This document shows, one piece after another, positions 1 through 64,000 of a DNA stretch of 64,000 bases. How positions within the stretch are numbered: position 1 is the first letter of the stretch; each line of letters starts with the position of its first letter. The stretch lies in NCBI RefSeq assembly GCF_054482525.1, contig NZ_CM137006.1; one strand, 5' to 3'. The position numbers and the translations under genes were made by a program. A model generated the notes under the pieces. The model was given only the letters and a program-made list of their open reading frames with translations. It did no database searches and was not told the origin of the DNA.

Positions 1-11205: not shown

Positions 11206-12360
11206 TTACTTCAGACCGGCAGCATCGCGCAGCAGCTGCGCTTTGTCGGTTTTTTCCCACGGGAAATGTTCACGACCAAAGTGACCGTATGCTGCGGTTT
11301 CTTTGTAGATCGGGTGCAGCAGATCCAGCATCTGAATCAGACCGTATGGACGCAGGTCAAAGAACTCACGTACCAGCAGAGTCAGTTGTTCAGAAGGCAC
11401 TTTCTCGGTACCGAAAGTTTCCACCATGATGGAAGTCGGTTCAGCCACGCCGATTGCGTAGGAAACCTGAATTTCACAACGATCGGCCAGGCCAGCAGCA
11501 ACGATGTTTTTCGCGACATAACGTGCTGCGTAGGCTGCGGAACGGTCCACTTTTGATGGATCTTTACCAGAGAATGCACCACCACCGTGACGTGCCATGC
11601 CGCCGTAGGTATCAACGATAATTTTACGACCAGTCAGACCGCAGTCACCCATCGGGCCACCGATAACAAAACGACCGGTCGGGTTGATGAAGAATTTGGT
11701 GGCAGAAGTCAGCCATTCAGCCGGCAGAATCGGCTTGATGATCTCTTCCATTACCGCTTCTTGCAGCGATTTCTGGTCGATCTCTTCAGAGTGCTGAGTG
11801 GAAAGCACGACAGCATCGATACCAACGATTTTGCCGTCGTCATACTGGAAAGTCACCTGGCTTTTCGCGTCCGGGCGCAACCACGGCAGAGTGCCGTTTT
11901 TACGCACTTCAGCCTGACGCTGTACCAGACGGTGTGCATAGGTGATAGGTGCTGGCATCAGCACGTCGGTTTCATTGGTTGCGTAGCCAAACATCAGACC
12001 CTGGTCACCCGCGCCCTGTTCCAGCGGATCGGCACGGTCAACGCCCTGGTTGATGTCAGGAGACTGTTTGCCGATAGCGCTCAGAACCGCACAGGAATTA
12101 GCGTCAAAGCCCATGTCGGAATGCACATAGCCAATTTCGCGAACGGTGTTACGGGTGATCTCTTCGATGTCTACCCAGGCGCTGGTGGTGATTTCGCCGC
12201 CAACTAAAACCATGCCGGTTTTTACGTAGGTTTCGCAAGCAACGCGTGCTTTCGGATCCTGTTCGAGGATCGCGTCTAAAACGGCATCAGAGATTTGGTC
12301 AGCAATTTTGTCAGGATGCCCTTCAGAGACGGACTCGGACGTAAAAAGGTGTTTTGCCAT
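11206..12360 (-). CDS. metK: S-adenosylmethionine synthetase MetK, 384 aa
   Basis: Start [18 protein letters not shown] at ATG(rc) 12360; matches K-12 MetK. Confidence 0.95.
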
Positions 12361-12415
12361 ATTTAATATCACCTAAAGAGAATTTGGTTAGCTCAAACTG
12401 TTGTGTGGATTTTCT

Positions 12416-12667
12416 GTGGTAGCGGATCCTACCACGACTCTGCAGGTTAAAAACACTGGCAGTCTGAGTGTTAATCGGTATGGATGGATTAACATCTGGA
12501 TGGCTATTTTAGGTCAGTTCTTCACCCAATTTCCACTTTTTTTTGAATCGTGTCTCATTCTGTTAAAAACGTGGCTGGAAATTTTTCCTGACAATGCTGG
12601 CATTCTGCGTATTTATCTTTTGCAATTTTCTGCCATTGTGGGGTATAAAACGCGGCGCGCGGCTTAA
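12416..12667 (+). CDS. yqgD: Small hypothetical ORF at the position of K-12 yqgD (83 aa from GTG)
   Basis: ORF overlapping the metK promoter region; no recognisable domain; position and size fit K-12 annotation only. Confidence 0.3.
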
Positions 12668-12879
12668 ATAAAAAGCACACGACGTTTCTTTCGTGTTGCC
12701 ACTTCCAGCCGGGTTGAAATCAGAGTTTTGGCTTGTGGGTTCGTCTTAACAGGCGGCCGTGGAGGTGATACGAAATAATGAACCGTTGTCTGCTGCTTAA
12801 CCTGTCTCACCGTTCTGGTGAAGATTCGTTCCCCGCACTCTGCATCTCTGCTTTGCATACCTGCCGATGTTATACCCAT
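12664..12879 (-). CDS. yqgC: Small hypothetical ORF at the position of K-12 yqgC, 71 aa
   Basis: 71 aa ORF; length matches K-12 yqgC; no domain evidence. Confidence 0.3.
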
Positions 12880-13014
12880 CTCGGCGCTTCTCAGGATTCA
12901 AGAGCTGGTTACAGTTACTGAGGACTGAACAAGGGCGCTCTTGTAAAAACAAGAGTTTTCTCGTGGTTTCGCCGAACTGTCACACTTACGTTCGGTTATG
13001 TGCTTAATAATGTT

Positions 13015-13146
13015 ATGAAAAAGAAACCGGTTGCGCAGTTGGAGCGTCAGCATTCACTGCTGGAAAATCCATGTGCTTATGGGTTGTTATCGCAGTTCCA
13101 GGCTGCGATAGTCGTTAACTGTTTTACACTTAATAAAATAATTTGA
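13015..13146 (+). CDS. yqgB: Small protein YqgB, 43 aa, immediately upstream of speA
   Basis: [43 protein letters not shown]; stop TGA overlaps the speA RBS region. Confidence 0.6.
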
Positions 13147-13154
13147 GGTTCGCT

Positions 13155-15131
13155 ATGTCTGACGACATGTCTATGGGTTTGCCTTCGTCAGCGGGCGAAC
13201 ACGGTGTACTACGCTCCATGCAGGAGGTTGCAATGAGCTCCCAGGAAGCCAGCAAGATGCTGCGTACTTACAATATTGCCTGGTGGGGCAATAACTACTA
13301 TGACGTTAACGAGCTGGGCCACATTAGCGTGTGCCCGGACCCGGACGTCCCGGAAGCTCGCGTCGATCTCGCGCAGTTAGTGAAAACTCGTGAAGCACAG
13401 GGCCAGCGTCTGCCTGCACTGTTCTGTTTCCCACAGATCCTGCAGCACCGTTTGCGTTCTATTAACGCCGCGTTCAAACGTGCGCGGGAATCCTACGGCT
13501 ATAACGGCGATTACTTCCTCGTTTATCCGATCAAAGTTAACCAGCACCGTCGCGTGATTGAGTCCCTGATTCATTCGGGCGAACCGCTGGGCCTGGAAGC
13601 CGGTTCCAAAGCGGAGTTGATGGCGGTGCTGGCACATGCTGGCATGACCCGTAGCGTCATCGTCTGCAACGGTTATAAGGACCGCGAATATATCCGCCTG
13701 GCATTAATTGGCGAGAAGATGGGCCACAAGGTCTATCTGGTCATTGAGAAGATGTCAGAAATTGCCATTGTGCTGGATGAAGCAGAACGTCTGAATGTCG
13801 TTCCTCGTCTGGGCGTGCGTGCTCGTCTGGCTTCGCAGGGCTCCGGTAAATGGCAGTCCTCCGGAGGGGAAAAATCGAAGTTCGGCCTGGCGGCGACTCA
13901 GGTACTGCAACTGGTTGAAACGCTGCGTGAAGCCGGGCGTCTCGACAGCCTGCAACTGCTGCACTTCCACCTCGGTTCGCAGATGGCGAATATTCGCGAT
14001 ATCGCGACAGGCGTTCGTGAATCCGCGCGTTTCTATGTTGAGCTGCACAAGCTGGGCGTCAATATTCAGTGCTTCGACGTCGGCGGCGGTCTGGGCGTGG
14101 ACTATGAAGGCACCCGTTCGCAGTCCGACTGTTCGGTGAACTACGGCCTCAATGAATACGCCAACAACATCATCTGGGCGATTGGTGATGCGTGTGAAGA
14201 AAATGGTCTGCCACATCCGACGGTAATCACCGAGTCGGGTCGTGCGGTGACTGCGCATCACACCGTGCTGGTGTCGAATATCATCGGCGTGGAACGTAAC
14301 GAATACACGGTGCCGACCGCGCCTGCAGAAGACGCACCGCGCGCCCTGCAAAGCATGTGGGAAACCTGGCAGGAGATGCACGAACCGGGAACTCGCCGTT
14401 CTCTGCGTGAGTGGTTGCATGACAGCCAGATGGATCTGCACGATATTCATATCGGCTACTCTTCCGGCACCTTTAGCCTGCAAGAACGCGCATGGGCTGA
14501 GCAGCTTTATTTGAGCATGTGCCATGAAGTGCAAAAGCAGCTGGATCCGCAAAACCGTGCTCATCGTCCGATTATCGACGAGCTGCAGGAACGTATGGCG
14601 GACAAAATGTACGTCAACTTCTCGCTGTTCCAGTCGATGCCGGATGCGTGGGGGATCGACCAGTTGTTCCCGGTTCTGCCGCTGGAAGGGTTGGATCAAG
14701 TGCCGGAACGTCGTGCTGTGCTGCTGGATATTACCTGTGACTCTGACGGTGCTATCGACCACTATATTGATGGTGATGGTATTGCCACGACAATGCCAAT
14801 GCCGGAGTACGATCCAGAGAATCCGCCGATGCTCGGTTTCTTTATGGTCGGCGCATATCAGGAGATCCTCGGCAATATGCACAACCTGTTCGGTGATACC
14901 GAAGCGGTTGACGTGTTCGTGTTCCCTGACGGTAGCGTAGAAGTAGAACTGTCTGACGAAGGCGATACCGTGGCGGACATGCTGCAATATGTACAGCTCG
15001 ATCCGAAAACGCTGTTAACCCAGTTCCGCGATCAAGTGAAGAAAACCGATCTTGATGCTGAACTGCAACAACAGTTCCTTGAAGAGTTCGAGGCAGGTTT
15101 GTACGGTTATACCTATCTTGAAGATGAATAA
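13155..15131 (+). CDS. speA: Biosynthetic arginine decarboxylase SpeA, 658 aa
   Basis: Start [12 protein letters not shown] at ATG 13155 (ORF track TTG extension not needed); PLP-dependent decarboxylase. Confidence 0.95.
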
Positions 15132-15148
15132 TTAAGATTATTCCGCTG

Positions 15149-15190
15149 GCGGGTCGATTTATTTACGTAAATCGGCCCGCTTTCTTTTTA
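15149..15190 (+). terminator. Rho-independent terminator after speA
   Basis: 12-bp stem GCGGGTCGATTT/AAATCGGCCCGC, loop ATTTACGT, followed by TTTCTTTTT. Confidence 0.5.
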
Positions 15191-15276
15191 TATATTCTTA
15201 AAAATAATTTAGTTGCTTTTCTTATTAAATAATCTCCCTACAATCGCTGCATTAATTAAATGCAGAGGGAACGGTT

Positions 15277-16009
15277 ATGAAAAAATGGAAAGTACGTAGC
15301 GCGTTGGTGGCATTAGTCGTGCTGCTGGCCGGTTGTTCCAGTAATGCGCAGTATAATAGCAGTGCATCAGGCAATGTCGGCACCGCCTGGGGGGGGGGAT
15401 GTACACTCATCGGTTCAGGGCGTATCTGCTGAACGAGTCTGGCGCGATCCGGCAGAGATGATCGTTATTAGTTATTCGACTACTGTTCCTTCGGGCTACG
15501 ACCGCGTTTATAGCATTCGTATTAACGAACTGGAATATGCTATTCGCGATGGTAATTTTAATTCTCTACCTATTACGCGGGTTTATGATTCATCAAATAA
15601 TGAACCACGCTATATTATCCATGCCAGAGTAGGAATGAATTATCAATTATATGTCCGTAATTACAGTCGTAACACCAACTACGAGATCGTTGCTACGGTT
15701 GATGGCCTGGATGTTCTGAATGGTAAACAAGGTTCGCTGAATAACAACGGTTATATTGTGAATGCCGGAGATTCGTTAGCGATTAAAGGATTTCGCAAAG
15801 ATAAACATACCGAAGCGGCTTTTCAGTTCGCCAACGTTGCTGATTCCTACGCAGCCAATTCGGCGCAAGGCGATGTGCGTAATACCGGGGTAATCGGCTT
15901 TGCCGCCTTTGAATTACAAGGCTCGGCGCAAAACGCGATGCCGCCGTGCTCTGGACAAGCCTTTCCGGCAGATAACAATGGCTATGCGCCGCCACCGTGT
16001 CGGAAATAG
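15277..16009 (+). pseudogene. Lipoprotein gene interrupted by a frameshift at a G10 homopolymer; lipoprotein signal peptide in frame 1, ~200 aa mature domain in frame 2
   Basis: GAGGGA RBS, ATG 15277, MKKWKVRSALVALVVLLAGC lipobox; frame 1 stops at 15430-15432; removing one G from the 15389-15398 tract fuses it to ORF 15344..16009; no recognised domain in mature part. Confidence 0.55.
15389..15398. repeat. Homopolymeric G10 tract inside the lipoprotein coding sequence
   Basis: Ten consecutive G read directly from the sequence. Confidence 0.95.
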
Positions 16010-16076
16010 CAACCTCGCTTGATGCCTCGTCCATTTAAGGCGATAATTAGCACAAACTTGTGTTTCGCAAATCCAA

Positions 16077-16117
16077 CCCTTCCTCGTCGGGCCTAACGAC
16101 GCGGAAGGGTTTTTTTA
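16077..16117 (+). terminator. Rho-independent terminator after the lipoprotein gene, immediately upstream of speB
   Basis: Stem CCCTTCC...GGAAGGG with inner CGTCG/CGACG pairing, followed by TTTTTTT. Confidence 0.5.
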
Positions 16118-16144
16118 TATCGACTTTGTAATAGGAGTCCATCC

Positions 16145-17065
16145 ATGAGCACCTTAGGTCATCAATACGATAACTCACTGGTTTCCAACGCCTTTGGTTT
16201 TTTACGCCTGCCGATGAACTTCCAGCCATATGACAGCGATGCTGACTGGGTGATTACTGGCGTGCCGTTCGATATGGCCACTTCTGGTCGTGCGGGGGGA
16301 CGCCACGGTCCGGCAGCGATCCGTCAGGTTTCGACGAATCTGGCCTGGGAACACAATCGCTTCCCGTGGAATTTCGACATGCGTGAGCGCCTGAACGTCG
16401 TGGACTGCGGCGATCTGGTATATGCCTTCGGAGATGCCCGTGAGATGAGCGAGAAGCTGCAGGCGCACGCCGAGAAGCTGCTGGCTGCCGGTAAGCGTAT
16501 GCTCTCCTTCGGTGGTGACCACTTTGTTACGCTGCCGCTGCTGCGTGCTCATGCGAAGCATTTCGGCAAAATGGCGCTGGTACACTTTGACGCCCACACC
16601 GACACCTATGCGAACGGTTGTGAATTTGACCACGGCACCATGTTCTATACCGCGCCGAAAGAAGGTCTGATCGACCCGAATCATTCCGTGCAGATTGGTA
16701 TTCGTACCGAGTTTGATAAAGACAACGGCTTTACCGTGCTGGATGCCTGCCAGGTGAACGATCGCAGCGTGGATGACGTTATCGCCCAGGTGAAACAGAT
16801 TGTGGGTGATATGCCGGTTTACCTGACCTTTGATATTGACTGCCTGGATCCTGCTTTCGCGCCGGGAACCGGTACTCCGGTGATTGGCGGCCTGACCTCC
16901 GATCGCGCCATTAAACTGGTACGCGGCCTGAAAGATCTCAACATTGTTGGGATGGACGTAGTGGAAGTGGCTCCGGCATACGATCAGTCGGAAATCACTG
17001 CTCTGGCAGCGGCAACGCTGGCGCTGGAAATGCTGTATATTCAGGCGGCGAAAAAGGGCGAGTAA
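16145..17065 (+). CDS. speB: Agmatinase SpeB, 306 aa
   Basis: AGGAG RBS; arginase-family Mn-binding motifs ([26 protein letters not shown]). Confidence 0.95.
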
Positions 17066-17112
17066 GCGCCGGATAAGATGCGTTATGCGTCAAACCCGGC
17101 GTAATAAAATGC

Positions 17113-17871
17113 TTACTTAACTCCATCCGCGCTCATACGATCGCGAATATGCTGGGCGCGTTCGGCGGATGCTGGATGGTCGTCAAACATTGAGCTTTGA
17201 CGGCCTTCTTCCAGCTTCGCCAGTTTTTCAAAGCTGGTGGCAAGACCTGCCGGGCTGATGCCGCGTTGGCGCAGAAGATTGTAAGAATAATCATCGGCTT
17301 CTGCTTCCTGGCGCTGGGAGAATTGCGAATTAACTAATTTCTCGCCCAGATCACCGAGTTGTGATTGAGATAAACTGCCGACAATCCCGCCCGCAGAGGC
17401 CGCAGCTACTCGCACGGCATTTGTACCAAGTGCCACCTGCATCCCTTTTTTCACATGGCCTAACGCCACGTGCCCCATCTCGTGACCGATCACCGCTTCG
17501 ACTTCGTTATCCGTCATCATATCCATCAGCCCGCTATAGACGCGGATACAGCCGTTAGCCATTGCAAAGGCGTTCACATCCTTCGCCATATACACTTTGT
17601 AATTCACCGGCTGACCGTTGATATTGTTGCCTAGCGCATTGGCAATAGTTGTCAGACGTTTAGCGTATTCGCTATTGGCTGGCGCAATCGTCGCCTTGCT
17701 GTCCATCTCCTGACATGCCTGATCGCTCAGGGTTTTCACCTGCGCATCACTCAAACTGTAAGCCTGAAAAGCTTCCGCTCCTGATGAGAGCAGTCCGTTG
17801 GAGTCCATATTCTGGCAACCGGTCAGTACCGTTGCCACGCTCATTGCTACCAATAAGGCGCGAATTTTCAT
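17113..17871 (-). CDS. loiP: Outer-membrane metalloprotease LoiP (YggG, M48 family), 252 aa
   Basis: Start MKIRALLVAMSVATVLTGC (lipobox) at ATG(rc) 17871; HEMGH zinc motif. Confidence 0.9.
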   Translation of the reverse strand: MKIRALLVAMSVATVLTGCQNMDSNGLLSSGAEAFQAYSLSDAQVKTLSDQACQEMDSKATIAPANSEYAKRLTTIANALGNNINGQPVNYKVYMAKDVNAFAMANGCIRVYSGLMDMMTDNEVEAVIGHEMGHVALGHVKKGMQVALGTNAVRVAAASAGGIVGSLSQSQLGDLGEKLVNSQFSQRQEAEADDYSYNLLRQRGISPAGLATSFEKLAKLEEGRQSSMFDDHPASAERAQHIRDRMSADGVK

Positions 17872-18148
17872 GTTTTTTCTTCCGCACAAGGTCAGGATTA
17901 TTCTAAAAATGCGCCGTTTGCAGGTGAACCGACGCTCAGTCTCAGTATAAGGAAAAGCGCAGCGGACGGGCGAGTAGATTGCGCAACATGCGAGCATGAT
18001 CCAGAGATTTCTGAAGCGGCAAAAGGATGTTCCATGTACATGACGCGCGGCTTGCGGTAAATTGTTGGCAAATTTTCCGGCGTAGCCCAAAACGCGCTGT
18101 CGTCAAGTCGTTAAGGGCGTGCCCTTCATCATCCGATCTGGAGTCAAA

Positions 18149-20140
18149 ATGTCCTCACGTAAAGAGCTTGCCAATGCTATTCGTGCGCTGAGCATGGACG
18201 CAGTACAGAAAGCCAAATCCGGTCACCCGGGTGCCCCTATGGGTATGGCTGACATTGCCGAAGTCCTGTGGCGTGATTTCCTGAAACACAACCCGCAGAA
18301 TCCGTCCTGGGCTGACCGTGACCGCTTCGTGCTGTCCAACGGCCACGGCTCCATGCTGATCTACAGCCTGCTGCACCTCACCGGTTACGATCTGCCGATG
18401 GAAGAACTGAAAAACTTCCGTCAGCTGCACTCTAAAACTCCGGGCCACCCGGAAGTGGGTTACACCGCTGGTGTGGAAACCACTACAGGTCCGCTGGGTC
18501 AGGGTATTGCCAACGCAGTCGGTATGGCGATTGCAGAAAAAACGCTGGCGGCGCAGTTTAACCGTCCGGGCCACGACATCGTCGACCACTACACCTACGC
18601 CTTCATGGGCGACGGCTGCATGATGGAAGGCATCTCCCACGAAGTTTGCTCTCTGGCGGGTACGCTGAAGCTGGGTAAACTGATTGCGTTCTACGATGAC
18701 AACGGTATCTCTATCGATGGTCACGTTGAAGGCTGGTTCACCGACGACACCGCAATGCGTTTCGAAGCTTACGGCTGGCACGTTATTCGCGGCATCGACG
18801 GTCATGATGCGGCATCCATCAAACGCGCAGTAGAAGAAGCGCGCGCAGTGACTGACAAACCGTCCCTGCTGATGTGCAAAACCATCATCGGTTTCGGTTC
18901 ACCGAACAAAGCCGGTACGCACGACTCCCACGGTGCGCCGCTGGGCGATGCTGAAATCGCCCTGACCCGCGAACAGCTGGGCTGGAAATATGCACCGTTC
19001 GAAATCCCGTCTGAAATCTATGCTCAGTGGGATGCGAAAGAAGCAGGCCAGGCGAAAGAATCCGCATGGAACGAGAAATTCGCGGCTTACGCCAAAGCTT
19101 ATCCGCAGGAAGCCGCTGAATTTACCCGCCGTATGAAAGGCGAAATGCCGTCTGACTTCGATGCCAAAGCTAAAGAATTCATCGCTAAACTGCAGGCTAA
19201 TCCGGCGAAAATCGCCAGCCGTAAAGCGTCTCAGAATGCGATTGAAGCGTTCGGTCCGCTGTTGCCGGAATTCCTCGGCGGCTCTGCTGACCTGGCACCG
19301 TCTAACCTGACCCTGTGGTCTGGTTCTAAAGCAATCAACGAAGATGCTGCGGGTAACTACATCCACTACGGTGTTCGCGAGTTCGGTATGACCGCGATTG
19401 CTAACGGTATCTCCCTGCACGGTGGTTTCCTGCCGTACACCTCCACCTTCCTGATGTTCGTGGAATACGCACGTAACGCCGTACGTATGGCTGCGCTGAT
19501 GAAACAGCGTCAGGTGATGGTTTACACCCACGACTCCATCGGTCTGGGCGAAGATGGCCCGACTCACCAGCCGGTAGAGCAGGTCGCTTCTCTGCGCGTG
19601 ACCCCGAACATGTCCACATGGCGTCCGTGTGACCAGGTTGAATCCGCGGTCGCGTGGAAATACGGCGTTGAGCGTCAGGACGGCCCGACTGCGCTTATCC
19701 TCTCCCGTCAGAACCTGGCGCAGCAGGAGCGTACTGAAGAGCAGCTGGCAAACATCGCGCGCGGTGGTTATGTGCTGAAAGACTGTGCCGGTCAGCCGGA
19801 ACTGATCTTCATCGCGACCGGTTCGGAAGTTGAACTGGCTGTTGCCGCCTACGAAAAACTGACTGCCGAAGGCGTGAAGGCGCGCGTGGTTTCCATGCCG
19901 TCTACCGACGCGTTCGACAAGCAGGATGCGGCTTACCGTGAATCCGTACTGCCGAAAGCGGTTACTGCACGCGTTGCGGTAGAAGCGGGTATTGCTGACT
20001 ACTGGTACAAGTATGTTGGCCTGAACGGCGCTATCGTCGGCATGACCACCTTCGGTGAATCTGCTCCGGCAGAGCAACTGTTTGAAGAGTTCGGTTTCAC
20101 CGTTGACAACGTTGTTGCGAAAGCGAAAGCGCTGCTGTAA
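18149..20140 (+). CDS. tktA: Transketolase 1 TktA, 663 aa
   Basis: Start [20 protein letters not shown] at ATG 18149; thiamine diphosphate enzyme. Confidence 0.95.
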
Positions 20141-20162
20141 TCGGTAAGATGCTTTGTGAGAA

Positions 20163-20188
20163 GGGCCGCGAAAGCGGCCCTTTTTTAC
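20163..20188 (+). terminator. Rho-independent terminator after tktA
   Basis: GGGCCGCGAAAGCGGCCC followed by TTTTTT; the convergent SPFH gene stop codon lies in the T-run. Confidence 0.6.
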
Positions 20189-21093
20189 TTGGTGGAGATA
20201 AACGGAACTGTGCTGCCGGGGATCATGGTATCGGGTAGCTTACCGTCCCAACGCTCTGCAGTGGTTAGGGCAACAAGTCCGGGATTATCCCGCAGAGCTT
20301 CACCGCGCAGGCGGATAGCTTCTGCTTCAGCCGCACTTTTTAAACGAATAGTTTCAGCCTCTGCCGCGCCTCTTACGCGAATAGTCTCAGCTTCTGCTTT
20401 GGCTGCCGCCAGTTTACTGTCTGCTTCAGCCTGGGCCTGAGTTACTGCTATTTGCGCCTGGATTTTCTCTGTTTCCAGATTTTGCCTACGAGTAGCAATT
20501 GCAACTTCCGCTTTCATTCGGTCTTCAATCGATTTTTCATAAGCATCTGAAAAATCGATATTCTCGATCTGAACTCCGTCTATCACTACCGGGCCAACAA
20601 CCGCTTTGCGCATCGCGTTTTGCAGATCCTGCACCAGTTTCGTACGATCTTGTACTGCGCTAATGGCTGTATATTGCCCGAAAACGTTCTCCAGTTGGGT
20701 TGGCAGCTGGCGGACGATCAGACGCTCTTTTAAAGATTCAATGGTGTTGTAGGTTGTATAAACTGCGCCAGCTTCTGAAGGTTTAATGTGGAAGCTGACT
20801 GATACTGTCATTTGTGCCGGTTGCTGGTCGCGGCTGTAGGCCTGTAATCCCTGATAGACCACAGCCTGATTACGCGTGGAAATTTTCTCCACGCTTTCCA
20901 TAAAAGGGATCTTAAAACCCAGCCCCGGCTCGGCAACTTTTACGATTTTTCCGTAGCGCAGCAAAATGCCGCGTTCACCTTCATTAACGGTGTAATACGA
21001 GAGAAATGGCAGCACAACCACGGCAAGCACGCCAATGACGATAGCAATAGATTTTTGTGGGCGAAATGAGGTTATTGAAACAGGTGCTTTCAT
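20185..21093 (-). CDS. SPFH/band-7 (prohibitin/HflC-like) membrane protein, ~302 aa, with C-terminal Ala/Glu-rich tandem repeats
   Basis: ATG(rc) 21093 with AAGGAAG RBS; N-terminal TM helix IAIVIGVLAVVVLPFL; SPFH-like core; three 11-aa repeats EAETIRVRGAA/EAETIRLKSAA/EAEAIRLRGEA. Confidence 0.75.
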   Translation of the reverse strand: MKAPVSITSFRPQKSIAIVIGVLAVVVLPFLSYYTVNEGERGILLRYGKIVKVAEPGLGFKIPFMESVEKISTRNQAVVYQGLQAYSRDQQPAQMTVSVSFHIKPSEAGAVYTTYNTIESLKERLIVRQLPTQLENVFGQYTAISAVQDRTKLVQDLQNAMRKAVVGPVVIDGVQIENIDFSDAYEKSIEDRMKAEVAIATRRQNLETEKIQAQIAVTQAQAEADSKLAAAKAEAETIRVRGAAEAETIRLKSAAEAEAIRLRGEALRDNPGLVALTTAERWDGKLPDTMIPGSTVPFISTK

Positions 21094-21469
21094 GACAATC
21101 TTCCTTGAGTAAAGTGGGGAATATGTCACATGAGGTGAGGAGAAAACAGCCGACAGGTGAGAATTCAGAATCTATAAAGGGGTATAGCGAAAAAACATTG
21201 CATTAGAAAAGTATGCTTTCGGATATTCAATAAATAAATGGCGATATGCATCACAAATACAATAACAAACAAAATATTGATTTTGTGATAAACATACCAA
21301 ATACAAAGTTGACTTTAAAAATATCAATTTCATGTTGTTGTTATTTAAAGTTTTATTATTTTTACTGATGAGGTTTTTCTTCTCGCGTGCCCAATTGCTT
21401 TCATTAAACCGCACGAGTATTTTATTTTTACCGCCGGACGGCACCCTAAAAATAAAATAAGGATAATTT

Positions 21470-21913
21470 ATGCGGCTTATTAATTATTTTCCAGAATCAT
21501 CAATCTCAGTTATACATTCAGCAAAAGATTGGCAGGAAGCTATCGATTTCTCGATGGCATCATTGCTGGATAAAAACTATATCAGCGAGAATTACATTCA
21601 GGCTATTAAATATTCCACCATGAGTAATGGCCCTTACTATATTCTCGCGCCAGGCGTGGCAATGCCTCATGCGCGACCAGAATGTGGGGCGCTTAAAACC
21701 GGGATGTCATTGACGTTACTTACACAAGGCGTTTATTTTCCGGGGAATGATGAGCCGATAAAATTACTCATCGGGCTTTCTGCTGCCGATGCCGATTCGC
21801 ACATTGGCGCTATTCAGGCGTTAAGTGAATTACTGTGCGAAGAAGAAATACTCGAAGAACTCTTAACAGCATCATCAGAAAAACAATTAGCGGACATTAT
21901 CAGCCGCGGATAA
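21470..21913 (+). CDS. cmtB: Cryptic mannitol-type PTS enzyme IIA component CmtB, 147 aa
   Basis: PTS EIIA-2 fold with active-site His region GVAMPHARPE. Confidence 0.85.
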   Translation: MRLINYFPESSISVIHSAKDWQEAIDFSMASLLDKNYISENYIQAIKYSTMSNGPYYILAPGVAMPHARPECGALKTGMSLTLLTQGVYFPGNDEPIKLLIGLSAADADSHIGAIQALSELLCEEEILEELLTASSEKQLADIISRG

Positions 21914-21940
21914 TGACTCTCTCCTCTACAGGATAATATT

Positions 21941-23329
21941 ATGGAAAACAAGTCTGCTCGTGCAAAGGTCCAGGCTTTTGGGGGCTTTTTGACTGCAATG
22001 GTCATCCCCAATATCGGTGCTTTTATTGCCTGGGGTTTTATAACTGCGTTATTTATTCCCACCGGTTGGCTGCCGAATGAACATTTCGCCAAAATTGTCG
22101 GCCCGATGATTACCTATTTATTGCCCGTGATGATTGGTTCTACTGGTGGTCACCTGGTCGGCGGTAAACGCGGCGCGGTCATGGGCGGAATCGGTACTAT
22201 TGGTGTGATCGTCGGCGCAGAGATCCCGATGTTCCTTGGCTCAATGATTATGGGGCCGCTCGGTGGTCTGGTCATAAAATATGTTGATAAGGCACTGGAA
22301 AAACGCATACCTGCCGGTTTTGAGATGGTTATCAATAACTTCTCATTAGGTATCGCGGGGATGCTCCTTTGTCTGCTGGGTTTTGAAGTGATCGGCCCGG
22401 CGGTGTTAATTGCCAATACTTTCGTCAAAGAGTGTATTGAGGCGCTGGTACATGCGGGTTATCTGCCTCTGCTGTCAGTCATCAATGAACCGGCGAAAGT
22501 GCTTTTCCTTAATAATGCGATCGATCAGGGCGTCTATTATCCGCTGGGAATGCAACAGGCTTCGGTTAACGGCAAATCCATCTTCTTTATGGTGGCATCC
22601 AATCCAGGGCCTGGCTTAGGACTGTTGCTGGCATTCACTCTGTTTGGTAAAGGGATGAGTAAGCGCTCTGCGCCTGGCGCGATGATTATTCACTTCCTCG
22701 GTGGGATCCACGAACTGTATTTCCCATATGTGCTGATGAAGCCACTGACCATTATTGCCATGATTGCGGGCGGTATGTCCGGCACCTGGATGTTTAACTT
22801 ACTGGATGGTGGTTTGGTGGCTGGCCCAAGCCCTGGCTCTATTTTTGCTTACCTGGCACTGACGCCGAAAGGCTCGTTCCTGGCGACAATTGCCGGTGTT
22901 ACGGTAGGTACCCTGGTGTCCTTTGCTATCACTTCGCTGATACTGAAGATGGAAAAAACGGTGGAAACGGAGAGCGAAGATGAGTTTGCTCAGTCAGCCA
23001 ATGCGGTTAAGGCGATGAAACAAGAGGGTGCATTCTCGTTAAGCAGGGTTAAGCGTATCGCCTTTGTTTGCGATGCGGGGATGGGCTCCAGTGCGATGGG
23101 CGCAACCACCTTCCGTAAACGTCTGGAAAAAGCGGGGCTGGCAATTGAAGTAAAACATTACGCGATAGAAAACGTGCCTGCGGATGCGGATATCGTTGTT
23201 ACTCATGCCAGTCTGGAAGGGCGCGTGAAACGTGTGACGGATAAACCGCTGATACTGATTAATAACTATATTGGCGATCCAAAACTCGACACTTTATTTA
23301 ATCAATTAACCGCCGAACATAAAAACTGA
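21941..23329 (+). CDS. cmtA: Cryptic mannitol-type PTS enzyme IICB component CmtA, 462 aa
   Basis: Membrane EIIC followed by EIIB domain (FVCDAGMGSSAMGA). Confidence 0.85.
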   Translation: MENKSARAKVQAFGGFLTAMVIPNIGAFIAWGFITALFIPTGWLPNEHFAKIVGPMITYLLPVMIGSTGGHLVGGKRGAVMGGIGTIGVIVGAEIPMFLGSMIMGPLGGLVIKYVDKALEKRIPAGFEMVINNFSLGIAGMLLCLLGFEVIGPAVLIANTFVKECIEALVHAGYLPLLSVINEPAKVLFLNNAIDQGVYYPLGMQQASVNGKSIFFMVASNPGPGLGLLLAFTLFGKGMSKRSAPGAMIIHFLGGIHELYFPYVLMKPLTIIAMIAGGMSGTWMFNLLDGGLVAGPSPGSIFAYLALTPKGSFLATIAGVTVGTLVSFAITSLILKMEKTVETESEDEFAQSANAVKAMKQEGAFSLSRVKRIAFVCDAGMGSSAMGATTFRKRLEKAGLAIEVKHYAIENVPADADIVVTHASLEGRVKRVTDKPLILINNYIGDPKLDTLFNQLTAEHKN

Positions 23330-23343
23330 TTGCCGAGGTAAAA

Positions 23344-24621
23344 ATGAAAACCAAAGTTGCTGCTATTTATGGCAAGCGGGATGTCCGTCTGCGCGAATTT
23401 GAACTGCCAGAAATTACCGATAATGAACTGTTAGTGAGTGTAATTTCTGACAGCGTCTGTTTATCGACCTGGAAAGCGGCGTTACTCGGTAGTGAACATA
23501 AACGCGTACCCGACGATTTAGAAAATCATCCGGTCATTACCGGGCATGAATGTGCCGGGGTTATTGTTGAAGTGGGTAAAAATCTCACCGACAAATATAA
23601 AAAAGGCCAGCGTTTTGTATTGCAACCGGCGATGGGGTTACCAAGCGGATATTCAGCGGGCTACAGCTACGAATATTTTGGCGGTAACGCCACCTATATG
23701 ATTATTCCCGAGATCGCCATTAACCTGGGCTGCGTATTACCGTACCACGGCTCTTATTTTGCTGCGGCGTCGCTGGCAGAGCCTATGTGCTGCATTATTG
23801 GCGCTTATCATGCCAATTATCACACCACGCAATATGTTTATGAGCATCGCATGGGAGTTAAACCTGGCGGCAATATTGCGCTGCTGGCGTGTGCAGGTCC
23901 GATGGGCATTGGCGCTATCGATTATGCTATTAACGGCGGCATACAACCGTCGCGGGTGGTGGTGGTCGATATCGACGACAAACGCCTGGCGCAGGTACAA
24001 AAGCTGCTGCCGGTGGAACTGGCGGCCAGTAAAGGCATTGAGCTGGTGTATGTGAATACCAAAGGGATGAGCGATCCGGTCCAGACGCTGCGGGCGCTGA
24101 CGGATGATGCCGGATTTGATGACGTATTTGTCTATGCAGCGGTGCCTTCAGTCGTCGAGATGGCTGATGAATTACTGGCGGAAGATGGCTGCCTGAACTT
24201 CTTTGCCGGGCCGACGGATAAAAACTTCAAAGTGCCGTTTAATTTCTACAACGTCCATTACAACAGCACGCATGTCGTCGGTACGTCCGGCGGTTCAACG
24301 GACGACATGAAAGAGGCGATTGCGCTTAGCGCCACGGGGCAGTTACAGCCGTCGTTTATGGTGACCCATATCGGTGGCCTGGATGCAGTGCCAGAAACCG
24401 TGCTCAATCTGCCGGATATCCCCGGAGGTAAAAAACTCATTTATAACGGCGTGACCATGCCGCTGACTGCCATTGCCGATTTTGCCGAAAAAGGCAAAAC
24501 CGATCCGCTGTTTAAAGAGCTGGCGCGGCTGGTTGAGGAAACGCACGGCATCTGGAATGAGCAGGCCGAGAAATATCTGCTGGCGCAATTTGGCGTTGAT
24601 ATCGGGGAGGCCGCGCAATGA
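23344..24621 (+). CDS. yggP: Zinc-dependent alcohol/polyol dehydrogenase-like protein YggP, 425 aa
   Basis: MDR family GHECAGVI zinc motif; matches K-12 YggP length. Confidence 0.85.
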   Translation: MKTKVAAIYGKRDVRLREFELPEITDNELLVSVISDSVCLSTWKAALLGSEHKRVPDDLENHPVITGHECAGVIVEVGKNLTDKYKKGQRFVLQPAMGLPSGYSAGYSYEYFGGNATYMIIPEIAINLGCVLPYHGSYFAAASLAEPMCCIIGAYHANYHTTQYVYEHRMGVKPGGNIALLACAGPMGIGAIDYAINGGIQPSRVVVVDIDDKRLAQVQKLLPVELAASKGIELVYVNTKGMSDPVQTLRALTDDAGFDDVFVYAAVPSVVEMADELLAEDGCLNFFAGPTDKNFKVPFNFYNVHYNSTHVVGTSGGSTDDMKEAIALSATGQLQPSFMVTHIGGLDAVPETVLNLPDIPGGKKLIYNGVTMPLTAIADFAEKGKTDPLFKELARLVEETHGIWNEQAEKYLLAQFGVDIGEAAQ

Positions 24622-25583
24622 TGTCCCTGGCGTGGCCATTATTTCGCGTTACGGAACAGGCAGCGTTGGCTGCCTGGCCGCAAACCGGATGTGGCGACAA
24701 AAATAAAATTGATGGCCTGGCGGTCACCGCGATGCGCCAGGCGTTGAACGACGTCGCTTTTCGTGGGCGAGTGGTTATCGGCGAGGGAGAGATTGACCAT
24801 GCGCCGATGCTGTGGATTGGCGAAGAGGTGGGCAAAGGCGATGGGCCAGAAGTCGATATCGCGGTTGATCCCATTGAAGGTACGCGGATGGTGGCGATGG
24901 GGCAGAGCAATGCGCTGGCGGTCATGGCTTTCGCCCCTCGAGATAGCCTGTTACATGCGCCCGATATGTATATGAAAAAGCTGGTTGTTAATCGACAGGC
25001 TGCCGGGGCGATTGATCTGTCTTTGCCTCTGGCGGACAACTTGCGTAACGTGGCGCGGGCGTTAGGCAAACCGCTGGACAAGTTGCGTATGGTTACGCTG
25101 GATAAACCGCGCCTGAGAGTAGCGATTGATGAAGCGACACTGCTGGGCGTGAAGGTTTTTGCCCTGCCGGATGGCGATGTCGCCGCCAGCGTGCTGACCT
25201 GCTGGCAGGATAATCCTTACGATGTGATGTACACCATCGGCGGTGCGCCAGAAGGCGTGATTTCTGCCTGTGCCGTTAAAGCATTAGGCGGGGATATGCA
25301 GGCCGAGCTGATTGACTTTTGTCAGGCTAAAGGGGATTACACGGAAAATCGGCAGATTGCAGAGCAGGAGCGCAAGCGTTGCATGGAAATGGGCGTTGAC
25401 GTTAACCGTGTGTACTCGCTCGATGAACTGGTGAAGGGGAACGATATCCTCTTTAGCGCTACGGGCGTGACGGGCGGCGAATTGGTGAACGGTATCCAAC
25501 AGACGGCGAATGGGGTGCGGACGCAGACATTACTGATCGGCGGCGCGGACCAAACGTGTAATATAATAGACTCCCTGCATTGA
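24618..25583 (+). CDS. yggF: Class II fructose-1,6-bisphosphatase (GlpX-like) YggF, 321 aa
   Basis: GlpX-family sequence; 4-nt overlap with yggP. Confidence 0.85.
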   Translation: MMSLAWPLFRVTEQAALAAWPQTGCGDKNKIDGLAVTAMRQALNDVAFRGRVVIGEGEIDHAPMLWIGEEVGKGDGPEVDIAVDPIEGTRMVAMGQSNALAVMAFAPRDSLLHAPDMYMKKLVVNRQAAGAIDLSLPLADNLRNVARALGKPLDKLRMVTLDKPRLRVAIDEATLLGVKVFALPDGDVAASVLTCWQDNPYDVMYTIGGAPEGVISACAVKALGGDMQAELIDFCQAKGDYTENRQIAEQERKRCMEMGVDVNRVYSLDELVKGNDILFSATGVTGGELVNGIQQTANGVRTQTLLIGGADQTCNIIDSLH

Positions 25584-25604
25584 TGGTGATCTATCGGAAG
25601 ACCA

Positions 25605-26114
25605 ATGGCGACGCTGACAGAAGATGATGTGCTTGAGCAACTGGATGCACAGGACAATTTATTTTCATTTATGAATACTGCGCATTCTATTTTGCTCCAG
25701 GGGATACGCCAGTTTCTGCCGTCGCTGTTTGTCGATAACGATGAAGAGATCGTCGAATATGCAGTGAAGCCGTTACTCGCCCAAAGCGGCCCGCTTGACG
25801 ATATTGATGTTGCACTGCGTTTGATTTATGCGCTGGGGAAAATGGATAAATGGCTGTACGCCGATATCACGCACTTTTCCCAGTTCTGGCATTACCTGAA
25901 CGAACAGGATGAAATGCCCGGATTTGCCGATGACATGACCTGGGATTTTATCAGCAACGTCAATAGCATAACCCGCAATGCGACGCTCTATGACGCGTTG
26001 AAAGCGATGAAGTTCGCCGATTTCGCCGTCTGGTCAGAGGCGCGTTTTAGCGGGATGGTCAAAACGGCGCTGACGCTGGCAGTAACGACAACCTTAAAGG
26101 AATTAACGCCGTGA
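25605..26114 (+). CDS. yggD: MtlR-like transcriptional regulator YggD, 169 aa
   Basis: Full ORF at K-12 yggD position. Confidence 0.8.
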   Translation: MATLTEDDVLEQLDAQDNLFSFMNTAHSILLQGIRQFLPSLFVDNDEEIVEYAVKPLLAQSGPLDDIDVALRLIYALGKMDKWLYADITHFSQFWHYLNEQDEMPGFADDMTWDFISNVNSITRNATLYDALKAMKFADFAVWSEARFSGMVKTALTLAVTTTLKELTP

Positions 26115-26824
26115 AAATTGAATTAACGGTGAATGGTCTGAAGGTACAGGCACAGTACCATGATGATGAGATAGAAAACGTACATAAACCGTTGCTGCGC
26201 ATGTTGGCGGCCTTACAGACGGTAAATCCACAGCGGCGTACGGTAGTTTTTCTTTGCGCTCCGCCGGGGACGGGGAAATCTACCCTAACCACCTTCTGGG
26301 AATATCTCGCGCAACAAGACCCGGAACTACCCGCTATACAGACGCTGCCGATGGATGGTTTTCACCATTACAATAGCTGGCTGGATGCGCATCAATTGCG
26401 CCCCTTCAAAGGCGCACCAGAGACATTTGACGTTGCGAAACTGGCGGAAAATCTGCGCCAGGTAATGGAAGGGGATTGTACGTGGCCACAGTACGATCGA
26501 CAAAAGCATGATCCTGTTGAAGATGCGTTGCACGTTACCGCACCCCTCGTCATCGTCGAAGGAAACTGGCTATTACTGGATGATGAAAAGTGGCAGGAGT
26601 TGGCATCTTTCTGCGATTTTTCTATTTTTATTCATGCACCTGCTCAAATTCTGCGGGAACGCTTGATTAGTCGTAAAATTGCGGGAGGATTATCGCGGCA
26701 AGAAGCCGAAGCTTTTTATGCCCGAACCGATGGTCCCAATGTCGAGCGTGTGCTGGTGAATAGTCGTCAGGCCAATCTGATATTAGAGATGACCGAAGAA
26801 GGCAGATATCACTTCAAAAGCTGA
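26111..26824 (+). CDS. yggC: P-loop kinase-like protein YggC, 237 aa
   Basis: Walker A CAPPGTGKST; GTG start overlapping yggD stop. Confidence 0.8.
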   Translation: MKIELTVNGLKVQAQYHDDEIENVHKPLLRMLAALQTVNPQRRTVVFLCAPPGTGKSTLTTFWEYLAQQDPELPAIQTLPMDGFHHYNSWLDAHQLRPFKGAPETFDVAKLAENLRQVMEGDCTWPQYDRQKHDPVEDALHVTAPLVIVEGNWLLLDDEKWQELASFCDFSIFIHAPAQILRERLISRKIAGGLSRQEAEAFYARTDGPNVERVLVNSRQANLILEMTEEGRYHFKS

Positions 26825-27108
26825 CAATTTATTCCAGTTATTGCAGGGGTATTATTACGCCAGCCTGGAATAAAGACCCCTACAAAAGGGGATAAAAGTG
26901 TGATGTAAGTCAGATAAATGTCTTCTTCGGCTGGACAATCATTCCTTTTATTCCACGTTTCGCTTATCCTAGCTGAAGCGTTTCAGTCGATTAAATGTTC
27001 GACAATTAACCAATCAGTCGCAGTTTGCGACAGGTAAGGTTTCCCCGGACGATTTGCTGGATTACTCTGTCTGGCAAATTTGCTCAGGGAAAACCTTGCA
27101 GGAGATCT

Positions 27109-28128
27109 ATGACCGTACGCGTAGCGATAAATGGCTTCGGTCGCATCGGGCGTAATGTGGTTCGTGCTTTGTATGAATCCGGACGCCGGGCGGAAATTAC
27201 CGTGGTGGCAATCAACGAACTGGCGGATGCTGCGGGCATGGCGCATTTGTTGAAATATGACACCAGCCATGGCCGTTTTGCATGGGAAGTACGACAGGAA
27301 CGCGATCAACTTTTTGTTGGTGATGACGCCATCCGCGTATTGCATGAACGTTCACTGCAATCGCTCCCCTGGCGTGAACTTGGCGTTGATGTAGTCCTCG
27401 ACTGCACCGGCGTATATGGCTCCCGCGAGCATGGCGAAGCGCATATTGCCGCCGGGGCTAAAAAAGTGCTCTTTTCACATCCTGGCAGTAACGATCTCGA
27501 TGCGACCGTTGTTTACGGCGTCAATCAGGATCAACTTCGTGCGGAACACCGCATCGTTTCTAACGCTTCCTGTACCACGAATTGCATAATTCCCGTCATC
27601 AAATTGTTAGATGATGCGTACGGTATTGAGTCCGGCACTGTGACCACAATTCACTCCGCCATGCACGATCAACAGGTTATTGATGCATACCATCCTGACC
27701 TGCGTCGCACCCGGGCAGCCAGCCAGTCGATCATTCCGGTCGATACTAAACTGGCCGCCGGTATCACACGATTTTTTCCGCAATTTAACGATCGCTTTGA
27801 AGCGATTGCGGTACGTGTGCCAACCATAAATGTGACGGCAATCGATTTAAGCGTGACGGTGAAGAAACCTGTAAAAGCCAATGAAGTCAACCTGTTGCTG
27901 CAAAAAGCAGCACAAGGTGCATTTCATGGTATAGTTGACTATACGGAATTGCCGTTGGTCTCTGTAGATTTTAACCACGATCCGCACAGTGCCATTGTCG
28001 ATGGCACCCAAACCCGGGTCAGTGGCGCACACCTGATCAAAACGTTGGTCTGGTGCGATAACGAATGGGGCTTTGCTAACCGAATGCTCGACACGACGTT
28101 AGCTATGGCTACTGTTGCTTTCAGGTAA
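27109..28128 (+). CDS. epd: D-erythrose-4-phosphate dehydrogenase Epd, 339 aa
   Basis: Start [15 protein letters not shown] at ATG 27109; GAPDH-family fold. Confidence 0.9.
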
Positions 28129-28177
28129 GACGCAAGCAGCGTCTGCAAAACTTTTAGAATCAACGAGAGGATTCACC

Positions 28178-29341
28178 ATGTCTGTAATTAAGATGACCGA
28201 TCTGGATCTTGCTGGGAAACGTGTATTTATCCGTGCGGATCTGAACGTACCAGTAAAAGACGGGAAAGTAACCAGCGACGCGCGTATCCGTGCTTCTCTG
28301 CCGACCATCGAACTGGCCCTGAAACAAGGCGCAAAAGTGATGGTAACTTCCCACCTGGGTCGTCCTACCGAAGGCGAGTACAACGAAGAATTCTCTCTGC
28401 TGCCGGTTGTTAACTACCTGAAAGACAAACTGTCTAACCCGGTTCGTTTGGTTAAAGATTACCTCGACGGCGTTGACGTTGCTGAAGGTGAACTGGTTGT
28501 TCTGGAAAACGTTCGCTTCAACAAAGGCGAGAAGAAAGACGACGAAACTCTGTCCAAAAAATACGCTGCACTGTGTGACGTGTTCGTAATGGACGCATTC
28601 GGTACTGCTCACCGCGCGCAGGCTTCTACTCACGGTATCGGTAAATTTGCTGATGTTGCGTGCGCAGGTCCGCTGCTGGCAGCTGAACTGGACGCGCTGG
28701 GTAAAGCACTGAAAGAACCTGCTCGCCCGATGGTGGCTATCGTTGGTGGTTCTAAAGTATCTACCAAACTGACCGTTCTGGACTCCTTGTCTAAAATCGC
28801 TGACCAGCTGATTGTTGGTGGTGGTATCGCTAACACCTTTATCGCGGCACAAGGCCACGATGTGGGTAAATCTCTGTACGAAGCTGACCTGGTTGACGAA
28901 GCTAAACGTCTGCTGACCACCTGCAACATCCCGGTTCCGTCTGATGTTCGCGTAGCAACCGAGTTCTCTGAAACTGCACCGGCTACCCTGAAATCTGTTA
29001 ACGATGTGAAAGCTGACGAGCAGATCCTGGATATCGGTGATGCTTCCGCTCAGGAACTGGCTGAAATCCTGAAGAATGCGAAAACCATTCTGTGGAACGG
29101 TCCGGTTGGCGTGTTCGAATTCCCGAACTTCCGCAAAGGTACTGAAATCGTGGCTAACGCTATCGCAGACAGCGAAGCGTTCTCCATCGCTGGCGGCGGC
29201 GACACTCTGGCAGCAATCGACCTGTTCGGCATTGCTGACAAAATCTCCTACATCTCCACTGGCGGCGGCGCATTCCTCGAATTCGTGGAAGGTAAAGTAC
29301 TGCCTGCAGTAGCGATGCTCGAAGAGCGCGCTAAGAAGTAA
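28178..29341 (+). CDS. pgk: Phosphoglycerate kinase Pgk, 387 aa
   Basis: Start [25 protein letters not shown] at ATG 28178 with GAGAGGA RBS. Confidence 0.95.
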
Positions 29342-29350
29342 AAAATCACA

Positions 29351-29374
29351 GGGCAGGGAAACCTGCCCTTGTTT
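29351..29374 (+). terminator. Putative partial terminator/attenuator between pgk and fbaA
   Basis: GGGCAGG-GAAA-CCTGCCC stem followed by TTGTTT. Confidence 0.4.
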
Positions 29375-29414
29375 CAGCGCGCTTTTAAAGCACGCACTTT
29401 TTCATACTCTAAAT

Positions 29415-29545
29415 AATTCGAGTTGCAGGAAGGCGACAAGAGAGTGAATCCCCAGGAGCTTACATAAGTAATTGACTGGGGTGAGCGAACGCAGACGCAG
29501 CACATGCAACTTGAAGTATGACGAGTATAAGGCCCGACGATACAG
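29415..29545. repeat. ERIC (IRU) enterobacterial repetitive intergenic consensus element
   Basis: Contains GTGAATCCCCAGGAGCTTACAT and AAGTAATTGACTGGGGTGAGCG, i.e. the ERIC1R/ERIC2 primer-site cores. Confidence 0.65.
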
Positions 29546-29555
29546 GACAAGAGAC

Positions 29556-30635
29556 ATGTCTAAGATTTTTGATTTCGTAAAACCTGGCGTAATCACTGGT
29601 GATGACGTACAGAAAGTTTTCCAGGTAGCAAAAGAAAACAACTTCGCACTGCCAGCAGTAAACTGCGTCGGTACTGACTCCATCAACGCCGTACTGGAAA
29701 CTGCTGCTAAAGTTAAAGCACCGGTTATCGTTCAGTTCTCCAACGGTGGTGCTTCCTTTATCGCTGGTAAAGGCGTGAAATCTGATGTTCCGCAGGGCGC
29801 TGCTATCCTGGGCGCGATCTCTGGTGCGCATCACGTTCACCAGATGGCTGAACATTATGGTGTTCCGGTTATCCTGCACACCGACCACTGCGCGAAGAAA
29901 CTGCTGCCGTGGATCGACGGTCTGCTGGACGCGGGTGAAAAACACTTTGCAGCTACCGGTAAGCCGCTGTTCTCTTCTCACATGATCGACCTGTCTGAAG
30001 AATCTCTGCAAGAGAACATCGAAATCTGCTCTAAATACCTGGAGCGCATGTCCAAAATCGGCATGACTCTGGAAATCGAACTGGGTTGCACCGGTGGTGA
30101 AGAAGACGGCGTGGACAACAGCCACATGGACGCTTCTGCACTGTACACCCAGCCGGAAGACGTTGATTACGCATACACTGAGCTGAGCAAAATCAGCCCG
30201 CGTTTCACCATCGCAGCGTCCTTCGGTAACGTACACGGTGTTTACAAGCCGGGTAACGTGGTTCTGACTCCGACCATCCTGCGTGATTCTCAGGAATATG
30301 TTTCTAAGAAACACAACCTGCCGCACAACAGCCTGAACTTCGTATTCCACGGTGGTTCCGGTTCTACTGCTCAGGAAATCAAAGACTCCGTAAGCTACGG
30401 CGTAGTGAAAATGAACATCGATACCGATACCCAATGGGCAACCTGGGAAGGCGTTCTGAACTACTACAAAGCGAACGAAGCTTATCTGCAGGGTCAGCTG
30501 GGTAACCCGAAAGGCGAAGATCAGCCGAACAAGAAATACTACGATCCGCGCGTATGGCTGCGTGCCGGTCAGACTTCGATGATCGCTCGTCTGGAAAAAG
30601 CATTCCAGGAACTGAACGCGATCGACGTTCTGTAA
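29556..30635 (+). CDS. fbaA: Class II fructose-bisphosphate aldolase FbaA, 359 aa
   Basis: Start MSKIFDFVKPGVITGDD at ATG 29556. Confidence 0.95.
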   Translation: MSKIFDFVKPGVITGDDVQKVFQVAKENNFALPAVNCVGTDSINAVLETAAKVKAPVIVQFSNGGASFIAGKGVKSDVPQGAAILGAISGAHHVHQMAEHYGVPVILHTDHCAKKLLPWIDGLLDAGEKHFAATGKPLFSSHMIDLSEESLQENIEICSKYLERMSKIGMTLEIELGCTGGEEDGVDNSHMDASALYTQPEDVDYAYTELSKISPRFTIAASFGNVHGVYKPGNVVLTPTILRDSQEYVSKKHNLPHNSLNFVFHGGSGSTAQEIKDSVSYGVVKMNIDTDTQWATWEGVLNYYKANEAYLQGQLGNPKGEDQPNKKYYDPRVWLRAGQTSMIARLEKAFQELNAIDVL

Positions 30636-30657
30636 GTCATTCCTTTCTGCTTATCTC

Positions 30658-30683
30658 AAGGCCCGCTCTGCGGGTCTTTTTTT
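30658..30683 (+). terminator. Rho-independent terminator after fbaA
   Basis: CCCGC-TCTG-GCGGG stem followed by TCTTTTTTT. Confidence 0.5.
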
Positions 30684-30825
30684 CGCCAAAAGCAAGGTGA
30701 TACAGATGAGAAATCTGTGATCTATTTGGCAAAATTATGCTTTATTGTTTACCCTTGTCAGACTGCCCGTCATAAGGCGGCGGAGTGTATTTCTCCATTT
30801 TGAGTCAGTTGAAAAGGAATATTGA

Positions 30826-31686
<861 letters not shown>

Positions 31687-31694
31687 TCAACGCT

Positions 31695-31735
31695 GAGGCC
31701 AGATAATACTCTCTGGCCTCTCTCTTATTAGTTTT
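31695..31735 (+). terminator. Putative terminator after mscS
   Basis: GAGGCCA...TGGCCTC stem followed by T-rich sequence. Confidence 0.4.
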
Positions 31736-31824
31736 TCTGATTGCCAATTAATATTATCAATTTCCGCTAATAACAATCCCGCGATATAGTCTCTGCATCA
31801 GATACTTAATTCGGAATATCCAAC

Positions 31825-32460
31825 GTGTTTTCTTATTACTTTCAAGGTCTTGCGCTTGGCGCAGCTATGATCCTACCGCTCGGTCCACAAAATGCTTTTG
31901 TGATGAATCAGGGCATTCGTCGTCAGTACCACATTATGATTGCCTTACTTTGCGCCATCAGCGATTTGGTCCTGATTTGCGCCGGGATTTTTGGTGGCAG
32001 CGCGTTATTGATGCAGTCGCCGTGGTTGCTGGCGCTGGTCACCTGGGGCGGCGTAGCCTTCTTGCTGTGGTATGGTTTTGGCGCTTTTAAAACAGCGATG
32101 AGCAGTAATATTGAGTTAGCCAGTGCCGAAGTCCTGAAGCAAGGCAGATGGAAAATTATCGCCACCATGCTGGCAGTGACCTGGCTGAATCCGCATGTTT
32201 ACCTGGATACTTTTGTTGTACTGGGCAGCCTTGGCGGGCAACTTGATGTGGAACCAAAACGTTGGTTTGCGCTCGGGACTATTAGCGCCTCTTTCCTGTG
32301 GTTCTTTGGTCTGGCTATTCTCGCAGCCTGGCTGGCACCGCGCCTGCGCACGGCAAAATCACAACGCATTATCAATCTGGTTGTGGGATGTGTTATGTGG
32401 TTTATTGCCTTGCAGCTGGCGAGAGACGGTATTGCTCATGCACAAGCCTTGTTCAGTTAG
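31825..32460 (+). CDS. argO: Arginine exporter ArgO (LysE family), 211 aa
   Basis: GTG start; [25 protein letters not shown]. Confidence 0.85.
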
Positions 32461-32552
32461 GCGCTATCTGATGGAAAAATAAAACAGAGGCGCTAAGCTT
32501 GCCTCCAGAGGTCCTGAATTTTAGGCAAGTCAATTAACACGGAGAGACTAAC

Positions 32553-33293
32553 GTGAAGTTCAAAGTTATCGCCCTGGCGGCATTAATGGGTATTAGCGGG
32601 ATGGCAGCGCAGGCTAACGAATTGCCGGATGGACCGCATATTGTCACCTCCGGTACGGCAAGCGTGGATGCGGTGCCAGACATTGCCACTCTTGCGATTG
32701 AAGTCAACGTGGCCGCGAAGGATGCCGCTACTGCCAAGAAACAGGCGGATGAGCGCGTCGCACAATACATTTCCTTCCTTGAACTCAATCAGATCGCGAA
32801 AAAAGATATCAGCTCAGCGAACTTACGCACCCAGCCAGATTATGATTATCAGGATGGTAAAAGTATCCTGAAAGGCTACCGTGCTGTGAGAACGGTGGAA
32901 GTCACGCTCCGTCAGTTAGACAAACTGAATTCCTTGCTGGATGGCGCGCTGAAGGCGGGTCTTAACGAAATTCGTTCTGTGTCGCTGGGCGTGGCGCAGC
33001 CGGATGCCTATAAAGACAAAGCGCGTAAGGCAGCGATTGATAACGCGATTCATCAGGCGCAGGAACTGGCGAACGGCTTTCATCGTAAACTGGGGCCGGT
33101 ATATAGCGTGCGCTACCATGTTTCCAACTATCAGCCCAGCCCAATGGTGCGGATGATGAAAGCCGATGCCGCGCCGGTGTCCGCCCAGGAAACTTACGAG
33201 CAGGCCGCTATTCAGTTTGATGATCAGGTCGATGTGGTCTTCCAGTTAGAACCTGTGGATCAACAACCCGCTAAAACACCTGCAGCACAATAA
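32553..33293 (+). CDS. yggE: Oxidative-stress defence protein YggE (SIMPL/DUF541), 246 aa
   Basis: GTG start; signal peptide MKFKVIALAALMGISGMAAQA. Confidence 0.85.
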   Translation: MKFKVIALAALMGISGMAAQANELPDGPHIVTSGTASVDAVPDIATLAIEVNVAAKDAATAKKQADERVAQYISFLELNQIAKKDISSANLRTQPDYDYQDGKSILKGYRAVRTVEVTLRQLDKLNSLLDGALKAGLNEIRSVSLGVAQPDAYKDKARKAAIDNAIHQAQELANGFHRKLGPVYSVRYHVSNYQPSPMVRMMKADAAPVSAQETYEQAAIQFDDQVDVVFQLEPVDQQPAKTPAAQ

Positions 33294-33300
33294 TATTTGT

Positions 33301-33330
33301 AGCCCGACGTATTCGTCGGGCTAATGCCTT
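33301..33330 (+). terminator. Rho-independent terminator after yggE
   Basis: AGCCCGACG-TATT-CGTCGGGCT stem. Confidence 0.5.
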
Positions 33331-33460
33331 TACCCGATATTGCCTCCTTTTTCTGTAATTTTCTGTAAAACCATGACGTAATCACCTATCTTTGCTCGCG
33401 GTTTCATCAAGGATAGGCTGACTGAAACGGTTAAGCGGACAAGGATGCGGGGGAGGGGGT

Positions 33461-34357
33461 ATGGACATTTTTATTTCGAAAAAGATGCGCAATTTCATTT
33501 TATTAGCGCAAACCAATAATATTGCCCGGGCGGCAGAAAAAATCCATATGACGGCTTCGCCATTTGGTAAAAGCATTGCCGCGCTGGAAGAACAAATTGG
33601 CTATACGCTATTTACCCGCAAAGATAATAATATCAGCCTCAATAAAGCCGGACAGGAACTGTATCAAAAACTGTTCCCGGTTTATCAACGACTTTCTGCG
33701 ATTGATAATGAAATCCATAACTCAGGGCGTCGTTCACGAGAAATTGTGATTGGCATAGATAATACTTATCCGACAATTATTTTCGATCAGTTGATTAGTC
33801 TCGGAGATAAGTATGAAGGCGTGACCGCCCAGCCAGTTGAGTTCAGCGAAAACGGCGTTATCGATAATCTTTTTGACCGCCAGTTAGATTTTATTATCTC
33901 CCCACAGCATGTATCTGCACGAGTTCAGGAACTGGAAAACCTGACTATCAGTGAACTACCACCGCTGCGATTAGGCTTTCTCGTTTCTCGCCGTTATGAA
34001 GAGCGTCAAGAGCAAGAGCTGCTTCAGGAGCTGCCCTGGCTACAAATGCGCTTTCAGAACCGGGCCAACTTCGAAGCAATGATTGATGCGAATATGCGAC
34101 CTTGTGGGATCAATCCAACCATTATTTATCGTCCCTACAGTTTTATGGCCAAAATCAGCGCCGTGGAGCGCGGACATTTTCTGACGGTGATCCCGCATTT
34201 TGCCTGGCGACTGGTGAATCCGGCAACGCTGAAATATTTTGATGCGCCGCACAGGCCGATGTATATGCAGGAATATCTTTATTCAATCAGAAATCATCGT
34301 TATACCGCCACGATGCTTCAGCATATTGCTGAAGATCGTGACGGGACGAGTCATTAA
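33461..34357 (+). CDS. ygfI: LysR-family transcriptional regulator YgfI, 298 aa
   Basis: N-terminal HTH and LysR substrate-binding domain; convergent with scpC. Confidence 0.8.
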   Translation: MDIFISKKMRNFILLAQTNNIARAAEKIHMTASPFGKSIAALEEQIGYTLFTRKDNNISLNKAGQELYQKLFPVYQRLSAIDNEIHNSGRRSREIVIGIDNTYPTIIFDQLISLGDKYEGVTAQPVEFSENGVIDNLFDRQLDFIISPQHVSARVQELENLTISELPPLRLGFLVSRRYEERQEQELLQELPWLQMRFQNRANFEAMIDANMRPCGINPTIIYRPYSFMAKISAVERGHFLTVIPHFAWRLVNPATLKYFDAPHRPMYMQEYLYSIRNHRYTATMLQHIAEDRDGTSH

Positions 34358-35832
34358 CCCAGCATCGAGCCGGTTGCAATTAAATTACGGTGTAAATCGA
34401 AGACGTGGCTAAGATCGTGGTGAATATGTCCGCCGGGCGCATTTTCCAGATAGCGATGCAGATAATCCCGATACATAGGATGTGCACAATTATCAATGAT
34501 AGTGCGGGCGCGTTGAAGCGGGGAAAGACCACGCAGATCGGCGATGCCTTGTTCGGTGATGATCACTTTGACGCTGTGTTCGCTGTGATCAACATGGCTG
34601 CACATTGGCACGACGGTTGAGATCTTGCCTTCTTTAGCAATCGACGGGGCCATAAAGATCGACAGATACGCGTTGCGTTCAAAATCACCGCTGCCACCGA
34701 TGCCGTTCATCAGATCGACCCCGGCTACGTGCGTTGAGTTGGCATGCCCGTAAATATCAAACTCCAGGCCGACGTTCAGAGCGATGACGCCCAGACGACG
34801 GATGATTTCCGGGTTATTGGAAATCTCCTGCGGACGCAACACAATGCGGCTGGCAAAGTAATCCATATTGTCGTAAATCTTGCGCAGGGAATCGGCCGAG
34901 ATAGTCAGGCTGGAGGCGCTGGCCCCGCTGATTTTGCCCGTTTCCAGTAAATGCACCACCGATTCCTGTAGCACTTCCGAATACATCATGAACGGAGGAA
35001 TTTCCGGATTTTCCCCCAGACGCGCCATTACCGCATTATTGATGTTGCCCACGCCACTTTGCAGCGGCAGAAATTCCGGCGGAATACGCCCATGCGCCAT
35101 TTCCTGCAACAAGAACGTGACCACGTTATCGGCAATCTGCTGGCACATGGGATTTTGCTTATCCAGCATATTACCGGCGTCGGGCAAGTTGGTTTCCACG
35201 ACGGCGACAATCTTTTTCGGATCGATTTGCACATAGCGGGTACCGACGCGATCCATTGCATGGAAGATCGACACGCTATTGCGCCGCGGTGGTGCGCCAG
35301 GAATCACAATATCTGCCAGTTCTGCAACGCGCGGATCGTGATAGTGATTGAGTTCAATGATCACTTTCTTCGCCCGCAGCAGCCAGGTCGGCGCATTACC
35401 GATCCCGCTGGTTAACCAGACTCGACCATCCGGTGCCAGTGCCGATGCTTCAATGACGGCAACATCAATTTCGCCGAAGAAACCGTAATTGACCATTTGC
35501 GCCACTTCGCTCAAATGCAGGTCAACGAAACTCACCGCGCCCTGATTGATCTTTTTACGTAAACCGGACGATGTTTGATATGGCGCACGCCAGGAAACAG
35601 CATCGGCGTCAGAAAGTACATCGTCAGCGGCGGCGCTGATTGACGCCCCCGTCAGCAGGCGGATTTGATACGGCTTTTTGGCCTCATGCTGTTCGTTAGC
35701 TCTGCGGGCAATCGCGGTGGGAAGGGCTTTCGGCGAACCCGCCGGGGTAAAGCCGCTAAATGCCACCATGTCGTTATGCTGGATAATTTCTGCCGCTTCA
35801 TCGGCGGTCATCCTTGTCCACTGAGTTTCCAT
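34354..35832 (-). CDS. scpC: Propionyl-CoA:succinate CoA-transferase ScpC (YgfH), 492 aa
   Basis: Full ORF; matches K-12 ScpC. Confidence 0.9.
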   Translation of the reverse strand: METQWTRMTADEAAEIIQHNDMVAFSGFTPAGSPKALPTAIARRANEQHEAKKPYQIRLLTGASISAAADDVLSDADAVSWRAPYQTSSGLRKKINQGAVSFVDLHLSEVAQMVNYGFFGEIDVAVIEASALAPDGRVWLTSGIGNAPTWLLRAKKVIIELNHYHDPRVAELADIVIPGAPPRRNSVSIFHAMDRVGTRYVQIDPKKIVAVVETNLPDAGNMLDKQNPMCQQIADNVVTFLLQEMAHGRIPPEFLPLQSGVGNINNAVMARLGENPEIPPFMMYSEVLQESVVHLLETGKISGASASSLTISADSLRKIYDNMDYFASRIVLRPQEISNNPEIIRRLGVIALNVGLEFDIYGHANSTHVAGVDLMNGIGGSGDFERNAYLSIFMAPSIAKEGKISTVVPMCSHVDHSEHSVKVIITEQGIADLRGLSPLQRARTIIDNCAHPMYRDYLHRYLENAPGGHIHHDLSHVFDLHRNLIATGSMLG

Positions 35833-35855
35833 TTTTACTCCTTCGTTCGCAGGGA

Positions 35856-36641
35856 TTAATGACCAACGAAATTAGGTTTACGTTTTTCGAGGAAAGCGTT
35901 CATCCCTTCCTGGTAGTCTTCGCTGTCATAAACCGCGCGGCGCATCCCCTGAATACGTTCAAATTCATCGGAGTTCATGGTGTGCGCTTCGCCCAGTACA
36001 CGCAGCTCTTCTTTGATAACGGCAATGGCTAACGGCGCTTTCTCAGAGATGTGGTGCGCCATTTGTAAGGTGAAATCTTCCAGTTCTTCCACTTCCACAA
36101 CATGGTTGAGGATGCCGACAGCCAGCGCGCGCTGGGCGGTGATTGGCGAAGCGGTAAAAATCAGCTCTTTGACAATGTGGAAGCCCGCGTCGCGGGTCAG
36201 GTTGTGAATGCCGACCAGGTTATACGGGACACCGAGGTTTACAGGTGTCATTGAGAAGGTTGAGGTACTGGCGGCGATAATCAGATCGGAACTCATGATC
36301 ATTTCAAATGCGCCACCCCAAACACTACCTTCCACCATCGAAATGATCGGTTTCGGGAATTTTTGGATCATGCGGGTGATTTGACGCAATGGATCATCAT
36401 AGGAGAGCGGATCGCGACCGCCAGACGGCAGTTCGTGAATATCGTGACCTGCGGAGAAGACTTTGGATCCACTCGGCGCGCGCAAAATGATACAGCGAAT
36501 TTCCGACCGGTTGAGATCGCTTAACGCCTGCATAAGATCATCGATAAAGACTTTACTTAAGGCATTAAGTTTGCGGCCATAGTTAAACTCAATGACCGCC
36601 ACTTTGTTGATAGTGGCAACGTTCACATACTGATAAGACAT
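35856..36641 (-). CDS. scpB: Methylmalonyl-CoA decarboxylase ScpB (YgfG), 261 aa
   Basis: Start MSYQYVNVATINKVAVIEFNYG at ATG(rc) 36641 with AAAGGA RBS; crotonase fold. Confidence 0.9.
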   Translation of the reverse strand: MSYQYVNVATINKVAVIEFNYGRKLNALSKVFIDDLMQALSDLNRSEIRCIILRAPSGSKVFSAGHDIHELPSGGRDPLSYDDPLRQITRMIQKFPKPIISMVEGSVWGGAFEMIMSSDLIIAASTSTFSMTPVNLGVPYNLVGIHNLTRDAGFHIVKELIFTASPITAQRALAVGILNHVVEVEELEDFTLQMAHHISEKAPLAIAVIKEELRVLGEAHTMNSDEFERIQGMRRAVYDSEDYQEGMNAFLEKRKPNFVGH

Positions 36642-36651
36642 AAAAATTCCT

Positions 36652-37647
36652 TTAATCAAAATATTGCGTCTGGATAAATTCACTGAGCTGCCGCAGGCCG
36701 GTGCGCGGTGAGAGCGTATTGTTTTTGACCGCTAAAAGCGTCTGGCTGTAATAGCGATCGAAATCTTCATTCGCGAACAGGTGATTCAGTACTTCTTCTT
36801 CGGTTTGTTTACGCAGCCATTCCACCGATTGTTGTTGCCGCACTTGTTGCAAACGACCACTGGCAGTTAGCGCGGTTTTGAAGTCGATGATGGCGTGCCA
36901 GATCTCATCGATTCCACGTTTTTCCAGTGCGCTACAAGTCAGAACCCGTGGCTGCCATTCGTCGTATTTACGTCGCAGAATATGCAGGGCACTCTCGTAC
37001 ATATGCCGGGCAATGGCGATATTGGTATGGTTATCGCCATCGTCTTTGTTGATAACGATCAGATCTGCCACTTCCATCAGCCCCTTTTTAATGCCCTGCA
37101 GATCATCGCCGCCACCGGCAATTTGCAACGAGATAAAACAGTCCACCATGCGGGCGACTTCCGTTTCTGACTGCCCGACGCCAACCGTTTCGACAATCAC
37201 TACGTCATAACCCGCCGCTTCGCATAACAGCATTAATTCCCGCGCTCGCTGACTGGCACCGCCCAGATGGCCGGAGGAGGGTACCGGGCGAATAAACGCC
37301 GCCTCGGCACGCGCAAGGTCATTCATGCGGGTTTTATCCCCGAGAATGCTACCGCCAGTGACCGGGCTGCTGGGATCGACCGCAATAACCGCAACCTTTA
37401 ATCCCTCACGAATCAACAACATGCCAAAGGCTTCAAGAAAGGTACTTTTCCCCGCGCCGGGTGTGCCGGTAACGCCCAGTCGCAGGGCGTTACCACAGAA
37501 CGGCATAATGGCGTCAAGCAGCTGTGTACTTAGCGCCTGATGACGCGGGTGACGGCTTTCCACCAACGTCATGGCCTGGGCGAGCGTGGCACGCTCACCC
37601 TGACGTAAGCGGCGAATACTTTCTGCCAGCGTGGCTTCATTAATCAT
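36652..37647 (-). CDS. argK: Methylmalonyl-CoA mutase-associated GTPase ArgK/MeaB (YgfD), 331 aa
   Basis: P-loop GTPGAGKST; overlaps scpA stop by 8 nt. Confidence 0.9.
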
Positions 37648-39784
37648 GATGCTGGCTTATCAGATTCAGTACGTCGCGCACGCTGTCGAGCATAGGTGTA
37701 CCTGGACCATAAATCGCCGCCACGCCGCGATCTTGCAGGAAGGCGTAATCCTGCGGCGGAATGACGCCACCCGCGACCACGCAGATATCTTTGCGTCCCC
37801 ATTTTTTCAGCGCTTCGACCAGTTCCGGGATCAGCGTTTTATGACCGGCAGCCAGTGAGGATGCGCCCACTACGTGGACGTCGTTTTCTACGGCCAGGCG
37901 GGCGATCTCTTCAGGTGTAGAGAACATCGGGCTTAAATCTACGTCGAAACCGAGATCGGAATAGGCGCTGGCGATCACTTTCGCGCCGCGATCGTGCCCA
38001 TCCTGGCCCATTTTAGCGATCAGAATGCGCGGGCGACGACCATTGTCGGCAAGGAACTGCTCCGTTTGCGCAACAATGGCATCGAACTCGGAGGCCGATT
38101 TCTCAGACTGATGATAGCTTTGCGCAATCACGCCGGTAACACACTGGCTTGGCACCAGATAACGGTCGAAAGCGGCTTCCAGCGCATCGGAAATTTCACC
38201 CAGGGTGGCGCGAACGCGAGCAGCATTAACAGCGGCAGCCAGCAGGTTTTCGTTATGCTGTGCGGCGTGAGTCAGGGCGTTCAACGCGGCGGTTACGGCG
38301 GCATCATCACGGGTGGCGCGAATGCGTTCCAGCGAAGCAATTTGCTCGTTACGCACCATCACGTTGTCGATCTCAAGTACATCGGTTTCGTCTTCGTGAT
38401 CCAGTTTGTACTTGTTGACACCAACGATGACACGCTTGCCCTGGTCGATCAGCGACTGTTCGCGCGCTGAGGCCTCTTCGATCATTCGTTTTGGCAGACC
38501 TGCTTCGATCGCTTTCGCCATACCACCGGCTTCGTCGATCTGTTGGATAATAGCTCTGGCTTGTTTGACGATTTGATCGGTCAGCGACTCAACGTAATAG
38601 GATCCGGCCAGTGGATCGACGGTGCGGCAGAGTTCTGATTCTTCCTGAATGATGATCTGGGTATTGCGGGCAATGCGTGCTGAGAAATCGGTAGGCAAAC
38701 CAAGCGCTTCATCAAAGGCGTTGGTATGCAGTGACTGAGTACCGCCCAGCGTTGCAGCCAGTGCTTCAATGGTGGTGCGGATAACGTTGTTATACGGATC
38801 CTGTTCAGTCAGGCTCCAGCCTGAGGTCTGGCAGTGGGTACGCAGCGCCAGTGATTTCGGATCCTGTGCGCCAAATCCACTGACCGCTTCGCTCCATAAA
38901 TAACGTGCCGCACGCAACATGGCGACGTTCATAAACAGATCCATGCCAATGCCGAAGAAGAACGACAGGCGAGGAGCGAAGTCATCAATTTTCAGCCCAG
39001 CGGATATTGCTGCTTTGATGTACTCAATCCCATCGGCGAGCGTAAATGCTACCTGCTGCACGCAGTTGGCACCCGCTTCACCCATGTGGTAACCGCTGAT
39101 ACTGATGGTATTAAATCGCGGCATGTTGCCGGAACACCAGGCGATGATGTCGGCGATAATGCGCATTGACGGTTTTGGCGGGTAAATATAGGTGTTGCGG
39201 CAGAGGTACTCTTTGAGGATATCGTTTTGAATGGTGCCGGTCAGTTTATCAGGTGTAACACCTTGCTCTTCCGCGGCGACGATATAAAACGCCAGTACTG
39301 GTAGCACTGCGCCATTCATGGTCATCGAAACCGACATTTTATCCAGCGGGATCTGGTCGAACAGGACTTTCATATCTTCCACGGTGTCGATAGCGACGCC
39401 CGCTTTGCCGACGTCGCCCGCCACGCGTGGGTTATCGGAGTCGTAGCCTCGGTGGGTGGCAAGGTCAAACGCAACGGAAAGGCCTTTTTGCCCGGCGGCC
39501 AGGTTACGGCGATAAAAAGCGTTGGACTCTTTTGCTGTTGAAAAACCAGCATACTGACGGATGGTCCACGGTTGGGCGGTATACATAGTGGCACGCGGGC
39601 CACGAACGTAGGGAGGCAAACCAGGAAGGGTACCTGTCACCTCCAGATTATCGAGATCGGCTTCGGTATACAGCGGCTTGATGGCGATCCCTTCCGCGGT
39701 TTGCTGAACCAGCGAGTCGACAGTTTTCTCCCGACGGCTCAATTCCTTGTTGGCAAGCTGTTGCCACTCCTGCACGTTAGACAT
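37640..39784 (-). CDS. scpA: Methylmalonyl-CoA mutase ScpA (Sbm), 714 aa
   Basis: Start [20 protein letters not shown] at ATG(rc) 39784; B12-binding C-terminal domain. Confidence 0.9.
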
Positions 39785-39987
39785 TATTTGCTCCGTAAAA
39801 CGCAATCAAAATGAGGGTATTTGCGCCTACGGTGAGCTTTTTACGTGGGTTTGTCGCCAGCAAAAAAAATGCATTCAGACGTCGTTTTTTGCCGCCTGAG
39901 ATTTGTCTATTTTGTGATGTGATTCAAGGAATACAAAAAGAAGTGAGGACAACGCCTGATATGTGCTATCAGGCATTATTTGATGGA

Positions 39988-40881
39988 TTAATCCTGACGA
40001 AGGACTTTGTGACCATAATCGAGTAACGCATCAGTGACTTTACGCATCATGCGGCTTTCAGGAGCAAAGCGGTGCCAGTAGAGCATCCGTCGTTGAAATA
40101 GCCCAGGCGTTAAGTCAATCAGTTCACCGCTGGCCAGCTCTTTCTCGATTTGCAGGTGCGGGATCATACAGCAGGTGGTGCCCTGGCGAGCAAGTTGCAC
40201 GAACGCTTCTGAAGAATTAACAATATGGCACGGTACGCTGCCTGGGGGCAGATCGAAGTTTTGCTGCAAAAAGGCCTGGTGCATATCGTCAAGATGGTCA
40301 AAGGCGACCACTGGCGCTTTTAGCAGAGCCGAACGCGTTACGCCGTTAGGGAAATATTTTTCGGCAAACGGTTTTGAGCTGACGAATAGATAGTCGAGCG
40401 CACCGAGCTTATCGACAAGACAACTCGGCAGCGCCTGATGTTGAATACTCACCGCGCCGACCACTTCGCCGCGGCGCAGACGTTCCTGAGTGCGGGTTTC
40501 ATCTTCTACCTGCAAGTTGAGGCGGATAGGCGAATCAGCTAACACAGGAGCCAGCGCCGGAAGCAACCACGTCGCCAGACTGTCTGCGTTGACCGCCAGT
40601 GAAAGCAGCAGCGGAGTCGAACCGGTTTGTTCATCGCCCAGCCACTCTTCTTCCAGCAACTCCACCTGGCGCAGCAGTGCCAGCAGTTTTTGCCCTTGTT
40701 CTGTCGGGCGCGGCGGTACGGTACGCACCAACAGCGGCTGCCCGAACATATTTTCCAGTTGCTTAATGCGCTGTGAGACGGCTGATTGTGTAATGCACAG
40801 CTTTTGTGCCGCGCGCTCAAATCCTCGTTCACGTATCACCGCATCCAGTGCCTGTAATGTTCTGTAGTCCGGGCGTTTCAT
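39988..40881 (-). CDS. argP: LysR-family regulator ArgP (IciA), 297 aa
   Basis: Start [28 protein letters not shown] at ATG(rc) 40881; the 360 aa ORF-track version is an upstream extension. Confidence 0.9.
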
Positions 40882-40951
40882 TGCTGTTGTCTGCTCCTGG
40901 TAAATGCTTTTTCCTGCACTATGACACAATTTTGCGTTGGGTACAGAGCAT

Positions 40952-42277
40952 TTAACGCATACAAAAACGGTCGAAATGGAAGTTTTGGCTGGCAATCCCA
41001 TTTTCATATAACCCTTTGCTGAGCGCTTTGGCAAAACTCTGTGGGCCGCAAAACCAGAAATGGGTGTCACCTTTATTTGCTATTTTATCAGTAAGATAGT
41101 GCACCTGTAGGCGCTCACCTTTATGCGCATCAAGCAGATGCAGTGTGACCCTGGCCTGGGCACAAAGTGAGGTCAGTTTATCAATATACCAGGCATCCTC
41201 GCTTCGGCTGACGCAATACCAGAGATCCACAGGAACAAAGGACGCGCCATGATGTTTACGATACTCAAGCTGGGCGATAAAGGGGGTAATGCCGATGCCT
41301 CCTGCTATCCAGACCTGGTGGGAGCAAGGGAGAGTAAAATCAAACTTTCCCCATGGCCCTTCAACGAAGGCGGACTGGCCGATTTTTATCGAGGATGCCA
41401 GAGTCGAGGTATAATCCCCTAAATGTTTGATCGCAAAGCGCAACGTGTTCTTCTCTTTGGTATATGAAGCGATAGTAAAAGGGTGAGATTCTTTACTGTG
41501 TGCGAACGTTAAGAATGCAAACTGCCCCGGAGAATAGTCGATGGCATGTTCCAGCTCAAGGGTGACTTCGGTAATTTGTCCCGGATGGTTAACAATGTTT
41601 TTAATGGTAGCCTGATGCTTGTTTTTACTACCGTTTAATTTCAGCAGCGAAATGAAAGCCGCAAAGACGCCCGGAATAGTAATTAAAATTAATAAATACG
41701 CAGCAGGAGTTTCCCACCAGTATGATTTAAACAAAGCAGTAAACACATGAAAGGCAATTGCCAGATAAAAGACGGGGAACAAACGGTGAACAAGATGAAA
41801 TAAATGATAGGGAACTCTTTTGCTAAGAGACACGAAAACCATCGCTATCATAATAAACATTGCACATTCACCCGCCAACAGTCCCGCATGAAGCCAATTT
41901 TCTTGTACTGGCGTCAGGTTAATATCAACGATTTTACCAGGGTGAGTAAGCCAGCCAAAGGCGACGAATAACTGGGGTAATTTTTCATCCAGCCAGTGGG
42001 CGAAAGCAAACGCTATGGCGCATATTCCTGCCCACTTATGTAATCGCCATGCTTTATCCAGACCGCCCAGCACTTTGTTAAGCCATGATGAACGCAACGA
42101 TAAACACATCGTCAGCGTCATCAGACACCACGCAAGGGTTCCCGTAAAAAAGAGTATGTTTTGTCGAAGGAACCATATTAGCGCGATTGGCTTTTCACGA
42201 AAAATATCACCGGACGACAAAAAAATAAGGCATGCGACAAAGCAAACCAACGTACCTGTAAGATTAGCTTTTTTCAT
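40952..42277 (-). CDS. NOX/ferric-reductase-like membrane flavocytochrome (6-TM bis-heme domain fused to FAD- and NAD(P)H-binding domains), 441 aa
   Basis: His pairs H-x13-H ([15 protein letters not shown]) and H-x12-H ([14 protein letters not shown]); FAD motif HPFTIAS; NAD motif GGIGITPF; C-terminal CGP motif; start codon uncertain (weak RBS). Confidence 0.7.
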
Positions 42278-42338
42278 TTTTTATTTCATTTTGGCAGCGG
42301 AGCATGGAATAACTCCATGCTCCCGTTAAACAGAGTGA

Positions 42339-42599
42339 TTATTTATAGAAAATCACAGTGGCGTGGATATAATTTTTACCGGAGAAAGAACTGATGTAGT
42401 AATTGCTGGCTTGTAACTCTTCCGCTTTCTCTTTAATTTGGCTTTCAACGCCCGCTGGATTGCTATTGTGTGTGGACATGCTCACTTTTGATAACTGTTC
42501 AAGATTATTGTCCGGTTTGTGTATCTCGGTTGCTGCAAATGCGTGTCCTGTGAGAGTGCAAAGAAATAATGCGGCAAATAAATTTTGCTTAATAGACAT
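42339..42599 (-). CDS. Small secreted DUF1471 (YdgH/BhsA/McbA-family) stress protein, 86 aa
   Basis: AAGGAG RBS; signal peptide MSIKQNLFAALFLCTLTGHAFA; C-terminal ...YISSFSGKNYIHATVIFYK resembles BhsA family ending. Confidence 0.65.
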   Translation of the reverse strand: MSIKQNLFAALFLCTLTGHAFAATEIHKPDNNLEQLSKVSMSTHNSNPAGVESQIKEKAEELQASNYYISSFSGKNYIHATVIFYK

Positions 42600-42615
42600 A
42601 ATAACTCCTTTTATA

Positions 42616-43245
42616 TTAAAGATAATGATTAAATACGTGTGTTATGAGATCAGGGATTTGCGCTAATGCATTTTGCTCGGCGAGTTCGCGTCCCGGTTGG
42701 GTTTTGTCGACGCCTTCCGCACGTAAAATATGTGTATTGGTAATGCCCATTAATTTCAGCGTGGCTTGCAGATAACTTTCCTGATGATCCAGCGCCAGAT
42801 GTGCTTCATCGCAATAGATACCGCCGCGCGTCGAGACAATAAACGTCGGTTTATCCGTCAGTAACCCAACGGCACCAGCGGAAGTAAAACGAAACGTTAA
42901 ACCAGCCTGACAGACCTGATCTATCCAGGTTTTGAGGCCAGATGAAACGCTGTGATTAATCATCGGCGCGCCAATAATGAGCACATCGCACGATGCCAGT
43001 TCATCAATAGCAGCGTGGATATCATTCACCTCCTGCTGAATTTGTGCGTTCTCGCACTCCGCTTTACCGCAAAGCGCCAGAAAGGTTTCTTCACGCAAAT
43101 GGGGTGGGGGCGTCAGGCCAACGTCGCGATGAATAATTGTGGCTTGCGCGAAACGTTGGCAAAGCGCTTCTACCAGCGCCTGGCTTAATTTCCGCGAACT
43201 TGAATGCTTAAGCATTGGACTGCTATCGATATGGAGAATTTTCAT
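42616..43245 (-). CDS. FMN-dependent NADH azoreductase/quinone reductase-like flavoprotein (AzoR/AcpD family), 209 aa
   Basis: Flavodoxin-like fold; MKILHIDSSP..., DVLIIGAPMINHSVSSGLKTWIDQV, FIVSTRGGIY parallel AzoR motifs. Confidence 0.7.
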   Translation of the reverse strand: MKILHIDSSPMLKHSSSRKLSQALVEALCQRFAQATIIHRDVGLTPPPHLREETFLALCGKAECENAQIQQEVNDIHAAIDELASCDVLIIGAPMINHSVSSGLKTWIDQVCQAGLTFRFTSAGAVGLLTDKPTFIVSTRGGIYCDEAHLALDHQESYLQATLKLMGITNTHILRAEGVDKTQPGRELAEQNALAQIPDLITHVFNHYL

Positions 43246-43322
43246 GGGGTTGCTCTCATTTCTGCGATGAGAGAAGTTTAATTGTTGTTGATATGGTGAT
43301 TAAATAGACATAATTGAACTTC

Positions 43323-43344
43323 ATTGTTGTGAAAATAGAACAAT
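43323..43344. promoter_or_regulatory. Candidate LysR-type binding box (ATTGTT-N10-AACAAT) in the divergent promoter region
   Basis: Perfect 6-bp inverted repeat with 10-bp spacer ending 2 bp before the LysR start codon. Confidence 0.3.
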
Positions 43345-43345
43345 C

Positions 43346-44242
43346 ATGATCGACTGGAATGATTACTACTACTTTGCCCTGATTGCCGATGAAGGCAGCT
43401 ACAGCCAGGCGGCGCTGCGTGCGGGTGTGTCGAAATCGGTATTAAGCCGTCGAATGGCAGCGCTGGAAGAGCGCCTCGGCGTGAGGCTTATTCAGCGAAC
43501 TACGCGGCGTCTGGCCCTGACGGCGGCAGGGGAACAGTTTGCTGTCGAGTGTCGGGCGCTGGTGGCTCAGGGGGAACGGGCCAGAGCGGTGGTGATGGCC
43601 GCCCAGGAAAGCCCACAGGGAATGCTGCGCGTCAGCGCGCCGGTATTTATGGCTGAAACATGGTTTGGTGAGTTCGTCAGTGAATTTATCGCCCGCTGGC
43701 CCCTGGCGAAGGTGCAACTGCTGGCAATTAATCGCCCGGTGGATATGGTCGCTGAAGGCATTGATATTGCGCTGGTTACGGCTTCCGGCGCGCTTGCGGA
43801 CTCGACGCTGCATTATAAAAAATTACATACCCAGGCTGATATTTTAGTTGCCAGTTCGCAGTGGCTGGCCCGCCATCCGCAGGTGAAGGCCATTGACGAT
43901 CTTAACCGCGTCGACGGGATCCTCCGCCTGACGAACAATGGCGGGAGCCAGTGGCAGTTAATGAATGGCGACCAGGAGATTACGCTGCATCCCGAGGCGC
44001 GTTTGCAGACAAATAACATTCGCATCATGTTGCAGGCAGTGCTTGGCGGGAATGGCGTGGCGTTATTGCCTCAATTTGCCTGTAAACAGGGGCTTGCCAA
44101 CGGTGAACTGGTGCGCCTGTTCGCACCGTGGAGCGGCATACCCAGACCGTTGTATGCTTTATTTGCCGGGCGAAAGGGGATGCCCGCCATTGCGCGATAT
44201 TTTATGGATGAGTTAACCACGCGGCTTGCCAACGGGGTCTGA
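43346..44242 (+). CDS. LysR-family transcriptional regulator, 298 aa (intact counterpart of the K-12 yqfE pseudogene position)
   Basis: [36 protein letters not shown]; divergent from the azoreductase-like operon. Confidence 0.8.
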
Positions 44243-44297
44243 ATCGCTTTTTTTGTATATAATGCGTGTGAAATTTCATACCACAGGCGAAACGATC

Positions 44298-44957
44298 ATG
44301 ACGCAGGATGAATTGAAAAAAGCAGTAGGATGGGCGGCACTTCAGTATGTTCAGCCCGGCACCATTGTTGGTGTAGGTACAGGTTCCACCGCCGCACACT
44401 TTATTGACGCGCTCGGCACGATGAAAGGCCAGATTGAAGGGGCCGTTTCCAGTTCAGATGCTTCCACTGAAAAACTGAAAAGCCTCGGCATTCACGTTTT
44501 TGATCTCAACGAAGTCGACAGCCTTGGCATCTACGTTGATGGCGCAGATGAAATCAACGGCCACATGCAAATGATCAAAGGCGGCGGCGCGGCGCTGACC
44601 CGTGAAAAAATCATTGCTTCGGTTGCGGAAAAATTTATCTGTATTGCCGACGCCTCCAAGCAGGTTGATATTCTGGGCAAATTCCCGCTGCCAGTAGAAG
44701 TTATCCCGATGGCACGTAGTGCAGTGGCGCGCCAGCTGGTGAAACTGGGCGGTCGTCCGGAATACCGTCAGGGCGTGGTGACCGATAACGGCAACGTGAT
44801 CCTCGACGTCCACGGCATGGAAATCCTTGACCCGATAGCGATGGAAAACGCCATAAATGCGATTCCTGGCGTGGTGACTGTTGGCTTGTTTGCTAACCGT
44901 GGCGCGGACGTTGCGCTGATTGGCACACCTGACGGTGTCAAAACCATTGTGAAATGA
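44298..44957 (+). CDS. rpiA: Ribose-5-phosphate isomerase A, 219 aa
   Basis: Start [21 protein letters not shown] at ATG 44298. Confidence 0.95.
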
Positions 44958-45212
44958 TCTGACGGGGGAACCTCCCCCGTTAAAAAAATTCTCTTCATTA
45001 AATTTGGTGACATGTGTCACGTTTTTACCTGGCTATTGTCGATTGCTCTAAATAAACCCTTTAAACCAGCATATTCATCCAAGAAATACCTTTGCGTGAT
45101 ATATCCTCAACATCGCGACGCAAACGTTCATATTGCCGCAATATTATTTTTTGATATGTTGAAAGGCGGATGCAAATCCGCACACAACATTTCAAAAGAC
45201 AGGATTGGGTAA

Positions 45213-46445
45213 ATGGCAAAGGTATCGCTGGAGAAAGACAAGATTAAGTTTCTGCTGGTAGAAGGCGTGCACCAAAAGGCGCTTGAAAGCCTTCGTGCAG
45301 CGGGTTACACCAACATCGAATTTCACAAAGGCGCGCTGGATGATGAACAATTAAAAGAATCCATCCGCGATGCCCACTTCATCGGCCTGCGATCCCGTAC
45401 CCATCTGACTGAAGACGTGATCAACGCCGCAGAAAAACTGGTCGCTATTGGCTGTTTCTGTATCGGAACAAACCAGGTTGATCTGGATGCGGCGGCAAAA
45501 CGCGGGATCCCGGTATTTAACGCACCGTTCTCAAATACGCGCTCTGTTGCGGAGCTGGTGATTGGCGAACTGCTGCTGCTATTGCGCGGCGTGCCGGAAG
45601 CCAATGCTAAAGCGCACCGTGGCGTGTGGAACAAACTGGCGGCGGGTTCTTTTGAAGCGCGCGGCAAAAAGCTGGGTATCATCGGCTACGGTCATATTGG
45701 TACGCAATTGGGCATTCTGGCTGAATCGCTGGGAATGTATGTTTACTTTTATGATATTGAAAACAAACTGCCGCTGGGCAACGCCACTCAGGTACAGCAT
45801 CTTTCTGACCTGCTGAATATGAGCGATGTGGTGAGTCTGCATGTACCAGAGAATCCGTCCACCAAAAATATGATGGGTGCGAAAGAGATTTCACTAATGA
45901 AGCCCGGCTCGCTGCTGATTAATGCTTCGCGCGGTACTGTGGTGGATATTCCGGCGCTGTGTGACGCGCTGGCGAGCAAACATCTGGCGGGGGCGGCAAT
46001 CGACGTATTTCCGACGGAACCGGCAACCAATAGCGATCCATTTACCTCTCCGCTGTGTGAATTCGACAACGTCCTTCTGACGCCACACATTGGTGGTTCG
46101 ACTCAGGAAGCGCAGGAGAATATCGGCCTGGAAGTTGCGGGTAAATTGATCAAGTATTCTGACAATGGCTCAACGCTCTCTGCGGTGAACTTCCCGGAAG
46201 TCTCGCTGCCACTGCACGGTGGGCGTCGTCTGATGCACATCCACGAAAACCGTCCGGGCGTGCTAACTGCGCTGAACAAAATCTTCGCCGAGCAGGGCGT
46301 CAACATCGCCGCGCAATATCTGCAAACTTCCGCCCAGATGGGTTATGTAGTTATTGATATTGAAGCCGACGAAGACGTTGCCGAAAAAGCGCTGCAGGCA
46401 ATGAAAGCTATTCCGGGTACCATTCGCGCCCGCCTGCTGTACTAA
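45213..46445 (+). CDS. serA: D-3-phosphoglycerate dehydrogenase SerA, 410 aa
   Basis: Full ORF; NAD-binding GIIGYGHIGTQ and C-terminal ACT domain. Confidence 0.95.
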   Translation: MAKVSLEKDKIKFLLVEGVHQKALESLRAAGYTNIEFHKGALDDEQLKESIRDAHFIGLRSRTHLTEDVINAAEKLVAIGCFCIGTNQVDLDAAAKRGIPVFNAPFSNTRSVAELVIGELLLLLRGVPEANAKAHRGVWNKLAAGSFEARGKKLGIIGYGHIGTQLGILAESLGMYVYFYDIENKLPLGNATQVQHLSDLLNMSDVVSLHVPENPSTKNMMGAKEISLMKPGSLLINASRGTVVDIPALCDALASKHLAGAAIDVFPTEPATNSDPFTSPLCEFDNVLLTPHIGGSTQEAQENIGLEVAGKLIKYSDNGSTLSAVNFPEVSLPLHGGRRLMHIHENRPGVLTALNKIFAEQGVNIAAQYLQTSAQMGYVVIDIEADEDVAEKALQAMKAIPGTIRARLLY

Positions 46446-46465
46446 TTCCCCTTCTCTGAAAATCA

Positions 46466-46498
46466 ACGGGCAGGTCACTGACTTGCCCGTTTTTTTTA
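46466..46498 (+). terminator. Rho-independent terminator after serA
   Basis: ACGGGCAGGTCA/TGACTTGCCCGT stem followed by TTTTTTTT. Confidence 0.6.
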
Positions 46499-46624
46499 TC
46501 CCTTCTCCACACCGTTGCCGCGTTGCGCATTCTACTTTGCGAGTCTGCTCCAGAAAATAAATCAAAGTCAGATCAATGCGTTGTGTTTATTTAATGGGGA
46601 TTTACGATGGCAGGACAGCATGGG

Positions 46625-46770
46625 GCTGTAACGGTAAAGCCCTCACCGAAGCGAGGGCTTAAAGGAGAAGGGTTATGATGCGACTTGTCATCATACTGAT
46701 TGTACTGTTACTCATAAGTTTGCCAGCTTATTAACAGTCAGTCACAGGGGAGGAGTAATCCTCCCTTACC
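46625..46770 (-). ncRNA. sibC: SibC antisense sRNA (antitoxin of ibsC); boundaries approximate
   Basis: Inferred from the ibsC ORF on the opposite strand, flanking hairpins and the K-12 fau-serA sib locus; ends not determinable from sequence alone. Confidence 0.4.
46675..46734 (+). CDS. ibsC: Type I toxin IbsC-like hydrophobic peptide, 19 aa
   Basis: AAGGAGAAG RBS; MMRLVIILIVLLLISLPAY closely resembles the Ibs toxin family. Confidence 0.6.
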   Translation: MMRLVIILIVLLLISLPAY

Positions 46771-46834
46771 CTTACTCACTAAATTAGGTTAAAGAATCAA
46801 CGATGTCAATCAGGGCGATGCAGGTGTGTCGCCC

Positions 46835-47383
46835 TCACCACTCCCAGACTTTCGACGGTGTAACCACCGCAGGAAGAGGGATATCCCACTCTTCAACGGG
46901 GAGTTTTTCCACCAACTGACAATCATGCGCATAACCCACCGGTTGCATTTTATAGTGCTGCCAGTTTTGTAAGGTCCGATCATAAAAACCACCGCCCATT
47001 CCCAGGCGCTGGCCGTACTCATCAAAGGCGACCAGCGGTGTGATCAACACGTCTAATCGGGAAAGGGGGAGCACGTCACGCACATCCAGTTTTGGCTCAT
47101 GGATCTTCAACCTGTTCATCACCAGTTCGCTTTGCGGATGGTAATTCAGGAACAGCAAATTACCGGCACTAAAGGGATGCAAAACTGGAAGATATACGCG
47201 CTTACCGGCGCGCCAGAGTTGTTCTATAAGTGGCTGGGTGTCGAGTTCGCCATCAAAAGAGAGGAATACAGCGACCGTATGCGCCATCACCACTGGGGGA
47301 TAAGTCATCATCCGGGTAGCAGCTTGTTGACCCATTTCCTGCTGTTGTTCCGGCGTTAACGCACGACGACGTTGCCGAATCAT
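46835..47383 (-). CDS. fau: 5-formyltetrahydrofolate cyclo-ligase Fau (YgfA), ~182 aa
   Basis: MIRQRRRALTPEQQQEMGQQAATR...; downstream of and co-oriented with ssrS; start codon uncertain. Confidence 0.75.
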   Translation of the reverse strand: MIRQRRRALTPEQQQEMGQQAATRMMTYPPVVMAHTVAVFLSFDGELDTQPLIEQLWRAGKRVYLPVLHPFSAGNLLFLNYHPQSELVMNRLKIHEPKLDVRDVLPLSRLDVLITPLVAFDEYGQRLGMGGGFYDRTLQNWQHYKMQPVGYAHDCQLVEKLPVEEWDIPLPAVVTPSKVWEW

Positions 47384-47455
47384 TTTGCGGATTTCTTGTC
47401 GGGATAATGTCAGTGGGAGTTCTGGTAGTTGCGTCATGGCTGGTGCCAGATAAGA

Positions 47456-47641
47456 AGGGAATCTCCGAGATGCCGCCGCAGGCTGTAACCCTTGAACCCT
47501 TGGTTCAAGGTGAATGTGTCGTCGCAGTTTTAAGGCTTCTCGGACGGACCGAGCATGCTCACCAACCGCGGAGCGCCACATTCTTGTGGTATGAAATATC
47601 GGCTCAGGGGACTGGCCCGCTTGCGAACATCTCAGAGAAAT
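47456..47641 (-). ncRNA. ssrS: 6S RNA
   Basis: Reverse complement matches recalled 6S RNA (5' AUUUCUCUGAGAUGUUCGCAAGCGGGCC ... GGCAUCUCGGAGAUUCCCU 3'). Confidence 0.85.
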
Positions 47642-47682
47642 TTTGTCTTCACGGTTACTCTACCACAGTAAACCGAAAAGTG

Positions 47683-48078
<396 letters not shown>

Positions 48079-48179
48079 CTATAGCTACCCTGATGAGAAG
48101 AGACAAGCCCTTTTCTGGTCCACCAGGGCCCAAAGTGGTAGCATATCATGAATATTCCTCCCTTTGACGACGAATGCTT

Positions 48180-48758
48180 ATGTCTATACAGAACGAAATG
48201 CCTGGTTACAACGAAATGAACCAGTATCTGAACCAACAAGGGACGGGTCTGACCCCTGCTGAGATGCATGGTTTAATCAGCGGGATGATATGTGGCGGTA
48301 ACGATGACAGCTCATGGCTGCCGCTACTTCACGACCTGACGAACGAAGGCATGGCTTTCGGTCATGAGCTGGCACAGGCACTGCGTAAAATGCACTCTGC
48401 CACCAGCGATGCCCTGCAGGATGACGGCTTCCTTTTTCAGCTTTATCTGCCTGATGGCGATGATGTCAGCGTTTTTGATCGGGCTGATGCACTGGCAGGT
48501 TGGGTCAATCACTTCCTGCTTGGTCTTGGCGTTACGCAACCGAAGCTGGACAAAGTGACCGGAGAAACCGGTGAAGCCATCGACGATCTGCGTAACATCG
48601 CGCAGCTGGGCTACGACGAAGACGAAGATCAGGAAGAGCTTGAAATGTCGCTTGAAGAGATCATCGAATACGTTCGTGTTGCCGCGCTGTTATGCCACGA
48701 CACCTTTACTCATCCGCAACCGACCGCGCCAGAAGTACAAAAACCGACTCTACACTAA
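48180..48758 (+). CDS. ygfB: UPF0149 protein YgfB, 192 aa
   Basis: Start [17 protein letters not shown] at second in-frame ATG. Confidence 0.85.
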
Positions 48759-48783
48759 AAACAAAAAACGTAAGGAGAGTGTT

Positions 48784-50109
48784 ATGAGTGAGATATCCCG
48801 GCAAGAGTTTCAGCGTCGCCGTCAGGCCCTGGTGGAGCAAATGCAACCCGGCAGCGCCGCGCTGATTTTTGCTGCACCAGAAGTAACACGTAGCGCCGAC
48901 AGCGAATACCCCTATCGTCAGAACAGTGACTTCTGGTACTTCACCGGCTTTAACGAACCGGAAGCGGTGCTGGTGCTGATTAAAAGCGATGACACTCATA
49001 ACCACAGCGTTTTGTTTAACCGCGTTCGCGACCTGACGGCAGAGATCTGGTTTGGTCGTCGCTTAGGCCAGGATGCCGCGCCAGAGAAACTGGGCGTTGA
49101 CCGCGCACTGGCATTCAGCGAAATCAATCAGCAACTTTATCAACTGCTTAATGGTCTGGATGTGGTTTATCACGCTCAGGGCGAATATACCTATGCTGAT
49201 GAAATCGTGAACAGCGCGCTGGAAAAGCTGCGTAAAGGCTCGCGACAGAATCTCACCGCCCCGGCAACGATGATCGACTGGCGTCCCATGGTACATGAAA
49301 TGCGCCTGTTCAAATCACCAGAAGAGATTGCCGTACTTCGCCGCGCGGGGGAAATCACCGCTCTGGCGCATACCCGGGCGATGGAAAAATGCCGTCCGGG
49401 AATGTTCGAGTACCATCTGGAAGGCGAAATTCACCACGAATTTAACCGCCACGGTGCGCGCTATCCTTCCTACAACACCATTGTCGGCAGCGGTGAAAAC
49501 GGCTGTATTCTGCACTACACCGAAAACGAGTGTGAACTGCGTGACGGTGACCTGGTGTTGATTGACGCGGGCTGTGAATACAAAGGTTATGCGGGCGATA
49601 TTACCCGTACCTTCCCGGTCAACGGCAAATTCACCCAGGCCCAGCGTGAAATCTACGACATTGTGCTGGAGTCTCTTGAAACCAGCCTGCGCCTGTATCG
49701 TCCGGGAACCTCCATTCTGGAAGTCACCAGTGAAGTGGTGCGTATCATGGTTAGCGGCCTGGTAAAACTCGGCATCCTGAAAGGCGATGTTGATGAACTG
49801 ATCGCTCAGAACGCCCATCGTCCTTTCTTTATGCATGGCCTTAGCCACTGGTTAGGACTGGATGTCCATGACGTTGGCGTTTATGGTCAGGATCGCTCGC
49901 GCATTCTGGAACCGGGGATGGTACTGACCGTAGAGCCTGGTCTGTATATCGCGCCGGATGCGGATGTGCCAGAACAATATCGCGGTATCGGCATTCGTAT
50001 TGAAGACGACATTGTGATTACCGAAACCGGCAACGAAAACCTCACCGCCAGCGTGGTGAAAAAGCCGGAAGAAATCGAAGCGTTGATGGCTGCTGCGAGA
50101 AAGCAATGA
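48784..50109 (+). CDS. pepP: Xaa-Pro aminopeptidase PepP, 441 aa
   Basis: Start MSEISRQEFQRRRQALVEQ at ATG 48784; M24 metallopeptidase. Confidence 0.95.
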   Translation: MSEISRQEFQRRRQALVEQMQPGSAALIFAAPEVTRSADSEYPYRQNSDFWYFTGFNEPEAVLVLIKSDDTHNHSVLFNRVRDLTAEIWFGRRLGQDAAPEKLGVDRALAFSEINQQLYQLLNGLDVVYHAQGEYTYADEIVNSALEKLRKGSRQNLTAPATMIDWRPMVHEMRLFKSPEEIAVLRRAGEITALAHTRAMEKCRPGMFEYHLEGEIHHEFNRHGARYPSYNTIVGSGENGCILHYTENECELRDGDLVLIDAGCEYKGYAGDITRTFPVNGKFTQAQREIYDIVLESLETSLRLYRPGTSILEVTSEVVRIMVSGLVKLGILKGDVDELIAQNAHRPFFMHGLSHWLGLDVHDVGVYGQDRSRILEPGMVLTVEPGLYIAPDADVPEQYRGIGIRIEDDIVITETGNENLTASVVKKPEEIEALMAAARKQ

Positions 50110-51284
50110 GCGTAATCATCGTCGGTGGCGGCATGGCGGGCGCGACGCTGGCGCTGGCTATTTCCCGGTTAAGTCACGGGGCGCTGCCGGTACATTTGAT
50201 TGAAGCGACTGCGCCAGAGTCACATGCTCATCCGGGCTTTGATGGACGAGCGATAGCGCTGGCGGCGGGTACCTGTCAGCAACTGGCGCGCATCGGCGTC
50301 TGGCAATCTCTGGCTGATTGCGCAACCGCCATCACCAGCGTGCATGTCAGCGATCGTGGTCATGCCGGATTCGTCACCCTCGCCGCAGAAGATTACCAAC
50401 TGGCGGCGCTGGGGCAGGTTGTCGAATTGCATAATGTCGGGCAACGGCTGTTTGCATTGCTGCGCAAAGCACCTGGCGTAACGCTGCATTGCCCTGATCG
50501 CGTGGCTAACGTTGCCCGTGCTCAGAGTCACGTTGAAGTGACGCTGGAGAGCGGCGAGATGCTGACGGGCCGCGTGCTGGTAGCCGCTGATGGCACCCAT
50601 TCAGCGTTAGCGACTACCTGTGGTGTTGACTGGCAGCAGGAGCCTTACGAACAACTGGCTGTGATTGCTAACGTTGCGACTTCCGTTGCGCACGAAGGGC
50701 GCGCTTTTGAACGCTTTACGCAACATGGCCCGCTGGCGATGTTGCCGATGTCTGACGGACGCTGTTCGCTGGTCTGGTGTCATCCACTGGAACGGCGCGA
50801 AGAGGTGCTGTCGTGGAGCGACGATACGTTTTGCCGTGAACTCCAGTCTGCCTTTGGCTGGCGACTGGGGCAAATTACCCACGCCGGTAAACGCAGTGCT
50901 TATCCGCTGGCATTAACCCGCGCCGCCAGACCGATTACCCATCGTACCGTGCTGGTGGGCAATGCGGCGCAAACTCTGCACCCCATCGCCGGGCAAGGGT
51001 TCAACCTCGGTATGCGTGATGTGATGAGCCTTGCAGAAACCCTGACTCAGGCGCAGGAGCGCGGAGAAGACATGGGTGATTACGGCGTATTGTGCCGTTA
51101 TCAGCAGCGTCGACAGAGCGATCGCGAAGCAACCATCGGCGTCACGGACAGCCTTGTACATCTTTTTGCCAACCGTTGGACCCCGCTGGTTGTCGGGCGC
51201 AACATCGGGCTGATGACGATGGAATTATTTACCCCGGCACGCGATGTGCTGGCGCAGCGCACCCTCGGTTGGGTGGCGCGTTGA
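50106..51284 (+). CDS. ubiH: 2-octaprenyl-6-methoxyphenol hydroxylase UbiH, 392 aa
   Basis: FAD GxGxxG motif IIVGGGMAGA; 4-nt overlap with pepP. Confidence 0.9.
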   Translation: MSVIIVGGGMAGATLALAISRLSHGALPVHLIEATAPESHAHPGFDGRAIALAAGTCQQLARIGVWQSLADCATAITSVHVSDRGHAGFVTLAAEDYQLAALGQVVELHNVGQRLFALLRKAPGVTLHCPDRVANVARAQSHVEVTLESGEMLTGRVLVAADGTHSALATTCGVDWQQEPYEQLAVIANVATSVAHEGRAFERFTQHGPLAMLPMSDGRCSLVWCHPLERREEVLSWSDDTFCRELQSAFGWRLGQITHAGKRSAYPLALTRAARPITHRTVLVGNAAQTLHPIAGQGFNLGMRDVMSLAETLTQAQERGEDMGDYGVLCRYQQRRQSDREATIGVTDSLVHLFANRWTPLVVGRNIGLMTMELFTPARDVLAQRTLGWVAR

Positions 51285-51306
51285 AGGCGGTTTTAAGGAA
51301 TAAACA

Positions 51307-52509
51307 ATGCAAAGTGTTGATGTAGCCATTGTTGGTGGCGGCATGGTGGGGCTGGCGGTTGCCTGCGGCTTACAGGGGAGCGGCTTACGCGTTGCCGTAC
51401 TGGAGCAGCGCGTACCGGAACCTCTGGCGGCGGATGCACCACCACAACTGCGCGTTTCGGCTATCAATGCCGCCAGCGAAAAATTACTCACCCGTCTTGG
51501 CGTCTGGCAGGACATTCTCTCTCGTAGGGCCAGTTGTTATCACGGTATGGAAGTGTGGGACAAAGACAGTTTTGGTCACATTTCGTTTGACGATCAAAGC
51601 ATGGGCTATAGCCATCTTGGGCATATCGTTGAAAACTCAGTGATTCACTACGCGCTGTGGAACAAAGCGCAGCAGTCGTCAGATATCACTCTGTTGGCCC
51701 CCGCAGAATTACAGCAGGTCGCCTGGGGAGAAAACGAAACCTTCCTGACGCTGAAAGATGGCAGCATGTTAACGGCGCGTCTGGTGATTGGCGCGGACGG
51801 CGCTAATTCCTGGTTGCGCAACAAAGCCGATATTCCGCTGACTTTCTGGGATTATCAGCATCACGCGCTGGTAGCGACCATTCGCACGGAAGAACCGCAT
51901 GATGCGGTGGCGCGGCAGGTTTTCCATGGCGAAGGCATTCTGGCCTTTTTACCGCTTAGCGATCCGCATCTTTGCTCGATTGTCTGGTCACTGTCGCCAG
52001 AGGAAGCGCAGCGGATGCAGCAGGCAAGTGAAGACGAATTTAATCGCGCGTTAAATATCGCTTTTGATAATCGCCTTGGCTTATGCAAGGTTGAGAGCGC
52101 GCGTCAGGTGTTCCCACTGACGGGGCGTTATGCGCGCCAGTTTGCTGCGCACCGTCTGGCGTTGGTGGGCGACGCCGCGCATACCATTCACCCGCTGGCG
52201 GGGCAGGGGGTAAATCTCGGCTTTATGGATGCTGCAGAGCTGGTTGCTGAACTGAAACGGTTGCATCGTCAGGGGAAAGACATCGGGCAGTACATTTATC
52301 TGCGTCGCTATGAGCGTAGCCGCAAGCACAGTGCGGCGCTGATGCTGGCTGGTATGCAGGGATTTCGCGATCTGTTTTCCGGTACCAATCCGGCGAAAAA
52401 ACTGCTGCGTGATATTGGTTTAAAACTGGCCGACACGCTTCCTGGCGTTAAACCACAACTTATCCGCCAGGCAATGGGATTAAACGATTTGCCTGAATGG
52501 CTGCGTTAA
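51307..52509 (+). CDS. ubiI: 2-octaprenylphenol hydroxylase UbiI (VisC), 400 aa
   Basis: FAD motif VAIVGGGMVG; paralogue of UbiH. Confidence 0.9.
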   Translation: MQSVDVAIVGGGMVGLAVACGLQGSGLRVAVLEQRVPEPLAADAPPQLRVSAINAASEKLLTRLGVWQDILSRRASCYHGMEVWDKDSFGHISFDDQSMGYSHLGHIVENSVIHYALWNKAQQSSDITLLAPAELQQVAWGENETFLTLKDGSMLTARLVIGADGANSWLRNKADIPLTFWDYQHHALVATIRTEEPHDAVARQVFHGEGILAFLPLSDPHLCSIVWSLSPEEAQRMQQASEDEFNRALNIAFDNRLGLCKVESARQVFPLTGRYARQFAAHRLALVGDAAHTIHPLAGQGVNLGFMDAAELVAELKRLHRQGKDIGQYIYLRRYERSRKHSAALMLAGMQGFRDLFSGTNPAKKLLRDIGLKLADTLPGVKPQLIRQAMGLNDLPEWLR

Positions 52510-52551
52510 AAATTTCTCTTCTGCTGTTTATTTGATACCCATCACACTTTC

Positions 52552-52585
52552 ATCTCCCGGTTTTTTCGCCGGGAGATTTTCCTCA
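52552..52585 (+). terminator. Rho-independent terminator after ubiI
   Basis: ATCTCCCGG-TTTTTTCG-CCGGGAGAT stem followed by TTTCCTCATTT. Confidence 0.5.
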
Positions 52586-52599
52586 TTTGAAATAAACTA

Positions 52600-52956
52600 A
52601 TTTCACCTCCGTTTTCGCATTATATTTTCTAATGTCATGATTTTTTGATTTAGTGTTTTTTGACATTTTTTTAGTTCTTAATATTGCATTAATCAAATTA
52701 ACTTTCTCATCTATTTATCTTTATATAGAGATTTGTTCATTTTTTGGTTTTTTATTCTGTTGTGATTTTGGCGTTTTTTAACCATAAGCTAATGTGATGA
52801 TCAATTTTACCTTATGGTTAACAGTCTGTTTCGGTGGTAAGTTCAGGCAAAAGAGAACGATTGCGTTGGGGACCGGGAGTGGCTCCGATGCTGGGTTTCG
52901 TGGTGATAATTTCGCCATGGAAAAGTTGTCAGCCCCGCTTATTCAATGAGGACAAG
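52600..52956 (+). promoter_or_regulatory. gcvTHP promoter/regulatory region (AT-rich; expected GcvA/Lrp/PurR control region)
   Basis: ~350 bp AT-rich intergenic stretch upstream of gcvT; individual sites not resolved. Confidence 0.35.
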
Positions 52957-54051
52957 ATGGCACAACAGACTCCTTTGTACGAACAACATACGCTTTGCGG
53001 CGCTCGCATGGTGGATTTCCACGGCTGGATGATGCCGCTGCATTACGGTTCGCAAATCGACGAACATCATGCGGTACGTACCGATGCCGGAATGTTTGAT
53101 GTGTCACATATGACCATCGTCGATCTTCGCGGTAGCCGCACTCGGGAGTTTCTGCGTTATCTGCTGGCGAACGATGTGGCGAAACTCACCAAAAGCGGCA
53201 AAGCCCTTTACTCGGGGATGTTGAATGCCTCTGGCGGTGTGATAGATGACCTCATCGTCTACTACTTTACTGAAGATTTCTTCCGCCTCGTTGTTAACTC
53301 CGCCACCCGCGAAAAAGACCTCTCCTGGATTACCCAACACGCTGAACCTTTCGGCATTGAAATTACCGTTCGTGATGACCTTTCCATGATCGCCGTACAA
53401 GGGCCGAATGCGCAGGCAAAAGCTGCCACACTGTTTAATGACGCCCAGCGTCAGGCGGTGGAAGGGATGAAACCGTTCTTTGGCGTGCAGGCGGGCGATC
53501 TGTTTATTGCCACCACTGGTTATACCGGTGAAGCGGGCTACGAAATTGCGCTGCCCAATGAAAAAGCGGCCGATTTCTGGCGCGCGCTGGTGGAAGCGGG
53601 CGTTAAGCCATGTGGCCTGGGCGCGCGTGACACGCTGCGTCTGGAAGCGGGTATGAATCTTTATGGTCAGGAGATGGACGAAACCATTTCTCCGTTAGCC
53701 GCCAACATGGGCTGGACTATCGCCTGGGAACCGGCAGATCGTGACTTTATCGGTCGTGAAGCCCTGGAAGTGCAGCGTGAGCATGGCACAGAAAAACTGG
53801 TTGGTCTGGTGATGACCGAAAAAGGCGTGCTGCGTAATGAACTGCCGGTACGCTTTACCGATGCGCAGGGCAACCAGCATGAAGGCATTATCACTAGCGG
53901 TACTTTCTCCCCGACGCTGGGTTACAGCATTGCGCTGGCGCGCGTGCCGGAAGGTATTGGTGAAACAGCGATTGTGCAAATTCGCAACCGTGAAATGCCG
54001 GTTAAAGTGACGAAACCTGTTTTTGTGCGTAACGGTAAAGCCGTCGCGTGA
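52957..54051 (+). CDS. gcvT: Glycine cleavage system T protein (aminomethyltransferase), 364 aa
   Basis: Start [21 protein letters not shown] at ATG 52957. Confidence 0.95.
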
Positions 54052-54074
54052 TTTACTTTTTTGGAGATTGATTG

Positions 54075-54464
54075 ATGAGCAACGTACCAGCAGAACTGAA
54101 ATACAGCAAAGAACACGAATGGCTGCGTAAAGAAGCCGACGGCACTTACACCGTTGGCATCACCGAACACGCTCAGGAGCTGTTAGGCGATATGGTGTTT
54201 GTTGACCTGCCGGAAGTGGGCGCAACGGTTAGCGCGGGCGATGACTGCGCGGTTGCCGAATCAGTAAAAGCGGCGTCAGACATTTATGCGCCAGTAAGCG
54301 GTGAAATCGTGGCGGTAAACGACGCACTGAGCGATTCCCCGGAACTGGTGAACAGCGAACCGTATGCAGGCGGCTGGATCTTTAAAATCAAAGCCAGCGA
54401 TGAAAGCGAACTGGAATCACTGCTGGATGCGACCGCATACGAAGCATTGTTAGAAGACGAGTAA
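54075..54464 (+). CDS. gcvH: Glycine cleavage system H protein, 129 aa
   Basis: Start [16 protein letters not shown]; lipoyl-lysine region ESVKAASD. Confidence 0.95.
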
Positions 54465-54484
54465 CGGCTTTATTCCTCTTCTGC

Positions 54485-54546
54485 GGGAGAGGATCAGGGT
54501 GAGGAACTTTTACGCCTCACCCTCACTCTCTTCGCAAGGAGAGAGG
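54485..54546. repeat. Intergenic imperfect palindromic element (GGGAGAGG..AGGGTGAGG / CCTCACCCTCACTCTC) between gcvH and gcvP
   Basis: Inverted repeat read from sequence; shares its core with the element at 57535-57638. Confidence 0.4.
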
Positions 54547-54582
54547 TTCACAATTCACTGCACGTTTCAGGAACCATCGCTC

Positions 54583-57456
54583 ATGACACAGACGTTAAGC
54601 CAGCTTGAAAACAGCGGCGCTTTTATTGAACGCCATATCGGACCGGATGCCGCGCAACAGCAAGAAATGCTGAATGCCGTTGGCGCACAATCGTTAAACG
54701 CGCTGACCGGCCAGATTGTGCCGAAAGATATTCAGCTTGCGACCCCGCCGCAGGTTGGCGCACCGGCGACCGAATACGCCGCGCTGGCGGAACTCAAGGC
54801 TATTGCCAGTCGCAATAAACGCTTCACGTCTTACATCGGCATGGGTTACACCGCCGTGCAGCTACCGCCGGTTATCCTGCGTAATATGCTGGAAAATCCG
54901 GGCTGGTATACCGCGTATACTCCGTATCAACCTGAAGTCTCCCAGGGCCGCCTTGAAGCACTGCTCAACTTCCAGCAGGTAACGCTGGATTTAACCGGGC
55001 TGGATATGGCCTCTGCTTCTCTTCTTGACGAAGCCACCGCTGCCGCCGAAGCAATGGCGATGGCGAAACGCGTCAGCAAACTGAAAAATGCCAACCGCTT
55101 CTTCGTGGCTTCCGATGTGCATCCGCAAACGCTGGATGTGGTCCGTACTCGTGCCGAAACCTTTGGTTTTGAAGTGATTGTCGATGATGCGCAAAAAGTG
55201 CTCGACCATCAGGACGTCTTCGGCGTGCTGTTACAGCAGGTTGGCACTACCGGTGAAATTCACGACTACACTGCGCTCATCAGCGAACTGAAATCACGCA
55301 AAATTGTGGTCAGTGTCGCCGCCGATATTATGGCGCTGGTGCTGTTAACTGCGCCGGGTAAACAGGGCGCGGATATTGTCTTTGGTTCGGCGCAACGCTT
55401 CGGTGTGCCGATGGGCTACGGTGGCCCACACGCAGCATTCTTTGCGGCGAAAGATGAATACAAACGCTCAATGCCGGGCCGTATTATCGGTGTATCGAAA
55501 GATGCAGCTGGCAATACCGCTCTGCGCATGGCGATGCAGACTCGCGAGCAACATATTCGCCGTGAGAAAGCGAACTCCAACATTTGTACTTCCCAGGTAC
55601 TGCTGGCAAACATCGCCAGCCTGTATGCCGTTTATCACGGCCCGGTTGGCCTGAAACGTATCGCTAACCGCATTCACCGTCTGACCGATATCCTGGCGGC
55701 AGGCCTGCAACAAAAAGGTCTGAAGCTGCGCCATGCGCACTATTTCGACACTCTGTGTGTGGAAGTGGCCGACAAGGCGGGCGTACTGGCGCGTGCCGAA
55801 GCGGCTGAAATCAACCTGCGTAGCGATATCCTGAACGCGGTTGGGATCACCCTTGATGAAACCACCACGCGCGAAAACGTGATGCAGCTTTTCAGCGTAC
55901 TGCTGGGGGATAACCACGGCCTGGACATCGACACGCTGGACAAAGACGTGGCTCACGACAGCCGCTCTATCCAGCCTGCGATGCTGCGCGACGACGAAAT
56001 CCTCACCCATCCGGTGTTTAATCGCTACCACAGCGAAACCGAAATGATGCGCTATATGCACTCGCTGGAGCGTAAAGATCTGGCGCTGAATCAGGCGATG
56101 ATCCCGCTGGGTTCCTGCACCATGAAACTGAACGCCGCCGCCGAGATGATCCCCATCACCTGGCCGGAATTTGCCGAACTGCACCCGTTCTGCCCGCCGG
56201 AACAGGCAGAAGGTTATCAGCAGATGATTGCGCAGTTGGCTGACTGGCTGGTGAAACTGACCGGTTACGACGCCGTTTGTATGCAGCCGAACTCCGGCGC
56301 ACAGGGCGAATACGCGGGCCTGCTGGCGATTCGTCATTATCATGAAAGCCGCAACGAAGGGCATCGCGATATCTGCCTGATCCCGGCTTCTGCGCACGGA
56401 ACTAACCCCGCTTCTGCACATATGGCAGGAATGCAGGTGGTGGTTGTGGCGTGTGATAAAAACGGCAACATCGATCTGGCTGATCTGCGCGCGAAAGCGG
56501 AACAAGCGGGCGATAACCTCTCCTGTATCATGGTGACCTATCCTTCCACCCACGGCGTGTATGAAGAAACGATCCGTGAAGTGTGTGAAGTCGTGCATCA
56601 GTTCGGCGGTCAGGTTTACCTTGATGGCGCGAACATGAACGCCCAGGTCGGCATCACCTCACCGGGCTTTATTGGCGCGGACGTCTCGCACCTTAACCTG
56701 CATAAAACTTTCTGCATTCCGCACGGTGGCGGCGGCCCAGGTATGGGACCGATCGGCGTGAAAGCGCATCTGGCACCGTTTGTGCCAGGTCATAGCGTGG
56801 TACAAATAGAAGGCATGTTAACCCGTCAGGGCGCGGTTTCTGCGGCACCGTTCGGTAGCGCATCCATTCTGCCAATCAGCTGGATGTACATCCGCATGAT
56901 GGGCGCAGAAGGGCTGAAAAAAGCAAGCCAGGTGGCAATCCTCAACGCCAACTATATTGCCAGCCGCCTGCAGGATGCCTTCCCGGTGCTGTATACCGGT
57001 CGCGACGGTCGCGTGGCGCACGAATGTATTCTCGATATTCGCCCGCTGAAAGAAGAAACCGGCATCAGCGAACTGGATATTGCCAAGCGTCTGATCGACT
57101 ACGGTTTCCACGCGCCGACCATGTCGTTCCCGGTGGCGGGTACGCTGATGGTTGAACCGACTGAATCTGAAAGCAAAGTGGAACTGGATCGCTTTATCGA
57201 CGCGATGCTGGCTATCCGCGCAGAAATTGACCAGGTGAAAGCCGGTGTCTGGCCGCTGGAAGATAACCCGCTGGTGAACGCGCCGCACATTCAGAGCGAA
57301 CTGGTCGCCGAGTGGGCGCATCCGTACAGCCGTGAAGTTGCGGTATTCCCGGCAGGCGTGGCAGACAAATACTGGCCGACAGTGAAACGTCTGGATGATG
57401 TTTACGGCGACCGTAACCTGTTCTGCTCCTGCGTACCGATTAGCGAATACCAGTAA
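54583..57456 (+). CDS. gcvP: Glycine dehydrogenase (decarboxylating) GcvP, 957 aa
   Basis: Start [21 protein letters not shown] at ATG 54583. Confidence 0.95.
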
Positions 57457-57479
57457 TTCACTGATTCGACTATCTTCTA

Positions 57480-57501
57480 AAGGCGCTTCGGCGCCTTTTT
57501 A
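57480..57501 (+). terminator. Rho-independent terminator after gcvP
   Basis: AGGCGC-TTCG-GCGCCT followed by TTTTT. Confidence 0.55.
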
Positions 57502-57534
57502 GTCAGATGACAAAGTACAAAAGTGCTCAGACAG

Positions 57535-57638
57535 TCCCCTCGCCCCTTTGGGGAGAGGGTTAGGGTGAGGGGAACAGGCCGGCACTGGCGCGAATATTTA
57601 CCCTCACCCCGGCCCTCTCCCCAAAGGGGCGAGGGGGA
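57535..57638. repeat. ~100-bp imperfect palindromic intergenic repeat
   Basis: CCCCTCGCCCCTTTGGGGAGAGGGTTAGGGTGAGGGG ... CCCTCACCCCGGCCCTCTCCCCAAAGGGGCGAGGGG; arms are reverse complements. Confidence 0.5.
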
Positions 57639-57722
57639 AAAGCGTGCCAACATTGAAGATTGAGCCAGTTTGTTAGCAATCTCAAAGATACGTCAACGAA
57701 TTAATTTTTCCAGGAAAAACAA

Positions 57723-58466
57723 TTGGCTATAGCACTTGTGACCGGTGGCAGTCGCGGCATCGGGCGGGCAACTGCATTACTGTTGGCGCAAGAAGGGTAT
57801 ACGGTGGCGGTTAATTATCAGCAAAACCTCCACGCGGCGCAGGAAGTGGTGAACTTAATCACGCAAGCTGGTGGCAAGGCATTCGTGCTCCAGGCGGATA
57901 TCAGCGACGAAAATCAGGTCGTCGAGATGTTTACCGCAATCGATCTGCACGATGAACCGCTAGCCGCACTGGTCAATAACGCCGGGATCTTGTTTACCCA
58001 GTGCACCGTAGAAAACCTTACCGCAGAGCGAATCAACCGGGTACTTTCCACCAATGTGACGGGACATTTTCTCTGTTGCCGCGAGGCGGTAAAACGCATG
58101 GCGCTGAAAAATGGCGGTAATGGCGGTGCTATCGTCAACGTCTCTTCAGTGGCCTCACGGCTGGGATCTCCGGGGGAATACGTTGATTATGCGGCATCGA
58201 AAGGGGCGATTGATACGTTAACCACAGGGCTGTCGCTGGAAGTCGCTGCGCAAGGAATTCGCGTTAATGGCGTGCGGCCCGGTTTTATCTATACCGGAAT
58301 GCACGCCAGCGGTGGCGAACCTGGACGCGTTGATCGCGTTAAGTCGAACATCCCCATGCAGCGCGGTGGGCAGGCGGAAGAGGTCGCGCAGGCCATCGTC
58401 TGGCTGTTAAGTGATAAAGCCTCTTATGTCACGGGAAGTTTTATCGATTTGGCGGGCGGAAAATAA
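57723..58466 (+). CDS. ygfF: Short-chain dehydrogenase/reductase YgfF, 247 aa
   Basis: TGGSRGIG cofactor motif; TTG start as in ORF track. Confidence 0.8.
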   Translation: MAIALVTGGSRGIGRATALLLAQEGYTVAVNYQQNLHAAQEVVNLITQAGGKAFVLQADISDENQVVEMFTAIDLHDEPLAALVNNAGILFTQCTVENLTAERINRVLSTNVTGHFLCCREAVKRMALKNGGNGGAIVNVSSVASRLGSPGEYVDYAASKGAIDTLTTGLSLEVAAQGIRVNGVRPGFIYTGMHASGGEPGRVDRVKSNIPMQRGGQAEEVAQAIVWLLSDKASYVTGSFIDLAGGK

Positions 58467-58475
58467 GATGGGAAA

Positions 58476-58512
58476 GTTATCTGACCGGATGCAACACAAT
58501 TGGCGTTGCATC
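58476..58512. terminator. Palindromic hairpin between convergent ygfF and bglA (bidirectional terminator or REP-like)
   Basis: CCGGATGCAAC...GTTGCATCCGG inverted repeat. Confidence 0.4.
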
Positions 58513-58527
58513 CGGCACATCAGATAA

Positions 58528-59988
<1,461 letters not shown>

Positions 59989-60005
59989 TTACAGGAAATA
60001 GTACC

Positions 60006-60317
60006 ATGCAGCCAAACGACATCACTTTTTTTCAACGTTTCCAGGATGACATTCTGGCTGGGCGTAAAACCATCACCATCCGCGACGAGTCTGAATCGCA
60101 CTTCAAAACGGGTGATGTGCTTCGTGTCGGGCGTTTTGAAGATGACGGTTATTTTTGCACGATTGAAGTCACCGCAACCTCAACCGTAACGCAGGATACA
60201 CTGACGGAAAAACATGCAGAGCAGGAAAATATGACCCTGACTGAACTGAAAAAGGTCATTGCCGACATCTATCCCGGTCAGACACAGTTTTATGTGATTG
60301 AATTTAAATGTCTTTAA
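60006..60317 (+). CDS. yqfB: ASCH-domain protein YqfB, 103 aa
   Basis: Full ORF matches K-12 YqfB. Confidence 0.85.
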
Positions 60318-60477
60318 ATTGAACTCACACCTGTTAGTTGAAATTTTTCATTTAATTTCATGATTTTTCGGAGATTAGTCCCAAATCAGAATTTATTTTA
60401 GCTAACAGGTGTTCACTGGAACTATTCTCAGTTACGCTGGAGAGGTTTACACGTGCGTGTACGTTTCTCCGGAGTAA

Positions 60478-61140
<663 letters not shown>

Positions 61141-61216
61141 TGGGTGTGCCTTTGTAGGCCTGAAAAGACACACCCTTGTCGCATCAGGCGATAAATGCAT
61201 GATGCGACACAGAGAT

Positions 61217-62197
61217 TTACTCTTCGAGTGAATACGGCAGCGGCTCGATATGCAATGTATTCGCATCGTCACGCACGCGGAAGATGCTGTCCGGTTCCAT
61301 ATCGTTATTCATGACGACCTGTACCACGACCTGACCATCTTCCAGTTTTACCGCAGCCAGCACGGTTCCGGTACGACGCCAGTTCTCGCCCATTTTCAGC
61401 TCTAAGTCTTCACCGGCTTCCGGCAGTCGGCTGGCGCTACCCGTCAGCAACCAGAGCGCGCGTTTGTTGGCACCACGGAATTTAGCTCGCGCCACCATCT
61501 CTTGTCCGGTATAGCAGCCTTTTTTAAAGCTAATGCCGCCCAGCGCCTGGAGGTTGGTCGCCTGTGGGATAAACTGCCCGCTGTTGGCGGCATCAATCAC
61601 CGGGAAACCCGCTTCAATGTTTAATGCCAGCCACTGTTGGCTATTGTTCAGTTCCGCTTCACCGCGCAGTTTATCGGTCAGCATATTGGCAGTGGCTTCA
61701 TCGGTTACGATCAGGAAACGTTCTGCCGGGTGTTCAAACCATAGCAAAGTGGTCGCGCCTTCTTTAACTACCTGTTTTTCTTTCGAAGGCAGTTCACTAA
61801 AGAGATTTGCCAGCGCGGCGCGCGCCTGAAAACCGGCAACACCAAGCAGCACACGCTCGTCGTCTGGCGCGATGGTCACTTTAGAGAACACCGCATATTT
61901 TTTCAGTTCAGTCAGCTGCGGTTCACGCACGCTGCGCCGTTCAATCCATGCAAAGCCATCGCCGTCGCGGAACAGACGTAAATTGCTCCACATTTTACCT
62001 TTGGCGTCGCAATGGGCGGCGAGCAGGTGCTGATCTTCAGTCATCTGGCTGACATCTGCTGTCACCTGGCCTTGCATATATTTTTCGCTGTCCGCGCCAG
62101 TAATAGTGGCAAGCGCCCAGTCATCAAGCGTCATCAGCGTCAGTGGCAAACGGGCAGAAGCCGTAGGCTGACGGGGAGGAAAAGGTGTAAAAGCCAT
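61217..62197 (-). CDS. ygfZ: Folate-binding tRNA-modifying protein YgfZ, 326 aa
   Basis: Full ORF; GcvT-like fold. Confidence 0.9.
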
Positions 62198-62427
62198 AAT
62201 AGAGTCCTGAGTTGCTTAACGGCGTATTAATAACTAATGGTAAAAGAGCTATGAGGCAATGCAAGTGCTTTCACTACGCGATCTGTGCCTTCTGCGAGGC
62301 GACTTCCAAAAAAATGAAGCCCTTGAATTGTTGTGAATTAATTTCGCGATCGCGATTGTGTTTACTGATATTCCCGCAAAAGAAGTCGAAAAACACGTTA
62401 CAATAGCCGGGTACTGGATTTTCGTGA

Positions 62428-63094
<667 letters not shown>

Positions 63095-63133
63095 AGATGA
63101 CGGCAAAGCATATGCGCTAAGCCGTCAGTGACA

Positions 63134-63655
63134 TCAGGCGTAATGCTCTGCCATTTCGTTGAGGATTTGTTCACACCAGCTCTGAATACGCTCGTCGCTA
63201 AGGTCATACTGGTTAGTTTCGTCCAGCGCCAGCCCCACGAACAGTTGCCCGTCAGCAATCACCGGTTTCGGGCTGGTAAATTCATACCCTTCCGTTGGCC
63301 AGTAGCCGACGAACTTCACGCCTTTGGTCGAGAGTTTGTCATGCAGCATACCGAGCGCATCGAGGAACCACTCGCCGTATCCCAGTTGATCGCCAAGCCC
63401 ATACAGCGCAACAATTTTACCTTCAAGGTTCAGGTCGTCGAGCTGATCCCAGACGGCTTCCCAGTCTTCCTGGATTTCGCCAAAATCCCAGGTCGGGATA
63501 CCCAGAATGAGCACATCGTACTGCTCCATTAATTTCGGGGAGTCGTCCTTGAGGTTATGTAAGGTCACCAGTTCTGGGCCGATAATATCGCGGATTTTTT
63601 CTGCCGCCATTTCGGTGTAACAGGTGCTGGAACCGTAAAAAAGACCCATATTCAT
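63134..63655 (-). CDS. fldB: Flavodoxin 2 FldB, 173 aa
   Basis: Full ORF matches K-12 FldB. Confidence 0.9.
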
Positions 63656-63766
63656 AACGTAAGCTTCTCGATTCTGCTGTGGCTTTTGCGGCTAGTGTAT
63701 CAGAATCGCTTTAGTCACGGCACAATAAGGCATAATGGATCAAATGAGTGACCATAAGGGGCGCAA

Positions 63767-64000
63767 GTGAAACAGGATCTGGCACGCATCGAGCAGTTTC
63801 TTGATGCTCTGTGGCTGGAAAAAAATCTGGCTGAAAATACGTTGAACGCATACCGTCGCGATCTGTCAATGATGGTGGAGTGGTTGCATCACCGCGGGTT
63901 GACGCTGGCGACGGTGCAAAGTGACGATTTGCAGGCATTACTGGCAGAAAGGCTGGAGGGCGGGTATAAAGCCACCAGCTCAGCGCGTTTGCTGAGTGCA
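63767..64000 (+). CDS. xerD: Tyrosine recombinase XerD, N-terminal 78 aa (continues past window end)
   Basis: GTG start after AAGGGG RBS; KQDLARIEQFLDALWLEKNLAENTLNAYRRDL matches XerD. Confidence 0.8.
   Translation, partial: MKQDLARIEQFLDALWLEKNLAENTLNAYRRDLSMMVEWLHHRGLTLATVQSDDLQALLAERLEGGYKATSSARLLSA

Follow-up and report, generated by a model that had tools for sequence, protein, structure and literature searches.

A lipoprotein gene frameshifted at a run of ten G between speA and speB of Escherichia coli, a probable slippage pseudogene

Layout of the speA-speB spacer and of the broken gene

The window, that is, the whole stretch of 64,000 nucleotides of contig NZ_CM137006.1 (assembly GCF_054482525.1) that was analysed, carries speA and speB on the same strand, and the spacer between them holds a lipoprotein gene that is broken at a run of ten G. 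Positions 15100-16160 match E. coli SCU-102 (NZ_CP051753) with 100% identity; this strain was isolated from a human rectal swab in California and is listed as phylogroup D, ST973 in a published table (PMC11251922). The features of the locus are as follows.

13155-15131, + strand: speA, biosynthetic arginine decarboxylase, upstream neighbour (ORF listing; SCU-102 annotation, a 1,977-nt CDS with the same stop)
15128-16067, strand not applicable: 940-bp segment whose K-12 counterpart is 64 unrelated bases (BLAST mapping of the K-12 junctions)
15148-15191, + strand: intrinsic terminator 3' of speA, with a T-run after its 15-bp stem (terminator scan)
15265-15269, + strand: Shine-Dalgarno-like GAGGG, 7 nt 5' of the ATG (read from the sequence)
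15277-16009, + strand: lipoprotein gene, frameshifted, 733 nt; intact form 732 nt, 243 aa (ORFs; SCU-102 annotation; identical to the G9 allele of VTB96959v except for the extra G)
15277-15336, + strand: predicted signal peptide with lipobox L-A-G-C, Cys20 encoded by TGT 15334-15336, Ser at +2 (translation)
15277-15432, + strand: translatable stub, 51 codons followed by TGA 15430-15432 (ORF listing, translation)
15389-15398, + strand: G10 run, site of the +1 frameshift (sequence; allele comparison)
15398-16009, + strand: +1-frame remainder, 204 codons (203 plus TAG 16007-16009), no further lesion
16075-16116, + strand: hairpin with U-run upstream of speB (RNA fold -26.2 kcal/mol, z = -5.05), common to K-12
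16145-17065, + strand: speB, agmatinase, downstream neighbour (ORF listing; SCU-102 annotation)

The first-pass annotation of this DNA had placed speA and speB about 1 kb apart, against about 140 bp in K-12, and the measured distances of 1,013 bp and 137 bp agree with this. Given the 64 unrelated bases of K-12, the spacer appears as a site occupied by two alternative cassettes within E. coli. The K-12 spacer is not a clean deletion, and its 64 bases correspond to positions 1437-1500 of the K-12 locus sequence.

Concerning the signals of the gene, a ribosome-binding site, a lipoprotein signal peptide and a terminator of its own had been proposed. The first two are in place, as the GAGGG element and the lipobox signal peptide. 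The 3' terminator is real, but it is a conserved element upstream of speB that is not private to the lipoprotein gene, since K-12 has the same sequence. The hairpin of the terminator that follows speA (15148-15181) lies within the segment absent from K-12. A simple scan of the + strand upstream of the ATG found no sigma-70-like promoter for the lipoprotein gene.

The G10 run occupies codons 38-41 of the ORF, and the sequence and both reading frames confirm that the frame breaks exactly at these ten G, as had been noticed before. According to the allele comparison, the ancestral state at this site is GGGGTGGGG, with the codons TGG GGT GGG GAT (W-G-G-D). The conserved core, which is all-beta, and the C-terminal PPC...PPPC are both encoded in the remainder of the gene downstream of the run. 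With respect to the G9 allele of VTB96959v, the gene shows one extra G, a premature stop and no compensating change. This bears out the pseudogene reading of the first-pass annotation: apart from one +1 frameshift the gene is intact, and NCBI labels it 'frameshifted' in SCU-102 and in strain 19KM1776; the lesion is thus already flagged in the public record (RefSeq). An ORF of 221 aa that starts at ATG 15344 was considered as the gene and rejected, as it has neither a Shine-Dalgarno sequence nor a signal peptide and corresponds to the +1-frame continuation of the broken gene.

The G10 run is the longest homopolymer within the 64 kb. G/C runs of at least six bases number 4 in the window versus 28 expected from base composition, a seven-fold depletion, and runs of at least ten bases, with 0.13 expected in the window, were seen in 20 of 300 Markov simulations. 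A Dcm site, CCTGG (15386-15390), lies against the run on its 5' side and shares bases with it.

The lipoprotein family and its genomic context

The stub ORF begins with MKKWKVRSALVALVVLLAGC, which has the basic n-region, the hydrophobic h-region and the lipobox (LAGC) of a signal peptidase II substrate, and the lipid-accepting position predicted from it, Cys20, is invariant in 42 homologues, as expected for a lipoprotein. The lipobox together with Ser at +2, where the Lol sorting rule would look for Asp, makes the outer membrane the probable destination of the product. The repaired 243-aa product gave no match in a Pfam search even at E <= 10, and the NCBIfam search returned sub-threshold matches confined to the lipoprotein signal peptide. 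A sequence search of the PDB found no relative, there was no match to a solved structure, and a literature search for the gene found no description of it.

Related proteins are widespread. Those of Salmonella, Citrobacter and Klebsiella share 72-74% identity with the product, those of Kluyvera, Raoultella, Intestinirhabdus and Entomohabitans 53-66%, and those of Variovorax, Acidovorax and Paracoccus about 40%. The AlphaFold database holds further relatives with 33-40% identity from Pseudomonas, Acinetobacter, Kingella, Moraxella, Ralstonia and Comamonas, all of which carry only the names 'lipoprotein' or 'outer membrane lipoprotein'. In the alignment of 42 sequences, Cys20, T36, W38 and G39 are invariant, and so is a core of the form Y..L...N...E....VDGLDV..G...GY...I.GFR...A.F (written YEIVATVDGLDV...GFRK). 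Since W38 and G39 are invariant, the G run sits in the codons of a conserved motif. The two C-terminal cysteines in PPC contexts pointed out by the first-pass annotation are present, and they are conserved in the enterobacterial members and not in distant homologues; a disulphide between them is plausible.

Regarding the gene neighbourhood, the order in Klebsiella is speA-lipoprotein-speB, and in Salmonella the gene follows speA directly. This position in both genera makes the lipoprotein gene the ancestral occupant of the site and the arrangement of K-12 a derived one. In two Variovorax genomes and in one or two related metagenome contigs the homologue lies inside the his operon, between hisD and hisC, and is followed by a conserved ORF of 115 aa that belongs to no Pfam family (loci approximately 6001-7187, and 5001-6171 in one of them). 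A paralogue in Trabulsiella has a context different from both the speA and the his-operon neighbourhoods. The neighbourhood was therefore discarded as a guide to function, being inconsistent among the enterics, Variovorax and the Trabulsiella paralogue.

Occurrence of the gene and length of the run in E. coli

The census was based on 5,426 complete E. coli genomes. About 3,550 of them (~65%) carry the gene segment of approximately 0.9 kb, and it is absent from ~35%; the genomes without it, K-12 and BL21 among them, match only over the final ~90 bp upstream of speB. Nearly all carriers have an intact 732-nt ORF, annotated as 'hypothetical protein', 'lipoprotein' or 'membrane protein', and in nearly all of them the run site reads TGG GGT GGG GAT, i.e., G4-T-G4. 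Run lengths were surveyed by blastn, with queries of 31-45 nt designed for each of the three flank variants covered; ~14 gene-carrying genomes fall outside the tally. Exact 32-mers with the interrupted site were found in 1,450 genomes on the flank GGC..ACC and in 1,300 on GGT..ACC, that is, an exact G4-T-G4 in at least 2,750 genomes, and the run is interrupted in >99% of E. coli alleles. On the third flank (..ACT.., ~770 genomes) no G9-G11 variant was found. Short megablast queries on the run were discarded as a census, as the low-complexity filter masks the run and the 28-mer seeds then fall in the flank only; 1,326 records matched in this way.

An uninterrupted run is present in just 22 of the ~3,550 carriers, distributed over three distinct haplotypes: G8 in two genomes, G9 in 15, G10 in three, and G11 and G12 in one each. 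The fetched G8, G10 and G11 alleles are all annotated as frameshifted and the G9 and G12 alleles as intact. A comparison of tract lengths across E. coli loci had been suggested by the first-pass annotation with G9 and G10 in mind, and it yields the whole series from G8 to G12, with G9 intact and G10 frameshifted. A protein of about 243 aa had also been anticipated from either nine or twelve G. This holds for G9, an allele that exists and encodes 243 aa, and in part for G12, where the gene is intact but encodes 244 aa. Alleles out of frame account for 6 of the 22 genomes, a frequency that alone cannot separate neutral decay from selected switching. The haplotypes with an uninterrupted run are as follows.

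Haplotype (a), that of the window: VTB96959v (chicken, South Africa) with an intact G9 allele; SCU-102 and 19KM1776 with G10 ('frameshifted')
Haplotype (b), O157-like: G9 in nine genomes from Taiwan, Korea, Gambia, China, Japan and Chile; G8 in EC974
Haplotype (c), flank GGT: G9, G10, G11 and G12 alleles, otherwise identical across the 1-kb spacer

The G9 genomes of haplotype (b) come from humans, chickens and a mink on three continents, and the eight that were fetched all encode WP_021577905.1. EC974, with a frameshifted G8, and EC1515 belong to the same Taiwanese urinary-infection collection and have the same allele apart from the run.

In haplotype (a), strain 19KM1776 (dog, Switzerland) has the same G10 as the window, and over 36,144 bp the sole difference between the two is the length of another G run. 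They are therefore taken as clone-mates that have the G10 in common by descent. This second run, at 614-621 of the window, is intergenic and upstream of hemW, with G8 in the window and G7 in 19KM1776, and the difference could stem from further slippage or from a miscalled homopolymer. VTB96959v is identical to the window across 8635-17018 (8.4 kb) except for G9 versus G10, and elsewhere in the 25-30 kb aligned it diverges by ~1-3.5%; overall the divergence is about 1%. A block of 8.4 kb that is identical apart from the run, amid such divergence, points to a recent exchange of the speA-speB segment by recombination between the clone of the window and VTB96959v. The clone of the window also has a cluster of three TRAP transporter genes between yggM and hemW (window 1 to ~350; 2373-5208 in the locus sequence of the clone), and VTB96959v lacks it at that position.

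The lipoprotein gene is evidently dispensable, since it is absent from ~35% of the genomes and has been inactivated by other means elsewhere. In strain S931B (NZ_CP196521) it is interrupted by an IS1 (IS1X4) insertion, a C-terminally truncated product of 174 aa is represented by 448 member sequences, and there is a degraded product of 181 aa, translated out of frame at its N-terminus. For Shigella dysenteriae, the AlphaFold database holds fragments of 174 and 181 aa. According to the first-pass annotation, a plain pseudogene would be recognised by homologues in other strains that lack any homopolymer and have a consistently degraded ORF. The first of these is largely what was found; the second is not, as the ORF is not consistently degraded.

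Origin of the run, alternative readings and known systems

Taken together, these data are best explained, with a probability of about 0.72, by a recent and potentially reversible slippage pseudogene in a dispensable gene, formed where a mutational hotspot had arisen by accident, and not by an evolved contingency locus. The 940 bp of the spacer hold an ancestral enterobacterial gene for a lipoprotein of 243 aa. Within its codons TGG GGT GGG GAT, a synonymous GGT>GGG change would presumably have fused the two G4 runs into G9 in a few lineages, a step compatible with mutagenesis by transient misalignment at the interrupting base of a split run; from general knowledge, we infer that such a base is itself a hotspot by this route. 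The uninterrupted G9 would then be prone to slippage during replication, and the clone of the window would have gained one G to give G10. In E. coli, the rate of indels is known to vary with the length of the homopolymer run (PMC8510543).

The order from G4-T-G4 to G9 and to G10 is indicated by the G9 allele of VTB96959v, otherwise identical, and by the G10 that 19KM1776 has by descent. From the G10 allele, translation that starts at ATG 15277 would end after 51 codons and leave at most a lipopeptide of 31 residues, and the beta-rich body of the protein would not be made. The lesion would be recent and revertible, since the rest of the gene is undamaged, either by a slip of -1 or by a slip of +2 to G12. 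It would be heritable at the level of the clone, with no switch built or maintained by selection.

The lengths from G8 to G12 among near-identical alleles mark the run as a slippage hotspot and, as far as the alleles compared show, no other site in the 1-8 kb flanks changes as fast as the length of the run does after the interruption is lost. The distribution over haplotypes indicates that the T>G step occurred on three backgrounds, although these three origins could in principle reflect short-patch recombination instead of independent T>G mutations. Thus, the uninterrupted run appears as a rare, recent and recurrent by-product of one synonymous change.

An artefact of sequencing or assembly was considered, in which the strain would truly be G9 with an intact gene and the extra G would be a homopolymer miscall. 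Long-read platforms often make errors in long G runs, the window and 19KM1776 differ over 36 kb in nothing but the length of another G run (G8 versus G7 at 614), and several of the odd lengths come from a single Korean assembly series. However, G10 was obtained in two assemblies from different laboratories, hosts and continents, and G9 was called consistently in 15 other assemblies. The two independent G10 assemblies make an error less likely, and this explanation of the extra G is considered unlikely.

The first-pass annotation also proposed a phase-variable switch. As a true contingency locus, slipped-strand mispairing would toggle a surface lipoprotein ON (G9, G12) and OFF (G8, G10, G11) at high frequency and with an advantage, for example against phage or immune pressure. 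Two features of such loci are found here: an uninterrupted simple repeat inside the ORF (G10, 15389-15398), and a frame-toggling polymorphism from G8 to G12 on 1-kb alleles that are otherwise identical or nearly so, known from assemblies in which sequencing error is possible. The five lengths, the rise of the uninterrupted run on three haplotypes and the return to frame of the G12 allele would all suit a switch, and the predicted product is a cell-envelope lipoprotein, the usual target class of these systems. Slipped-strand mispairing can reportedly drive phase variation in E. coli.

Nevertheless, the tract is not maintained across species or orthologues. It is uninterrupted in the 22 of ~3,550 carriers described above and interrupted in >99% of alleles (at least 2,750 with an exact G4-T-G4), and the orthologues of Salmonella (TGG GGC GGC GAC) and Klebsiella (TGG GGC AGC GAC) have no run. 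All nine G9 genomes of haplotype (b), from three continents, keep this length, and the G10 of both clone-mates, which come from different continents, looks like stable inheritance and not like rapid flipping. Moreover, the gene has been lost outright in ~35% of the genomes. A classical evolved switch does not agree with these observations, and a true contingency locus is judged improbable.

There is likewise a small chance that a contingency locus is being born at this site, where the recurrent silent T>G change would give G9 and lineages would flip ON and OFF (G8-G12) at ecologically relevant rates. If true, repeat-mediated phase variation would be arising de novo in nature, in a species that is held to switch genes by other mechanisms.

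Finally, a bypass of the frameshift, by transcriptional slippage on G10 or by ribosomal frameshifting that would restore some full-length lipoprotein, is very improbable: the downstream frame is fully intact and homopolymer runs of at least nine bases can trigger RNA-polymerase slippage in enterobacteria, as established for A and T runs, but we know of no documented case in which G-run slippage serves recoding in E. coli, the locus showed no stimulatory element, G10 is limited to one clone and one unrelated genome, and the ancestral alleles need no recoding.

From the point of view of annotation, the slippage pseudogene favoured here would be nothing out of the ordinary, a dispensable gene with a frameshift. 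Its wider interest is modest and lies in a clean natural example of the birth of a mutational hotspot, in which one synonymous substitution would fuse two short runs. The locus also points to a widespread and uncharacterised family of proteobacterial lipoproteins without a Pfam model or a solved structural relative.

Compared with the poly-G and poly-C loci of Neisseria, Haemophilus and Campylobacter, the gene has a G run of at least nine bases in the 5' part of an envelope lipoprotein gene, one-base changes in length toggle the frame, and several lengths occur among natural isolates. In contrast to those loci, the run is not conserved here, with >99% of the alleles and all the orthologues examined interrupted; it would derive from a silent mutation in rare lineages; and slippage is suppressed in the E. 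coli host by its canonical methyl-directed mismatch repair.

The gene also resembles the ordinary homopolymer frameshift pseudogenes of dispensable accessory genes: an indel of one base lies in a run, the remaining ORF is intact, NCBI applies the flag 'frameshifted', and many other strains lack the gene or have it disrupted. The differences are that the hotspot appears to have been created here by a recurrent synonymous change and that the lesion would be unusually reversible, since the same site shows five lengths, including an in-frame allele with three additional G. Lastly, for glpK of M. tuberculosis and the homopolymeric tracts of Bordetella pertussis, reversible frameshifts are reported as phase variation although these species lack classical contingency loci. 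These systems resemble the present one in having a modest G/C run in coding sequence with heritable and reversible loss of function among close relatives, but their tracts are species-fixed and have measured phenotypes, whereas the tract in the speA-speB spacer is restricted to some lineages.

Follow-up and report, generated by a model that had tools for sequence, protein, structure and literature searches.

The window, a stretch of 64,000 nucleotides from contig NZ_CM137006.1, carries a lone SPFH (band-7) gene between tktA and cmtB. It occupies positions 20185..21093 on the minus strand (stop codon included), encodes 302 aa and is convergent with tktA, whose end lies at 20140. A Shine-Dalgarno sequence read from the DNA, AAGGAAG (21100..21106, minus strand), is located 6 nt 5′ of the ATG at 21093, and for this reason, and in agreement with RefSeq, the 302-aa start was preferred and a GTG-extended ORF of 314 aa was dropped. 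In RefSeq the same 909-bp CDS is annotated in strain SCU-102, with DNA 100% identical, and its product (WP_001600456.1) is named "prohibitin family protein"; the ORF of about 302 aa that had been proposed from the letters alone (hereafter the sequence-only reading) was thus confirmed. The gene is already annotated in databases and is a known, fairly ordinary accessory gene; literature searches found no functional study or paper on the tktA-adjacent SPFH protein of E. coli.

Folding revealed a GC-rich hairpin, GAAGGGCCGC-GAAA-GCGGCCCTT, followed by a T-run (20160..20186), which overlaps the SPFH stop codon and was assigned as the tktA terminator, common to both convergent genes. Its folding energy was −25.8 kcal/mol (z=−4.4) on the plus strand and −18.1 kcal/mol, without a U-tract, on the minus strand. 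Our promoter/terminator scan had overlooked this structure, because extension of the stem consumes the T-run, and it was folding that confirmed the hairpin, which is kept in Pseudocitrobacter and Kluyvera as well. On the other side, a divergent intergenic region of 376 bp (21094..21469; 32% GC) separates the gene from cmtB, so that the arrangement described in the sequence-only reading, convergence with tktA and then an AT-rich region before cmtB, was found as claimed. This spacer is hypervariable (79-96% identity between haplotypes), and its conservation with K-12 is good only over the cmtB-proximal ~82-115 bp. A 90-aa ORF within it (21172-21444) was judged spurious, having no Pfam match and lying in the hypervariable region. 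The promoter scan detected no strong sigma-70 consensus or promoter-like site 5′ of the SPFH gene, and an Rfam scan of positions 19800-21800 (E<=1) returned no match.

In E. coli the gene is flanked by core genes, with no mobile-element neighbours. Among 80 SPFH loci compared, there was no conserved neighbour, no neighbour family common beyond the genus level and no recurring second SPFH gene; an NfeD gene was absent from the neighbourhood in the window and was not a conserved neighbour across the 80 loci. The description of a solitary gene therefore holds. The GC comparison proposed in the sequence-only reading gave unremarkable values (49% overall, GC3 45.5%), and this ordinary composition therefore offers no support for a recent foreign origin.

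The protein begins with a signal-anchor or TM helix (residues 15-33; 20995..21051, minus strand) with a mean Kyte-Doolittle value of 2.49 over 19 aa, which AF2 modelled as a helix at residues 12-32. The Band_7/SPFH domain follows at residues 35-210 (20464..20991, minus strand); the Pfam search that had been suggested as a check matched PF01145 with E=3e-31 and 109.3 bits against a gathering cut-off of 23.6, covering profile positions 2-176 of 176, and AF2 gave an alpha/beta SPFH fold with pLDDT of ~90. Next comes an Ala/Glu-rich helix of 87 residues (183-269; 20287..20547, minus strand), which AF2 modelled as one uninterrupted helix; full-length Foldseek alignments with chains of HflC, HflK, PHB1/2 and erlin equate it with CC1, the coiled-coil helix in the wall of SPFH cages. 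Both the N-terminal anchor and the C-terminal helix that mark the superfamily are therefore present, and the sequence-only assignment (SPFH/band-7 family, TM anchor, core like that of prohibitin or HflC) is upheld by Pfam, hydropathy, AF2 and the fold matches. The long helix showed no clear peak when its hydrophobic pattern was Fourier-tested for a 3.67-residue (hendecad) period, and a hendecad coiled coil is therefore not claimed. The chain ends in a conserved tail (residues 270-302, NPGLVALTTAERWDGKLPDTMIPGSTVPFISTK; 20188..20286, minus strand), supported by homologue alignment and by phrog_38808, whose match spans residues 245-302; L276, A279, W282, G284, L286, P287, P292 and P297 are invariant in the 54 homologues. 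In the AF2 monomer model, mean pLDDT was 83.8, with low values in the tail. The PHROG label "lipoprotein" was rejected, since the protein contains no Cys and no lipobox.

Within the long helix lie three tandem 11-residue (33-nt) repeats, AEAETIRVRGA, AEAETIRLKSA and AEAEAIRLRGE (residues 233-265; 20299..20397, minus strand), recognized by unit comparison and a shuffle test, together with a degenerate fourth unit (20398-20430, minus strand). Nucleotide identities between units were 26/33, 19/33 and 21/33. None of 1000 codon shuffles attained the observed repeat score, whether the whole CDS or the helix alone was shuffled, and the three repeats noticed in the sequence-only reading are thus significant. 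TRF at score 30 did not report the 33-nt period; the repeat is therefore degenerate at the DNA level.

HflC and HflK of E. coli, members of SPFH3, form a 24-mer cage that modulates FtsH (PDB 7vhp, 7wi3, 9cz2). By profile comparison with solved structures, the protein matched HflC (2e-20), HflK (2e-12), prohibitins (3e-11 to 1e-10) and QmcA (2e-7), and the best Foldseek match was again HflC (7vhq_G, 9.5e-18), followed by PHB1/2, erlin1/2 and HflK, all over ~250-310 columns; HflC is thus the best match by sequence and by fold. The sequence alignment with HflC begins at the TM and covers mainly residues 16-166. Like HflC and HflK, the protein has 1) one N-terminal signal-anchor with V-x-EGERG-x-x-LR-x-GK directly after it, 2) an SPFH domain, a long Ala/Glu-rich wall helix and a C-terminal cap segment, and 3) probably the same periplasmic orientation. 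Unlike them, it is shorter than either at 302 aa and is encoded by a single gene between tktA and cmtB with no adjacent hflK-hflC pair, so that a cage, if any, would be homo-oligomeric. The NCBIfam equivalog cut-offs were missed for both HflC (TIGR01932, 60.6 vs 134.4; NF008259, 54.1 vs 427 bits) and HflK (TIGR01933, 37.5 vs 159.4; NF008181, 35.5 vs 660).

Similarity to PHB1/PHB2 was also significant over the full length, although HflC scored higher still: the prohibitin profile matches were 9urz_B (E 3.4e-11, positions 22-264) and PHB2 (1.1e-10), and the full-length fold matches were 8rrh_A (2.8e-15) and 8rrh_B (4.3e-15). In size (~270-300 aa) and domain order the protein resembles PHB1/PHB2 and SPFH4, but it differs from eukaryotic prohibitins, where PHB1 and PHB2 form hetero-oligomers, in being a single gene, and in being nearer to HflC in sequence. 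The flotillin model (FloT/YqiK, SPFH2; NF058507) scored 17.1 bits, where 700 are required, and a stomatin-type SPFH1 operon with NfeD was found neither around the gene in the window nor across the 80 loci. SPFH4 is likewise stand-alone, NfeD not having been found for it (PMC2636767). As of 2009, bacterial SPFH4 members were without experimental study (PMC2636767), and our literature searches found no later study of a bacterial SPFH4/prohibitin-type member.

E. coli possesses HflK/C. The gene therefore departs from the usual SPFH4 situation in that it would share a genome with HflK/C, a co-occurrence described as rare (Hinderhofer et al. 2009, PMC2636767), and for this reason a plain role as an HflK/C substitute is a poor fit. 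The SPFH paralogues of K-12 are four, namely HflK, HflC, QmcA and YqiK (PMC10434171).

From the N-terminal charge bias and the closest relatives, a periplasmic location of the SPFH domain, like that in HflK/C, is probable. The net charge is about +1.9 in the N-tail vs ~0 after the TM, a bias seen in 46 of 54 homologues; with K and R counted alone, the N-tail exceeded the 15 residues after the TM in only 29 of the 54, which is weak support for the topology. The same orientation was predicted for SPFH4, likewise as a prediction only (Hinderhofer et al. 2009, PMC2636767).

QmcA, the stomatin-type SPFH1 protein solved with the NfeD protein YbbJ (QmcA-YbbJ, PDB 8z5g), faces the cytoplasm, and the protein studied here could have the same fold and oligomer with its SPFH domain turned to that side as in QmcA/YqiK, acting on the inner membrane from its cytoplasmic side. 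QmcA is similar in length, its homo-oligomeric SPFH cage is built from one gene product, the relationship is significant by sequence (4e-7, 2e-7) and by fold (274 columns), and the charge difference between the two sides of the TM is modest. We nevertheless regard this orientation as somewhat unlikely: HflC, HflK and the prohibitins outscore QmcA by far, and all of these are oriented towards the periplasm or intermembrane space; the N-tail, like that of HflC, has K2, R11 and K14 but nothing acidic; and there is no adjacent NfeD gene, the usual partner of cytoplasm-facing stomatin-type proteins (PMC2636767).

The gene was found in 1829 of 5426 complete E. coli genomes, always at the tktA site, with carriers including NCTC86 as well as CFT073, NC101 and E2348/69, classic strains of extraintestinal or EPEC type. 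Nearly all non-carriers (3559 genomes) had a K-12-type empty site, and ~11 genomes gave only partial matches. In the K-12 derivative JM83, 313 bp lie between tkt and cmtB and the SPFH gene is missing, which agrees with the spacing of about 300 bp that the sequence-only reading gave for K-12, and no remnant of the gene was found in the K-12 tkt-cmtB spacer. The same reading had taken the gene to be strain-specific, which is contradicted by its presence in about a third of the genomes, and to have been inserted between tktA and cmtB, which probably has the polarity wrong. The junction of tkt, hairpin and SPFH gene is kept in E. albertii, E. whittamii, cryptic Escherichia, Pseudocitrobacter and Kluyvera (five genomes), the other flank being different; the divergence of the gene parallels that of its flanks; and the empty site is nearly monomorphic (3350 genomes share it at 99% identity or more, as compared with 90-100% for gene-bearing haplotypes). 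These comparisons suggest that the gene is probably ancestral at the locus and was lost in K-12-like lineages, the empty site being derived.

Homologues of the protein also occur on mobile elements. The closest plasmid homologues, 72-74% identical, were located between traB and traV of F-type tra operons, one on an IncFII/IncR plasmid of Enterobacter and one on a plasmid of Kosakonia; homologues with ~50% identity over residues 30-302 were found in jumbo phages (~350 kb), among small phage genes clustered in the early region; SPFH proteins encoded on phage-plasmids, non-mobilizable and ~95-113 kb long, from E. coli, Yersinia and Salmonella have the same C-terminal module; and phrog_200 was matched with E=8e-63. 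These observations would fit a domesticated or recently acquired mobile-element gene with a role in conjugation machinery or phage-host conflict, such as a scaffold for an envelope-spanning apparatus or superinfection exclusion, rather than in housekeeping membrane quality control. The plasmid and jumbo-phage "prohibitin family" homologues share a two- or three-unit helix and the C-terminal tail with our protein, but the latter has three repeat units and is encoded by a chromosomal, monocistronic gene with core metabolic genes on either side. Against such an origin stand the absence of mobile-element neighbours in E. coli, the tkt junction kept across three genera, the divergence parallel to that of the flanks and the ordinary GC; in addition, no family of the PADLOC anti-phage defence models was matched (E<=0.01), and the tra-embedded cases inspected were only two. 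We therefore consider it quite improbable. That the gene is a decaying, functionless remnant, tolerated in some lineages and deleted in others, is disfavoured and hardly credible, for although it is absent from two thirds of E. coli, only partly matched in ~11 genomes and frameshifted in one variant (P0015), its retention goes back beyond the divergence of Escherichia and Kluyvera, each of the 59 alleles sampled is full length, and dN/dS values of 0.015-0.04 over dS of 0.25-0.48 (against five other Escherichia alleles) indicate that it is under strong purifying selection.

We thus think it likely that the accessory gene beside tktA is intact and looks expressed, that its position 3′ of tktA is ancestral, and that it encodes a fifth SPFH protein of E. 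coli, a member of the HflK/C-prohibitin branch ("prokaryotic prohibitin" or SPFH4 type) that is anchored in the inner membrane through its N-terminal helix and forms a homo-oligomeric cage. By homology to 7vhp/7wi3, 8rrh and 8z5g, and from full-length fold matches of the monomer model to cage subunits, the most likely assembly is a homo-oligomeric inner-membrane cage of the HflK/C or prohibitin kind. The single N-terminal helix would remain uncleaved as the anchor, and many copies would, by analogy with the HflK/C, prohibitin, erlin and QmcA assemblies, close into a dome whose SPFH domains lie on the membrane, whose wall consists of the 87-residue helices and whose cap is made by the conserved C-terminal tails. 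By fencing off a patch of membrane, the cage may govern the access of client membrane proteins, or their stability. In Pseudomonas aeruginosa, where PaFlo9 is also a monocistronic SPFH gene, loss of the entire set of nine SPFH genes by deletion had hardly any phenotypic effect (PMC13086221), and the role of the gene described here may therefore be subtle.

E. coli work on SPFH proteins assumes the four K-12 paralogues, and a third of the genomes, standard pathogenic references included, encode a fifth. It is possible, although we hold it to be unlikely, that in these strains the protein builds a fifth SPFH compartment, homo-oligomeric, periplasm-facing, prohibitin-like and distinct from HflK/C, with a wall longer by one in-register 11-residue unit, which scaffolds or protects envelope-spanning machinery instead of modulating FtsH; the scaffold role is suggested by the recruitment of relatives into F-type conjugation operons and jumbo phages. 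If so, the carrier lineages would gain a capacity for membrane organisation that is missing from the K-12 model. In other respects the gene is an ordinary annotated accessory gene and opens no new kind of system.

As a single gene, it would be a convenient model of a homo-oligomeric bacterial prohibitin cage, as predicted here, and the repeats offer a natural test of how helix length affects cage geometry, since three units were present in Escherichia vs two in all other genera aligned, and a one-unit version of 280 aa exists in E. albertii. Escherichia and its relatives would have inherited the gene at the tktA 3′ flank from a common ancestor, the K-12-like lineages that make up two thirds of E. 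coli would have lost it later, and the wall helix would have gained one 11-residue unit in the Escherichia lineage, where it is now fixed. The sequence-only reading had supposed that copy number could vary among strains, and this stood only in part. The CDS length was exactly 909 bp in all 59 sampled E. coli alleles; repeat number is stable in E. coli, and the unit difference is fixed between genera. Variation was seen in that difference and in rare variants among thousands of sequences, with one unit fewer in P0011 and in the frameshifted P0015 and two fewer in P0013.

The SPFH gene occupies positions 20185–21093 (minus strand; 909 bp, 302 aa) of the window, with an ATG start codon at 21093 and AAGGAAG six bases upstream. 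The gene order is speB, an M48 peptidase gene (which, judging by its position, we take to be loiP/yggG of K-12), tktA, the SPFH gene, cmtB, cmtA and yggP. As the sequence-only reading had described, the gene is convergent to tktA and separated from cmtB, which starts at 21470, by an AT-rich spacer, here measured as 376 bp with 32% GC; the GC content of the gene itself is an ordinary 49%. Folding revealed a GC-rich hairpin common to tktA and the SPFH gene (20160–20186), which on the tkt strand has -25.8 kcal/mol (z=-4.4) and a T-run, and which on the SPFH strand is formed but without a U-tract. The DNA of SCU-102 was 100% identical to that of the window, and a RefSeq annotation already exists for the same CDS ("prohibitin family protein", WP_001600456.1). 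It was also noticed that the spacer (window 21094–21390, compared with positions 2330–2500 of the K-12 locus, L001, and with the CFT073 locus, L002) is hypervariable among haplotypes, being 79% identical to that of CFT073, with flanking genes at ~95–96%, and aligning loosely with K-12 except for the final ~82–115 bp before cmtB. Relaxed constraint and suppressed recombination beside an indel are both possible explanations.

Pfam Band_7 was matched end to end over residues 35–210 (E=3e-31) and residues 15–33 form a strongly hydrophobic helix, thus bearing out the N-terminal TM helix and SPFH/band-7 domain proposed for a protein of ~302 aa. With 54 homologues as input, AlphaFold2 gave a model (mean pLDDT 83.8) with a TM helix (12–32), an alpha/beta SPFH domain, an unbroken single helix (183–269) and a poorly modelled C-terminal tail; the tail is highly conserved, with L276, A279, W282, G284, L286, P287, P292 and P297 invariant in 54 sequences. 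Foldseek against the PDB gave HflC as the top match (7vhq_G, 9.5e-18), followed by PHB1/PHB2, erlin1/2, HflK, stomatin, QmcA and flotillin, mostly over ~250–310 aligned columns, and a profile search of PDB sequences gave HflC (2e-20), HflK (2e-12), prohibitins (3e-11 to 1e-10) and QmcA (2e-7). The protein belongs to the HflK/C-prohibitin branch, and HflC, HflK and FloT themselves were ruled out because its scores fell well short of the NCBIfam equivalog cut-off for each; PADLOC gave no match for it. Under the classification of Hinderhofer et al. 2009 (PMC2636767), its counterpart is the stand-alone "prokaryotic prohibitin" group (SPFH4), which had no experimentally studied bacterial member known to these authors. 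The E. coli SPFH literature deals with the four K-12 paralogues only (PMC10434171), and our literature search found no paper on this gene, an accessory one that is already annotated but uncharacterised and belongs to a well-known family. In P. aeruginosa, deletion of all nine SPFH genes had almost no phenotype (PMC13086221), which tempers expectations. The observation was confirmed and its earlier interpretation partly supported.

The three 11-residue repeats previously noticed hold up at residues 233–265 (AEAETIRVRGA, AEAETIRLKSA and AEAEAIRLRGE; window 20299–20397), directly preceded by a degenerate unit, AEADSKLAAAK. Nucleotide identities between the units were 26/33, 19/33 and 21/33, too degenerate at the DNA level for TRF, which did not report the repeat. 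The repeat is non-random, far beyond chance, since the observed score was reached by 0/1000 codon shuffles of either the whole CDS or the helix alone. In an alignment of 26 homologues, three units were present in E. coli, Shigella and the 305-aa E. albertii protein, whereas every homologue from other genera (including Klebsiella, Kluyvera, Kosakonia, Mixta, Erwinia, Salmonella, Pseudomonas and Dokdonella) had two; the Escherichia lineage therefore gained its third unit by duplication. The suspected variation in copy number does occur within Escherichia, where one unit is missing from protein variants P0011 and P0015, the latter also frameshifted, and two are missing from P0013 (E. albertii, 280 aa), but it is rare; 59/59 full-length alleles sampled evenly over 1829 E. 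coli genomes were exactly 909 bp. Indels at the repeats came in whole 11-residue steps, which suggests that the helix would be kept in register; a direct test of helix 183–269 for 3.67-residue periodicity gave nothing clear-cut.

The gene is not strain-specific, as it had seemed, being carried by 1829 of 5426 complete E. coli genomes (at least 80% of the gene in 1818 of the 1829), including CFT073, NC101, E2348/69, NCTC86 and A0 34/86, and all carrier records, whether inspected or sampled, had it between tkt and cmtB. Its absence from K-12 held up: the K-12-type empty tkt-cmtB site was found in 3559 genomes, including BL21, the K-12 derivative JM83 and O103:H2 12009. Together, the empty and gene-bearing haplotypes account for nearly all of the complete genomes; the former is almost monomorphic (at least 99% identity in 3350 genomes), and the latter range over 90–100% identity. 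ETEC O6:H16 M9682-C1 shares identical Tkt and CmtB proteins with K-12 and nonetheless carries the SPFH gene; therefore, presence or absence is not strictly tied to the flanking alleles. The AT-rich spacer of this strain carries an IS1 (L093 1617–2314, NZ_CP024275.1, equivalent to window 21094–21469). Comparison of window 18700–23329 with K-12 and CFT073 revealed that, by E. coli standards, the window strain is unusually divergent, with tkt, cmtB and cmtA only ~95–96% identical to both. Matches of at least 99% to this region occur in only 2–3 of the 5426 genomes, SCU-102 being identical, and the source is probably a rare, deep-branching E. coli lineage.

The simplest reading is that the gene is old, vertically inherited, under purifying selection and lost once toward K-12-like E. 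coli. The same position is occupied in E. albertii, E. whittamii and Escherichia sp. MOD1-EC7003, and in Pseudocitrobacter vendiensis and Kluyvera intermedia the gene is convergent with tkt with the same hairpin between (GTGAGAAGGGCCGCGAAAGCGGCCCTTTTTTT in Pseudocitrobacter), the other flank being the epd-pgk-fbaA region in Kluyvera and neither cmt nor epd in Pseudocitrobacter; this ancestry comparison of the tkt flank was made without Salmonella, Citrobacter and E. fergusonii. At the nucleotide level, the gene becomes less identical to the window copy in step with its flanks (SPFH gene vs tkt: E. coli alleles, 94% vs 96%; E. whittamii, 91% vs 94%; Pseudocitrobacter, 78% vs 92%; Kluyvera, 75% vs 88%), and dN/dS was 0.015–0.04 against five other Escherichia alleles. 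A recent insertion at tkt-cmtB is less likely, given the tkt-hairpin-SPFH junction shared with Pseudocitrobacter and Kluyvera and a GC content that does not indicate a recent foreign origin. No remnant of the gene was visible in the K-12 spacer, and the K-12 tkt terminator is a different hairpin. The tkt-SPFH interval of many Escherichia genomes contains a ~175-bp unit consisting of a terminator-hairpin copy and a pair of REP-like palindromes (GCCGGATGCGGCG... / GCCTGATAAGCG...CATCAGGC), single in CFT073 (L002 1542–1759), AZ162, E. albertii (L005 5919–6136) and E. whittamii, three in tandem in MOD1-EC7003 (L014 ~5910–6480), and absent from window 20141–20184, Pseudocitrobacter and Kluyvera. 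As the hairpins on either side of the unit are duplicates, recombination between them may account for its gain and loss.

That the gene is solitary was borne out in 80 loci, each from the genome of a different species, whose neighbourhoods had no NfeD gene, no second SPFH gene and no neighbour family shared above genus level. By homology, the protein has every module of the solved HflK/C, prohibitin, erlin and QmcA cages, with a membrane anchor, membrane-proximal SPFH domain, wall helix (longer by a predicted three turns with the extra Escherichia unit) and cap segment. By analogy, it would enclose a patch of the inner membrane under a dome, limiting access to or from client proteins, and a homo-oligomer would be expected because there is no partner gene. 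The N-tail has K2, R11, K14 and no acidic residue (family mean net +1.9 vs 0 after the TM), and the nearest relatives all face the periplasm or intermembrane space; this argues moderately, not decisively, for a periplasmic SPFH domain. FtsH would be the obvious client candidate by the same analogy, whereas relatives in tra operons hint instead at envelope-spanning machinery.

The gene family is also mobile. Two plasmids, an IncFII/IncR plasmid of Enterobacter hormaechei (L094 4905–5789, NZ_CP103496.1) and one of Kosakonia radicincitans (L095 4923–5789, NZ_CP040393.1), carry homologues with 72–74% identity between the traB and traV genes of F-type tra operons, in the order traA-traL-traE-traK-traB-hyp-[prohibitin family protein]-(hyp)-traV-traC; an SPFH scaffold within a T4SS operon may deserve study in its own right. 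A homologue with 48–53% identity over residues ~30–300 is present in jumbo myoviruses of ~350 kb that infect Cronobacter, Yersinia, Serratia, Erwinia and Xanthomonas (hits H33–H45); in Cronobacter phage GAP32, it lies within a cluster of small hypothetical genes close to the end of the genome (L097 2932–3789, JN882285.1). The C-terminal module turns up again in SPFH proteins encoded on ~95–113-kb non-mobilizable plasmids, suspected phage-plasmids, of E. coli, Yersinia, Salmonella and Shigella (H153–H185). Such a protein, named "SPFH domain-containing protein", is encoded on several hundred of these plasmids and resembles the window protein only in part: in the copies from E. coli, Shigella and most Salmonella, the match is confined to residues ~238–302 (41–55% identity), and in those from Yersinia pestis, some Enterobacter and some other Salmonella, it covers residues 157–302 (32.5% identity), suggesting that the repeat-plus-tail segment is a separable module.

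Follow-up and report, generated by a model that had tools for sequence, protein, structure and literature searches.

The cluster located at positions 21470-26824 of the 64-kb window (the whole stretch of E. coli chromosome analysed here) is in itself an ordinary locus, already known and long annotated as 'cryptic mannitol'. The new point of our analysis concerns its regulation: the gene now named 'fumarase E' (yggD) more likely encodes the repressor of the operon, since the promoter in front of cmtB carries paired CRP-like sites 44 bp apart, as MtlR needs.

Gene content and operon structure

The block comprises six intact and co-directional genes, with yggD being the one now named fumE in RefSeq and in K-12:

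21470..21913, + strand: cmtB, PTS EIIA (PTS_EIIA_2 superfamily), 147 aa; NF007358, 316 bits versus a cut-off of 192
21941..23329, + strand: cmtA, mannitol-family PTS EIICB, 462 aa; TIGR00851, 480 versus a cut-off of 468.4
23344..24621, + strand: yggP, long-form Zn-dependent MDR dehydrogenase, apparent SorE paralogue, 425 aa; domain search and SorE similarity
24618..25583, + strand: yggF, class II (GlpX-type) fructose-1,6-bisphosphatase, 321 aa; TIGR00330, 575.9 versus a cut-off of 259.3
25605..26114, + strand: yggD (annotated fumE), MtlR-family HEPN-fold protein, 169 aa; PF05068, 178 bits versus a cut-off of 25.2
26111..26824, + strand: yggC, PRK/uridine-kinase/PanK-family P-loop kinase, 237 aa, GTG start; NF006742, 508 versus a cut-off of 402

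These positions coincide with the RefSeq CDSs cmtB, cmtA, yggP, glpX-type FBPase (yggF), fumE (yggD) and yggC on an E. coli chromosome that is 100% identical, the gene lengths are the same in K-12, and the domains follow in the order EIIA_2, EIIC plus IIB, ADH_N plus ADH_zinc_N, FBPase_glpX, MtlR and P-loop kinase. We regard the identities of the six genes as practically certain, and those proposed in a first-pass annotation of this DNA were all correct, matching both the RefSeq CDSs and the domain content. The two 4-nt overlaps that it described are also present, yggP/yggF as ATGA (GCGCAATGATGTCC) and yggD/yggC as GTGA (ACGCCGTGAAAATT), and the remaining intergenic gaps measure 27, 14 and 21 bp. 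Among Enterobacterales loci the -4 overlap is retained in 36 of 46 for yggP/yggF and in 44 of 52 for yggD/yggC, with the other junctions mostly of 11-33 bp, and this conservation indicates that the tight packing exceeds chance. In addition, gene order and orientation are kept across about 50 Enterobacterales species, and the number of internal promoter- or terminator-like sites within the block is not above the shuffle expectation. Based on the junctions, the conserved arrangement and these internal signals, the cluster very probably forms a single operon, most likely CRP-dependent and catabolic, which lends indirect support to the single operon of the first-pass annotation.

Two minor sequence features were also identified:

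23864..23880, + strand: sigma-54-like motif CTGGCGGCAATATTGCG inside yggP, differing in a single base from ChIP-seq site IS35 (PMC4591121)
26877..26891, no strand assigned: short stem-loop with the palindromic sequence CCCCTACAAAAGGGG, 53 bp downstream of yggC

The first is lost by synonymous changes outside Escherichia and is probably incidental, and the second, which lacks a T-run on the + strand, is a weak terminator candidate.

A conserved pair of CRP-like sites upstream of cmtB

Three features were found in the region upstream of cmtB, where CRP-like sites were scored by their matches among the 10 core positions of TGTGA-N6-TCACA:

21240..21255, no strand assigned: distal CRP-like sequence GGCGATATGCATCACA, centred on 21247.5 (-222.5 relative to the cmtB ATG), 8/10 core positions
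21284..21299, no strand assigned: proximal CRP-like sequence TGTGATAAACATACCA, centred on 21291.5 (-178.5 relative to the same ATG) and spaced 44 bp from its distal partner
21395..21423, + strand: predicted sigma-70 promoter TTGCTT-17 nt-TATTTT, the best-conserved upstream block across Enterobacterales

The upstream region is AT-rich (31-35% GC); over the ~95 bp next to the ATG it is almost identical to K-12, and over the rest ~60% identical. The sites of the window have only 8/10 matches and precede the predicted promoter by ~140-185 bp. A site at the distal position is also present in K-12 and most Enterobacterales, with differing sequence, and the spacing of the pair is 44 bp in both the window and K-12. 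This is the one single pair of sites with at least 8/10 matches and a spacing of 43-46 bp in the whole window, and when the intergenic region is shuffled with its dinucleotides kept, such a pair arises in 0.04% of cases. A pair spaced 44-45 bp is found in 48 of 52 Enterobacterales loci when both sites have at least 7/10 matches, and in 33 of 52 at 8/10 or above, a threshold at which every other spacing bin tested holds at most two loci. As a control, the mtl sites known from the literature were recovered by the scan, at spacings of 43, 44, 73 and 44 bp.

The cmtB promoter is a known target of CRP, which binds there and activates it (PMC3105977; PMC12412646), and MtlR represses by docking onto CRP sites 43-46 bp apart, which requires its residues R167 and L178 (PMC13421365, 2026). 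Measured from centre to centre, the candidate sites have the geometry of a target operator for an MtlR-type repressor.

YggD as a proposed MtlR-type repressor

YggD has an MtlR/HEPN domain without a DNA-binding domain, and its PDB matches are 3c8g, 6kcr and 3brj. In the stricter NF008234 'MltR family' model it scores 87, below the cut-off of 149, which points to a distinct subfamily. The MtlR residues R167 and L178 correspond to R147 and L158 of YggD, and both are invariant in 15 YggD and 2 MtlR sequences. We propose that YggD would act as the MtlR-type repressor of the operon, and not primarily as a fumarase, by docking on two DNA-bound CRP dimers at the sites 44 bp apart. From the sequence evidence, YggD is probably a CRP-docking regulator of the cluster, and the 'MtlR-like regulator' of the first-pass annotation is here favoured over the RefSeq name, given the PF05068 match and the conserved CRP-contact residues.

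It seems unlikely that YggD is a metabolic fumarase (FumE) devoid of a regulatory role, encoded in a cryptic PTS cluster beside unrelated enzymes. The naming of the gene by RefSeq and K-12 speaks for this, and the protein has been described as 'verified as fumarase E', with no ChIP-exo peaks (PMC8464067), a name that, as cited there, goes back to an in-vitro metabolomics assignment. However, no fumarase or lyase family matched YggD at Pfam/NCBIfam thresholds, and its family matches are limited to MtlR and the YggD equivalog ('putative DNA-binding transcriptional regulator' in NCBIfam). Its fold (PDB 3c8g), the invariant CRP-contact residues and a promoter with MtlR-recruiting CRP geometry also argue against a merely metabolic role, as does its distribution: YggD occurs only where CRP exists, and in the Firmicute versions of the cluster it is absent and a PRD-type regulator stands in its place. 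Furthermore, the ChIP conditions were unfavourable, and we consider the negative ChIP-exo result weak evidence because it was obtained in glucose medium with a C-terminal 8xmyc tag beside the putative CRP-contact helix. An in-vitro fumarase activity and a regulatory role of YggD are not mutually exclusive.

Transporter and enzymes

CmtB matches the structure PDB 2oq3 and has its histidine motif, MPHA, starting at residue 65. CmtA reaches the family cut-offs for the EIICB of the PTS mannitol family (TC 4.A.2), with both EIIC and IIB domains (PF02378 and PF02302; NF011663, 592.5 versus a cut-off of 589), and is 52% identical to MtlA. Its IIB loop CDAGMGSSAMGA, which starts at Cys377 and has the phosphorylatable Cys, is identical to the MtlA loop on which MtlR docks.

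YggP shares 45.6% identity, along 98% of its sequence, with Klebsiella pneumoniae SorE, whose gene lies in a genuine sor operon, and is only ~25% identical to GatD. It keeps Cys39, His68, Glu69 and the GPMGIG motif, so that the full-length similarity and the catalytic Cys/His/Glu of a SorE orthologue are present, but in none of 80 loci is YggP accompanied by the sorbose PTS of the mannose family, SorD and SorC. In all of these a mannitol-family PTS and YggC are found beside YggP, which therefore represents a paralogous subfamily and not SorE.

YggF reaches the equivalog-level profile for class II FBPases, matches the E. coli GlpX structures with E-values of 6e-108 to 8e-107, and is 96.9% identical to K-12 YggF, for which FBPase activity has been reported (Brown et al. 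2009, as cited in PMC8719807). YggC has the family profile and the Walker A motif of a P-loop kinase (GTGKS at residue 53); its closest PDB entry is 3c8u, labelled 'fructokinase' (E = 1e-21), with PanK entries at ~1e-10, and an independent prediction also assigns it to the sugar/polyol kinases (PMC3223725).

The invariant core, as seen in 80 genomes, consists of EIIA, the Mtl-family EIICB, YggP and YggC, which are adjacent and co-directional in every sufficiently long locus. This core occurs in Enterobacterales, Vibrionaceae and Clostridia, with YggP being 63-68% identical in the latter two. YggF is a lineage-specific accessory and not part of the core: it is replaced by a YcdX-like PHP phosphatase in vibrios, and in some Clostridia a PPi-phosphofructokinase adjoining the core takes its place. 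These are three unrelated accessory enzymes, of which YggF and the PPi-phosphofructokinase interconvert, or could interconvert, FBP and F6P.

Proposed pathway

No substrate assignment for the cluster was found in the literature searched, and, like the first-pass annotation, we infer a sugar alcohol as the substrate class. CmtB and CmtA would import and phosphorylate a mannitol-like hexitol, and YggP would oxidise the carbon adjoining the phosphate to give a ketose-1-phosphate, in the simplest case fructose-1-P from mannitol-1-P. YggC would then phosphorylate this product to fructose-1,6-bisphosphate, which enters glycolysis, and YggF would yield fructose-6-P for biosynthesis. The presence of the kinase in the invariant core suggests that the product or substrate of YggP needs a second phosphorylation, and we infer the regiochemistry of YggP and the substrate of YggC from homology and gene context only. 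The specific route from fructose-1-P to fructose-1,6-bisphosphate is put forward tentatively, as one possibility. The occurrence of a kinase and a bisphosphatase within one operon is open to other readings, and, as E. coli already has mtlADR, a second mannitol route requires a rationale.

The pathway resembles several known systems in part. As in the fructose PTS pathway of fruBKA, where FruK turns fructose-1-P into FBP, a PTS-derived 1-phosphate would be converted to fructose-1,6-bisphosphate, with an FBPase needed for anabolism, but here the kinase belongs to the P-loop PRK/PanK family and not to PfkB, and the proposed oxidation step would come first. With the gat operon it would share a PTS hexitol pathway in which a Zn-dependent MDR enzyme acts on a hexitol phosphate and a kinase then forms the bisphosphate; however, YggP is distant from GatD (galactitol-1-P 5-dehydrogenase), and no tagatose-bisphosphate aldolase is found in or beside the cluster, except in one unrelated neighbouring cluster in Garciella. 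Relative to the sor operons of Klebsiella and Lactiplantibacillus, YggP is 42-46% identical to SorE over the full length and shares its long C-terminal extension and its catalytic and nucleotide-binding motifs, and stereochemical reasoning makes the SorE product, glucitol-6-P, the C5 epimer of mannitol-1-P. In contrast, SorE is found beside a mannose-family PTS and an SDR glucitol-6-P dehydrogenase, and YggP beside a mannitol-family PTS and a kinase.

Since SorE, the closest characterised relative, acts reductively on a ketose-1-P, the pathway might also run in that direction: the PTS would deliver a ketose as its 1-phosphate, reduction by YggP would give a hexitol phosphate, after which YggC and YggF would swap the phosphate position (1-P to 1,6-bisphosphate to 6-P) instead of feeding FBP into glycolysis. 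The co-occurrence of a kinase and a 1-phosphatase in Enterobacteriaceae and Vibrionaceae, by means of non-homologous phosphatases, is in line with such a swap. Nevertheless, Rahnella, Budvicia and most Firmicute clusters have no phosphatase, which means that the swap cannot be obligatory; the transporter is of the mannitol (hexitol) family, and the cluster has no second dehydrogenase that could re-oxidise the hexitol phosphate. We therefore find both the reductive direction and the phosphate swap improbable, and prefer the oxidative route described above.

Inducers and persistence of the cluster

When 198 Biolog carbon sources were screened with PcmtA-GFP, induction was reported to be strongest with nucleosides, and no polyol was named as an inducer. 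The tandem CRP sites could then be the target of a nucleoside-responsive anti-activator of the CytR type, or simply allow synergistic activation by CRP, and would not serve the docking of YggD. The CytR half-site consensus resembles TTGCA/TGCAA, and inner half-sites of this form are present in many Enterobacterales, but the window itself has no TTGCAA motifs. Moreover, 14 of 18 sugar-transporter promoters are also uridine-responsive, suggesting a general cAMP effect, and the spacing of 44-45 bp is the exact MtlR optimum and differs from the ~50-53 bp between the CRP sites of CytR-regulated promoters. We consider these uses of the sites quite unlikely, and favour docking of YggD.

Pseudogenisation in this strain, which according to the first-pass annotation would speak against its reading, is not observed: no internal stop codons were found in the six ORFs, and dN/dS values against K-12 are 0.006-0.17 for all six genes, indicating purifying selection. 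The lowest value is that of cmtA (1 nonsynonymous versus 52 synonymous changes; 0.006), and variation is greatest in cmtB and yggC. With purifying selection acting on all six genes, the cluster is not decaying. It is very improbable that the cluster is a cryptic, unexpressed relic drifting to loss in E. coli, as its historical name, the lack of an inducing polyol in the promoter screen, an AT content upstream typical of silenced DNA and the variability of cmtB and yggC might suggest; selection and prevalence have already gone most of the way to refuting it. The ORFs are intact and constrained, 5387 of 5426 complete E. coli genomes (>99%) carry the block, the promoter is active and CRP-dependent, deletion of cmtA alters the tobramycin MIC, and the module is kept across phyla.

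Relationship to the mtl system

A close parallel is mtlADR, where the repression by MtlR is anchored on CRP and EIIB sequesters the repressor (PMC13421365). Both systems have a Mtl-family EII with the same IIB loop, an MtlR-family protein encoded inside the operon with the CRP-contact Arg and Leu kept, and a CRP-dependent promoter with tandem CRP sites 44 bp apart. They differ in that the EIIA of cmt forms a protein of its own, CmtB, which resembles ascorbate-type IIA more than IIA-Mtl; in that the cmt cluster has no MtlD, but a SorE-like Zn dehydrogenase, a P-loop kinase and an FBPase; in YggD, which lacks ~25 N-terminal residues of MtlR and is 36% identical to it over ~105 residues; and in the one CRP pair detected at cmt versus the five sites of mtl. 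By analogy, the dephosphorylated IIB domain of CmtA would sequester YggD during transport, and repression would be released. The best overall explanation, which we hold to be reasonably probable, is that the cluster is a catabolic, CRP-dependent operon for a hexitol route, in which YggD may serve as the MtlR-type repressor.

Locus integrity and operon structure

The window is E. coli chromosomal DNA. Several complete E. coli genomes match the region 21000-27500 at 100% identity, and at least 80% of it is contained in 5387 of 5426 such genomes, with this allele matched at 99% identity or more in only 16 of 5425. The cmt-ygg locus has been in the E. coli annotation for three decades, and the PTS cluster that the first-pass annotation read as a single catabolic operon is this already known locus; what it reported is real, and its interpretation is correct.

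21470-26824, + strand: the cluster cmtB-cmtA-yggP-yggF-yggD-yggC
24618-24621, + strand: ATGA, 4-nt overlap of yggP and yggF
26111-26114, + strand: GTGA, 4-nt overlap of yggD and yggC

The six + strand open reading frames coincide with the RefSeq coding sequences cmtB, cmtA, yggP, a glpX-type FBPase (yggF), fumE (yggD) and yggC, with the same lengths as their K-12 counterparts, and domain profile searches bore out the domain content first attributed to them (EIIA, EIICB, zinc dehydrogenase, GlpX-type FBPase, MtlR-like regulator and P-loop kinase); both proposed overlaps are likewise present. Pseudogenisation in this strain, which would have spoken against the operon, is not seen. The cluster is free of internal stops, and dN/dS values against K-12 (Nei-Gojobori) are 0.17 for cmtB, 0.006 for cmtA, 0.04 for yggP, 0.14 for yggF and 0.15 for both yggD and yggC, so that "cryptic" should not be taken to mean a decaying cluster. 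Active-site features are also kept, namely the CmtB histidine motif, Cys377 of CmtA, the YggC Walker A motif, and Cys39/His68/Glu69 together with GPMGIG in YggP.

The intergenic gaps from cmtB to yggC are 27, 14, -4, 21 and -4 bp, and the two overlaps are retained in 36 of 46 and 44 of 52 Enterobacterales loci, the other junctions remaining short. Promoter-like consensus sites in the block (7, against 9.5 expected from shuffles) show no excess, nor were the terminator-like sites (10 against 7.7) counted as one, and internal transcription units are therefore not supported. An intragenic sigma-54 ChIP-seq site has been reported in yggP (PMC4591121), and a sigma-54-like motif one mismatch away from it lies at 23864-23880, over the codons for PGGNIA; outside Escherichia this motif is disrupted by synonymous changes, for which reason we rejected an internal sigma-54 promoter and regard the motif as apparently incidental. 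An Rfam scan of 20000-27500 (E ≤ 0.1) returned no match, which argues against a known riboswitch or leader, and downstream of yggC there is no convincing terminator but only a weak stem-loop. Co-transcription of the six genes as one operon, which we infer from this arrangement, is well supported.

Flanking regions

Between tkt and cmtB, and divergent from the latter, lies a gene of the SPFH/Band-7 "prohibitin family" (20185-21093, - strand), which is absent from K-12, where the tktA-cmtB spacer is 313 bp. Of 5426 complete E. coli genomes, 1830 carry this gene, as do E. albertii, E. whittamii and another Escherichia sp.; arrangements with and without it are well conserved only over the last ~95 bp before the cmtB ATG. 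Over 18149-29341, dS against K-12 is 0.09-0.17 for tkt through yggC and 0.008-0.024 for epd and pgk, an abrupt shift that implies a boundary of recombination within the spacer between yggC and epd (about 26825-27108). The same spacer contains a CRP-like site, TGTGATGTAAGTCAGA (26899-26914, 9/10 core matches by eye), which is presumably part of the promoter region of the CRP-regulated epd-pgk-fbaA genes.

Further observations in the window concern the tkt start, placed at 18119 (GTG) by mechanical ORF calling and at 18149 (ATG) by RefSeq, a frameshifted hypothetical gene (RefSeq) between speA and speB (15277-16009), and a block of four genes between argP and rpiA (40952-44242), encoding a ferric-reductase-like membrane protein, a DUF1471 protein, an FMN azoreductase and a LysR regulator, which is probably absent from K-12.

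A core module in three bacterial lineages

One genome per species was scanned with a YggP alignment, and the six proteins and some neighbours were mapped onto the 80 loci retrieved. Across these loci the invariant co-directional core consists of EIIA, a Mtl-family EIICB, YggP and YggC, and extends over Enterobacterales, Vibrionaceae and Clostridia/Lachnospiraceae. Only gammaproteobacterial versions include YggD; in its stead the Firmicute ones have a PRD-type regulator of ~680 aa, in which HTH, Mga and PRD domains are joined in some cases by an EIIA-like domain. This regulator is a single ORF of 674-704 aa in other Firmicutes, and is called as two overlapping genes (385 and 304 aa) at positions 5282-7344 of the Lacrimispora/Hungatella locus L004, a split due either to a frameshift or to an artefact of assembly or gene calling.

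The remaining content is lineage-specific. Enterobacteriaceae, Serratia, Yersinia and Providencia have YggF, which Rahnella and Budvicia lack; in Vibrionaceae a YcdX-like PHP phosphatase lies directly 3' of yggC; and a PPi-dependent phosphofructokinase adjoins the regulator in two Clostridia lineages. Apart from the PRD regulator, no consistent extra pathway gene was found in the Firmicute neighbourhoods, single lineages having an unrelated gat-like cluster (Garciella) or EI and transketolase (Anaerotalea), PPi-PFK being seen in Hungatella/Lacrimispora and one other Bacillota MAG, and the minimal Firmicute clusters hold the PTS, kinase and dehydrogenase only. The tkt and epd-pgk-fbaA flanks are confined to Enterobacteriaceae. 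In Rahnella (loci L049-L053) a cmt-like cluster lacking yggF immediately precedes the true mtl operon, which has a second Mtl-family EII (~51% identical to CmtA) followed by a true MtlR orthologue.

A possible hexitol route

The first-pass annotation had left the substrate open, and in agreement with this no paper assigning one to the cluster was found in the literature searched. K. pneumoniae SorE, which is encoded in a canonical sor operon, shares 45.6% identity with YggP over 98% of the YggP length; the Lactiplantibacillus counterpart shares 42%, and GatD only ~25%. SorE interconverts L-sorbose-1-P and D-glucitol-6-P and thus acts at the carbon adjacent to the phosphorylated one. By our own stereochemical reasoning, glucitol-6-P and mannitol-1-P differ only at the distal C5, which would make a mannitol-1-P/fructose-1-P reaction a small step from SorE chemistry. 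YggC belongs to the PRK/uridine-kinase/PanK family, with 3c8u, labelled "fructokinase", as its closest PDB relative, and was earlier predicted to be a sugar/polyol kinase (PMC3223725); its constant presence in the core implies a second phosphorylation.

Given the composition of the minimal Firmicute clusters, the simplest closure would be hexitol to hexitol-1-P to fructose-1-P to fructose-1,6-bisphosphate, leading into central metabolism. We propose this specific route tentatively, at somewhat less than an even chance. The mutually unrelated, lineage-specific YggF, PPi-dependent phosphofructokinase and PHP phosphatase are consistent with a bisphosphate end product that would sometimes be converted to a 6-phosphate.

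A conserved CRP site pair upstream of cmtB

The cmtB promoter region is bound and activated by CRP (PMC3105977), and a PcmtA-GFP fusion is CRP-dependent (PMC12412646). Upstream of cmtB, a scan for the CRP core TGTGA-N6-TCACA identified two sites, spaced by 44 bp:

centre 21247.5: CRP-like site, 8/10 core positions
centre 21291.5: CRP-like site, 8/10 core positions

Applied to mtl as a control, the scan finds the published sites again, at 43, 44, 73 and 44 bp from one to the next. A pair of at least 8/10 at 43-46 bp arises in 0.04% of 5000 dinucleotide shuffles, and among the 34 sites of at least 8/10 in the 64-kb window the cmtB pair is the sole one at this spacing. K-12 has CRP-like sites at the same positions, though that intergenic part is only ~60% identical between the strains. 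A pair spaced 44-45 bp apart, each site scoring at least 7/10, is present in 48 of the 52 distinct Enterobacterales upstream regions compared; raising the threshold to at least 8/10 for each site leaves 33, and at that threshold no other 2-bp spacing bin tested contains more than two loci. In Enterobacterales the half-sites are conserved, in contrast to the freely varying N6 and inter-site sequences.

In many Enterobacterales (loci L012-L048, from Citrobacter, Salmonella, Klebsiella and others) the inner half-sites, at about -225 to -165 from cmtB, are TTGCA/TGCAA and not TCACA/TGTGA. These recur too often for noise; a second factor (perhaps of the CytR type) or else the docking mode of the MtlR-family protein may lie behind them. 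In a 198-compound Biolog screen the best inducers of PcmtA-GFP were nucleosides, not polyols, and 14 of 18 sugar-transporter promoters responded to nucleosides (PMC12412646); the induction is probably a general cAMP effect, with a CytR-type mechanism as a minor alternative. Deletion of cmtA raised the tobramycin MIC (PMC12412646), which indicates at least some expression of the operon in K-12.

For the cmtB promoter itself we predict TTGCTT-17-TATTTT. A start at the TTGAC block adjoining the proximal CRP-like site was rejected, there being no acceptable -10 at 16-18 bp. The upstream region is AT-rich (31-35% GC) and contains an unannotated, probably spurious, 90-aa GTG ORF (21172-21444, - strand).

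YggD as a candidate CRP-anchored repressor

E. coli MtlR has no DNA-binding domain and exerts repression through docking on two DNA-bound CRP dimers, which requires CRP sites 43-46 bp apart (optimum 44-45 bp) and the MtlR residues R167 and L178, and it is released by binding to the dephosphorylated IIB active-site loop of MtlA (PMC13421365, July 2026). The same study states that mtl is the sole unit with this spacing among 331 CRP-regulated units, and mentions neither YggD nor cmt (PMC13421365). With the cmtB promoter there is now a second such case, which is conserved phylogenetically and adjacent to an MtlR paralogue. R167 and L178 align to an invariant Arg and Leu of the YggD family (R147 and L158 of YggD), and CmtA and MtlA have the same sequence in the IIB loop that, in MtlA, is contacted by MtlR. 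Together with the 44-bp CRP pair and its conservation, these features argue for YggD as the operon's repressor, and on such sequence grounds we consider an MtlR-type, CRP-anchored mode of repression rather probable.

The alternative is that YggD is a fumarase, as its RefSeq name "fumarase E" implies, and a negative ChIP-exo result also speaks against a regulatory role (PMC8464067). However, that experiment used glucose medium and a C-terminal 8xmyc tag (PMC8464067); in such a set-up cmt is expressed at a low level, CRP occupancy is low too, and the putative contact helix has the tag beside it. Furthermore, in family profile searches the YggD sequence matches no fumarase family, and its fold is HEPN/MtlR; solved structures exist for YggD, CmtB and GlpX.

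If YggD is a repressor of this type, the cmt-ygg operon would be a second natural target of the MtlR mechanism, in which YggD, mis-named fumarase E, would dock on the conserved CRP pair with its 44-bp spacing, and dephospho-CmtA would release it. Since MtlR recognises CRP geometry only, MtlR itself may cross-repress cmt. The operon would serve an undescribed hexitol route, in which a SorE-like dehydrogenase and then a PRK-like sugar-phosphate kinase would lead to a ketose-1,6-bisphosphate. That all of this holds jointly, from docking, release and possible cross-repression to the sequence hexitol-1-P, ketose-1-P, ketose-1,6-bisphosphate, we regard as possible but rather unlikely.

Implications

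Few conserved carbohydrate clusters of E. coli lack a known substrate, and cmt-ygg is one of them. The present analysis adds a core module defined across phyla, PTS with YggP and YggC in three bacterial lineages, which yields a concrete, testable biochemical pathway hypothesis, and a conserved promoter architecture which argues that the repressor of the operon is the product of the "fumarase E" gene. Both what YggD does and whether its name, now spreading through RefSeq, is correct thereby become directly testable, and the reported effect of CmtA on aminoglycoside susceptibility gives its regulation some applied interest. If the proposal is true, cross-repression by MtlR would account for the "cryptic" appearance of the operon, and the hexitol route would be common to enterobacteria, vibrios and gut Clostridia.

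Follow-up and report, generated by a model that had tools for sequence, protein, structure and literature searches.

A complete, fixed ERIC/IRU element in the pgk-fbaA spacer of Escherichia coli

What occupies the spacer between pgk and fbaA in Escherichia coli, and does it influence the expression of these two neighbouring glycolytic genes? On the plus strand of the stretch of DNA analysed here (64,000 nucleotides, referred to as the window), the genes epd, pgk and fbaA follow one another in the order of the E. coli epd-pgk-fbaA operon. The open reading frame 5′ of pgk encodes erythrose-4-phosphate dehydrogenase (epd). The upstream cistron of the pair, pgk (phosphoglycerate kinase, 387 aa; 28178-29341, +), is laid out identically to its K-12 counterpart, and the downstream cistron, fbaA (class II fructose-bisphosphate aldolase; 29556-30635, +), was assigned using model NF006628 (657 bits) and the K-12 annotation. 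The gene layout matches b2927-b2925 of K-12 MG1655, including the 214-bp pgk-fbaA spacer (29342-29555, corresponding to 3071245-3071458 in MG1655), within which the RefSeq record annotates no feature. In one complete E. coli genome the spacer is 100% identical to that of the window; the identity with K-12 is 98.6%. According to the original prediction, the spacer contains an ERIC element located just after a weak terminator hairpin, and elements of this kind can modulate mRNA stability and the pgk:fbaA expression ratio.

Identity and limits of the element

ERIC/IRU repeats were reportedly described in 1990-91, by Sharples and Lloyd in 1990 and by Hulton et al. in 1991. The ERIC/IRU/RU-1 repeats of Enterobacteriaceae and Vibrionaceae have been reviewed (PMC2229807, PMC3184786, PMC10969869). 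A covariance model was built from a MAFFT alignment of 11 ERIC copies, and it matched the window at 29403-29529 (+) over positions 1-127 of 127 with a score of 127 bits; this was the only ERIC copy that the model detected in the 64-kb window. The conserved central core was located using the 44-nt ERIC1R/ERIC2 primer-site core as query, which was independently confirmed as the consensus of the 11-copy alignment. The query matched 43 of 44 positions at 29444-29487 (+), a segment that contains both primer sites and forms the apical stems of the element, and none of 100 shuffles was matched.

Independent copies were sought by blastn in 80 FbaA-anchored loci from other species. Full-length matches (query 2-127) were found at loci unrelated to pgk-fbaA in seven other genera, with identities of 64-82%: Brenneria (82%), Hafnia (78%), Yersinia (77% and 79%), Kluyvera (76%), Photorhabdus (68%), Enterobacter (67%) and Vibrio (64%). 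The mean column identity of the ERIC alignment was 79%. Agreement with the family is thus good beyond the primer-site cores and extends over the full length of independent copies, which is where the original prediction would have been most exposed.

The window copy begins CATACTC and ends GAGTATA. Among the ten other aligned copies, nine start with TA, mostly as TATAC(C/A)C, and GTATA is found at the end of all but two of the aligned copies. The right TA target duplication lies at 29528-29529 (+), as indicated by the alignment and by comparison with empty sites. The left duplication at 29403-29404 (+) is now CA, the window copy reading CATAC where other copies read TATAC.

The covariance model, full-length blastn matches, alignment and RNA fold confirm that the pgk-fbaA spacer holds one complete ERIC/IRU element, with the transcribed strand in the consensus orientation. 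It shares with the family a length of 127 bp, the core, full-length similarity, terminal inverted repeats that close a hairpin, TA ends, an extragenic but transcribed position and the presence of several dispersed copies per genome; used as a query, the spacer matched up to 10 places in an E. coli genome, the median being 5. Nothing essential separates this copy from the family: its first base is C rather than T, it carries T at position 29472, and it is fixed and gives no sign of mobility. The original prediction is therefore borne out as to the presence of the element between pgk and fbaA. The range that it gave, 29415-29545, found the right place with the wrong ends, since it omits the first 12 bp (the left terminal repeat) and adds 16 bp of unique fbaA leader; the limits set by the covariance model are 29403-29529.

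A second E. coli ERIC copy, a 55-bp short form, was observed in the yehK-yehL spacer (locus L085 1480-1534, plasmid pNJS001-2). The sequence named pNJS001-2 is a 438-kb E. coli 'plasmid' that carries the normally chromosomal yehI-yehK-yehL genes.

The ERIC family as such is not present in Rfam. Only two Rfam families scored above threshold in the window, 6S RNA (ssrS; 47458-47641, -; 140 bits) and Sib antitoxin RNA (46659-46809, -; 138 bits), and no tRNA genes were found in the 64 kb. Literature searches for a link between ERIC and pgk, fbaA or fda gave no relevant result. The pgk-fbaA ERIC is nevertheless already known in kind, and this instance is almost certainly known too, because a near-consensus copy is present in K-12.

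The RNA hairpin and its setting in the transcript

Folded as plus-strand RNA, the element formed a single long, imperfect hairpin (-42.4 kcal/mol, z = -5.6), and none of 200 shuffles folded as well. The consensus structure of the family has 36 pairs arranged in six helices, and compensatory double changes were observed in 20 of the 36 pairs. Helix 1 is formed by the left terminal inverted repeat (29404-29409, +), which pairs with 29523-29528 (93.9% of cells paired, compensatory changes in 3 of 6 pairs). Helix 2 has as its left arm 29417-29429 (+), which pairs with 29503-29515 to form the long lower stem (compensatory changes in 7 of 13 pairs); it consists of 13 pairs in the family consensus, and the lower stem of the window copy has 11 contiguous pairs. 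Paired cells made up 90.6% in the MAFFT alignment, compared with 34-38% when the partners were slid, and none of 500 shuffles reached any of the five pairing measures that were observed.

The structure is also oriented. In all 11 copies the consensus orientation folded better than its reverse complement; the advantage was 1.8 to 23 kcal/mol and is due to several G-U pairs. In the window element the transcribed strand has the consensus orientation and is the more stable of the two (-42.4 kcal/mol, versus -36.5 kcal/mol on the other strand).

The sole core mismatch in the window is T29472, where the majority base is G. It lies inside the ERIC2 primer site and breaks a C-G pair of the apical stem, at a cost of 6.5 kcal/mol (-42.4 versus -48.9 kcal/mol). 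T29472 is a minor allele that is absent from K-12, which differs from the window by three substitutions at this ERIC locus and otherwise has the same sequence, and it is also absent from all 56 of the metagenome copies considered below. In approximately 100 complete genomes the spacer shares at least 99% identity with that of the window.

Previously, 5′RACE aimed at this 214-nt spacer revealed no start site, and Olvera et al. concluded that fbaA relies on upstream promoters (PMC2759082). A scan of 29200-29700 likewise detected no sigma-70-like promoter on either strand. One candidate, TATAAG at 29526-29531, was checked manually and rejected, having no usable -35 sequence. Because no start site was found in the spacer (PMC2759082), fbaA is expected to be transcribed from the epd and pgk promoters through the element. 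The element would be carried in the pgk-fbaA and epd-pgk-fbaA mRNAs in its more stable consensus orientation, where it is predicted to fold into a long imperfect hairpin of approximately 36 pairs.

Upstream of the element, the original prediction was correct about position but not about number, as two hairpins and not one lie between pgk and the repeat. The first, pgk-proximal hairpin (29348-29372, +; -17.1 kcal/mol) has a G+C-rich stem and a weak U-tract (UGUUUC), and is likely to be a leaky terminator or a 3′ stabiliser. It is kept, with compensatory stem changes, in the spacers of Citrobacter, Kluyvera, Enterobacter and Klebsiella. In the scan the same segment qualified as a canonical intrinsic terminator on the minus strand alone (tail GTGATTTTTT), although no minus-strand gene leads into it. 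The second, smaller hairpin (29377-29395) is followed by the U-run ACUUUUU at 29396-29402 (29377-29402 in all, +; -8.2 kcal/mol), and it too is found in other genera, in spacers with an empty site. The ERIC inserted at the 3′ edge of this U-run, and the element begins immediately after it. Downstream, the sequence reads as a unique fbaA leader of 26 nt (29530-29555, +), with the Shine-Dalgarno sequence AGGA at 29544-29547 and a motif, GGCC..GA.GATACAGGAC, that is conserved across genera. The element is thus separated from the upstream pgk stop codon by 61 nt and from the downstream fbaA Shine-Dalgarno sequence by 14 nt.

A very stable hairpin placed directly 3′ of two terminator-like hairpins might be thought to act as a partial terminator or pause site that reduces read-through from pgk into fbaA. 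However, the ERIC hairpin is followed by AAGGCCCGACG and lacks a U-tract, and for this reason it does not qualify as an intrinsic terminator; the scan of 29200-29700 also detected no plus-strand terminator in or after the element. Strong termination is implausible on a further ground, because FbaA is abundant and no fbaA promoter lies in the spacer (PMC2759082). We consider a terminator or pause site very unlikely.

Even less probable is that the element constitutes an independent small or antisense RNA gene, comparable to the Vibrio RNA AS5 of Rfam. RF02818 (V_AS5) did match at 29402-29521 (+) with 37.1 bits (E = 1.2e-5), and it can be aligned over the whole element with the same hairpin layout. 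Nevertheless, this score falls well short of the gathering score of 96, and the window copy is therefore not a member of the family. Moreover, a Vibrio fluminensis ERIC copy at an unrelated locus (L056 14956-15079, -) also matches V_AS5, with 52 bits, and the match is for that reason best read as shared repeat ancestry and not as a gene. RF02818 itself seems to describe a Vibrio branch of the ERIC family rather than a distinct RNA gene. The lack of a promoter-like site on either strand in the scanned interval and the weaker antisense fold also speak against a small RNA.

Occupancy of the insertion site

The original prediction called for a comparison of this spacer among E. coli strains for presence or absence of the element. 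No such polymorphism emerged. Among complete E. coli genomes, 5417 of 5426 contained at least 80% of the spacer at 95-100% identity and with it the full element; of the other nine, eight had a match with less than 80% coverage and one had no match. All metagenome stretches that contained the whole spacer (56 of 56) carried the full element within 214-216 bp, in 19 alleles that are a few substitutions apart. Variable sites were similarly dense inside the element (approximately 10 in 127 positions) and in the rest of the spacer (approximately 5 in 87) in this small sample, in keeping with weak constraint on the element. When the deleted spacer of E. albertii (see below) was used as a query, the best 25 E. 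coli hits were all in two pieces and spanned 213-214 bp; since a one-piece deletion allele would outrank these hits, none is evident among the complete genomes. In the metagenome collection, the empty-site pattern with Escherichia flanks gave 0 matches, compared with 71 for the filled right junction. The element is therefore fixed in E. coli and not polymorphic for presence or absence.

These counts bear directly on the suggestion that the element is still mobile and hence variably present among strains. ERICs are classed as MITEs that duplicate TA, and extra copies have been noted in some non-K-12 strains (PMC10969869). For the pgk-fbaA copy, however, the filled site in 5417 of 5426 complete genomes, the lack of an evident deletion allele among them, the lack of an empty allele in the metagenomes and the decay of the left TA to CA leave us with practically no confidence in continued mobility.

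Outside E. coli the site is usually empty. Across 55 loci with pgk ahead of fbaA, the spacer typically measures 55-160 bp and holds no ERIC, and an empty site was found in more than 20 other genera. Among close relatives, Citrobacter werkmanii, Pseudocitrobacter, Kluyvera, Enterobacter, Pluralibacter and Klebsiella have spacers of 87-109 bp, and at the place of the E. coli element these read ...CTTTTC-TA-ACGGCCGAAGATACAGGAC or a close variant of it. A single TA or close variant occupies the site in spacers of 66-110 bp (C. werkmanii, Pseudocitrobacter, Kluyvera, Enterobacter, Klebsiella and others). In Enterobacter and Pseudocitrobacter the reading is ...TTTTC-TA-ACGGCC..., with a single TA. 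Judged from these sequences, the empty sites fit an insertion at TA with duplication of the target, the left TA of E. coli having since changed to CA.

In E. albertii an intermediate arrangement was found. All three assemblies (3 of 3) have a 142-bp spacer from which the central 72 bp are gone and in which both ends of the element are kept, leaving a 55-bp remnant. This short form is predicted to fold into a small hairpin of -13 kcal/mol (L073 9920-9974; L157 and L158, spacers 559-700), and it has the same size (55 bp) and shape as the short ERIC of the E. coli yehK-yehL spacer. Because E. albertii retains both element ends, the insertion predates the split between E. coli and E. albertii. The dating reaches no further than 'before this split', the 80 loci being without Salmonella, Shigella, E. 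fergusonii and the cryptic Escherichia clades.

The same TA is also filled in two other lineages, in both cases in the orientation found in E. coli: Citrobacter sp. FP75 carries an ERIC (L003 9848-9974), and the soil MAG CTSoil_132 carries a diverged ERIC-like element (L013 9848-9973). The FP75 copy is 80% identical to an unrelated Kluyvera copy and 75% identical to the E. coli copy. As the latter value is, by eye, close to the identity of the flanks, divergence alone does not decide between orthology and independent insertion. Given the many empty genera, independent gains would be the more parsimonious explanation for the FP75 and MAG copies.

In the same set of loci, Acinetobacter pollinis and A. 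boissieri (L024 and L025) were observed to encode an FbaA with 87-88% identity to that of E. coli and to lack a pgk gene ahead of it. These observations suggest that these nectar-associated Acinetobacter may have acquired an enterobacterial-type fbaA horizontally.

Probable role and significance

We consider it likely that a complete, immobile ERIC inserted at TA in the ancestor of E. coli and E. albertii, that it is now fixed, and that its likeliest effect is that of a passive structured spacer, close to neutral. Lacking a U-tract after its hairpin, the element is not a terminator. Given its distances from the pgk stop codon (61 nt) and from the fbaA Shine-Dalgarno sequence (14 nt), it should be left folded by ribosomes on either cistron.

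A precedent for such a passive contribution is provided by the REP/BIME sequences of E. coli, which are said to form intercistronic hairpins that shield upstream mRNA from 3′ exonucleases, in work attributed to Higgins et al. in 1982 and Newbury et al. in 1987. REPs are approximately 35 bp and G+C-rich, and they move by means of a REP-associated tyrosine transposase (RAYT). Both would act in the same way, as a stable stem-loop between cistrons of a polycistronic mRNA; the sequence families are unrelated, and REPs, unlike the ERIC element, are not 127 bp long and are without terminal inverted repeats and a TA duplication. Like a REP hairpin, the ERIC hairpin could slow 3′-to-5′ exonucleases following a downstream cleavage and so give mild protection to the pgk segment. 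Overall, its effect on the pgk:fbaA ratio would probably be small and close to neutral.

The principal rival to a passive spacer is a co-opted regulatory RNA, in which processing by RNase E in the right-hand repeat, or by RNase III in the long stem, uncouples the mRNA levels of pgk and fbaA and sets their ratio. This idea draws on Yersinia enterocolitica, in which, according to the accounts of De Gregorio et al. 2005 given in PMC2229807 and PMC10969869, 'B-oriented' ERICs adjacent to a stop codon lower the level of the upstream transcript via an RNase E site. In the mechanism as presented there, translating ribosomes prevent folding of the ERIC and thereby unmask the RNase E site in the right-hand repeat, and this holds for ERICs that overlap or abut the stop codon (PMC2229807, PMC10969869). 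The remark in the original prediction about mRNA stability and the pgk:fbaA ratio is a fair generic statement about ERICs that goes back to this Yersinia work (PMC2229807, PMC10969869). As far as those accounts extend, the pgk-fbaA element resembles the Yersinia regulatory ERICs in belonging to the same family and in being co-transcribed between two genes, but differs from them in its position, 61 nt beyond the stop codon and behind two hairpins. It neither overlaps nor adjoins the stop codon and hence falls outside the Yersinia stop-codon-adjacent class; with this gap and the two hairpins, the unmasking route is not expected to operate here.

Cleavage by RNase III has its own precedent in the Correia/NEMIS elements of Neisseria, which are MITE hairpins cut by this enzyme (PMC10969869). 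Both kinds of element are MITEs co-transcribed with flanking genes, and both form a long duplex that is a candidate RNase III substrate. They differ in family and host, and cleavage by RNase III, established for Correia/NEMIS, would be no more than a possibility for ERIC RNA.

Several observations agree with a regulatory RNA beyond the Yersinia precedent itself. The element is co-transcribed and fixed in E. coli, its stable hairpin has 11 contiguous pairs in the lower stem, and Citrobacter sp. FP75 and a soil MAG also carry an element at this TA. Full fixation across E. coli is what would also be expected under selection for function, and the same-TA elements in the two other lineages point the same way. 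Regarding orientation, examination of the open reading frames next to nine other ERIC copies identified two stop-codon-adjacent copies, in Brenneria (L059) and Kluyvera (L005), that share the orientation of the window element; nine copies are too few for a firm rule. On the other side, the central 72 bp have been lost in E. albertii, the stem-breaking allele T29472 is tolerated, being carried by about 100 complete genomes, and the same operon is without any element in most related genera; taken from sequence comparison, the loss of the centre, the tolerated allele and the many element-free genera argue against a strong requirement for the hairpin. For this operon, reported RNase E sites fall in the epd-pgk part and not in the pgk-fbaA spacer, and the spacer was not mentioned in the published RNase III and RNase E maps that were searched. 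Considering both sides, we regard a regulatory RNA as unlikely, although it is the alternative to which we attach the most weight.

A related and slightly more tentative proposal is that the pgk-fbaA TA is a site of repeatedly favoured ERIC insertion; if the insertions were independent and selected, the hairpin would have been recruited convergently to tune the stoichiometry of pgk and fbaA and would not be a passenger. We hold this to be a doubtful speculation.

We thus retain the passive, near-neutral spacer as the preferred reading. Its near neutrality is something that we infer, because the compensatory changes across the family and the strand bias of the G-U pairs suggest that the hairpin matters to the element or to its transcripts.

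The pgk-fbaA ERIC is an ordinary feature of a kind already described, in one of the best-studied operons of E. coli K-12, and as such it is of little consequence. ERIC-PCR typing is based on ERIC elements. Because this copy is fixed in the species, it should provide a constant and not a variable priming site in ERIC-PCR patterns, and the T29472 allele is of note for typing as it falls inside the ERIC2 primer site. For those who engineer or model the operon, it is useful to know that all fbaA transcription passes a hairpin of -42 to -49 kcal/mol. Finally, the E. albertii remnant and the empty sites of relatives could act as natural controls for any effect of an ERIC on the ratio of two neighbouring glycolytic enzymes.

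Follow-up and report, generated by a model that had tools for sequence, protein, structure and literature searches.

Characterisation of the sbm ('sleeping beauty mutase') operon of Escherichia coli dates from 2000, and the operon is now a routine tool of metabolic engineering. Since E. coli has no de novo B12 synthesis, the pathway relies on corrinoid taken up from outside. In the cycle established in the literature, ScpC moves CoA from propionyl-CoA to succinate; ScpA, which needs adenosylcobalamin and has ArgK/MeaB as a G-protein chaperone, turns succinyl-CoA into methylmalonyl-CoA; and ScpB decarboxylates methylmalonyl-CoA to propionyl-CoA, for a net conversion of succinate to propionate and CO2. 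According to the accounts in PMC5512728 and PMC3850637, this cycle was reconstructed biochemically by Haller et al. 2000. In the same two papers the operon is silent or barely expressed, its promoter is weak or inactive and B12 has to be supplied, which bears out the first-pass annotation of the present locus as a known, normally silent and B12-dependent system.

We analysed a stretch of 64,000 nucleotides (the whole of which is meant by 'the window' below) that differs from E. coli SCU-102 by 7 nt in 64 kb and carries the same genes as the SCU-102 RefSeq annotation. Between argP and ygfI, the open reading frame list and alignment to K-12 place a co-oriented series of genes for a mutase, a MeaB-type GTPase, a crotonase-fold decarboxylase and a CoA transferase, in that order. 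This is very probably the sbm operon typical of E. coli, scpA-argK-scpB-scpC, intact and in the ancestral form, which is an already known, ordinary feature of the species and nothing new in itself. The genes are as follows.

37640..39784, minus strand: scpA (sbm), predicted adenosylcobalamin-dependent methylmalonyl-CoA mutase, 714 aa, 2145 nt
36652..37647, minus strand: argK (ygfD/meaB), predicted mutase G-protein chaperone, 331 aa, 996 nt
35856..36641, minus strand: scpB (ygfG), predicted biotin-independent crotonase-fold methylmalonyl-CoA decarboxylase, 261 aa, 786 nt
34354..35832, minus strand: scpC (ygfH), predicted propionyl-CoA:succinate CoA transferase, 492 aa, 1479 nt
33461..34357, plus strand: ygfI/srsR, LysR-family regulator, 897 nt, convergent with scpC

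Aligned base by base with K-12 MG1655, scpA, argK, scpB, scpC and srsR all begin with ATG, end with TAA, have zero internal stops and no frameshifts, and match the K-12 genes in length, in agreement with the initial claim that all four operon genes are intact. The overlapping stop and start of scpA and argK, likewise noticed at the outset, amounts to 8 nt (junction ATGATTAA), and the convergent scpC and srsR stops overlap by 4 nt in a palindromic TTAA. The K-12 sbm operon (scpA b2917, argK b2918, scpB b2919, scpC b2920, ygfI/srsR b2921) has the same order, orientation, lengths and overlaps, and the flanking argP and yggE are common to the two strains; on the far side of argP, by contrast, a four-gene cluster in the present strain takes the place of K-12's lone yqfE fragment. 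The Scp and ArgK proteins are 99.2–99.4% identical to those of K-12 and SrsR is 100% identical. In all there are 89 nt and 14 amino acid differences, the latter at variable sites (ScpA 5, ArgK 4, ScpB 2, ScpC 3, SrsR 0), and several of the differences represent the ancestral state as judged by outgroups; residue E277 of ScpC, for example, is nearer to the outgroup D than is the V of K-12. The GC content of the operon, 51–57%, is unremarkable and does not indicate recent transfer.

Family membership was assigned with NCBIfam models that have curated cut-offs, these being equivalogs for ScpA, ArgK, ScpB and SrsR and a subfamily model for ScpC, and the Pfam domains are consistent with the assignments. 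ScpA passes NF006944 (1251.7 bits, cut-off 876), contains the Pfam MM_CoA_mutase and B12-binding domains with the B12-binding motif DxHxxG present as DGHDRG at residue 595, and has the human and Propionibacterium MCM as its nearest solved structures. ArgK passes the MeaB model NF006958 (493.5 bits, cut-off 329), carries a Walker A P-loop, GTPGAGKS, at residue 61 and matches the solved E. coli YgfD structure (PDB 2p67) over its full length. ScpB passes NF008506 (486.6 bits, cut-off 257) with residues 1–261 of 261 aligned, and gives a full-length match to the solved E. coli YgfG structure (PDB 1ef8, E = 7e-171); a longer mechanical reading frame for scpB, from a GTG start at 36683, receives no support from the family model and was rejected. 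ScpC passes the YgfH subfamily model TIGR03458 (754.7 bits, cut-off 658.7). Finally, the description of ygfI as a convergent LysR gene holds: SrsR passes NF047842 (635 bits, cut-off 425) and has the Pfam HTH_1 and LysR substrate-binding domains.

The first-pass annotation had called this a succinate-to-propionate operon, a designation that stands as regards the identities and order of the genes, whereas the sufficiency of the four genes for that conversion is disputed, methylmalonyl-CoA epimerase being absent (PMC5512728). ScpA reportedly makes the (R)-enantiomer of methylmalonyl-CoA and the decarboxylase is thought to use the (S) form; propionate was formed from glucose only when an epimerase was added, and operon expression led to more propionate from amino acids and made isoleucine degradation possible (PMC5512728). 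Further, neither an epimerase nor a transporter nor any other conserved extra gene adjoins the operon and ygfI in any of seven non-syntenic loci inspected (0/7), whose flanks are unrelated. It is conceivable, although we consider it unlikely, that the genes are functional in a natural role other than succinate-to-propionate fermentation, either handling methylmalonyl-CoA and propionyl-CoA from amino-acid or odd-chain catabolism or working with an unlinked epimerase partner. The original reconstruction of the cycle, as cited in the papers above, argues against such a role, as do several engineering papers in which propionate or 1-propanol was obtained with the native genes.

That the operon is maintained by selection, as first suggested, is borne out by its pattern of substitution. 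Relative to K-12, dN/dS across the operon is 0.056, with 14 nonsynonymous and 75 synonymous differences (binomial p about 2e-33); relative to E. albertii it is 0.016–0.061, at a near-saturated dS of 0.64–1.15. These comparisons point to strong purifying selection, which means that lineages retaining the genes use them in some natural setting; other lineages, B2 among them, can do without them. Near full-length operons occur in 4273/5426 complete E. coli genomes (about 79%), so that integrity is the majority state in the species and no peculiarity of the present strain, and a single deletion of ~4.3 kb is common to 1114/5426 (about 20.5%), including the B2 strain CFT073. Since the operon is lost in about 21% of complete genomes overall, selection for it is not universal.

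The shared deletion is ancient; our literature search found no published description of it. The B2-type remnant, in CFT073 and PMV-1, lies at the same chromosomal position beside the same argP, with srsR intact and a nearly identical intergenic region (4 differences, as counted in PMV-1). It lacks the segment corresponding to window positions 34508–38765 as well as a further 53 nt and 28 nt, leaving a 927-nt 5′ fragment of scpA joined to a 153-nt 3′ piece of scpC, and none of these lesions occurs in the present window. Sporadic frameshifts are found in other lineages, in scpA of STEC17-190 and in scpC and scpB of O157:H7 (for O157:H7 see also PMC10758439). The deletion with its additional small losses, these frameshifts and the silence of the operon in the laboratory are what would be expected of a neutrally evolving relic that is turning into a pseudogene and is intact here by chance rather than by selection. 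We regard this as very improbable: the dN/dS values within E. coli and against E. albertii refute it for operon-bearing lineages, and the module of the operon plus ygfI is intact in many genera of Enterobacterales. Strong purifying selection despite laboratory silence, together with deletion throughout the B2-type lineage and disruption in some O157:H7 strains, suggests niche-specific use, the niche plausibly being B12- and succinate-rich gut conditions.

The control of the operon would be seated in the interval between argP and scpA, which contains the following features.

39988-40881, minus strand: argP, the gene upstream of scpA
39785-39987, minus strand: argP-scpA intergenic region, 203 nt, candidate seat of the operon promoter and leader
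39954..39974, minus strand: hairpin just past the argP stop, 8-bp stem, found by a plus-strand scan
39909..39928, minus strand: conserved block containing a putative CRP/FNR-like pair of half-sites, cTTGA-N6-TCACA
39852..39895, minus strand: two near-invariant blocks, GCGGCAAAAAACGACG and TTTTTTTTGCTGGCGACA, with the inverted repeat GCAAAAAA-N17-TTTTTTGC
39790..39837, minus strand: predicted leader hairpin whose 3′ arm holds the entire scpA Shine-Dalgarno sequence GGAG

The limits originally given for this interval are exact, but the sigma-70 promoter elements that were to be looked for there did not appear: a scan upstream of scpA found no sigma-70 match of at least 9/12 on the minus strand of the E. 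coli window, nor in Citrobacter or Klebsiella, and our literature search found no mapped scpA promoter or start site. A sigma-54 promoter was rejected, as the Citrobacter TGGCTA-N4-TTGC is wrongly spaced (N5 is needed) and E. coli is without the GG. By eye, and as speculation, E. coli and E. albertii have CATTTT where other genera have a −10-like hexamer, TATTTT. We infer that low expression would stem from a promoter that depends on an activator and has no sigma-70 consensus elements. The half-site pair, as TTTGA-N6-TCACA, is kept in Citrobacter, Klebsiella, Salmonella arizonae, Superficieibacter and Aeromonas; as the CRP/FNR-like pattern turns up 5 times in the window where 2.0 would be expected, a match is by itself weak evidence of a site. 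The hairpin past argP is probably a weak argP terminator, and its T-run is not adjacent on the minus strand, so read-through from argP may be possible.

Closer to scpA, both near-invariant blocks survive in large part in Kosakonia and Aeromonas, where the flanks are non-syntenic, and the right block alone is well kept in Y. aldovae; such conservation suggests a function. A leader peptide over the TTTTTTGCTGGCGACA block was considered and rejected, its length and stops varying between genera with no third-position pattern. The leader hairpin has a predicted minimum free energy of −14.9 kcal/mol (z = −2.5), with equivalents in Citrobacter (z = −4.3), Klebsiella (−2.9), Aeromonas (−5.05), Y. aldovae (−2.2) and UBA7338 (−1.6). 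In the hairpin alignment, 85% of cells are paired, versus 31–49% in slid controls, and 5 pairs are changed on both sides. Support for the hairpin is nevertheless moderate, because an equivalent is absent in Kosakonia and Sodalis and because RNAalifold, run on a gappy 18-sequence leader alignment, keeps just 5 outer pairs, the distant sequences with long loop insertions being misaligned. By pairing the scpA Shine-Dalgarno sequence, the hairpin would add to the low expression.

The 203 nt between argP and scpA are 100% identical to K-12, so expression is expected to be as low as in K-12 under laboratory conditions; this identity is not valid on its own as proof of constraint, as the identical tract continues into both neighbouring genes, argP at its 3′ end and scpA at its 5′ end, and PMV-1 differs at 4 positions in the interval. 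The idea that a changed promoter or regulator has given this strain an activated, or 'awake', operon has next to no chance of being right: we found no evidence in its favour, ArgP, SrsR and the upstream sequence all equal their K-12 counterparts, there is no IS element or insertion and gene spacing is that of K-12. This refutes changes in cis at the sequence level and leaves only a trans-acting difference at some other genomic site.

An intact operon that is silent in the laboratory may instead be tightly conditional rather than cryptic. In 21/23 related loci, which are all those that extend far enough, ygfI/srsR adjoins scpC convergently, eight of them with unrelated flanks; the five genes including ygfI thus stay together in Enterobacterales and in one Aeromonas, also in loci with different flanks. 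On the plus strand, the left leader block reads TCGTTTTTTGC (39882-39892) and matches the published SrsR box TCAGATTTTGC at 8/11 positions (PMC9181523); it is near-invariant across genera, but the window holds 10 occurrences of TCNNNTTTTGC where 4.4 are expected. The scp genes go unmentioned in the SrsR paper, and scpA is not on its gSELEX list. As a tentative proposal, to which we give a minority of our belief, YgfI/SrsR could be a dedicated regulator co-inherited with the operon as a five-gene module and acting at GCAAAAAA-N17-TTTTTTGC (39860-39892), with the leader hairpin (39790-39837) as a translational lock that pairs the scpA Shine-Dalgarno sequence. If this is true, laboratory silence would reflect a missing inducer and not a dead promoter. 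Both the conserved leader and the inheritance of ygfI together with the operon provide testable handles on why the operon 'sleeps'.

The locus can be set beside two kinds of known system. Like a cobalamin riboswitch, it places a conserved, structured 5′ leader before the gene of a B12-dependent enzyme; only one hairpin, that pairing the Shine-Dalgarno sequence, is supported, however, and a cobalamin riboswitch was rejected, as the leader is too short and does not match the Rfam covariance model of that riboswitch. Rfam families as a whole gave no hits in the leader at gathering score or E ≤10, bar two at chance level. The enzymes themselves resemble the methylmalonyl-CoA pathway of propionibacteria and the human MMUT–MMAA pair. 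The E. coli route differs in having no linked epimerase and in using the biotin-independent crotonase-fold ScpB in place of transcarboxylase. It likewise combines an AdoCbl-dependent mutase with a MeaB/MMAA G-protein chaperone: ArgK matches both MeaB and MMAA, and ScpA, like the human enzyme a single-polypeptide mutase, gives matches with E of about 1e-270 or better to human MMUT and the P. shermanii alpha chain.

The sbm operon is correctly identified; it is well known, already described, and here in its common intact state. The first-pass annotation had described four intact scp genes with overlapping scpA and argK and a convergent LysR gene, ygfI, and its coordinates proved exact, those of the intergenic region 39785–39987 included. 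The window is E. coli chromosome, with 7 differences in 64,000 positions between it and SCU-102 (NZ_CP051753.1), and gene calls agreed among an ORF list, the RefSeq annotation of SCU-102 and K-12 MG1655, and a base-by-base comparison. Each gene has its K-12 length:

33461–34357, plus strand, ygfI/srsR
34354–35832, minus strand, scpC
35856–36641, minus strand, scpB
36652–37647, minus strand, argK/meaB
37640–39784, minus strand, scpA
39988–40881, minus strand, argP

All start with ATG, end with TAA and contain no internal stop. Between the scpA stop and the argK start there is an 8-nt overlap (ATGATTAA), and the convergent stops of scpC and srsR have TTAA in common. All five operon and regulator proteins pass curated NCBIfam models (methylmalonyl-CoA mutase, MeaB, methylmalonyl-CoA decarboxylase, YgfH-type succinate CoA transferase and SrsR), with Pfam domains in accord. 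ScpA, whose structure-search matches are human and Propionibacterium mutases, carries the B12-binding DxHxxG motif (DGHDRG, residue 595), ArgK has the P-loop GTPGAGKS, and ScpB and ArgK match the solved E. coli structures of YgfG (1ef8) and YgfD (2p67) over their full lengths. The four scp proteins differ from K-12 at 14 amino acids, at outgroup-variable positions or where the window carries the outgroup state (for example, ArgK A54 and F50, ScpA V398 and A537, and ScpC D11); at ScpC residue 277, the window's E is nearer to the outgroup D than is the V of K-12.

The annotation had also read the operon's integrity as a sign of selection. Selection is borne out: across the four genes, 75 synonymous and 14 nonsynonymous differences from K-12 give a dN/dS of 0.056 (binomial p ~2e-33 against neutrality), and values against E. 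albertii are 0.016–0.061, at dS 0.64–1.15. These values reflect long-standing, strong purifying selection, which is impossible for a never-expressed operon. Integrity, however, is common and no special property of this strain: 4,273 of 5,426 complete E. coli genomes keep 80% or more of the operon as a single piece. Only a 23% remnant is left in 1,152, and the deletion junction is identical to that of E. coli PMV-1 in 1,114; CFT073, the archetypal B2 strain, has the same remnant with srsR intact. This common deletion removes window positions 34508–38765, and the scpA remnant carries two further small deletions (53 nt and 28 nt); no published description of it was found in the literature searched. 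Scattered decay is seen in other genomes too; in STEC17-190, scpA is frameshifted. In E. coli O157:H7 AC-5, with a 28-nt insertion in scpC and an internal stop in the adjoining ygfI, operon and neighbouring regulator decayed jointly, and a published study describes indels in scpB and scpC in the O157:H7 tir 255A lineage (PMC10758439). Selection is thus strong in lineages keeping the operon and absent in some others, a pattern that fits a niche-specific function.

A ScpA scan of one genome per species gave 23 loci in Enterobacterales and Aeromonas, and scpA-argK-scpB-scpC is followed by convergent ygfI/srsR in every locus that reaches far enough; two short contigs stop before scpC. These are loci L006–L025, L029, L036 and L050, with scpA at ~8001 in most. 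Eight loci (Superficieibacter, two Kosakonia, Aeromonas RU39B, Sodalis, Yersinia aldovae, Acerihabitans and one MAG) lack adjoining argP and yggE and have flanks unrelated to one another, yet keep the ygfI arrangement. The heritable unit is therefore the five genes, which links YgfI/SrsR to the scp operon. More distant mutase loci are without scpB, scpC and ygfI. Proteins of the Aeromonas locus are 81–92% identical to those of E. coli, which suggests horizontal transfer of the module. Upstream of ygfI/srsR (33294–33460 and orthologous regions), blocks are conserved across genera, non-syntenic Superficieibacter included (TTCTGTGAnnAACTGTAAAA; a T-run then CG; GAGGATAnnCC). The sole SrsR study, by gSELEX, leaves the scp genes unmentioned (PMC9181523).

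A check for promoter elements upstream of scpA had been proposed, and a consensus scan of the scpA strand of 39785–39987 found no sigma-70-like site, nor one in the orthologous Citrobacter and Klebsiella regions; the scpA upstream region matched nothing in Rfam, the cobalamin riboswitch included. These 203 nt are identical to K-12, so strain-specific activation in cis is excluded. Because the identical tract runs longer, this identity alone is no evidence of constraint. In the cross-genus alignment, near-invariant blocks alternate with spacers that vary in sequence but not in length:

39909–39928, conserved CRP/FNR-like TTTGA-N6-TCACA
39880–39895, near-invariant left block, GCGGCAAAAAACGACG
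39852–39869, near-invariant block, TTTTTTTTGCTGGCGACA
39827–39842, near-invariant block, AAAAAGCTCACCGTA

Jointly, GCGGCAAAAAACGACG and TTTTTTTTGCTGGCGACA form an inverted repeat, GCAAAAAA-N17-TTTTTTGC. On the opposite strand the left block reads TCGTTTTTTGC, which shares 8 of 11 positions with the published SrsR box, TCAGATTTTGC, and also resembles weaker boxes in Table 1 of PMC9181523. Since such matches are frequent (the window has 10, where 4.4 are expected), this apparent likeness is a lead, not a finding.

A hairpin is predicted at 39790–39837, its 5′ arm formed by the AAAAAGCTCACCGTA block and its 3′ arm including the whole scpA Shine-Dalgarno GGAG. Its z-score is −2.5 in E. coli (−14.9 kcal/mol), −4.3 in Citrobacter, −2.9 in Klebsiella, −5.05 in Aeromonas, −2.2 in Y. 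aldovae and −1.6 in UBA7338, the last three with differing loop or stem sequences; Kosakonia and Sodalis have no equivalent. In an 18-sequence alignment, 85% of cells are paired, against 31–49% with the partner slid, and five pairs are changed on both sides; on the same gappy alignment, RNAalifold keeps only five outer pairs. The hairpin is moderately supported, and we infer that it plausibly contributes to low operon expression. That YgfI/SrsR and the conserved leader render the operon conditionally expressed instead of cryptic is a rather doubtful proposition; if true, E. coli physiologists and metabolic engineers would find it moderately interesting.

Elsewhere in the window, a four-gene cluster (40952–44242; GC 42–47%, below its surroundings) lies between argP and rpiA:

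40952–42277, minus strand, ferredoxin-reductase family gene
42339–42599, minus strand, DUF1471 gene
42616–43245, minus strand, FMN-dependent NADH-azoreductase gene
43346–44242, plus strand, divergent full-length LysR regulator

At this position K-12 and CFT073 have just a 231-nt LysR fragment (yqfE) and so appear to carry a deletion. A SibC-type antitoxin RNA opposite an Ibs toxin gene and, nearby, 6S RNA (ssrS) are full-length Rfam matches (46659–46809 and 47458–47641), both expected at a K-12-like position. Between speB and speA (~15277–16009) lies a 733-nt 'hypothetical protein', annotated as frameshifted in SCU-102. The window also has a prohibitin-family gene flanked by cmtB and tkt (~20185–21093), and its start truncates a TRAP-transporter substrate-binding gene (1–346); K-12 presumably has neither at these positions.

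In the established pathway, ScpC converts succinate and propionyl-CoA to succinyl-CoA, ScpA, using AdoCbl and chaperoned by ArgK, isomerises this product to methylmalonyl-CoA, and ScpB decarboxylates methylmalonyl-CoA to propionyl-CoA (PMC5512728, PMC3850637). No epimerase gene stands beside the module in any related locus inspected. The native pathway may be incomplete, because a methylmalonyl-CoA epimerase had to be added before propionate was made from glucose (PMC5512728). The literature agrees with the operon's earlier description as a known, normally silent, B12-dependent route: it is hardly expressed, possibly from an inactive or weak promoter, and cobalamin must be supplied to E. coli (PMC3850637).

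Follow-up and report, generated by a model that had tools for sequence, protein, structure and literature searches.

Positions 40,882–44,297 of the window (the whole 64,000-nt stretch of DNA that was analysed) contained four intact open reading frames (ORFs) flanked by argP and rpiA (Table 1). A LysR-type regulator gene was divergent from a three-gene operon on the minus strand that encodes an AzoR-like reductase, a small DUF1471 protein and a NOX-like flavocytochrome, and all four genes lay where an earlier reading of the sequence alone had placed them.

Table 1. Features of the argP–rpiA interval (positions in the window)
Feature	Position	Strand	Basis
argP start codon	40881		
Spacer from NOX stop to argP start, 70 nt	40882..40951	-	
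SpNOX-type bis-heme flavocytochrome (bacterial NOX), 441 aa	40952..42277	-	
GC-rich 10-bp hairpin in the DUF1471–NOX spacer	42299..42323	-	
DUF1471 (YhcN/BhsA/RclB family) small predicted periplasmic protein, 86 aa	42339..42599	-	
AzoR-family FMN-dependent NAD(P)H quinone/azo reductase paralogue, 209 aa, operon gene 1	42616..43245	-	
Divergent control region between LysR gene and azoR-like operon, 100 bp	43246..43345		
Dyad ATTGTT-N10-AACAAT, predicted LysR site	43323..43344		
LysR-type transcriptional regulator, 298 aa	43346..44242	+	ORF call, NCBIfam LTTR
rpiA start	~44298		

The NOX-type flavocytochrome and its partner proteins

The 441-aa protein carried the His pairs H80-x13-H94 and H164-x12-H177, an HPFTI motif at residues 265–269, the NAD(P)H motif GIGITP at 327–332 (within GGIGITPF, 326–333) and CGP at 410. 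Across an alignment of 70 homologues (33–88% identity), H80, H94, H164, H177, H265-P266, G327, G329 and P332 were invariant, as were F333, C410-G411, F438 and R441. Pfam matches were significant for PF01794 (E 1.4e-14, residues 45–174) and PF08022 (E 1.4e-8), and the His pairs were conserved as heme-ligand positions, in agreement with the NOX-type architecture proposed by the sequence-only reading. The match to PF08030 (NAD_binding_6) that it had also expected was absent (E 6 over 16 residues, not significant); the NAD-binding part matched PF00175 (NAD_binding_1, E 6e-7).

Hydropathy and the AlphaFold (AF2) model (pLDDT 91.5, pTM 0.88) together gave six transmembrane (TM) helices, with the heme His residues in TM3 and TM5. 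Hydropathy showed clear helices at about residues 8–26, 41–59, 133–151, 162–184 and 194–212; the amphipathic TM3 was AF2 helix 73–106, and AF2 also gave helices 167–184 and 191–211. A Foldseek search with the model matched SpNOX (8qq7/8qt6) over its full length (E 5e-26 to 7e-23, TM-score 0.74–0.83), followed by human NOX5, NOX2 and DUOX1, and a sequence search of the PDB returned SpNOX at 5e-26. By AF2 and Foldseek, a full-length NOX-superfamily fold was present, consisting of a ferric-reductase TM domain and an FNR-like dehydrogenase domain.

The presence of NOX enzymes in bacteria has been recognised since 2017, and both crystal and cryo-EM structures exist. Hajjar et al. 2017 (PMC5676040) selected them by an FAD motif H[PSA]F[TS][LIMV], an NAD(P)H motif and two His-x12/14-His pairs that are separated by 20 residues or more and lie in TM3 and TM5 of a membrane domain of 3–7 helices; the 441-aa protein is retained by every one of these sequence filters (FAD, NAD(P)H and His pairs). 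The same study identified and cloned a bacterial NOX from E. coli KTE10 ("EcNOX", UniProt L2VL28), whose heme difference spectra were weaker than those of SpNOX and PaNOX and which was dropped. EcNOX is very probably our 441-aa protein, an assignment made by exclusion: in E. coli, just one further NOX-type family was detected (P0109), and it carries HPYTI and fails the published FAD filter. As an E. coli NOX was cloned in 2017, the enzyme itself is not new. The initial remark that NOX proteins are poorly characterised in enterobacteria was fair, and beyond this 2017 work we found nothing in the literature on yqfE, L2VL28 or EcNOX.

SpNOX and the 441-aa protein share a six-TM ferric-reductase domain in which TM3 carries H-x13-H and TM5 carries H-x12-H. 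Common to the SpNOX family and our protein are also the HPF[TS] FAD motif, the GxGxxP NAD(P)H motif, a fourth residue from the C terminus that is invariably aromatic (F438 here), short periplasmic loops and the absence of regulatory domains. The two proteins are, however, only 22% identical over the structural alignment, and ours is about 40 residues longer, with a TM3–TM4 loop of 35 residues. The cited literature does not describe for SpNOX any setting like the present one, in a LysR-controlled operon that also contains an AzoR paralogue and a DUF1471 gene.

In SpNOX, electrons pass from NAD(P)H to FAD and the hemes and then to O2 or cytochrome c (PMC5676040, PMC11031084). Since this closest solved relative consumes O2 and our protein has all the sequence features that define NOX, it might be a true NADPH oxidase whose superoxide serves signalling or competition, with AzoR and DUF1471 serving self-protection. 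We consider this quite unlikely. The canonical O2-reducing centre of eukaryotic and cyanobacterial NOX comprises two His, one Arg and a heme propionate near the outer heme. By inspection (no superposition), the residue at +4 from the outer ligand H94 was E98 and not His, and Arg was absent from the periplasmic end of TM2, R62 being at the cytoplasmic end. A phmmer search of the PDB with the TM domain alone (residues 1–220), intended to yield a residue-level alignment with NOX5/NOX2 for the O2-centre residues, gave chance matches only. We also know of no use for deliberate periplasmic ROS production in enterobacteria. The authors of the SpNOX work themselves allow that the physiological acceptor may be other than O2, and SpNOX lacks the canonical O2-reducing centre.

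The product of the first operon gene matched Flavodoxin_2 (PF02525, E 4e-39) and FMN_red (E 2e-11) in Pfam, and the AzoR enzymes of P. putida (4c0w, E 2e-29) and E. coli (1v4b, E 1e-22) in the PDB. Its alignment with P. putida AzoR covered residues 1–198, including the PM(Y/I)N and (S/T)xGG FMN-site stretches. The NCBIfam AzoR subfamily score was 72.8 bits, under the cut-off of 188, and the gene was found in this cassette only, always adjoining the NOX gene. Judged by these comparisons, the protein is an AzoR family member with the same Flavodoxin_2 fold as the characterised enzymes (1v4b, 4c0w), but a separate paralogue and not an AzoR equivalog.

The DUF1471 protein (PF07338, E 1.5e-7) had an N-terminal signal peptide, with a hydrophobic leader ending in GHAFA followed by ATE. 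Its nearest NCBIfam model was BhsA (53 bits, cut-off 90), and the YhcN, YbiJ, RclB (27.7 bits) and McbA models likewise scored under their cut-offs; by these scores it is an orthologue of no named family member. No relative was found among PDB sequences at E ≤ 0.01, and the sequence had neither cysteines nor an obvious cofactor site.

Yeast FRE and STEAP enzymes reduce Fe(III)/Cu(II) chelates, and an assimilatory or protective metalloreductase was also considered, in which NOX would reduce such chelates at the periplasmic face and the DUF1471 protein would take part in envelope metal handling. The membrane domain is Pfam Ferric_reduct, many database entries are labelled "iron reductase", and the exposed outer heme of SpNOX reduces cytochrome c directly; moreover, some MsrQ-like proteins with NAD domains have been proposed as iron reductases (PMC8238504), and BhsA, the nearest model of the DUF1471 protein, is copper-linked (PMC12096828). 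We nevertheless find this reading rather unlikely, as none of the cassettes adjoins iron or copper transporter, TonB receptor, siderophore or VIT1 genes, control is by a dedicated LysR protein with no Fur or CueR site evident (no formal Fur-box scan), and the partner conserved beside NOX is a reductase of quinones or azo compounds and no metal-handling protein.

The cassette in other bacteria and its control elements

Salmonella has two versions of the cassette, one of them syntenic with the E. coli locus. The second, at a different chromosomal site, has the four genes in unchanged order, with identities to E. coli of 51% (NOX), 73% (AzoR), 70% (LysR) and 37% (DUF1471). A LysR gene divergent from AzoR–NOX was found in Dryocola and in one metagenome contig, and a LysR gene divergent from NOX in L092 and Azonexus; the DUF1471 gene was absent from Dryocola and the distant cassettes. 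LysR, AzoR-like and NOX genes are co-inherited in E. coli, Salmonella, Dryocola and more distant bacteria, and sequence comparison indicates that E. coli and Salmonella have exchanged the cassette recently and retained it. Linkage to AzoR and DUF1471 is not general to the whole NOX-like family (absent from all 80 genomes of other taxa). The genes beside most family members of other bacteria are quite different, and the role is therefore possibly not general to the NOX family. One locus considered as an Escherichia relative (L005) was set aside because its RpiA and SerA are Salmonella enterica proteins.

The regulator scored under the equivalog cut-off with all NCBIfam LTTR models (PRK14997 2e-50, YafC 4e-44, AaeR 3e-36). 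Its best PDB sequence matches were 3szp/3t1b (E 1.4e-34), and its orthologues have Pfam HTH_1 and LysR_substrate domains on record. The ATTGTT-N10-AACAAT palindrome that the sequence-only reading had noticed beside the divergent LysR gene was recovered; it contains T-N11-A, ends one base short of the LysR ATG and occurs once in the 64-kb window, in which 0.22 occurrences with at most one mismatch are expected by chance. Taken alone, these statistics are modest, and the weight lies with conservation. At four enterobacterial loci (E. coli, both Salmonella cassettes and Dryocola), the arms were invariant and the spacer variable, and the distant loci carried, at the same place by the LysR start, TCGTC-N10-GACGA (L092) or TCGT-N12-ACGA (L093 and the Azonexus locus L007). 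Nucleotide identity between E. coli and the second Salmonella cassette was 76% in the control region, compared with 57–67% in the four coding sequences, and was concentrated in the LysR-proximal 65 nt. The dyad is the predicted LysR binding site, and the earlier description of the operon as LysR-controlled has gained phylogenetic footprinting of its operator, a support by sequence and not by experiment.

A simple promoter scan of the 100-bp control region gave no sigma-70 candidate, with counts not above those of shuffles. A second inverted repeat, CTCTCAT-N7-ATGAGAG at 43253–43273, was rejected as a regulatory element because neither Dryocola nor the second Salmonella cassette conserves it. 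Within the operon, the DUF1471–NOX hairpin folded at -18.9 kcal/mol (z -3.7) in E. coli, with no U-run after it. A hairpin was also present in the syntenic Salmonella copy (z -3.8), and the second Salmonella cassette had a hairpin of different sequence at the same position (z -3.5); an intra-operon processing or stability element is possible. An Rfam scan of 40700–44500 found no known RNA element, the single match being a sub-threshold chance one. The NOX start codon had no obvious Shine–Dalgarno sequence and was preceded by a two-codon mini-ORF. At the other end of the gene, the scan found no terminator-like site in the spacer before argP (fold z -1.9, no U-run), and read-through from NOX into argP is possible.

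Presence, loss and selection in E. coli

The full 3.8-kb query was covered over at least 80% of its length in 232 of the 5426 complete E. coli genomes (~4.3%), and operon DNA was present in 247; SCU-102 is one carrier strain. In K-12 W3110, nothing is left but the flanks, 57 nt from the 3' end of the azoR-like gene (91% identical) and the final 193 nt of the LysR gene (44050–44242, retained in K-12 at ~99% identity), which agrees with the near-absence of the region from K-12, apart from a yqfE remnant, in the sequence-only reading. The K-12 pseudogene yqfE is thereby explained as the 3' end (last 63 codons) of the cassette regulator gene. The deletion scars were shared by K-12, O157 and the other non-carrier lineages examined, so that the module must have been present in their ancestor, and simple insertion into a K-12-like ancestor is ruled out.

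Absence by deletion from ~95% of complete genomes, with scars further eroded in O157 and other lineages, raises the question of whether the operon is a decaying remnant that has no current function in E. coli. Among 60 records evenly drawn from the 247 with operon DNA, at least 16 had a NOX gene that was disrupted (IS1, split annotation) or partial, IS1 being a frequent disruptor. Module alleles were also more divergent (95–97%) than the flanks (98.5%), and the start region of the NOX gene described above would fit decay as well. Set against these observations are the four intact ORFs of the window, the operator arms invariant across genera, and the recent swap between E. coli and Salmonella after which the cassette was kept. 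Furthermore, dN/dS was 0.02–0.24 for all four genes, both within E. coli and against Salmonella (DUF1471, 0.02–0.05), which indicates that all four are under purifying selection. On balance, we regard decay as unlikely; if the operon were merely a decaying accessory cluster, its value would be one of local annotation only.

Proposed function

We think it probable that the LysR regulator, the dyad and the divergent three-gene redox operon form one regulatory and functional unit. LysR would bind the dyad by its own start codon and control the AzoR-like–DUF1471–NOX operon. The cytoplasmic AzoR-family FMN reductase would, by family, reduce quinones or azo compounds in two-electron steps at the expense of NAD(P)H, and the DUF1471 product would be a secreted stress protein. 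In the inner-membrane NOX, FAD would accept a hydride from NAD(P)H on the cytoplasmic side, and single electrons would then travel by way of the inner heme (H80/H164) and the outer heme (H94/H177) to a periplasmic-face acceptor, which may be O2 (with superoxide as product), a quinone or a metal chelate. The sequence-only reading had likewise suggested a role in electron transfer or in ROS or quinone stress, and this stays an inference. The inducer may be a redox-active or electrophilic small molecule (e.g., a quinone) or an oxidant, and both compartments would be protected, AzoR detoxifying the cytoplasm and NOX sending reducing power to the periplasm. We put forward only tentatively, as a possible scheme, a two-compartment system in which a quinone or xenobiotic inducer elicits both the cytoplasmic reductase and a NOX electron exporter with a non-O2 periplasmic acceptor. 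Against a single unit, it can be said that NOX has its own dehydrogenase domain, which leaves the pairing with AzoR unexplained, and that the module is dispensable, given its deletion from most complete genomes and the broken or partial NOX genes among the sampled records. The lack of a sigma-70 candidate in the control region, and a DUF1471 protein that has no cysteines and is missing from Dryocola and the distant cassettes, also count against it.

Two E. coli systems offer comparisons. In MsrPQ with Fre, a bis-heme ferric-reductase-domain membrane protein likewise sends electrons outward to the periplasm and is paired with a soluble cytoplasmic flavin reductase, and MsrPQ is stress-induced (PMC5676040, PMC11031084). 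However, MsrQ has no fused FAD/NAD domain, whereas the cassette NOX has a fused dehydrogenase domain; MsrQ has a periplasmic partner, the molybdoenzyme MsrP, whereas the cassette encodes no periplasmic redox enzyme; and the soluble reductase is of AzoR type (Flavodoxin_2) in the cassette but of Fre type (FNR fold) in MsrPQ. The rclABC/RclR system of reactive-chlorine and HOSCN defence shares a dedicated divergent regulator and the order cytoplasmic flavoprotein reductase, DUF1471 periplasmic protein, inner-membrane protein. Its transcripts for the DUF1471 and membrane proteins are reported to be lower than that of the first gene (PMC12096828), a drop to which the cassette hairpin may be a parallel. 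The two systems are alike in layout alone: RclR is of AraC type and not LysR type, RclA is a HOSCN reductase of the pyridine-nucleotide disulfide-reductase type and not of the AzoR family, RclC is a DUF417 protein without hemes and not a bis-heme NOX, and the RclB score of the cassette DUF1471 protein was low.

According to the SpNOX structural papers, the physiological function and true electron acceptor of bacterial NOX are unknown, and MsrQ is the sole prokaryotic ferric-reductase-domain protein with a defined role. In both E. coli and Salmonella, the cassette gives a NOX its own regulator, whose operator is conserved, and a neighbouring partner enzyme that is conserved too, and such an operon provides a route to finding what bacterial NOX enzymes do. 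Over Hajjar et al. 2017, our analysis adds the LysR–AzoR–NOX linkage, the conserved dyad, purifying selection and the E. coli–Salmonella transfer. If the two-compartment reading were true, a fused bacterial NOX would for the first time have a defined physiological role, and the host would be a genetically tractable one. As to the kind of stress involved, L093 is flanked by an RND pump and an aldo-keto reductase and L092 by a FUSC/AaeB-like exporter, and AaeR is among the closest named NCBIfam models of the cassette LysR; these neighbours and this likeness hint at aromatic or xenobiotic stress.

Gene order and the encoded proteins

Over the argP–rpiA interval, the window was 100% identical to SCU-102, an E. 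coli strain isolated from the human rectum. Our ORF listing agreed with the RefSeq annotation of that strain on gene order, which confirmed the gene set that the sequence-only reading had placed between argP and rpiA (see table). The three minus-strand genes were separated by gaps of 16 and 61 nt, and 100 bp lay between them and the divergent LysR gene. G+C content fell to 38–46% in the DUF1471 gene and the greater part of the NOX gene, versus 52–58% in the flanks.

Features of the argP–rpiA interval (positions within the window)
Feature	Position	Strand	Details
argP	39988-40881	-	ORF listing and RefSeq annotation
NOX–argP spacer	40882-40951		70 nt
End of flank on the left side of the deletion scar	40937-40942		
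NOX gene	40952-42277	-	441 aa; annotated 'ferredoxin reductase family protein'
Mini-ORF just upstream of the annotated NOX start	42278-42295	-	ATG AAA TAA, then AAA before the annotated ATG
DUF1471–NOX hairpin	42299-42323	-	
DUF1471 gene	42339-42599	-	86 aa
azoR-like gene	42616-43245	-	209 aa; annotated 'FMN-dependent NADH-azoreductase'
azoR-like remnant kept in scars	about 42624-42703		57–75 nt
Inverted repeat	43253-43273		
Dyad ATTGTT-N10-AACAAT	43323-43344		
LysR gene	43346-44242	+	298 aa
Right scar junction	44050		start of the last 193 nt of the LysR gene
rpiA	from about 44298	+	

We identify the 441-aa protein as a bacterial NOX. Pfam searches detected Ferric_reduct (residues 45–174, E = 1.4e-14), FAD_binding_8 (E = 1.4e-8) and NAD_binding_1 (E = 6e-7); PF08030, which had also been predicted, gave no significant match (E = 6). 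The nearest solved sequences were those of the S. pneumoniae NADPH oxidase, SpNOX (8qt6/8qq7, E = 5e-26), with human NOX5 lower among the PDB matches (E = 6e-9). All three features in the published selection rules for bacterial NOX were present (HPFTI, GIGITP, and the pairs H80-x13-H94 and H164-x12-H177). In an alignment of 70 homologues (33–88% identity), the four His, H265-P266, G327, G329, P332-F333, C410-G411, F438 and R441 were invariant, so the proposed heme-ligand pairs are indeed conserved. Hydropathy and the AlphaFold model (pLDDT 91.5, pTM 0.88) placed the His residues in TM3 and TM5 of six helices. Foldseek matched the model to SpNOX over its full length (TM-score 0.74–0.83), followed by NOX5, NOX2 and DUOX1. 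Domains, His pairs, FAD/NAD motifs and fold match together bear out the ferric-reductase/NADPH-oxidase architecture suggested earlier. By analogy with SpNOX, and given a cytoplasmic N terminus and dehydrogenase domain, the inner heme would be bound by H80/H164 and the outer one by H94/H177. SpNOX lacks the O2-reducing centre that is canonical in eukaryotic NOX enzymes; likewise, it was not evident in the 441-aa protein by inspection. That the flavocytochrome is a true superoxide generator seems quite improbable, as structural papers on the NOX family doubt O2 as the physiological acceptor.

The true NOX start and its translation efficiency are uncertain. A two-codon mini-ORF precedes the annotated ATG, at which no clear Shine–Dalgarno sequence was seen. 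In the Salmonella copy at the syntenic site the mini-ORF stop is missing, and gene calling there gives a protein of 445 aa, 4 residues more.

The azoR-like protein is a true member of the Flavodoxin_2/AzoR family: it matched PF02525 (E = 4e-39) and the AzoR structures 4c0w (P. putida, E = 2e-29) and 1v4b (E. coli, E = 1e-22). It scored under the NCBI curated cut-offs and is therefore a distinct paralogue. The DUF1471 protein has a signal peptide, a PF07338 domain and zero cysteines; it is akin to BhsA, YhcN, YbiJ, RclB and McbA, and an orthologue of none of them. The LysR protein was closest to the PRK14997, YafC and AaeR models.

Control region and operon RNA

The dyad ends one base short of the LysR ATG and, seen from the azoR-like start, lies 78–99 nt upstream. 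Both of its arms were identical across E. coli, two Salmonella cassettes (one at the syntenic site, one elsewhere) and Dryocola, with differing spacers (GTGAAAATAG, GCGATAAAAG, GCGTTAAGAG). At the equivalent position, distant LysR–NOX loci carried TCGTC-N10-GACGA (L092) or TCGT-N12-ACGA (L093, a metagenome contig, and L007, from Azonexus). When the E. coli cassette was compared with the second Salmonella one, the control region was 76% identical, versus 57–67% for coding DNA. This is the pattern expected for the recognition site of an autoregulating LTTR, and we regard the dyad as a putative one. The nearby inverted repeat was rejected as a regulatory element, being conserved neither in the second Salmonella cassette nor in Dryocola.

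The spacer that separates the DUF1471 gene from the NOX gene contains a stable hairpin (also L003:4956-4982 in the second Salmonella cassette and about 4967-4991 of L005 in the syntenic one). In the divergent Salmonella cassette its structure is kept and its sequence differs (z about -3.5 to -3.8); the hairpin is not followed by a U-run. It may set unequal levels of upstream and downstream operon mRNA; transcript levels of rclA and rclBC have been reported to differ (PMC12096828).

NOX and argP share a strand, with only 70 nt from the stop of the one to the start of the other, and no terminator-like element was found in this spacer; read-through of the LysR-controlled operon into argP could therefore occur in carriers. 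Going upstream from the argP ATG, K-12 has a deletion scar in place of the sequence beyond about 56 nt, so carriers and non-carriers differ in the DNA upstream of argP.

Loss within E. coli and transfer between genera

Of 5426 complete E. coli genomes, 232 covered the full region at ≥80%, and operon DNA was present in 247 records. The same deletion junctions recurred in five lineages, among them K-12, O157:H7 and a bloodstream isolate. Next to the left flank, each scar holds an azoR-like 3' end remnant (77–91% identical), which in four of the five lineages is fused directly to the end of the LysR gene. K-12 'yqfE' is this LysR 3' end (100% over 63 codons); as anticipated, K-12 does not carry the module unchanged but keeps scars and yqfE. 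The scar lineages descend from an ancestor that had the module, which was then lost by deletion. Its insertion into a K-12-like site is ruled out by the same scar junctions recurring across lineages. The O157 scar has one more small deletion. In the PEC011 lineage the right junction is eroded further and there is also an insertion: a run of about 120 nt, unrelated to the module and showing internal dyad symmetry, separates the eroded LysR remnant from the promoter of rpiA (L089:1258-1376).

Among 60 evenly spaced records of the 247, at least 16 had a NOX gene with IS1, split annotation or only partial coverage. In one allelic group (about 98.3–98.4% identity to the window), IS1A lies within the NOX gene at a single position throughout (L096:1501-3603, strain FUJ80154), splitting it into 'FAD-binding oxidoreductase' and 'ferric reductase-like transmembrane' fragments, with the LysR, AzoR-like and DUF1471 genes still annotated intact. 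Module alleles diverged by up to 5%, versus 1.5% in the flanks.

In some Salmonella enterica strains, the syntenic rpiA/argP site (L005) carried all four genes at 88–95% protein identity. RpiA there was identical to RPIA_SALTY, and serovars Westminster and Abony were among the sources. Synonymous divergence from E. coli was 0.17–0.62 in the module, far under the value of about 1.3 in argP and rpiA. The cassette has therefore been exchanged between Escherichia and Salmonella long after their split, and the divergence values indicate transfer by replacement at the syntenic site. The second Salmonella cassette (L003/L004), found in other Salmonella at a different chromosomal site, had the four genes in the same order (identity: NOX 51%, AzoR 73%, LysR 70%, DUF1471 37%). 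An integrase fragment lies upstream of it in L004.

Dryocola (L094) had LysR divergent from AzoR–NOX without DUF1471, L093 the same arrangement followed by an RND pump, and L092 and L007 LysR divergent from NOX. NOX homologues in Pantoea and Entomohabitans were solitary, and none of 80 genomes of other taxa had AzoR or DUF1471 neighbours of the NOX-like gene. Thus the stable core is LysR plus NOX, usually with AzoR, and the addition of DUF1471 is confined to Escherichia and Salmonella.

Nei–Gojobori dN/dS was 0.02–0.24 for all four genes and so points away from neutral decay where the copies are intact. Frequent loss would fit a functionless remnant, but selection and operator conservation speak against this and make it improbable.

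In loci L008-L086 (Beta-, Gammaproteobacteria and other taxa), genes for a dihaem cytochrome c (PF09626), a DUF1924 cytochrome-c-like protein (PF09086) and PepSY-domain proteins typically lie upstream of the homologous NOX-like gene in the same orientation, with an OmpR-type response regulator nearby (for example L063:4926-5888, L015:4493-5464, L046:739-1047, L027:973-1635). Such clusters occurred in 25–35 of about 80 loci. In this NOX branch, the physiological acceptors could plausibly be periplasmic cytochromes of the c type.

Proposed role and relation to EcNOX

The cassette is a regulated operon. It joins an FMN reductase of the cytoplasm, a DUF1471 protein of the periplasm and, in the membrane, a flavocytochrome whose build suits electron transport from NAD(P)H out to the periplasmic side. 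We infer that it would answer redox-active or electrophilic stress, because PMC4051601 describes quinone-detoxifying activity for AzoR-family enzymes, the LysR regulator is AaeR-like, distant cassettes adjoin efflux pumps and an aldo-keto reductase, and the layout parallels rclABC (PMC12096828). A periplasm-facing Fe/Cu reductase is rather unlikely, as neither transporters nor an evident metal regulator lie near the cassette.

The enzyme family had been described, and its E. coli member cloned, before. New here are the conserved LysR–AzoR–NOX cassette and its operator, an account of how the yqfE scars arose, and the transfer between genera; with these, the question of bacterial NOX function becomes directly testable in E. 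coli. Hajjar et al. 2017 (PMC5676040) included a single sequence from E. coli (UniProt L2VL28, strain KTE10), which was cloned as 'EcNOX'; only SpNOX was taken further because heme spectra were stronger for SpNOX and PaNOX. Among the papers searched, no other mentioned EcNOX. In E. coli, only two NOX-type families turned up in our protein search. The rarer (P0109), 37% identical and adjoining IS66, is rejected as EcNOX since its HPYTI does not pass the published FAD filter; EcNOX is therefore very probably the 441-aa protein. The P0109-type gene found in some E. coli (L087:5001-6308, 435 aa) lies beside IS66 and other transposase genes, without LysR, AzoR or DUF1471 neighbours, and has related copies in Salmonella and Trabulsiella.

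Follow-up and report, generated by a model that had tools for sequence, protein, structure and literature searches.

In the 64,000-nt stretch of DNA analyzed here (the window), the spacer between serA and fau carries a 19-codon open reading frame (ORF), co-directional with serA, whose sequence, ATGATGCGACTTGTCATCATACTGATTGTACTGTTACTCATAAGTTTGCCAGCTTATTAA, is translated as MMRLVIILIVLLLISLPAY followed by a stop; the opposite strand carries a full-length match to the Sib family of antisense RNAs (Table 1). The 6S RNA gene and zapA lie beyond fau. Flanked by rpiA-serA and by fau-ssrS-zapA, the spacer locus is a positional orthologue of the Escherichia coli K-12 ibsC/sibC locus, and this shared gene neighborhood agrees with a first-pass annotation, made from the sequence alone, that had placed an ibsC/sibC module in the spacer. 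The 19-codon ORF with a strong ribosome-binding site described in that annotation is present, with a Shine-Dalgarno sequence ahead of its ATG. The interval assigned to the module, 46600..46780, contains the ORF, the entire predicted SibC transcript and the predicted ibsC transcription start and leaves out the sibC promoter and the ibsC -35 hexamer.

Table 1. Features of the serA-fau spacer and its surroundings, in window positions
Feature	Position	Strand	Details and basis
serA	45213..46445	+	
serA intrinsic terminator	46465..46491	+	12-bp stem, then T8; in the K-12-like genome, the T-run is shorter by one base
ibsC promoter (putative)	46581..46608	+	-35 TTGTGT 46581..46586, 16-nt spacer, -10 TACGAT 46603..46608; position relative to the start after Han et al. 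2010
ibsC mRNA, ~159 nt (putative)	46615..46773	+	By homology to the K-12 mapping
SibC antitoxin RNA, 141 nt (predicted)	46633..46773	-	+1 = 46773, +141 = 46633; ends after the published K-12 numbering
P7 terminator hairpin of SibC, +114..+137	46637..46660	-	AAGCCCUCGC-UUCG-GUGAGGGCUU, then UACC; predicted fold, outside the Rfam match
TRD2 of SibC, +99..+115	46659..46675	-	Target, ibsC Shine-Dalgarno to first base of ATG; allele-specific base 46661 (+113)
Rfam SIB_RNA (RF00113) match	46659..46809	-	From the -35 hexamer to SibC +115
Shine-Dalgarno AAGGAG	46662..46667	+	7 nt before the ibsC ATG, within the TRD2 target; read off the sequence
ibsC ORF	46675..46734	+	19 codons and stop, product MMRLVIILIVLLLISLPAY; translation and Pfam match
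TRD1 of SibC, +46..+68	46706..46728	-	Target, ibsC codons 11-18; loop +48..+55; allele-specific bases 46722..46725 (+49..+52)
sibC promoter	46781..46809	-	-35 TTGACA 46809..46804, 17-nt spacer, -10 TAATTT 46786..46781 preceded by C; hexamers read off the sequence, promoter predicted
fau	46835..47437	-	
6S RNA (ssrS)	47458..47641	-	Rfam RF00013, 139.8 bits, full length; directly upstream of fau, same strand

Both partners are recognized by family models. The peptide matches the Pfam profile Ibs_toxin (PF13956) over positions 1 to 19 of 19 with 39.7 bits (cutoff, 27 bits; E = 4.3e-10), in keeping with the hydrophobic membrane toxin of the Ibs type that had been proposed; it scores approximately 5 bits lower than the K-12 IbsC allele, which reaches 45.0 bits on the same profile. 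Membership of the Ibs family was defined by a length of 18 to 19 residues, an MM start, a hydrophobic core, a C-terminal aromatic residue and a score above the Pfam gathering cutoff, and the window peptide has all of these properties. An NCBIfam scan of the peptide, padded to 20 amino acids by the preceding codon, gave no match for either the window peptide or the K-12 allele, a result that is uninformative. When the entire window was scanned with Rfam, two matches exceeded the gathering threshold, one of them SIB_RNA, with 138.4 bits against a threshold of 56 (E = 1.8e-28; model positions 1 to 147 of 147). This match lies opposite the ORF and overlaps all of it, on the strand where an antisense SibC RNA had been anticipated.

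A bare 19-codon ORF carries no statistical weight, and it is the homology that makes this one more than a chance occurrence. ORFs of this length are common by chance, and our promoter and terminator scan gave about as many sites as shuffled sequence; however, the view that the short ORF and the hairpins in the spacer arose by chance alone is refuted by the Rfam and Pfam E values and by conservation, and we consider its probability negligible. The 389-nt spacer matches 5,425 of the 5,426 complete E. coli genomes searched, and in 5,421 the match covers 80% or more of the spacer; there are 7,311 matching places in all. Beyond E. coli, species-representative genomes scanned once with the conserved Ibs start motif yielded 68 loci with 72 ORFs, in Citrobacter, Kluyvera, Salmonella, Pseudocitrobacter, Hafnia, other Escherichia species and further genera, so that the conservation of the short ORF in related genomes, on which the first-pass annotation had made its proposal depend, was found. 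Despite heavy nucleotide variation, 68 of the 72 ORFs are intact at 18 to 19 codons; their products begin with MM, have a hydrophobic core and end in Tyr or Phe. The other four (L045, L046, L076 and L084, all from other species) are read through or frameshifted, with 37 to 50 codons, and are likely to be degenerate copies. Ibs genes also occupy the serA-fau spacer in E. albertii, Citrobacter sp. MGH106 and Pseudocitrobacter, and the serA-fau spacer of Escherichia sp. E1V33 encodes the identical peptide.

The exact peptide is already present in RefSeq. WP_100635201.1 is identical to it and occupies the same 60-nt position in strain 144, whose spacer is 100% identical to that of the window. The NCBI pipeline names this protein "type I toxin-antitoxin system Ibs family toxin" and keeps "IbsC" for the K-12, SFPAY and SFGAY alleles; the difference in label reflects a naming threshold and not another locus. 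The module itself is in the literature, and it had rightly been called a known system: the system, its mechanism and the exact peptide were all previously known, and what is added here is only the picture of allele and copy number at the locus. The six-frame ORF list for the window lacks ibsC because the lister has a floor of 20 amino acids, and the original record of O157:H7 strain Sakai annotates neither of its two copies, which confirms that toxin genes below 60 amino acids escape ordinary ORF calling, as had been warned for this gene.

Over the window as a whole, identity to strain 144 is 98.2 to 98.9%, and the window has two extra segments. The first, approximately 3.1 kb between argP and rpiA (40935..44049), encodes a 441-amino-acid ferric-reductase-like membrane flavoprotein, an 86-amino-acid YdgH/BhsA/McbA-like protein, a 209-amino-acid flavodoxin-like flavin mononucleotide (FMN) reductase and an intact 298-amino-acid LysR regulator; it is missing in strain 144, and all that strain 144 and K-12 retain upstream of rpiA is a 231-nt LysR fragment. 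The second, approximately 1 kb between gcvP and bglA (57503..58507), is likewise missing in strain 144 and carries a gene for a 247-amino-acid short-chain dehydrogenase (57723..58466, plus strand).

Positions in SibC follow Han et al. 2010 (PMC2943612), with +N at window position 46774-N; the anchors were the oligonucleotides NPSC+141, NPSC8-29 and NPSC46-68 and the bases G49CU51 and C107UCCUUC113, and all landmarks of that study can be placed on the window without conflict. The same authors described a 159-nt ibsC mRNA starting at the primer-extension +1. Setting this +1 at 46615 puts their A69 on an A (46683) and their U72 on a T (46686), and offsets of one base in either direction fail; a 159-nt transcript from 46615 would end at 46773, facing +1 of SibC. 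The start base of ibsC is A in the window and G in K-12.

The predicted sibC promoter is near consensus: its -35 hexamer is a perfect TTGACA, and its -10 hexamer ends 7 nt ahead of +1. The promoter bases correspond to positions 1 to 29 of the Rfam model and differ from K-12 only at one position in the spacer, 46790. Both promoters have hexamers identical to those of K-12, whose starts were mapped, yet a stricter consensus promoter scan called neither; the Shine-Dalgarno sequence and start codons are also unchanged relative to K-12. In K-12, the sibC promoter is occupied by sigma-S RNA polymerase (PMC4447067). The only promoter-like site returned by the scan (46726..46699, minus strand; CTGGCA, 16 nt, TACAAT) is located within the ORF, on the strand of the Sib RNA, and has a CTGGCA hexamer that arises from the GCCA block of the window allele; it is probably a chance site (1 site, compared to 0.7 expected).

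The predicted minimum free energy of SibC is -53.8 kcal/mol (z = -5.6), and that of the ibsC mRNA fold is -63.8 kcal/mol (z = -6.2). The predicted SibC fold matches the published architecture, with a P1 closing stem, a P2 hairpin, a long stem capped by the 8-nt P5 loop (+48..+55), P6, the single-stranded J1/7 (+107..+113) and the P7 terminator. The Rfam match is offset from the mapped transcript and stops at +115, and it therefore takes in the promoter and leaves out the terminator. Han et al. (PMC2943612) found that two short single-stranded segments set target specificity and redirected SibC to ibsD by mutating G49CU51. A consensus fold built from 66 homologues recovers P1, P2, P6 and P7, with compensatory changes in P2 and P7, and column entropy among these homologues peaks at +49..+53, +86..+92 (the P6 loop), +113..+115 and +32..+37. 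The allele-specific bases of the window sit on two of these four peaks.

In the same alignment of 66 homologues, the P1 and P6 stems are invariant, and the RNA-level signal of 138 bits is far above what a 19-residue peptide can give. Both observations could suggest that the conserved element is the Sib (QUAD) RNA, or a DNA repeat, acting in trans or structurally, with the ORF as a passive passenger. We consider this highly improbable, since the 18- to 19-codon frame, the MM start, the hydrophobic core and the terminal Tyr or Phe are kept in 68 of the 72 homologous ORFs, the frame is kept in all four E. coli haplotypes of the hypervariable block described below, and both the toxicity of K-12 ibsC and its Sib-dependent rescue have been published.

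The ibsC/sibC pair of E. coli K-12 was reportedly described by Fozo et al. in 2008. The window shares with it the serA-fau spacer and the orientation, with 96.9% identity over 389 nt, as well as the promoter hexamers, the Shine-Dalgarno sequence and the start codons; residues 1 to 15 of the peptide and the architecture of SibC also match. There are 12 differences between the spacer and that of a K-12-like genome, 7 of which fall within the 141-nt SibC (+18, +30, +49..+52 and +113), and 5 of these 7 lie inside TRD1 or TRD2. At 46722..46725, the window has GCCA and K-12 has CAGC, which changes codons 16 and 17 from Phe-Ser to Leu-Pro (F16L and S17P) and the C terminus from SFSAY to SLPAY. The "few residues" by which the peptide was said to depart from the K-12 sequence are thus, on alignment, exactly two. 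This GCCA block forms the center of the TRD1 loop, and the change at +113 falls within the unpaired portion of TRD2.

K-12 is, however, a poor yardstick, and it overstates how different the allele is. Other E. coli strains carry TTCCCA (SFPAY) or TTCGGA (SFGAY) at codons 16 and 17, and SFPAY, the commonest E. coli allele (WP_071525914.1), occupies the same locus and is separated from the window ORF by a single nucleotide, TTC to TTG at 46722 (C to G, F16L), which is SibC +52 in the TRD1 loop. Spacer identity to the window is 98.5% for strain ET350 and 97.9% for strain DFL.5, both of the SFPAY group. Haplotypes at the 4-nt block were counted in the 5,426 complete E. coli genomes with 48-nt queries whose 28-mer seeds all span the variable block. 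The window haplotype, GCCA, was found in at least 345 genomes (34 of them exact over the 48-mer), CCCA in 2,791, CAGC in 2,165 and CGGA in 1,844; together, the four account for 7,145 of the 7,311 places. With two tandem copies in the spacer of approximately 1,900 genomes, the sum is larger than the number of genomes. All four haplotypes at this hypervariable block keep the ORF in frame. Gene conversion from an ibs paralogue was considered as the origin of the 4-nt block and rejected, since the TRD1 core, TTGCCAGC, occurs in no paralogue of K-12 or strain 144.

Copy number at the locus varies as well. In O157:H7 strain Sakai and in strain 3384, the spacer is 781 nt long (L015/L016, 255..1035) and holds two tandem Ibs/Sib units, of which copy 1 encodes the SFGAY peptide and copy 2 the peptide of the window, WP_100635201.1. 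Most of the 345 GCCA genomes are O157:H7 or O55:H7, where the haplotype usually sits in the second unit of a tandem pair; strain 144 and ST2747 also carry the allele. The fau-proximal copy 2 of these lineages shares with the window the identical 19-residue peptide and the identical TRD1 core; unlike the window, where the copy stands alone, it lies behind an SFGAY copy, has G rather than A at the TRD2 base equivalent to 46661 and shows silent differences at 46713, 46744 and 46757. The single copy of the window resembles copy 1 on its left and copy 2 on its right, but every single-copy allele shows that pattern, so it is not diagnostic of the collapse of a tandem array by unequal crossover. In O157:H7 TR01, the module is gone by a 182-bp deletion (L014, 2501..2707), which indicates that it is dispensable. 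Elsewhere in the genome of strain 144, the mdtA-yegL spacer (L008, 20282..20998) holds three ibs copies, compared to two in K-12, and the extra one encodes MMKLVIIVVLLVISYPAY. In strain 24A16CRGN010 (L017, 119..577), an IS200/IS605 transposase gene lies just upstream of an Ibs copy with the same SLPAY peptide, where serA-proximal sequence would be expected.

The C-terminal changes raise the question of whether the window copy is still active. According to a review (PMC8309996) that gives a secondary account of the work of Mok et al. in 2010, C-terminal residues matter for the toxicity of K-12 IbsC, and F16L and S17P may therefore affect potency. Position 16 is Phe or Tyr in all 11 other ibs copies of K-12 and strain 144, so that Leu16 is unusual among the E. 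coli paralogues. Taken with the Pfam score, which is below that of K-12, and with the loss of the module in TR01, these points could describe a copy in decay, in which the ORF is intact but toxicity has been weakened or abolished, leaving SibC with little to repress. We judge this to be improbable. SLPAY is the commonest C terminus in the survey of Enterobacterales (22 of the 68 intact ORFs); Leu occupies this position in 23 of the 68 and Pro the next in 40, and, judged from these sequences, Leu16 is not unusual across the Ibs family. At least 345 E. coli genomes, as well as Escherichia sp. E1V33, retain the identical peptide, and the promoter, Shine-Dalgarno sequence and start codons are intact. 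Furthermore, an alanine scan of IbsA from Salmonella (bioRxiv 10.1101/2025.05.26.656083) found that only the basic residue at position 3 and Leu11 were required, with the other substitutions active, and the window peptide keeps both Arg3 and Leu11. The ORFs that are truly degenerate, in contrast, look otherwise, being the 4 of 72 that are read through or frameshifted.

The window module is, very probably, the chromosomal ibsC/sibC type I toxin-antitoxin system of E. coli in a minority allele, with toxicity and repression as expected from the K-12 and Salmonella systems. Its sequence features, family membership, positional orthology, predicted fold and population distribution are established here. 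By analogy with published work on K-12 and Salmonella, from which we infer the transcript ends, the toxicity, the repression and the order of pairing, the plus strand would give rise to an mRNA of approximately 159 nt whose 60-nt ORF encodes a 19-residue, single-helix inner membrane peptide, and the minus strand to a 141-nt SibC perfectly complementary to the ibsC mRNA. The exposed P5 loop of SibC (TRD1) would contact ibsC codons 11 to 18, and the single-stranded J1/7 (TRD2) would contact the Shine-Dalgarno sequence and start codon; pairing would then spread as a duplex, translation would be blocked, the mRNA would be degraded and the toxin would remain silent. Toxicity and Sib-dependent rescue have been published for K-12 ibsC (PMC8309996, PMC2943612), and overproduction of K-12 IbsC depolarizes the membrane, lowers ATP levels and arrests growth (PMC8309996; bioRxiv 10.1101/2025.05.26.656083).

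Since SibC is encoded in cis, the bases responsible for F16L and S17P also alter SibC +49..+52, which leaves the cognate match perfect. Because toxin and antitoxin are read from complementary strands, an allelic change of any kind keeps the cognate pair matched and shifts its relation to noncognate pairs. The five other ibs paralogues of strain 144 show differences from the window-type ibsC at 5 to 8 of the 23 TRD1-target positions and at 7 to 10 TRD2-target positions, mismatches that are consistent with repression by the cognate RNA only.

Natural differences between sibC alleles are concentrated in the two specificity segments, which bears on how duplicated cis-antisense pairs stay orthogonal. 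Four haplotypes occur in a single 4-nt block, while the rest of the spacer differs by 1.5 to 4%; the copies within a tandem array always carry different haplotypes, and the columns that correspond to 46722..46725 are entropy peaks in other enterobacteria too. Han et al. (PMC2943612) proposed that the recognition domains diversify and thereby keep duplicated pairs orthogonal, and the haplotype series, the differences between copies and the preserved frame appear to fit this proposal. We tentatively suggest that the window allele may be one of a set of within-species variants in recognition specificity that arose under recurrent selection for mutually orthogonal SibC/ibsC pairs, in which case the window pair would not cross-react with the others; the balance of probability is against this suggestion. 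TRD2 varies by no more than one base among the four alleles, and rescue across alleles through this segment is therefore quite possible. A multinucleotide mutation hotspot in the hairpin loop is an alternative source of the diversity in the 4-nt block.

The arrangement of the window module is reminiscent of IbsA/SibA in Salmonella Typhimurium (bioRxiv 10.1101/2025.05.26.656083), in which a cis-antisense Sib RNA is likewise paired with an Ibs toxin of 19 residues that has Leu11 and a basic third residue. Unlike the window module, IbsA/SibA lies at the yqiK-rfaE locus and has another sequence; according to the same preprint, IbsA binds the a and b subunits of the Fo sector of ATP synthase, and both this target and a role in virulence have been shown for IbsA only. 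Other type I systems, namely, Ldr/Rdl, ShoB/OhsC, TisB/IstR-1 and Hok/Sok (PMC2887945), also pair a small hydrophobic toxin with an antisense RNA that silences its mRNA, but their toxins and RNAs belong to families other than Ibs and Sib. Furthermore, OhsC and IstR-1 are divergently encoded and have only partial complementarity to their targets, whereas Sib overlaps the entire toxin ORF.
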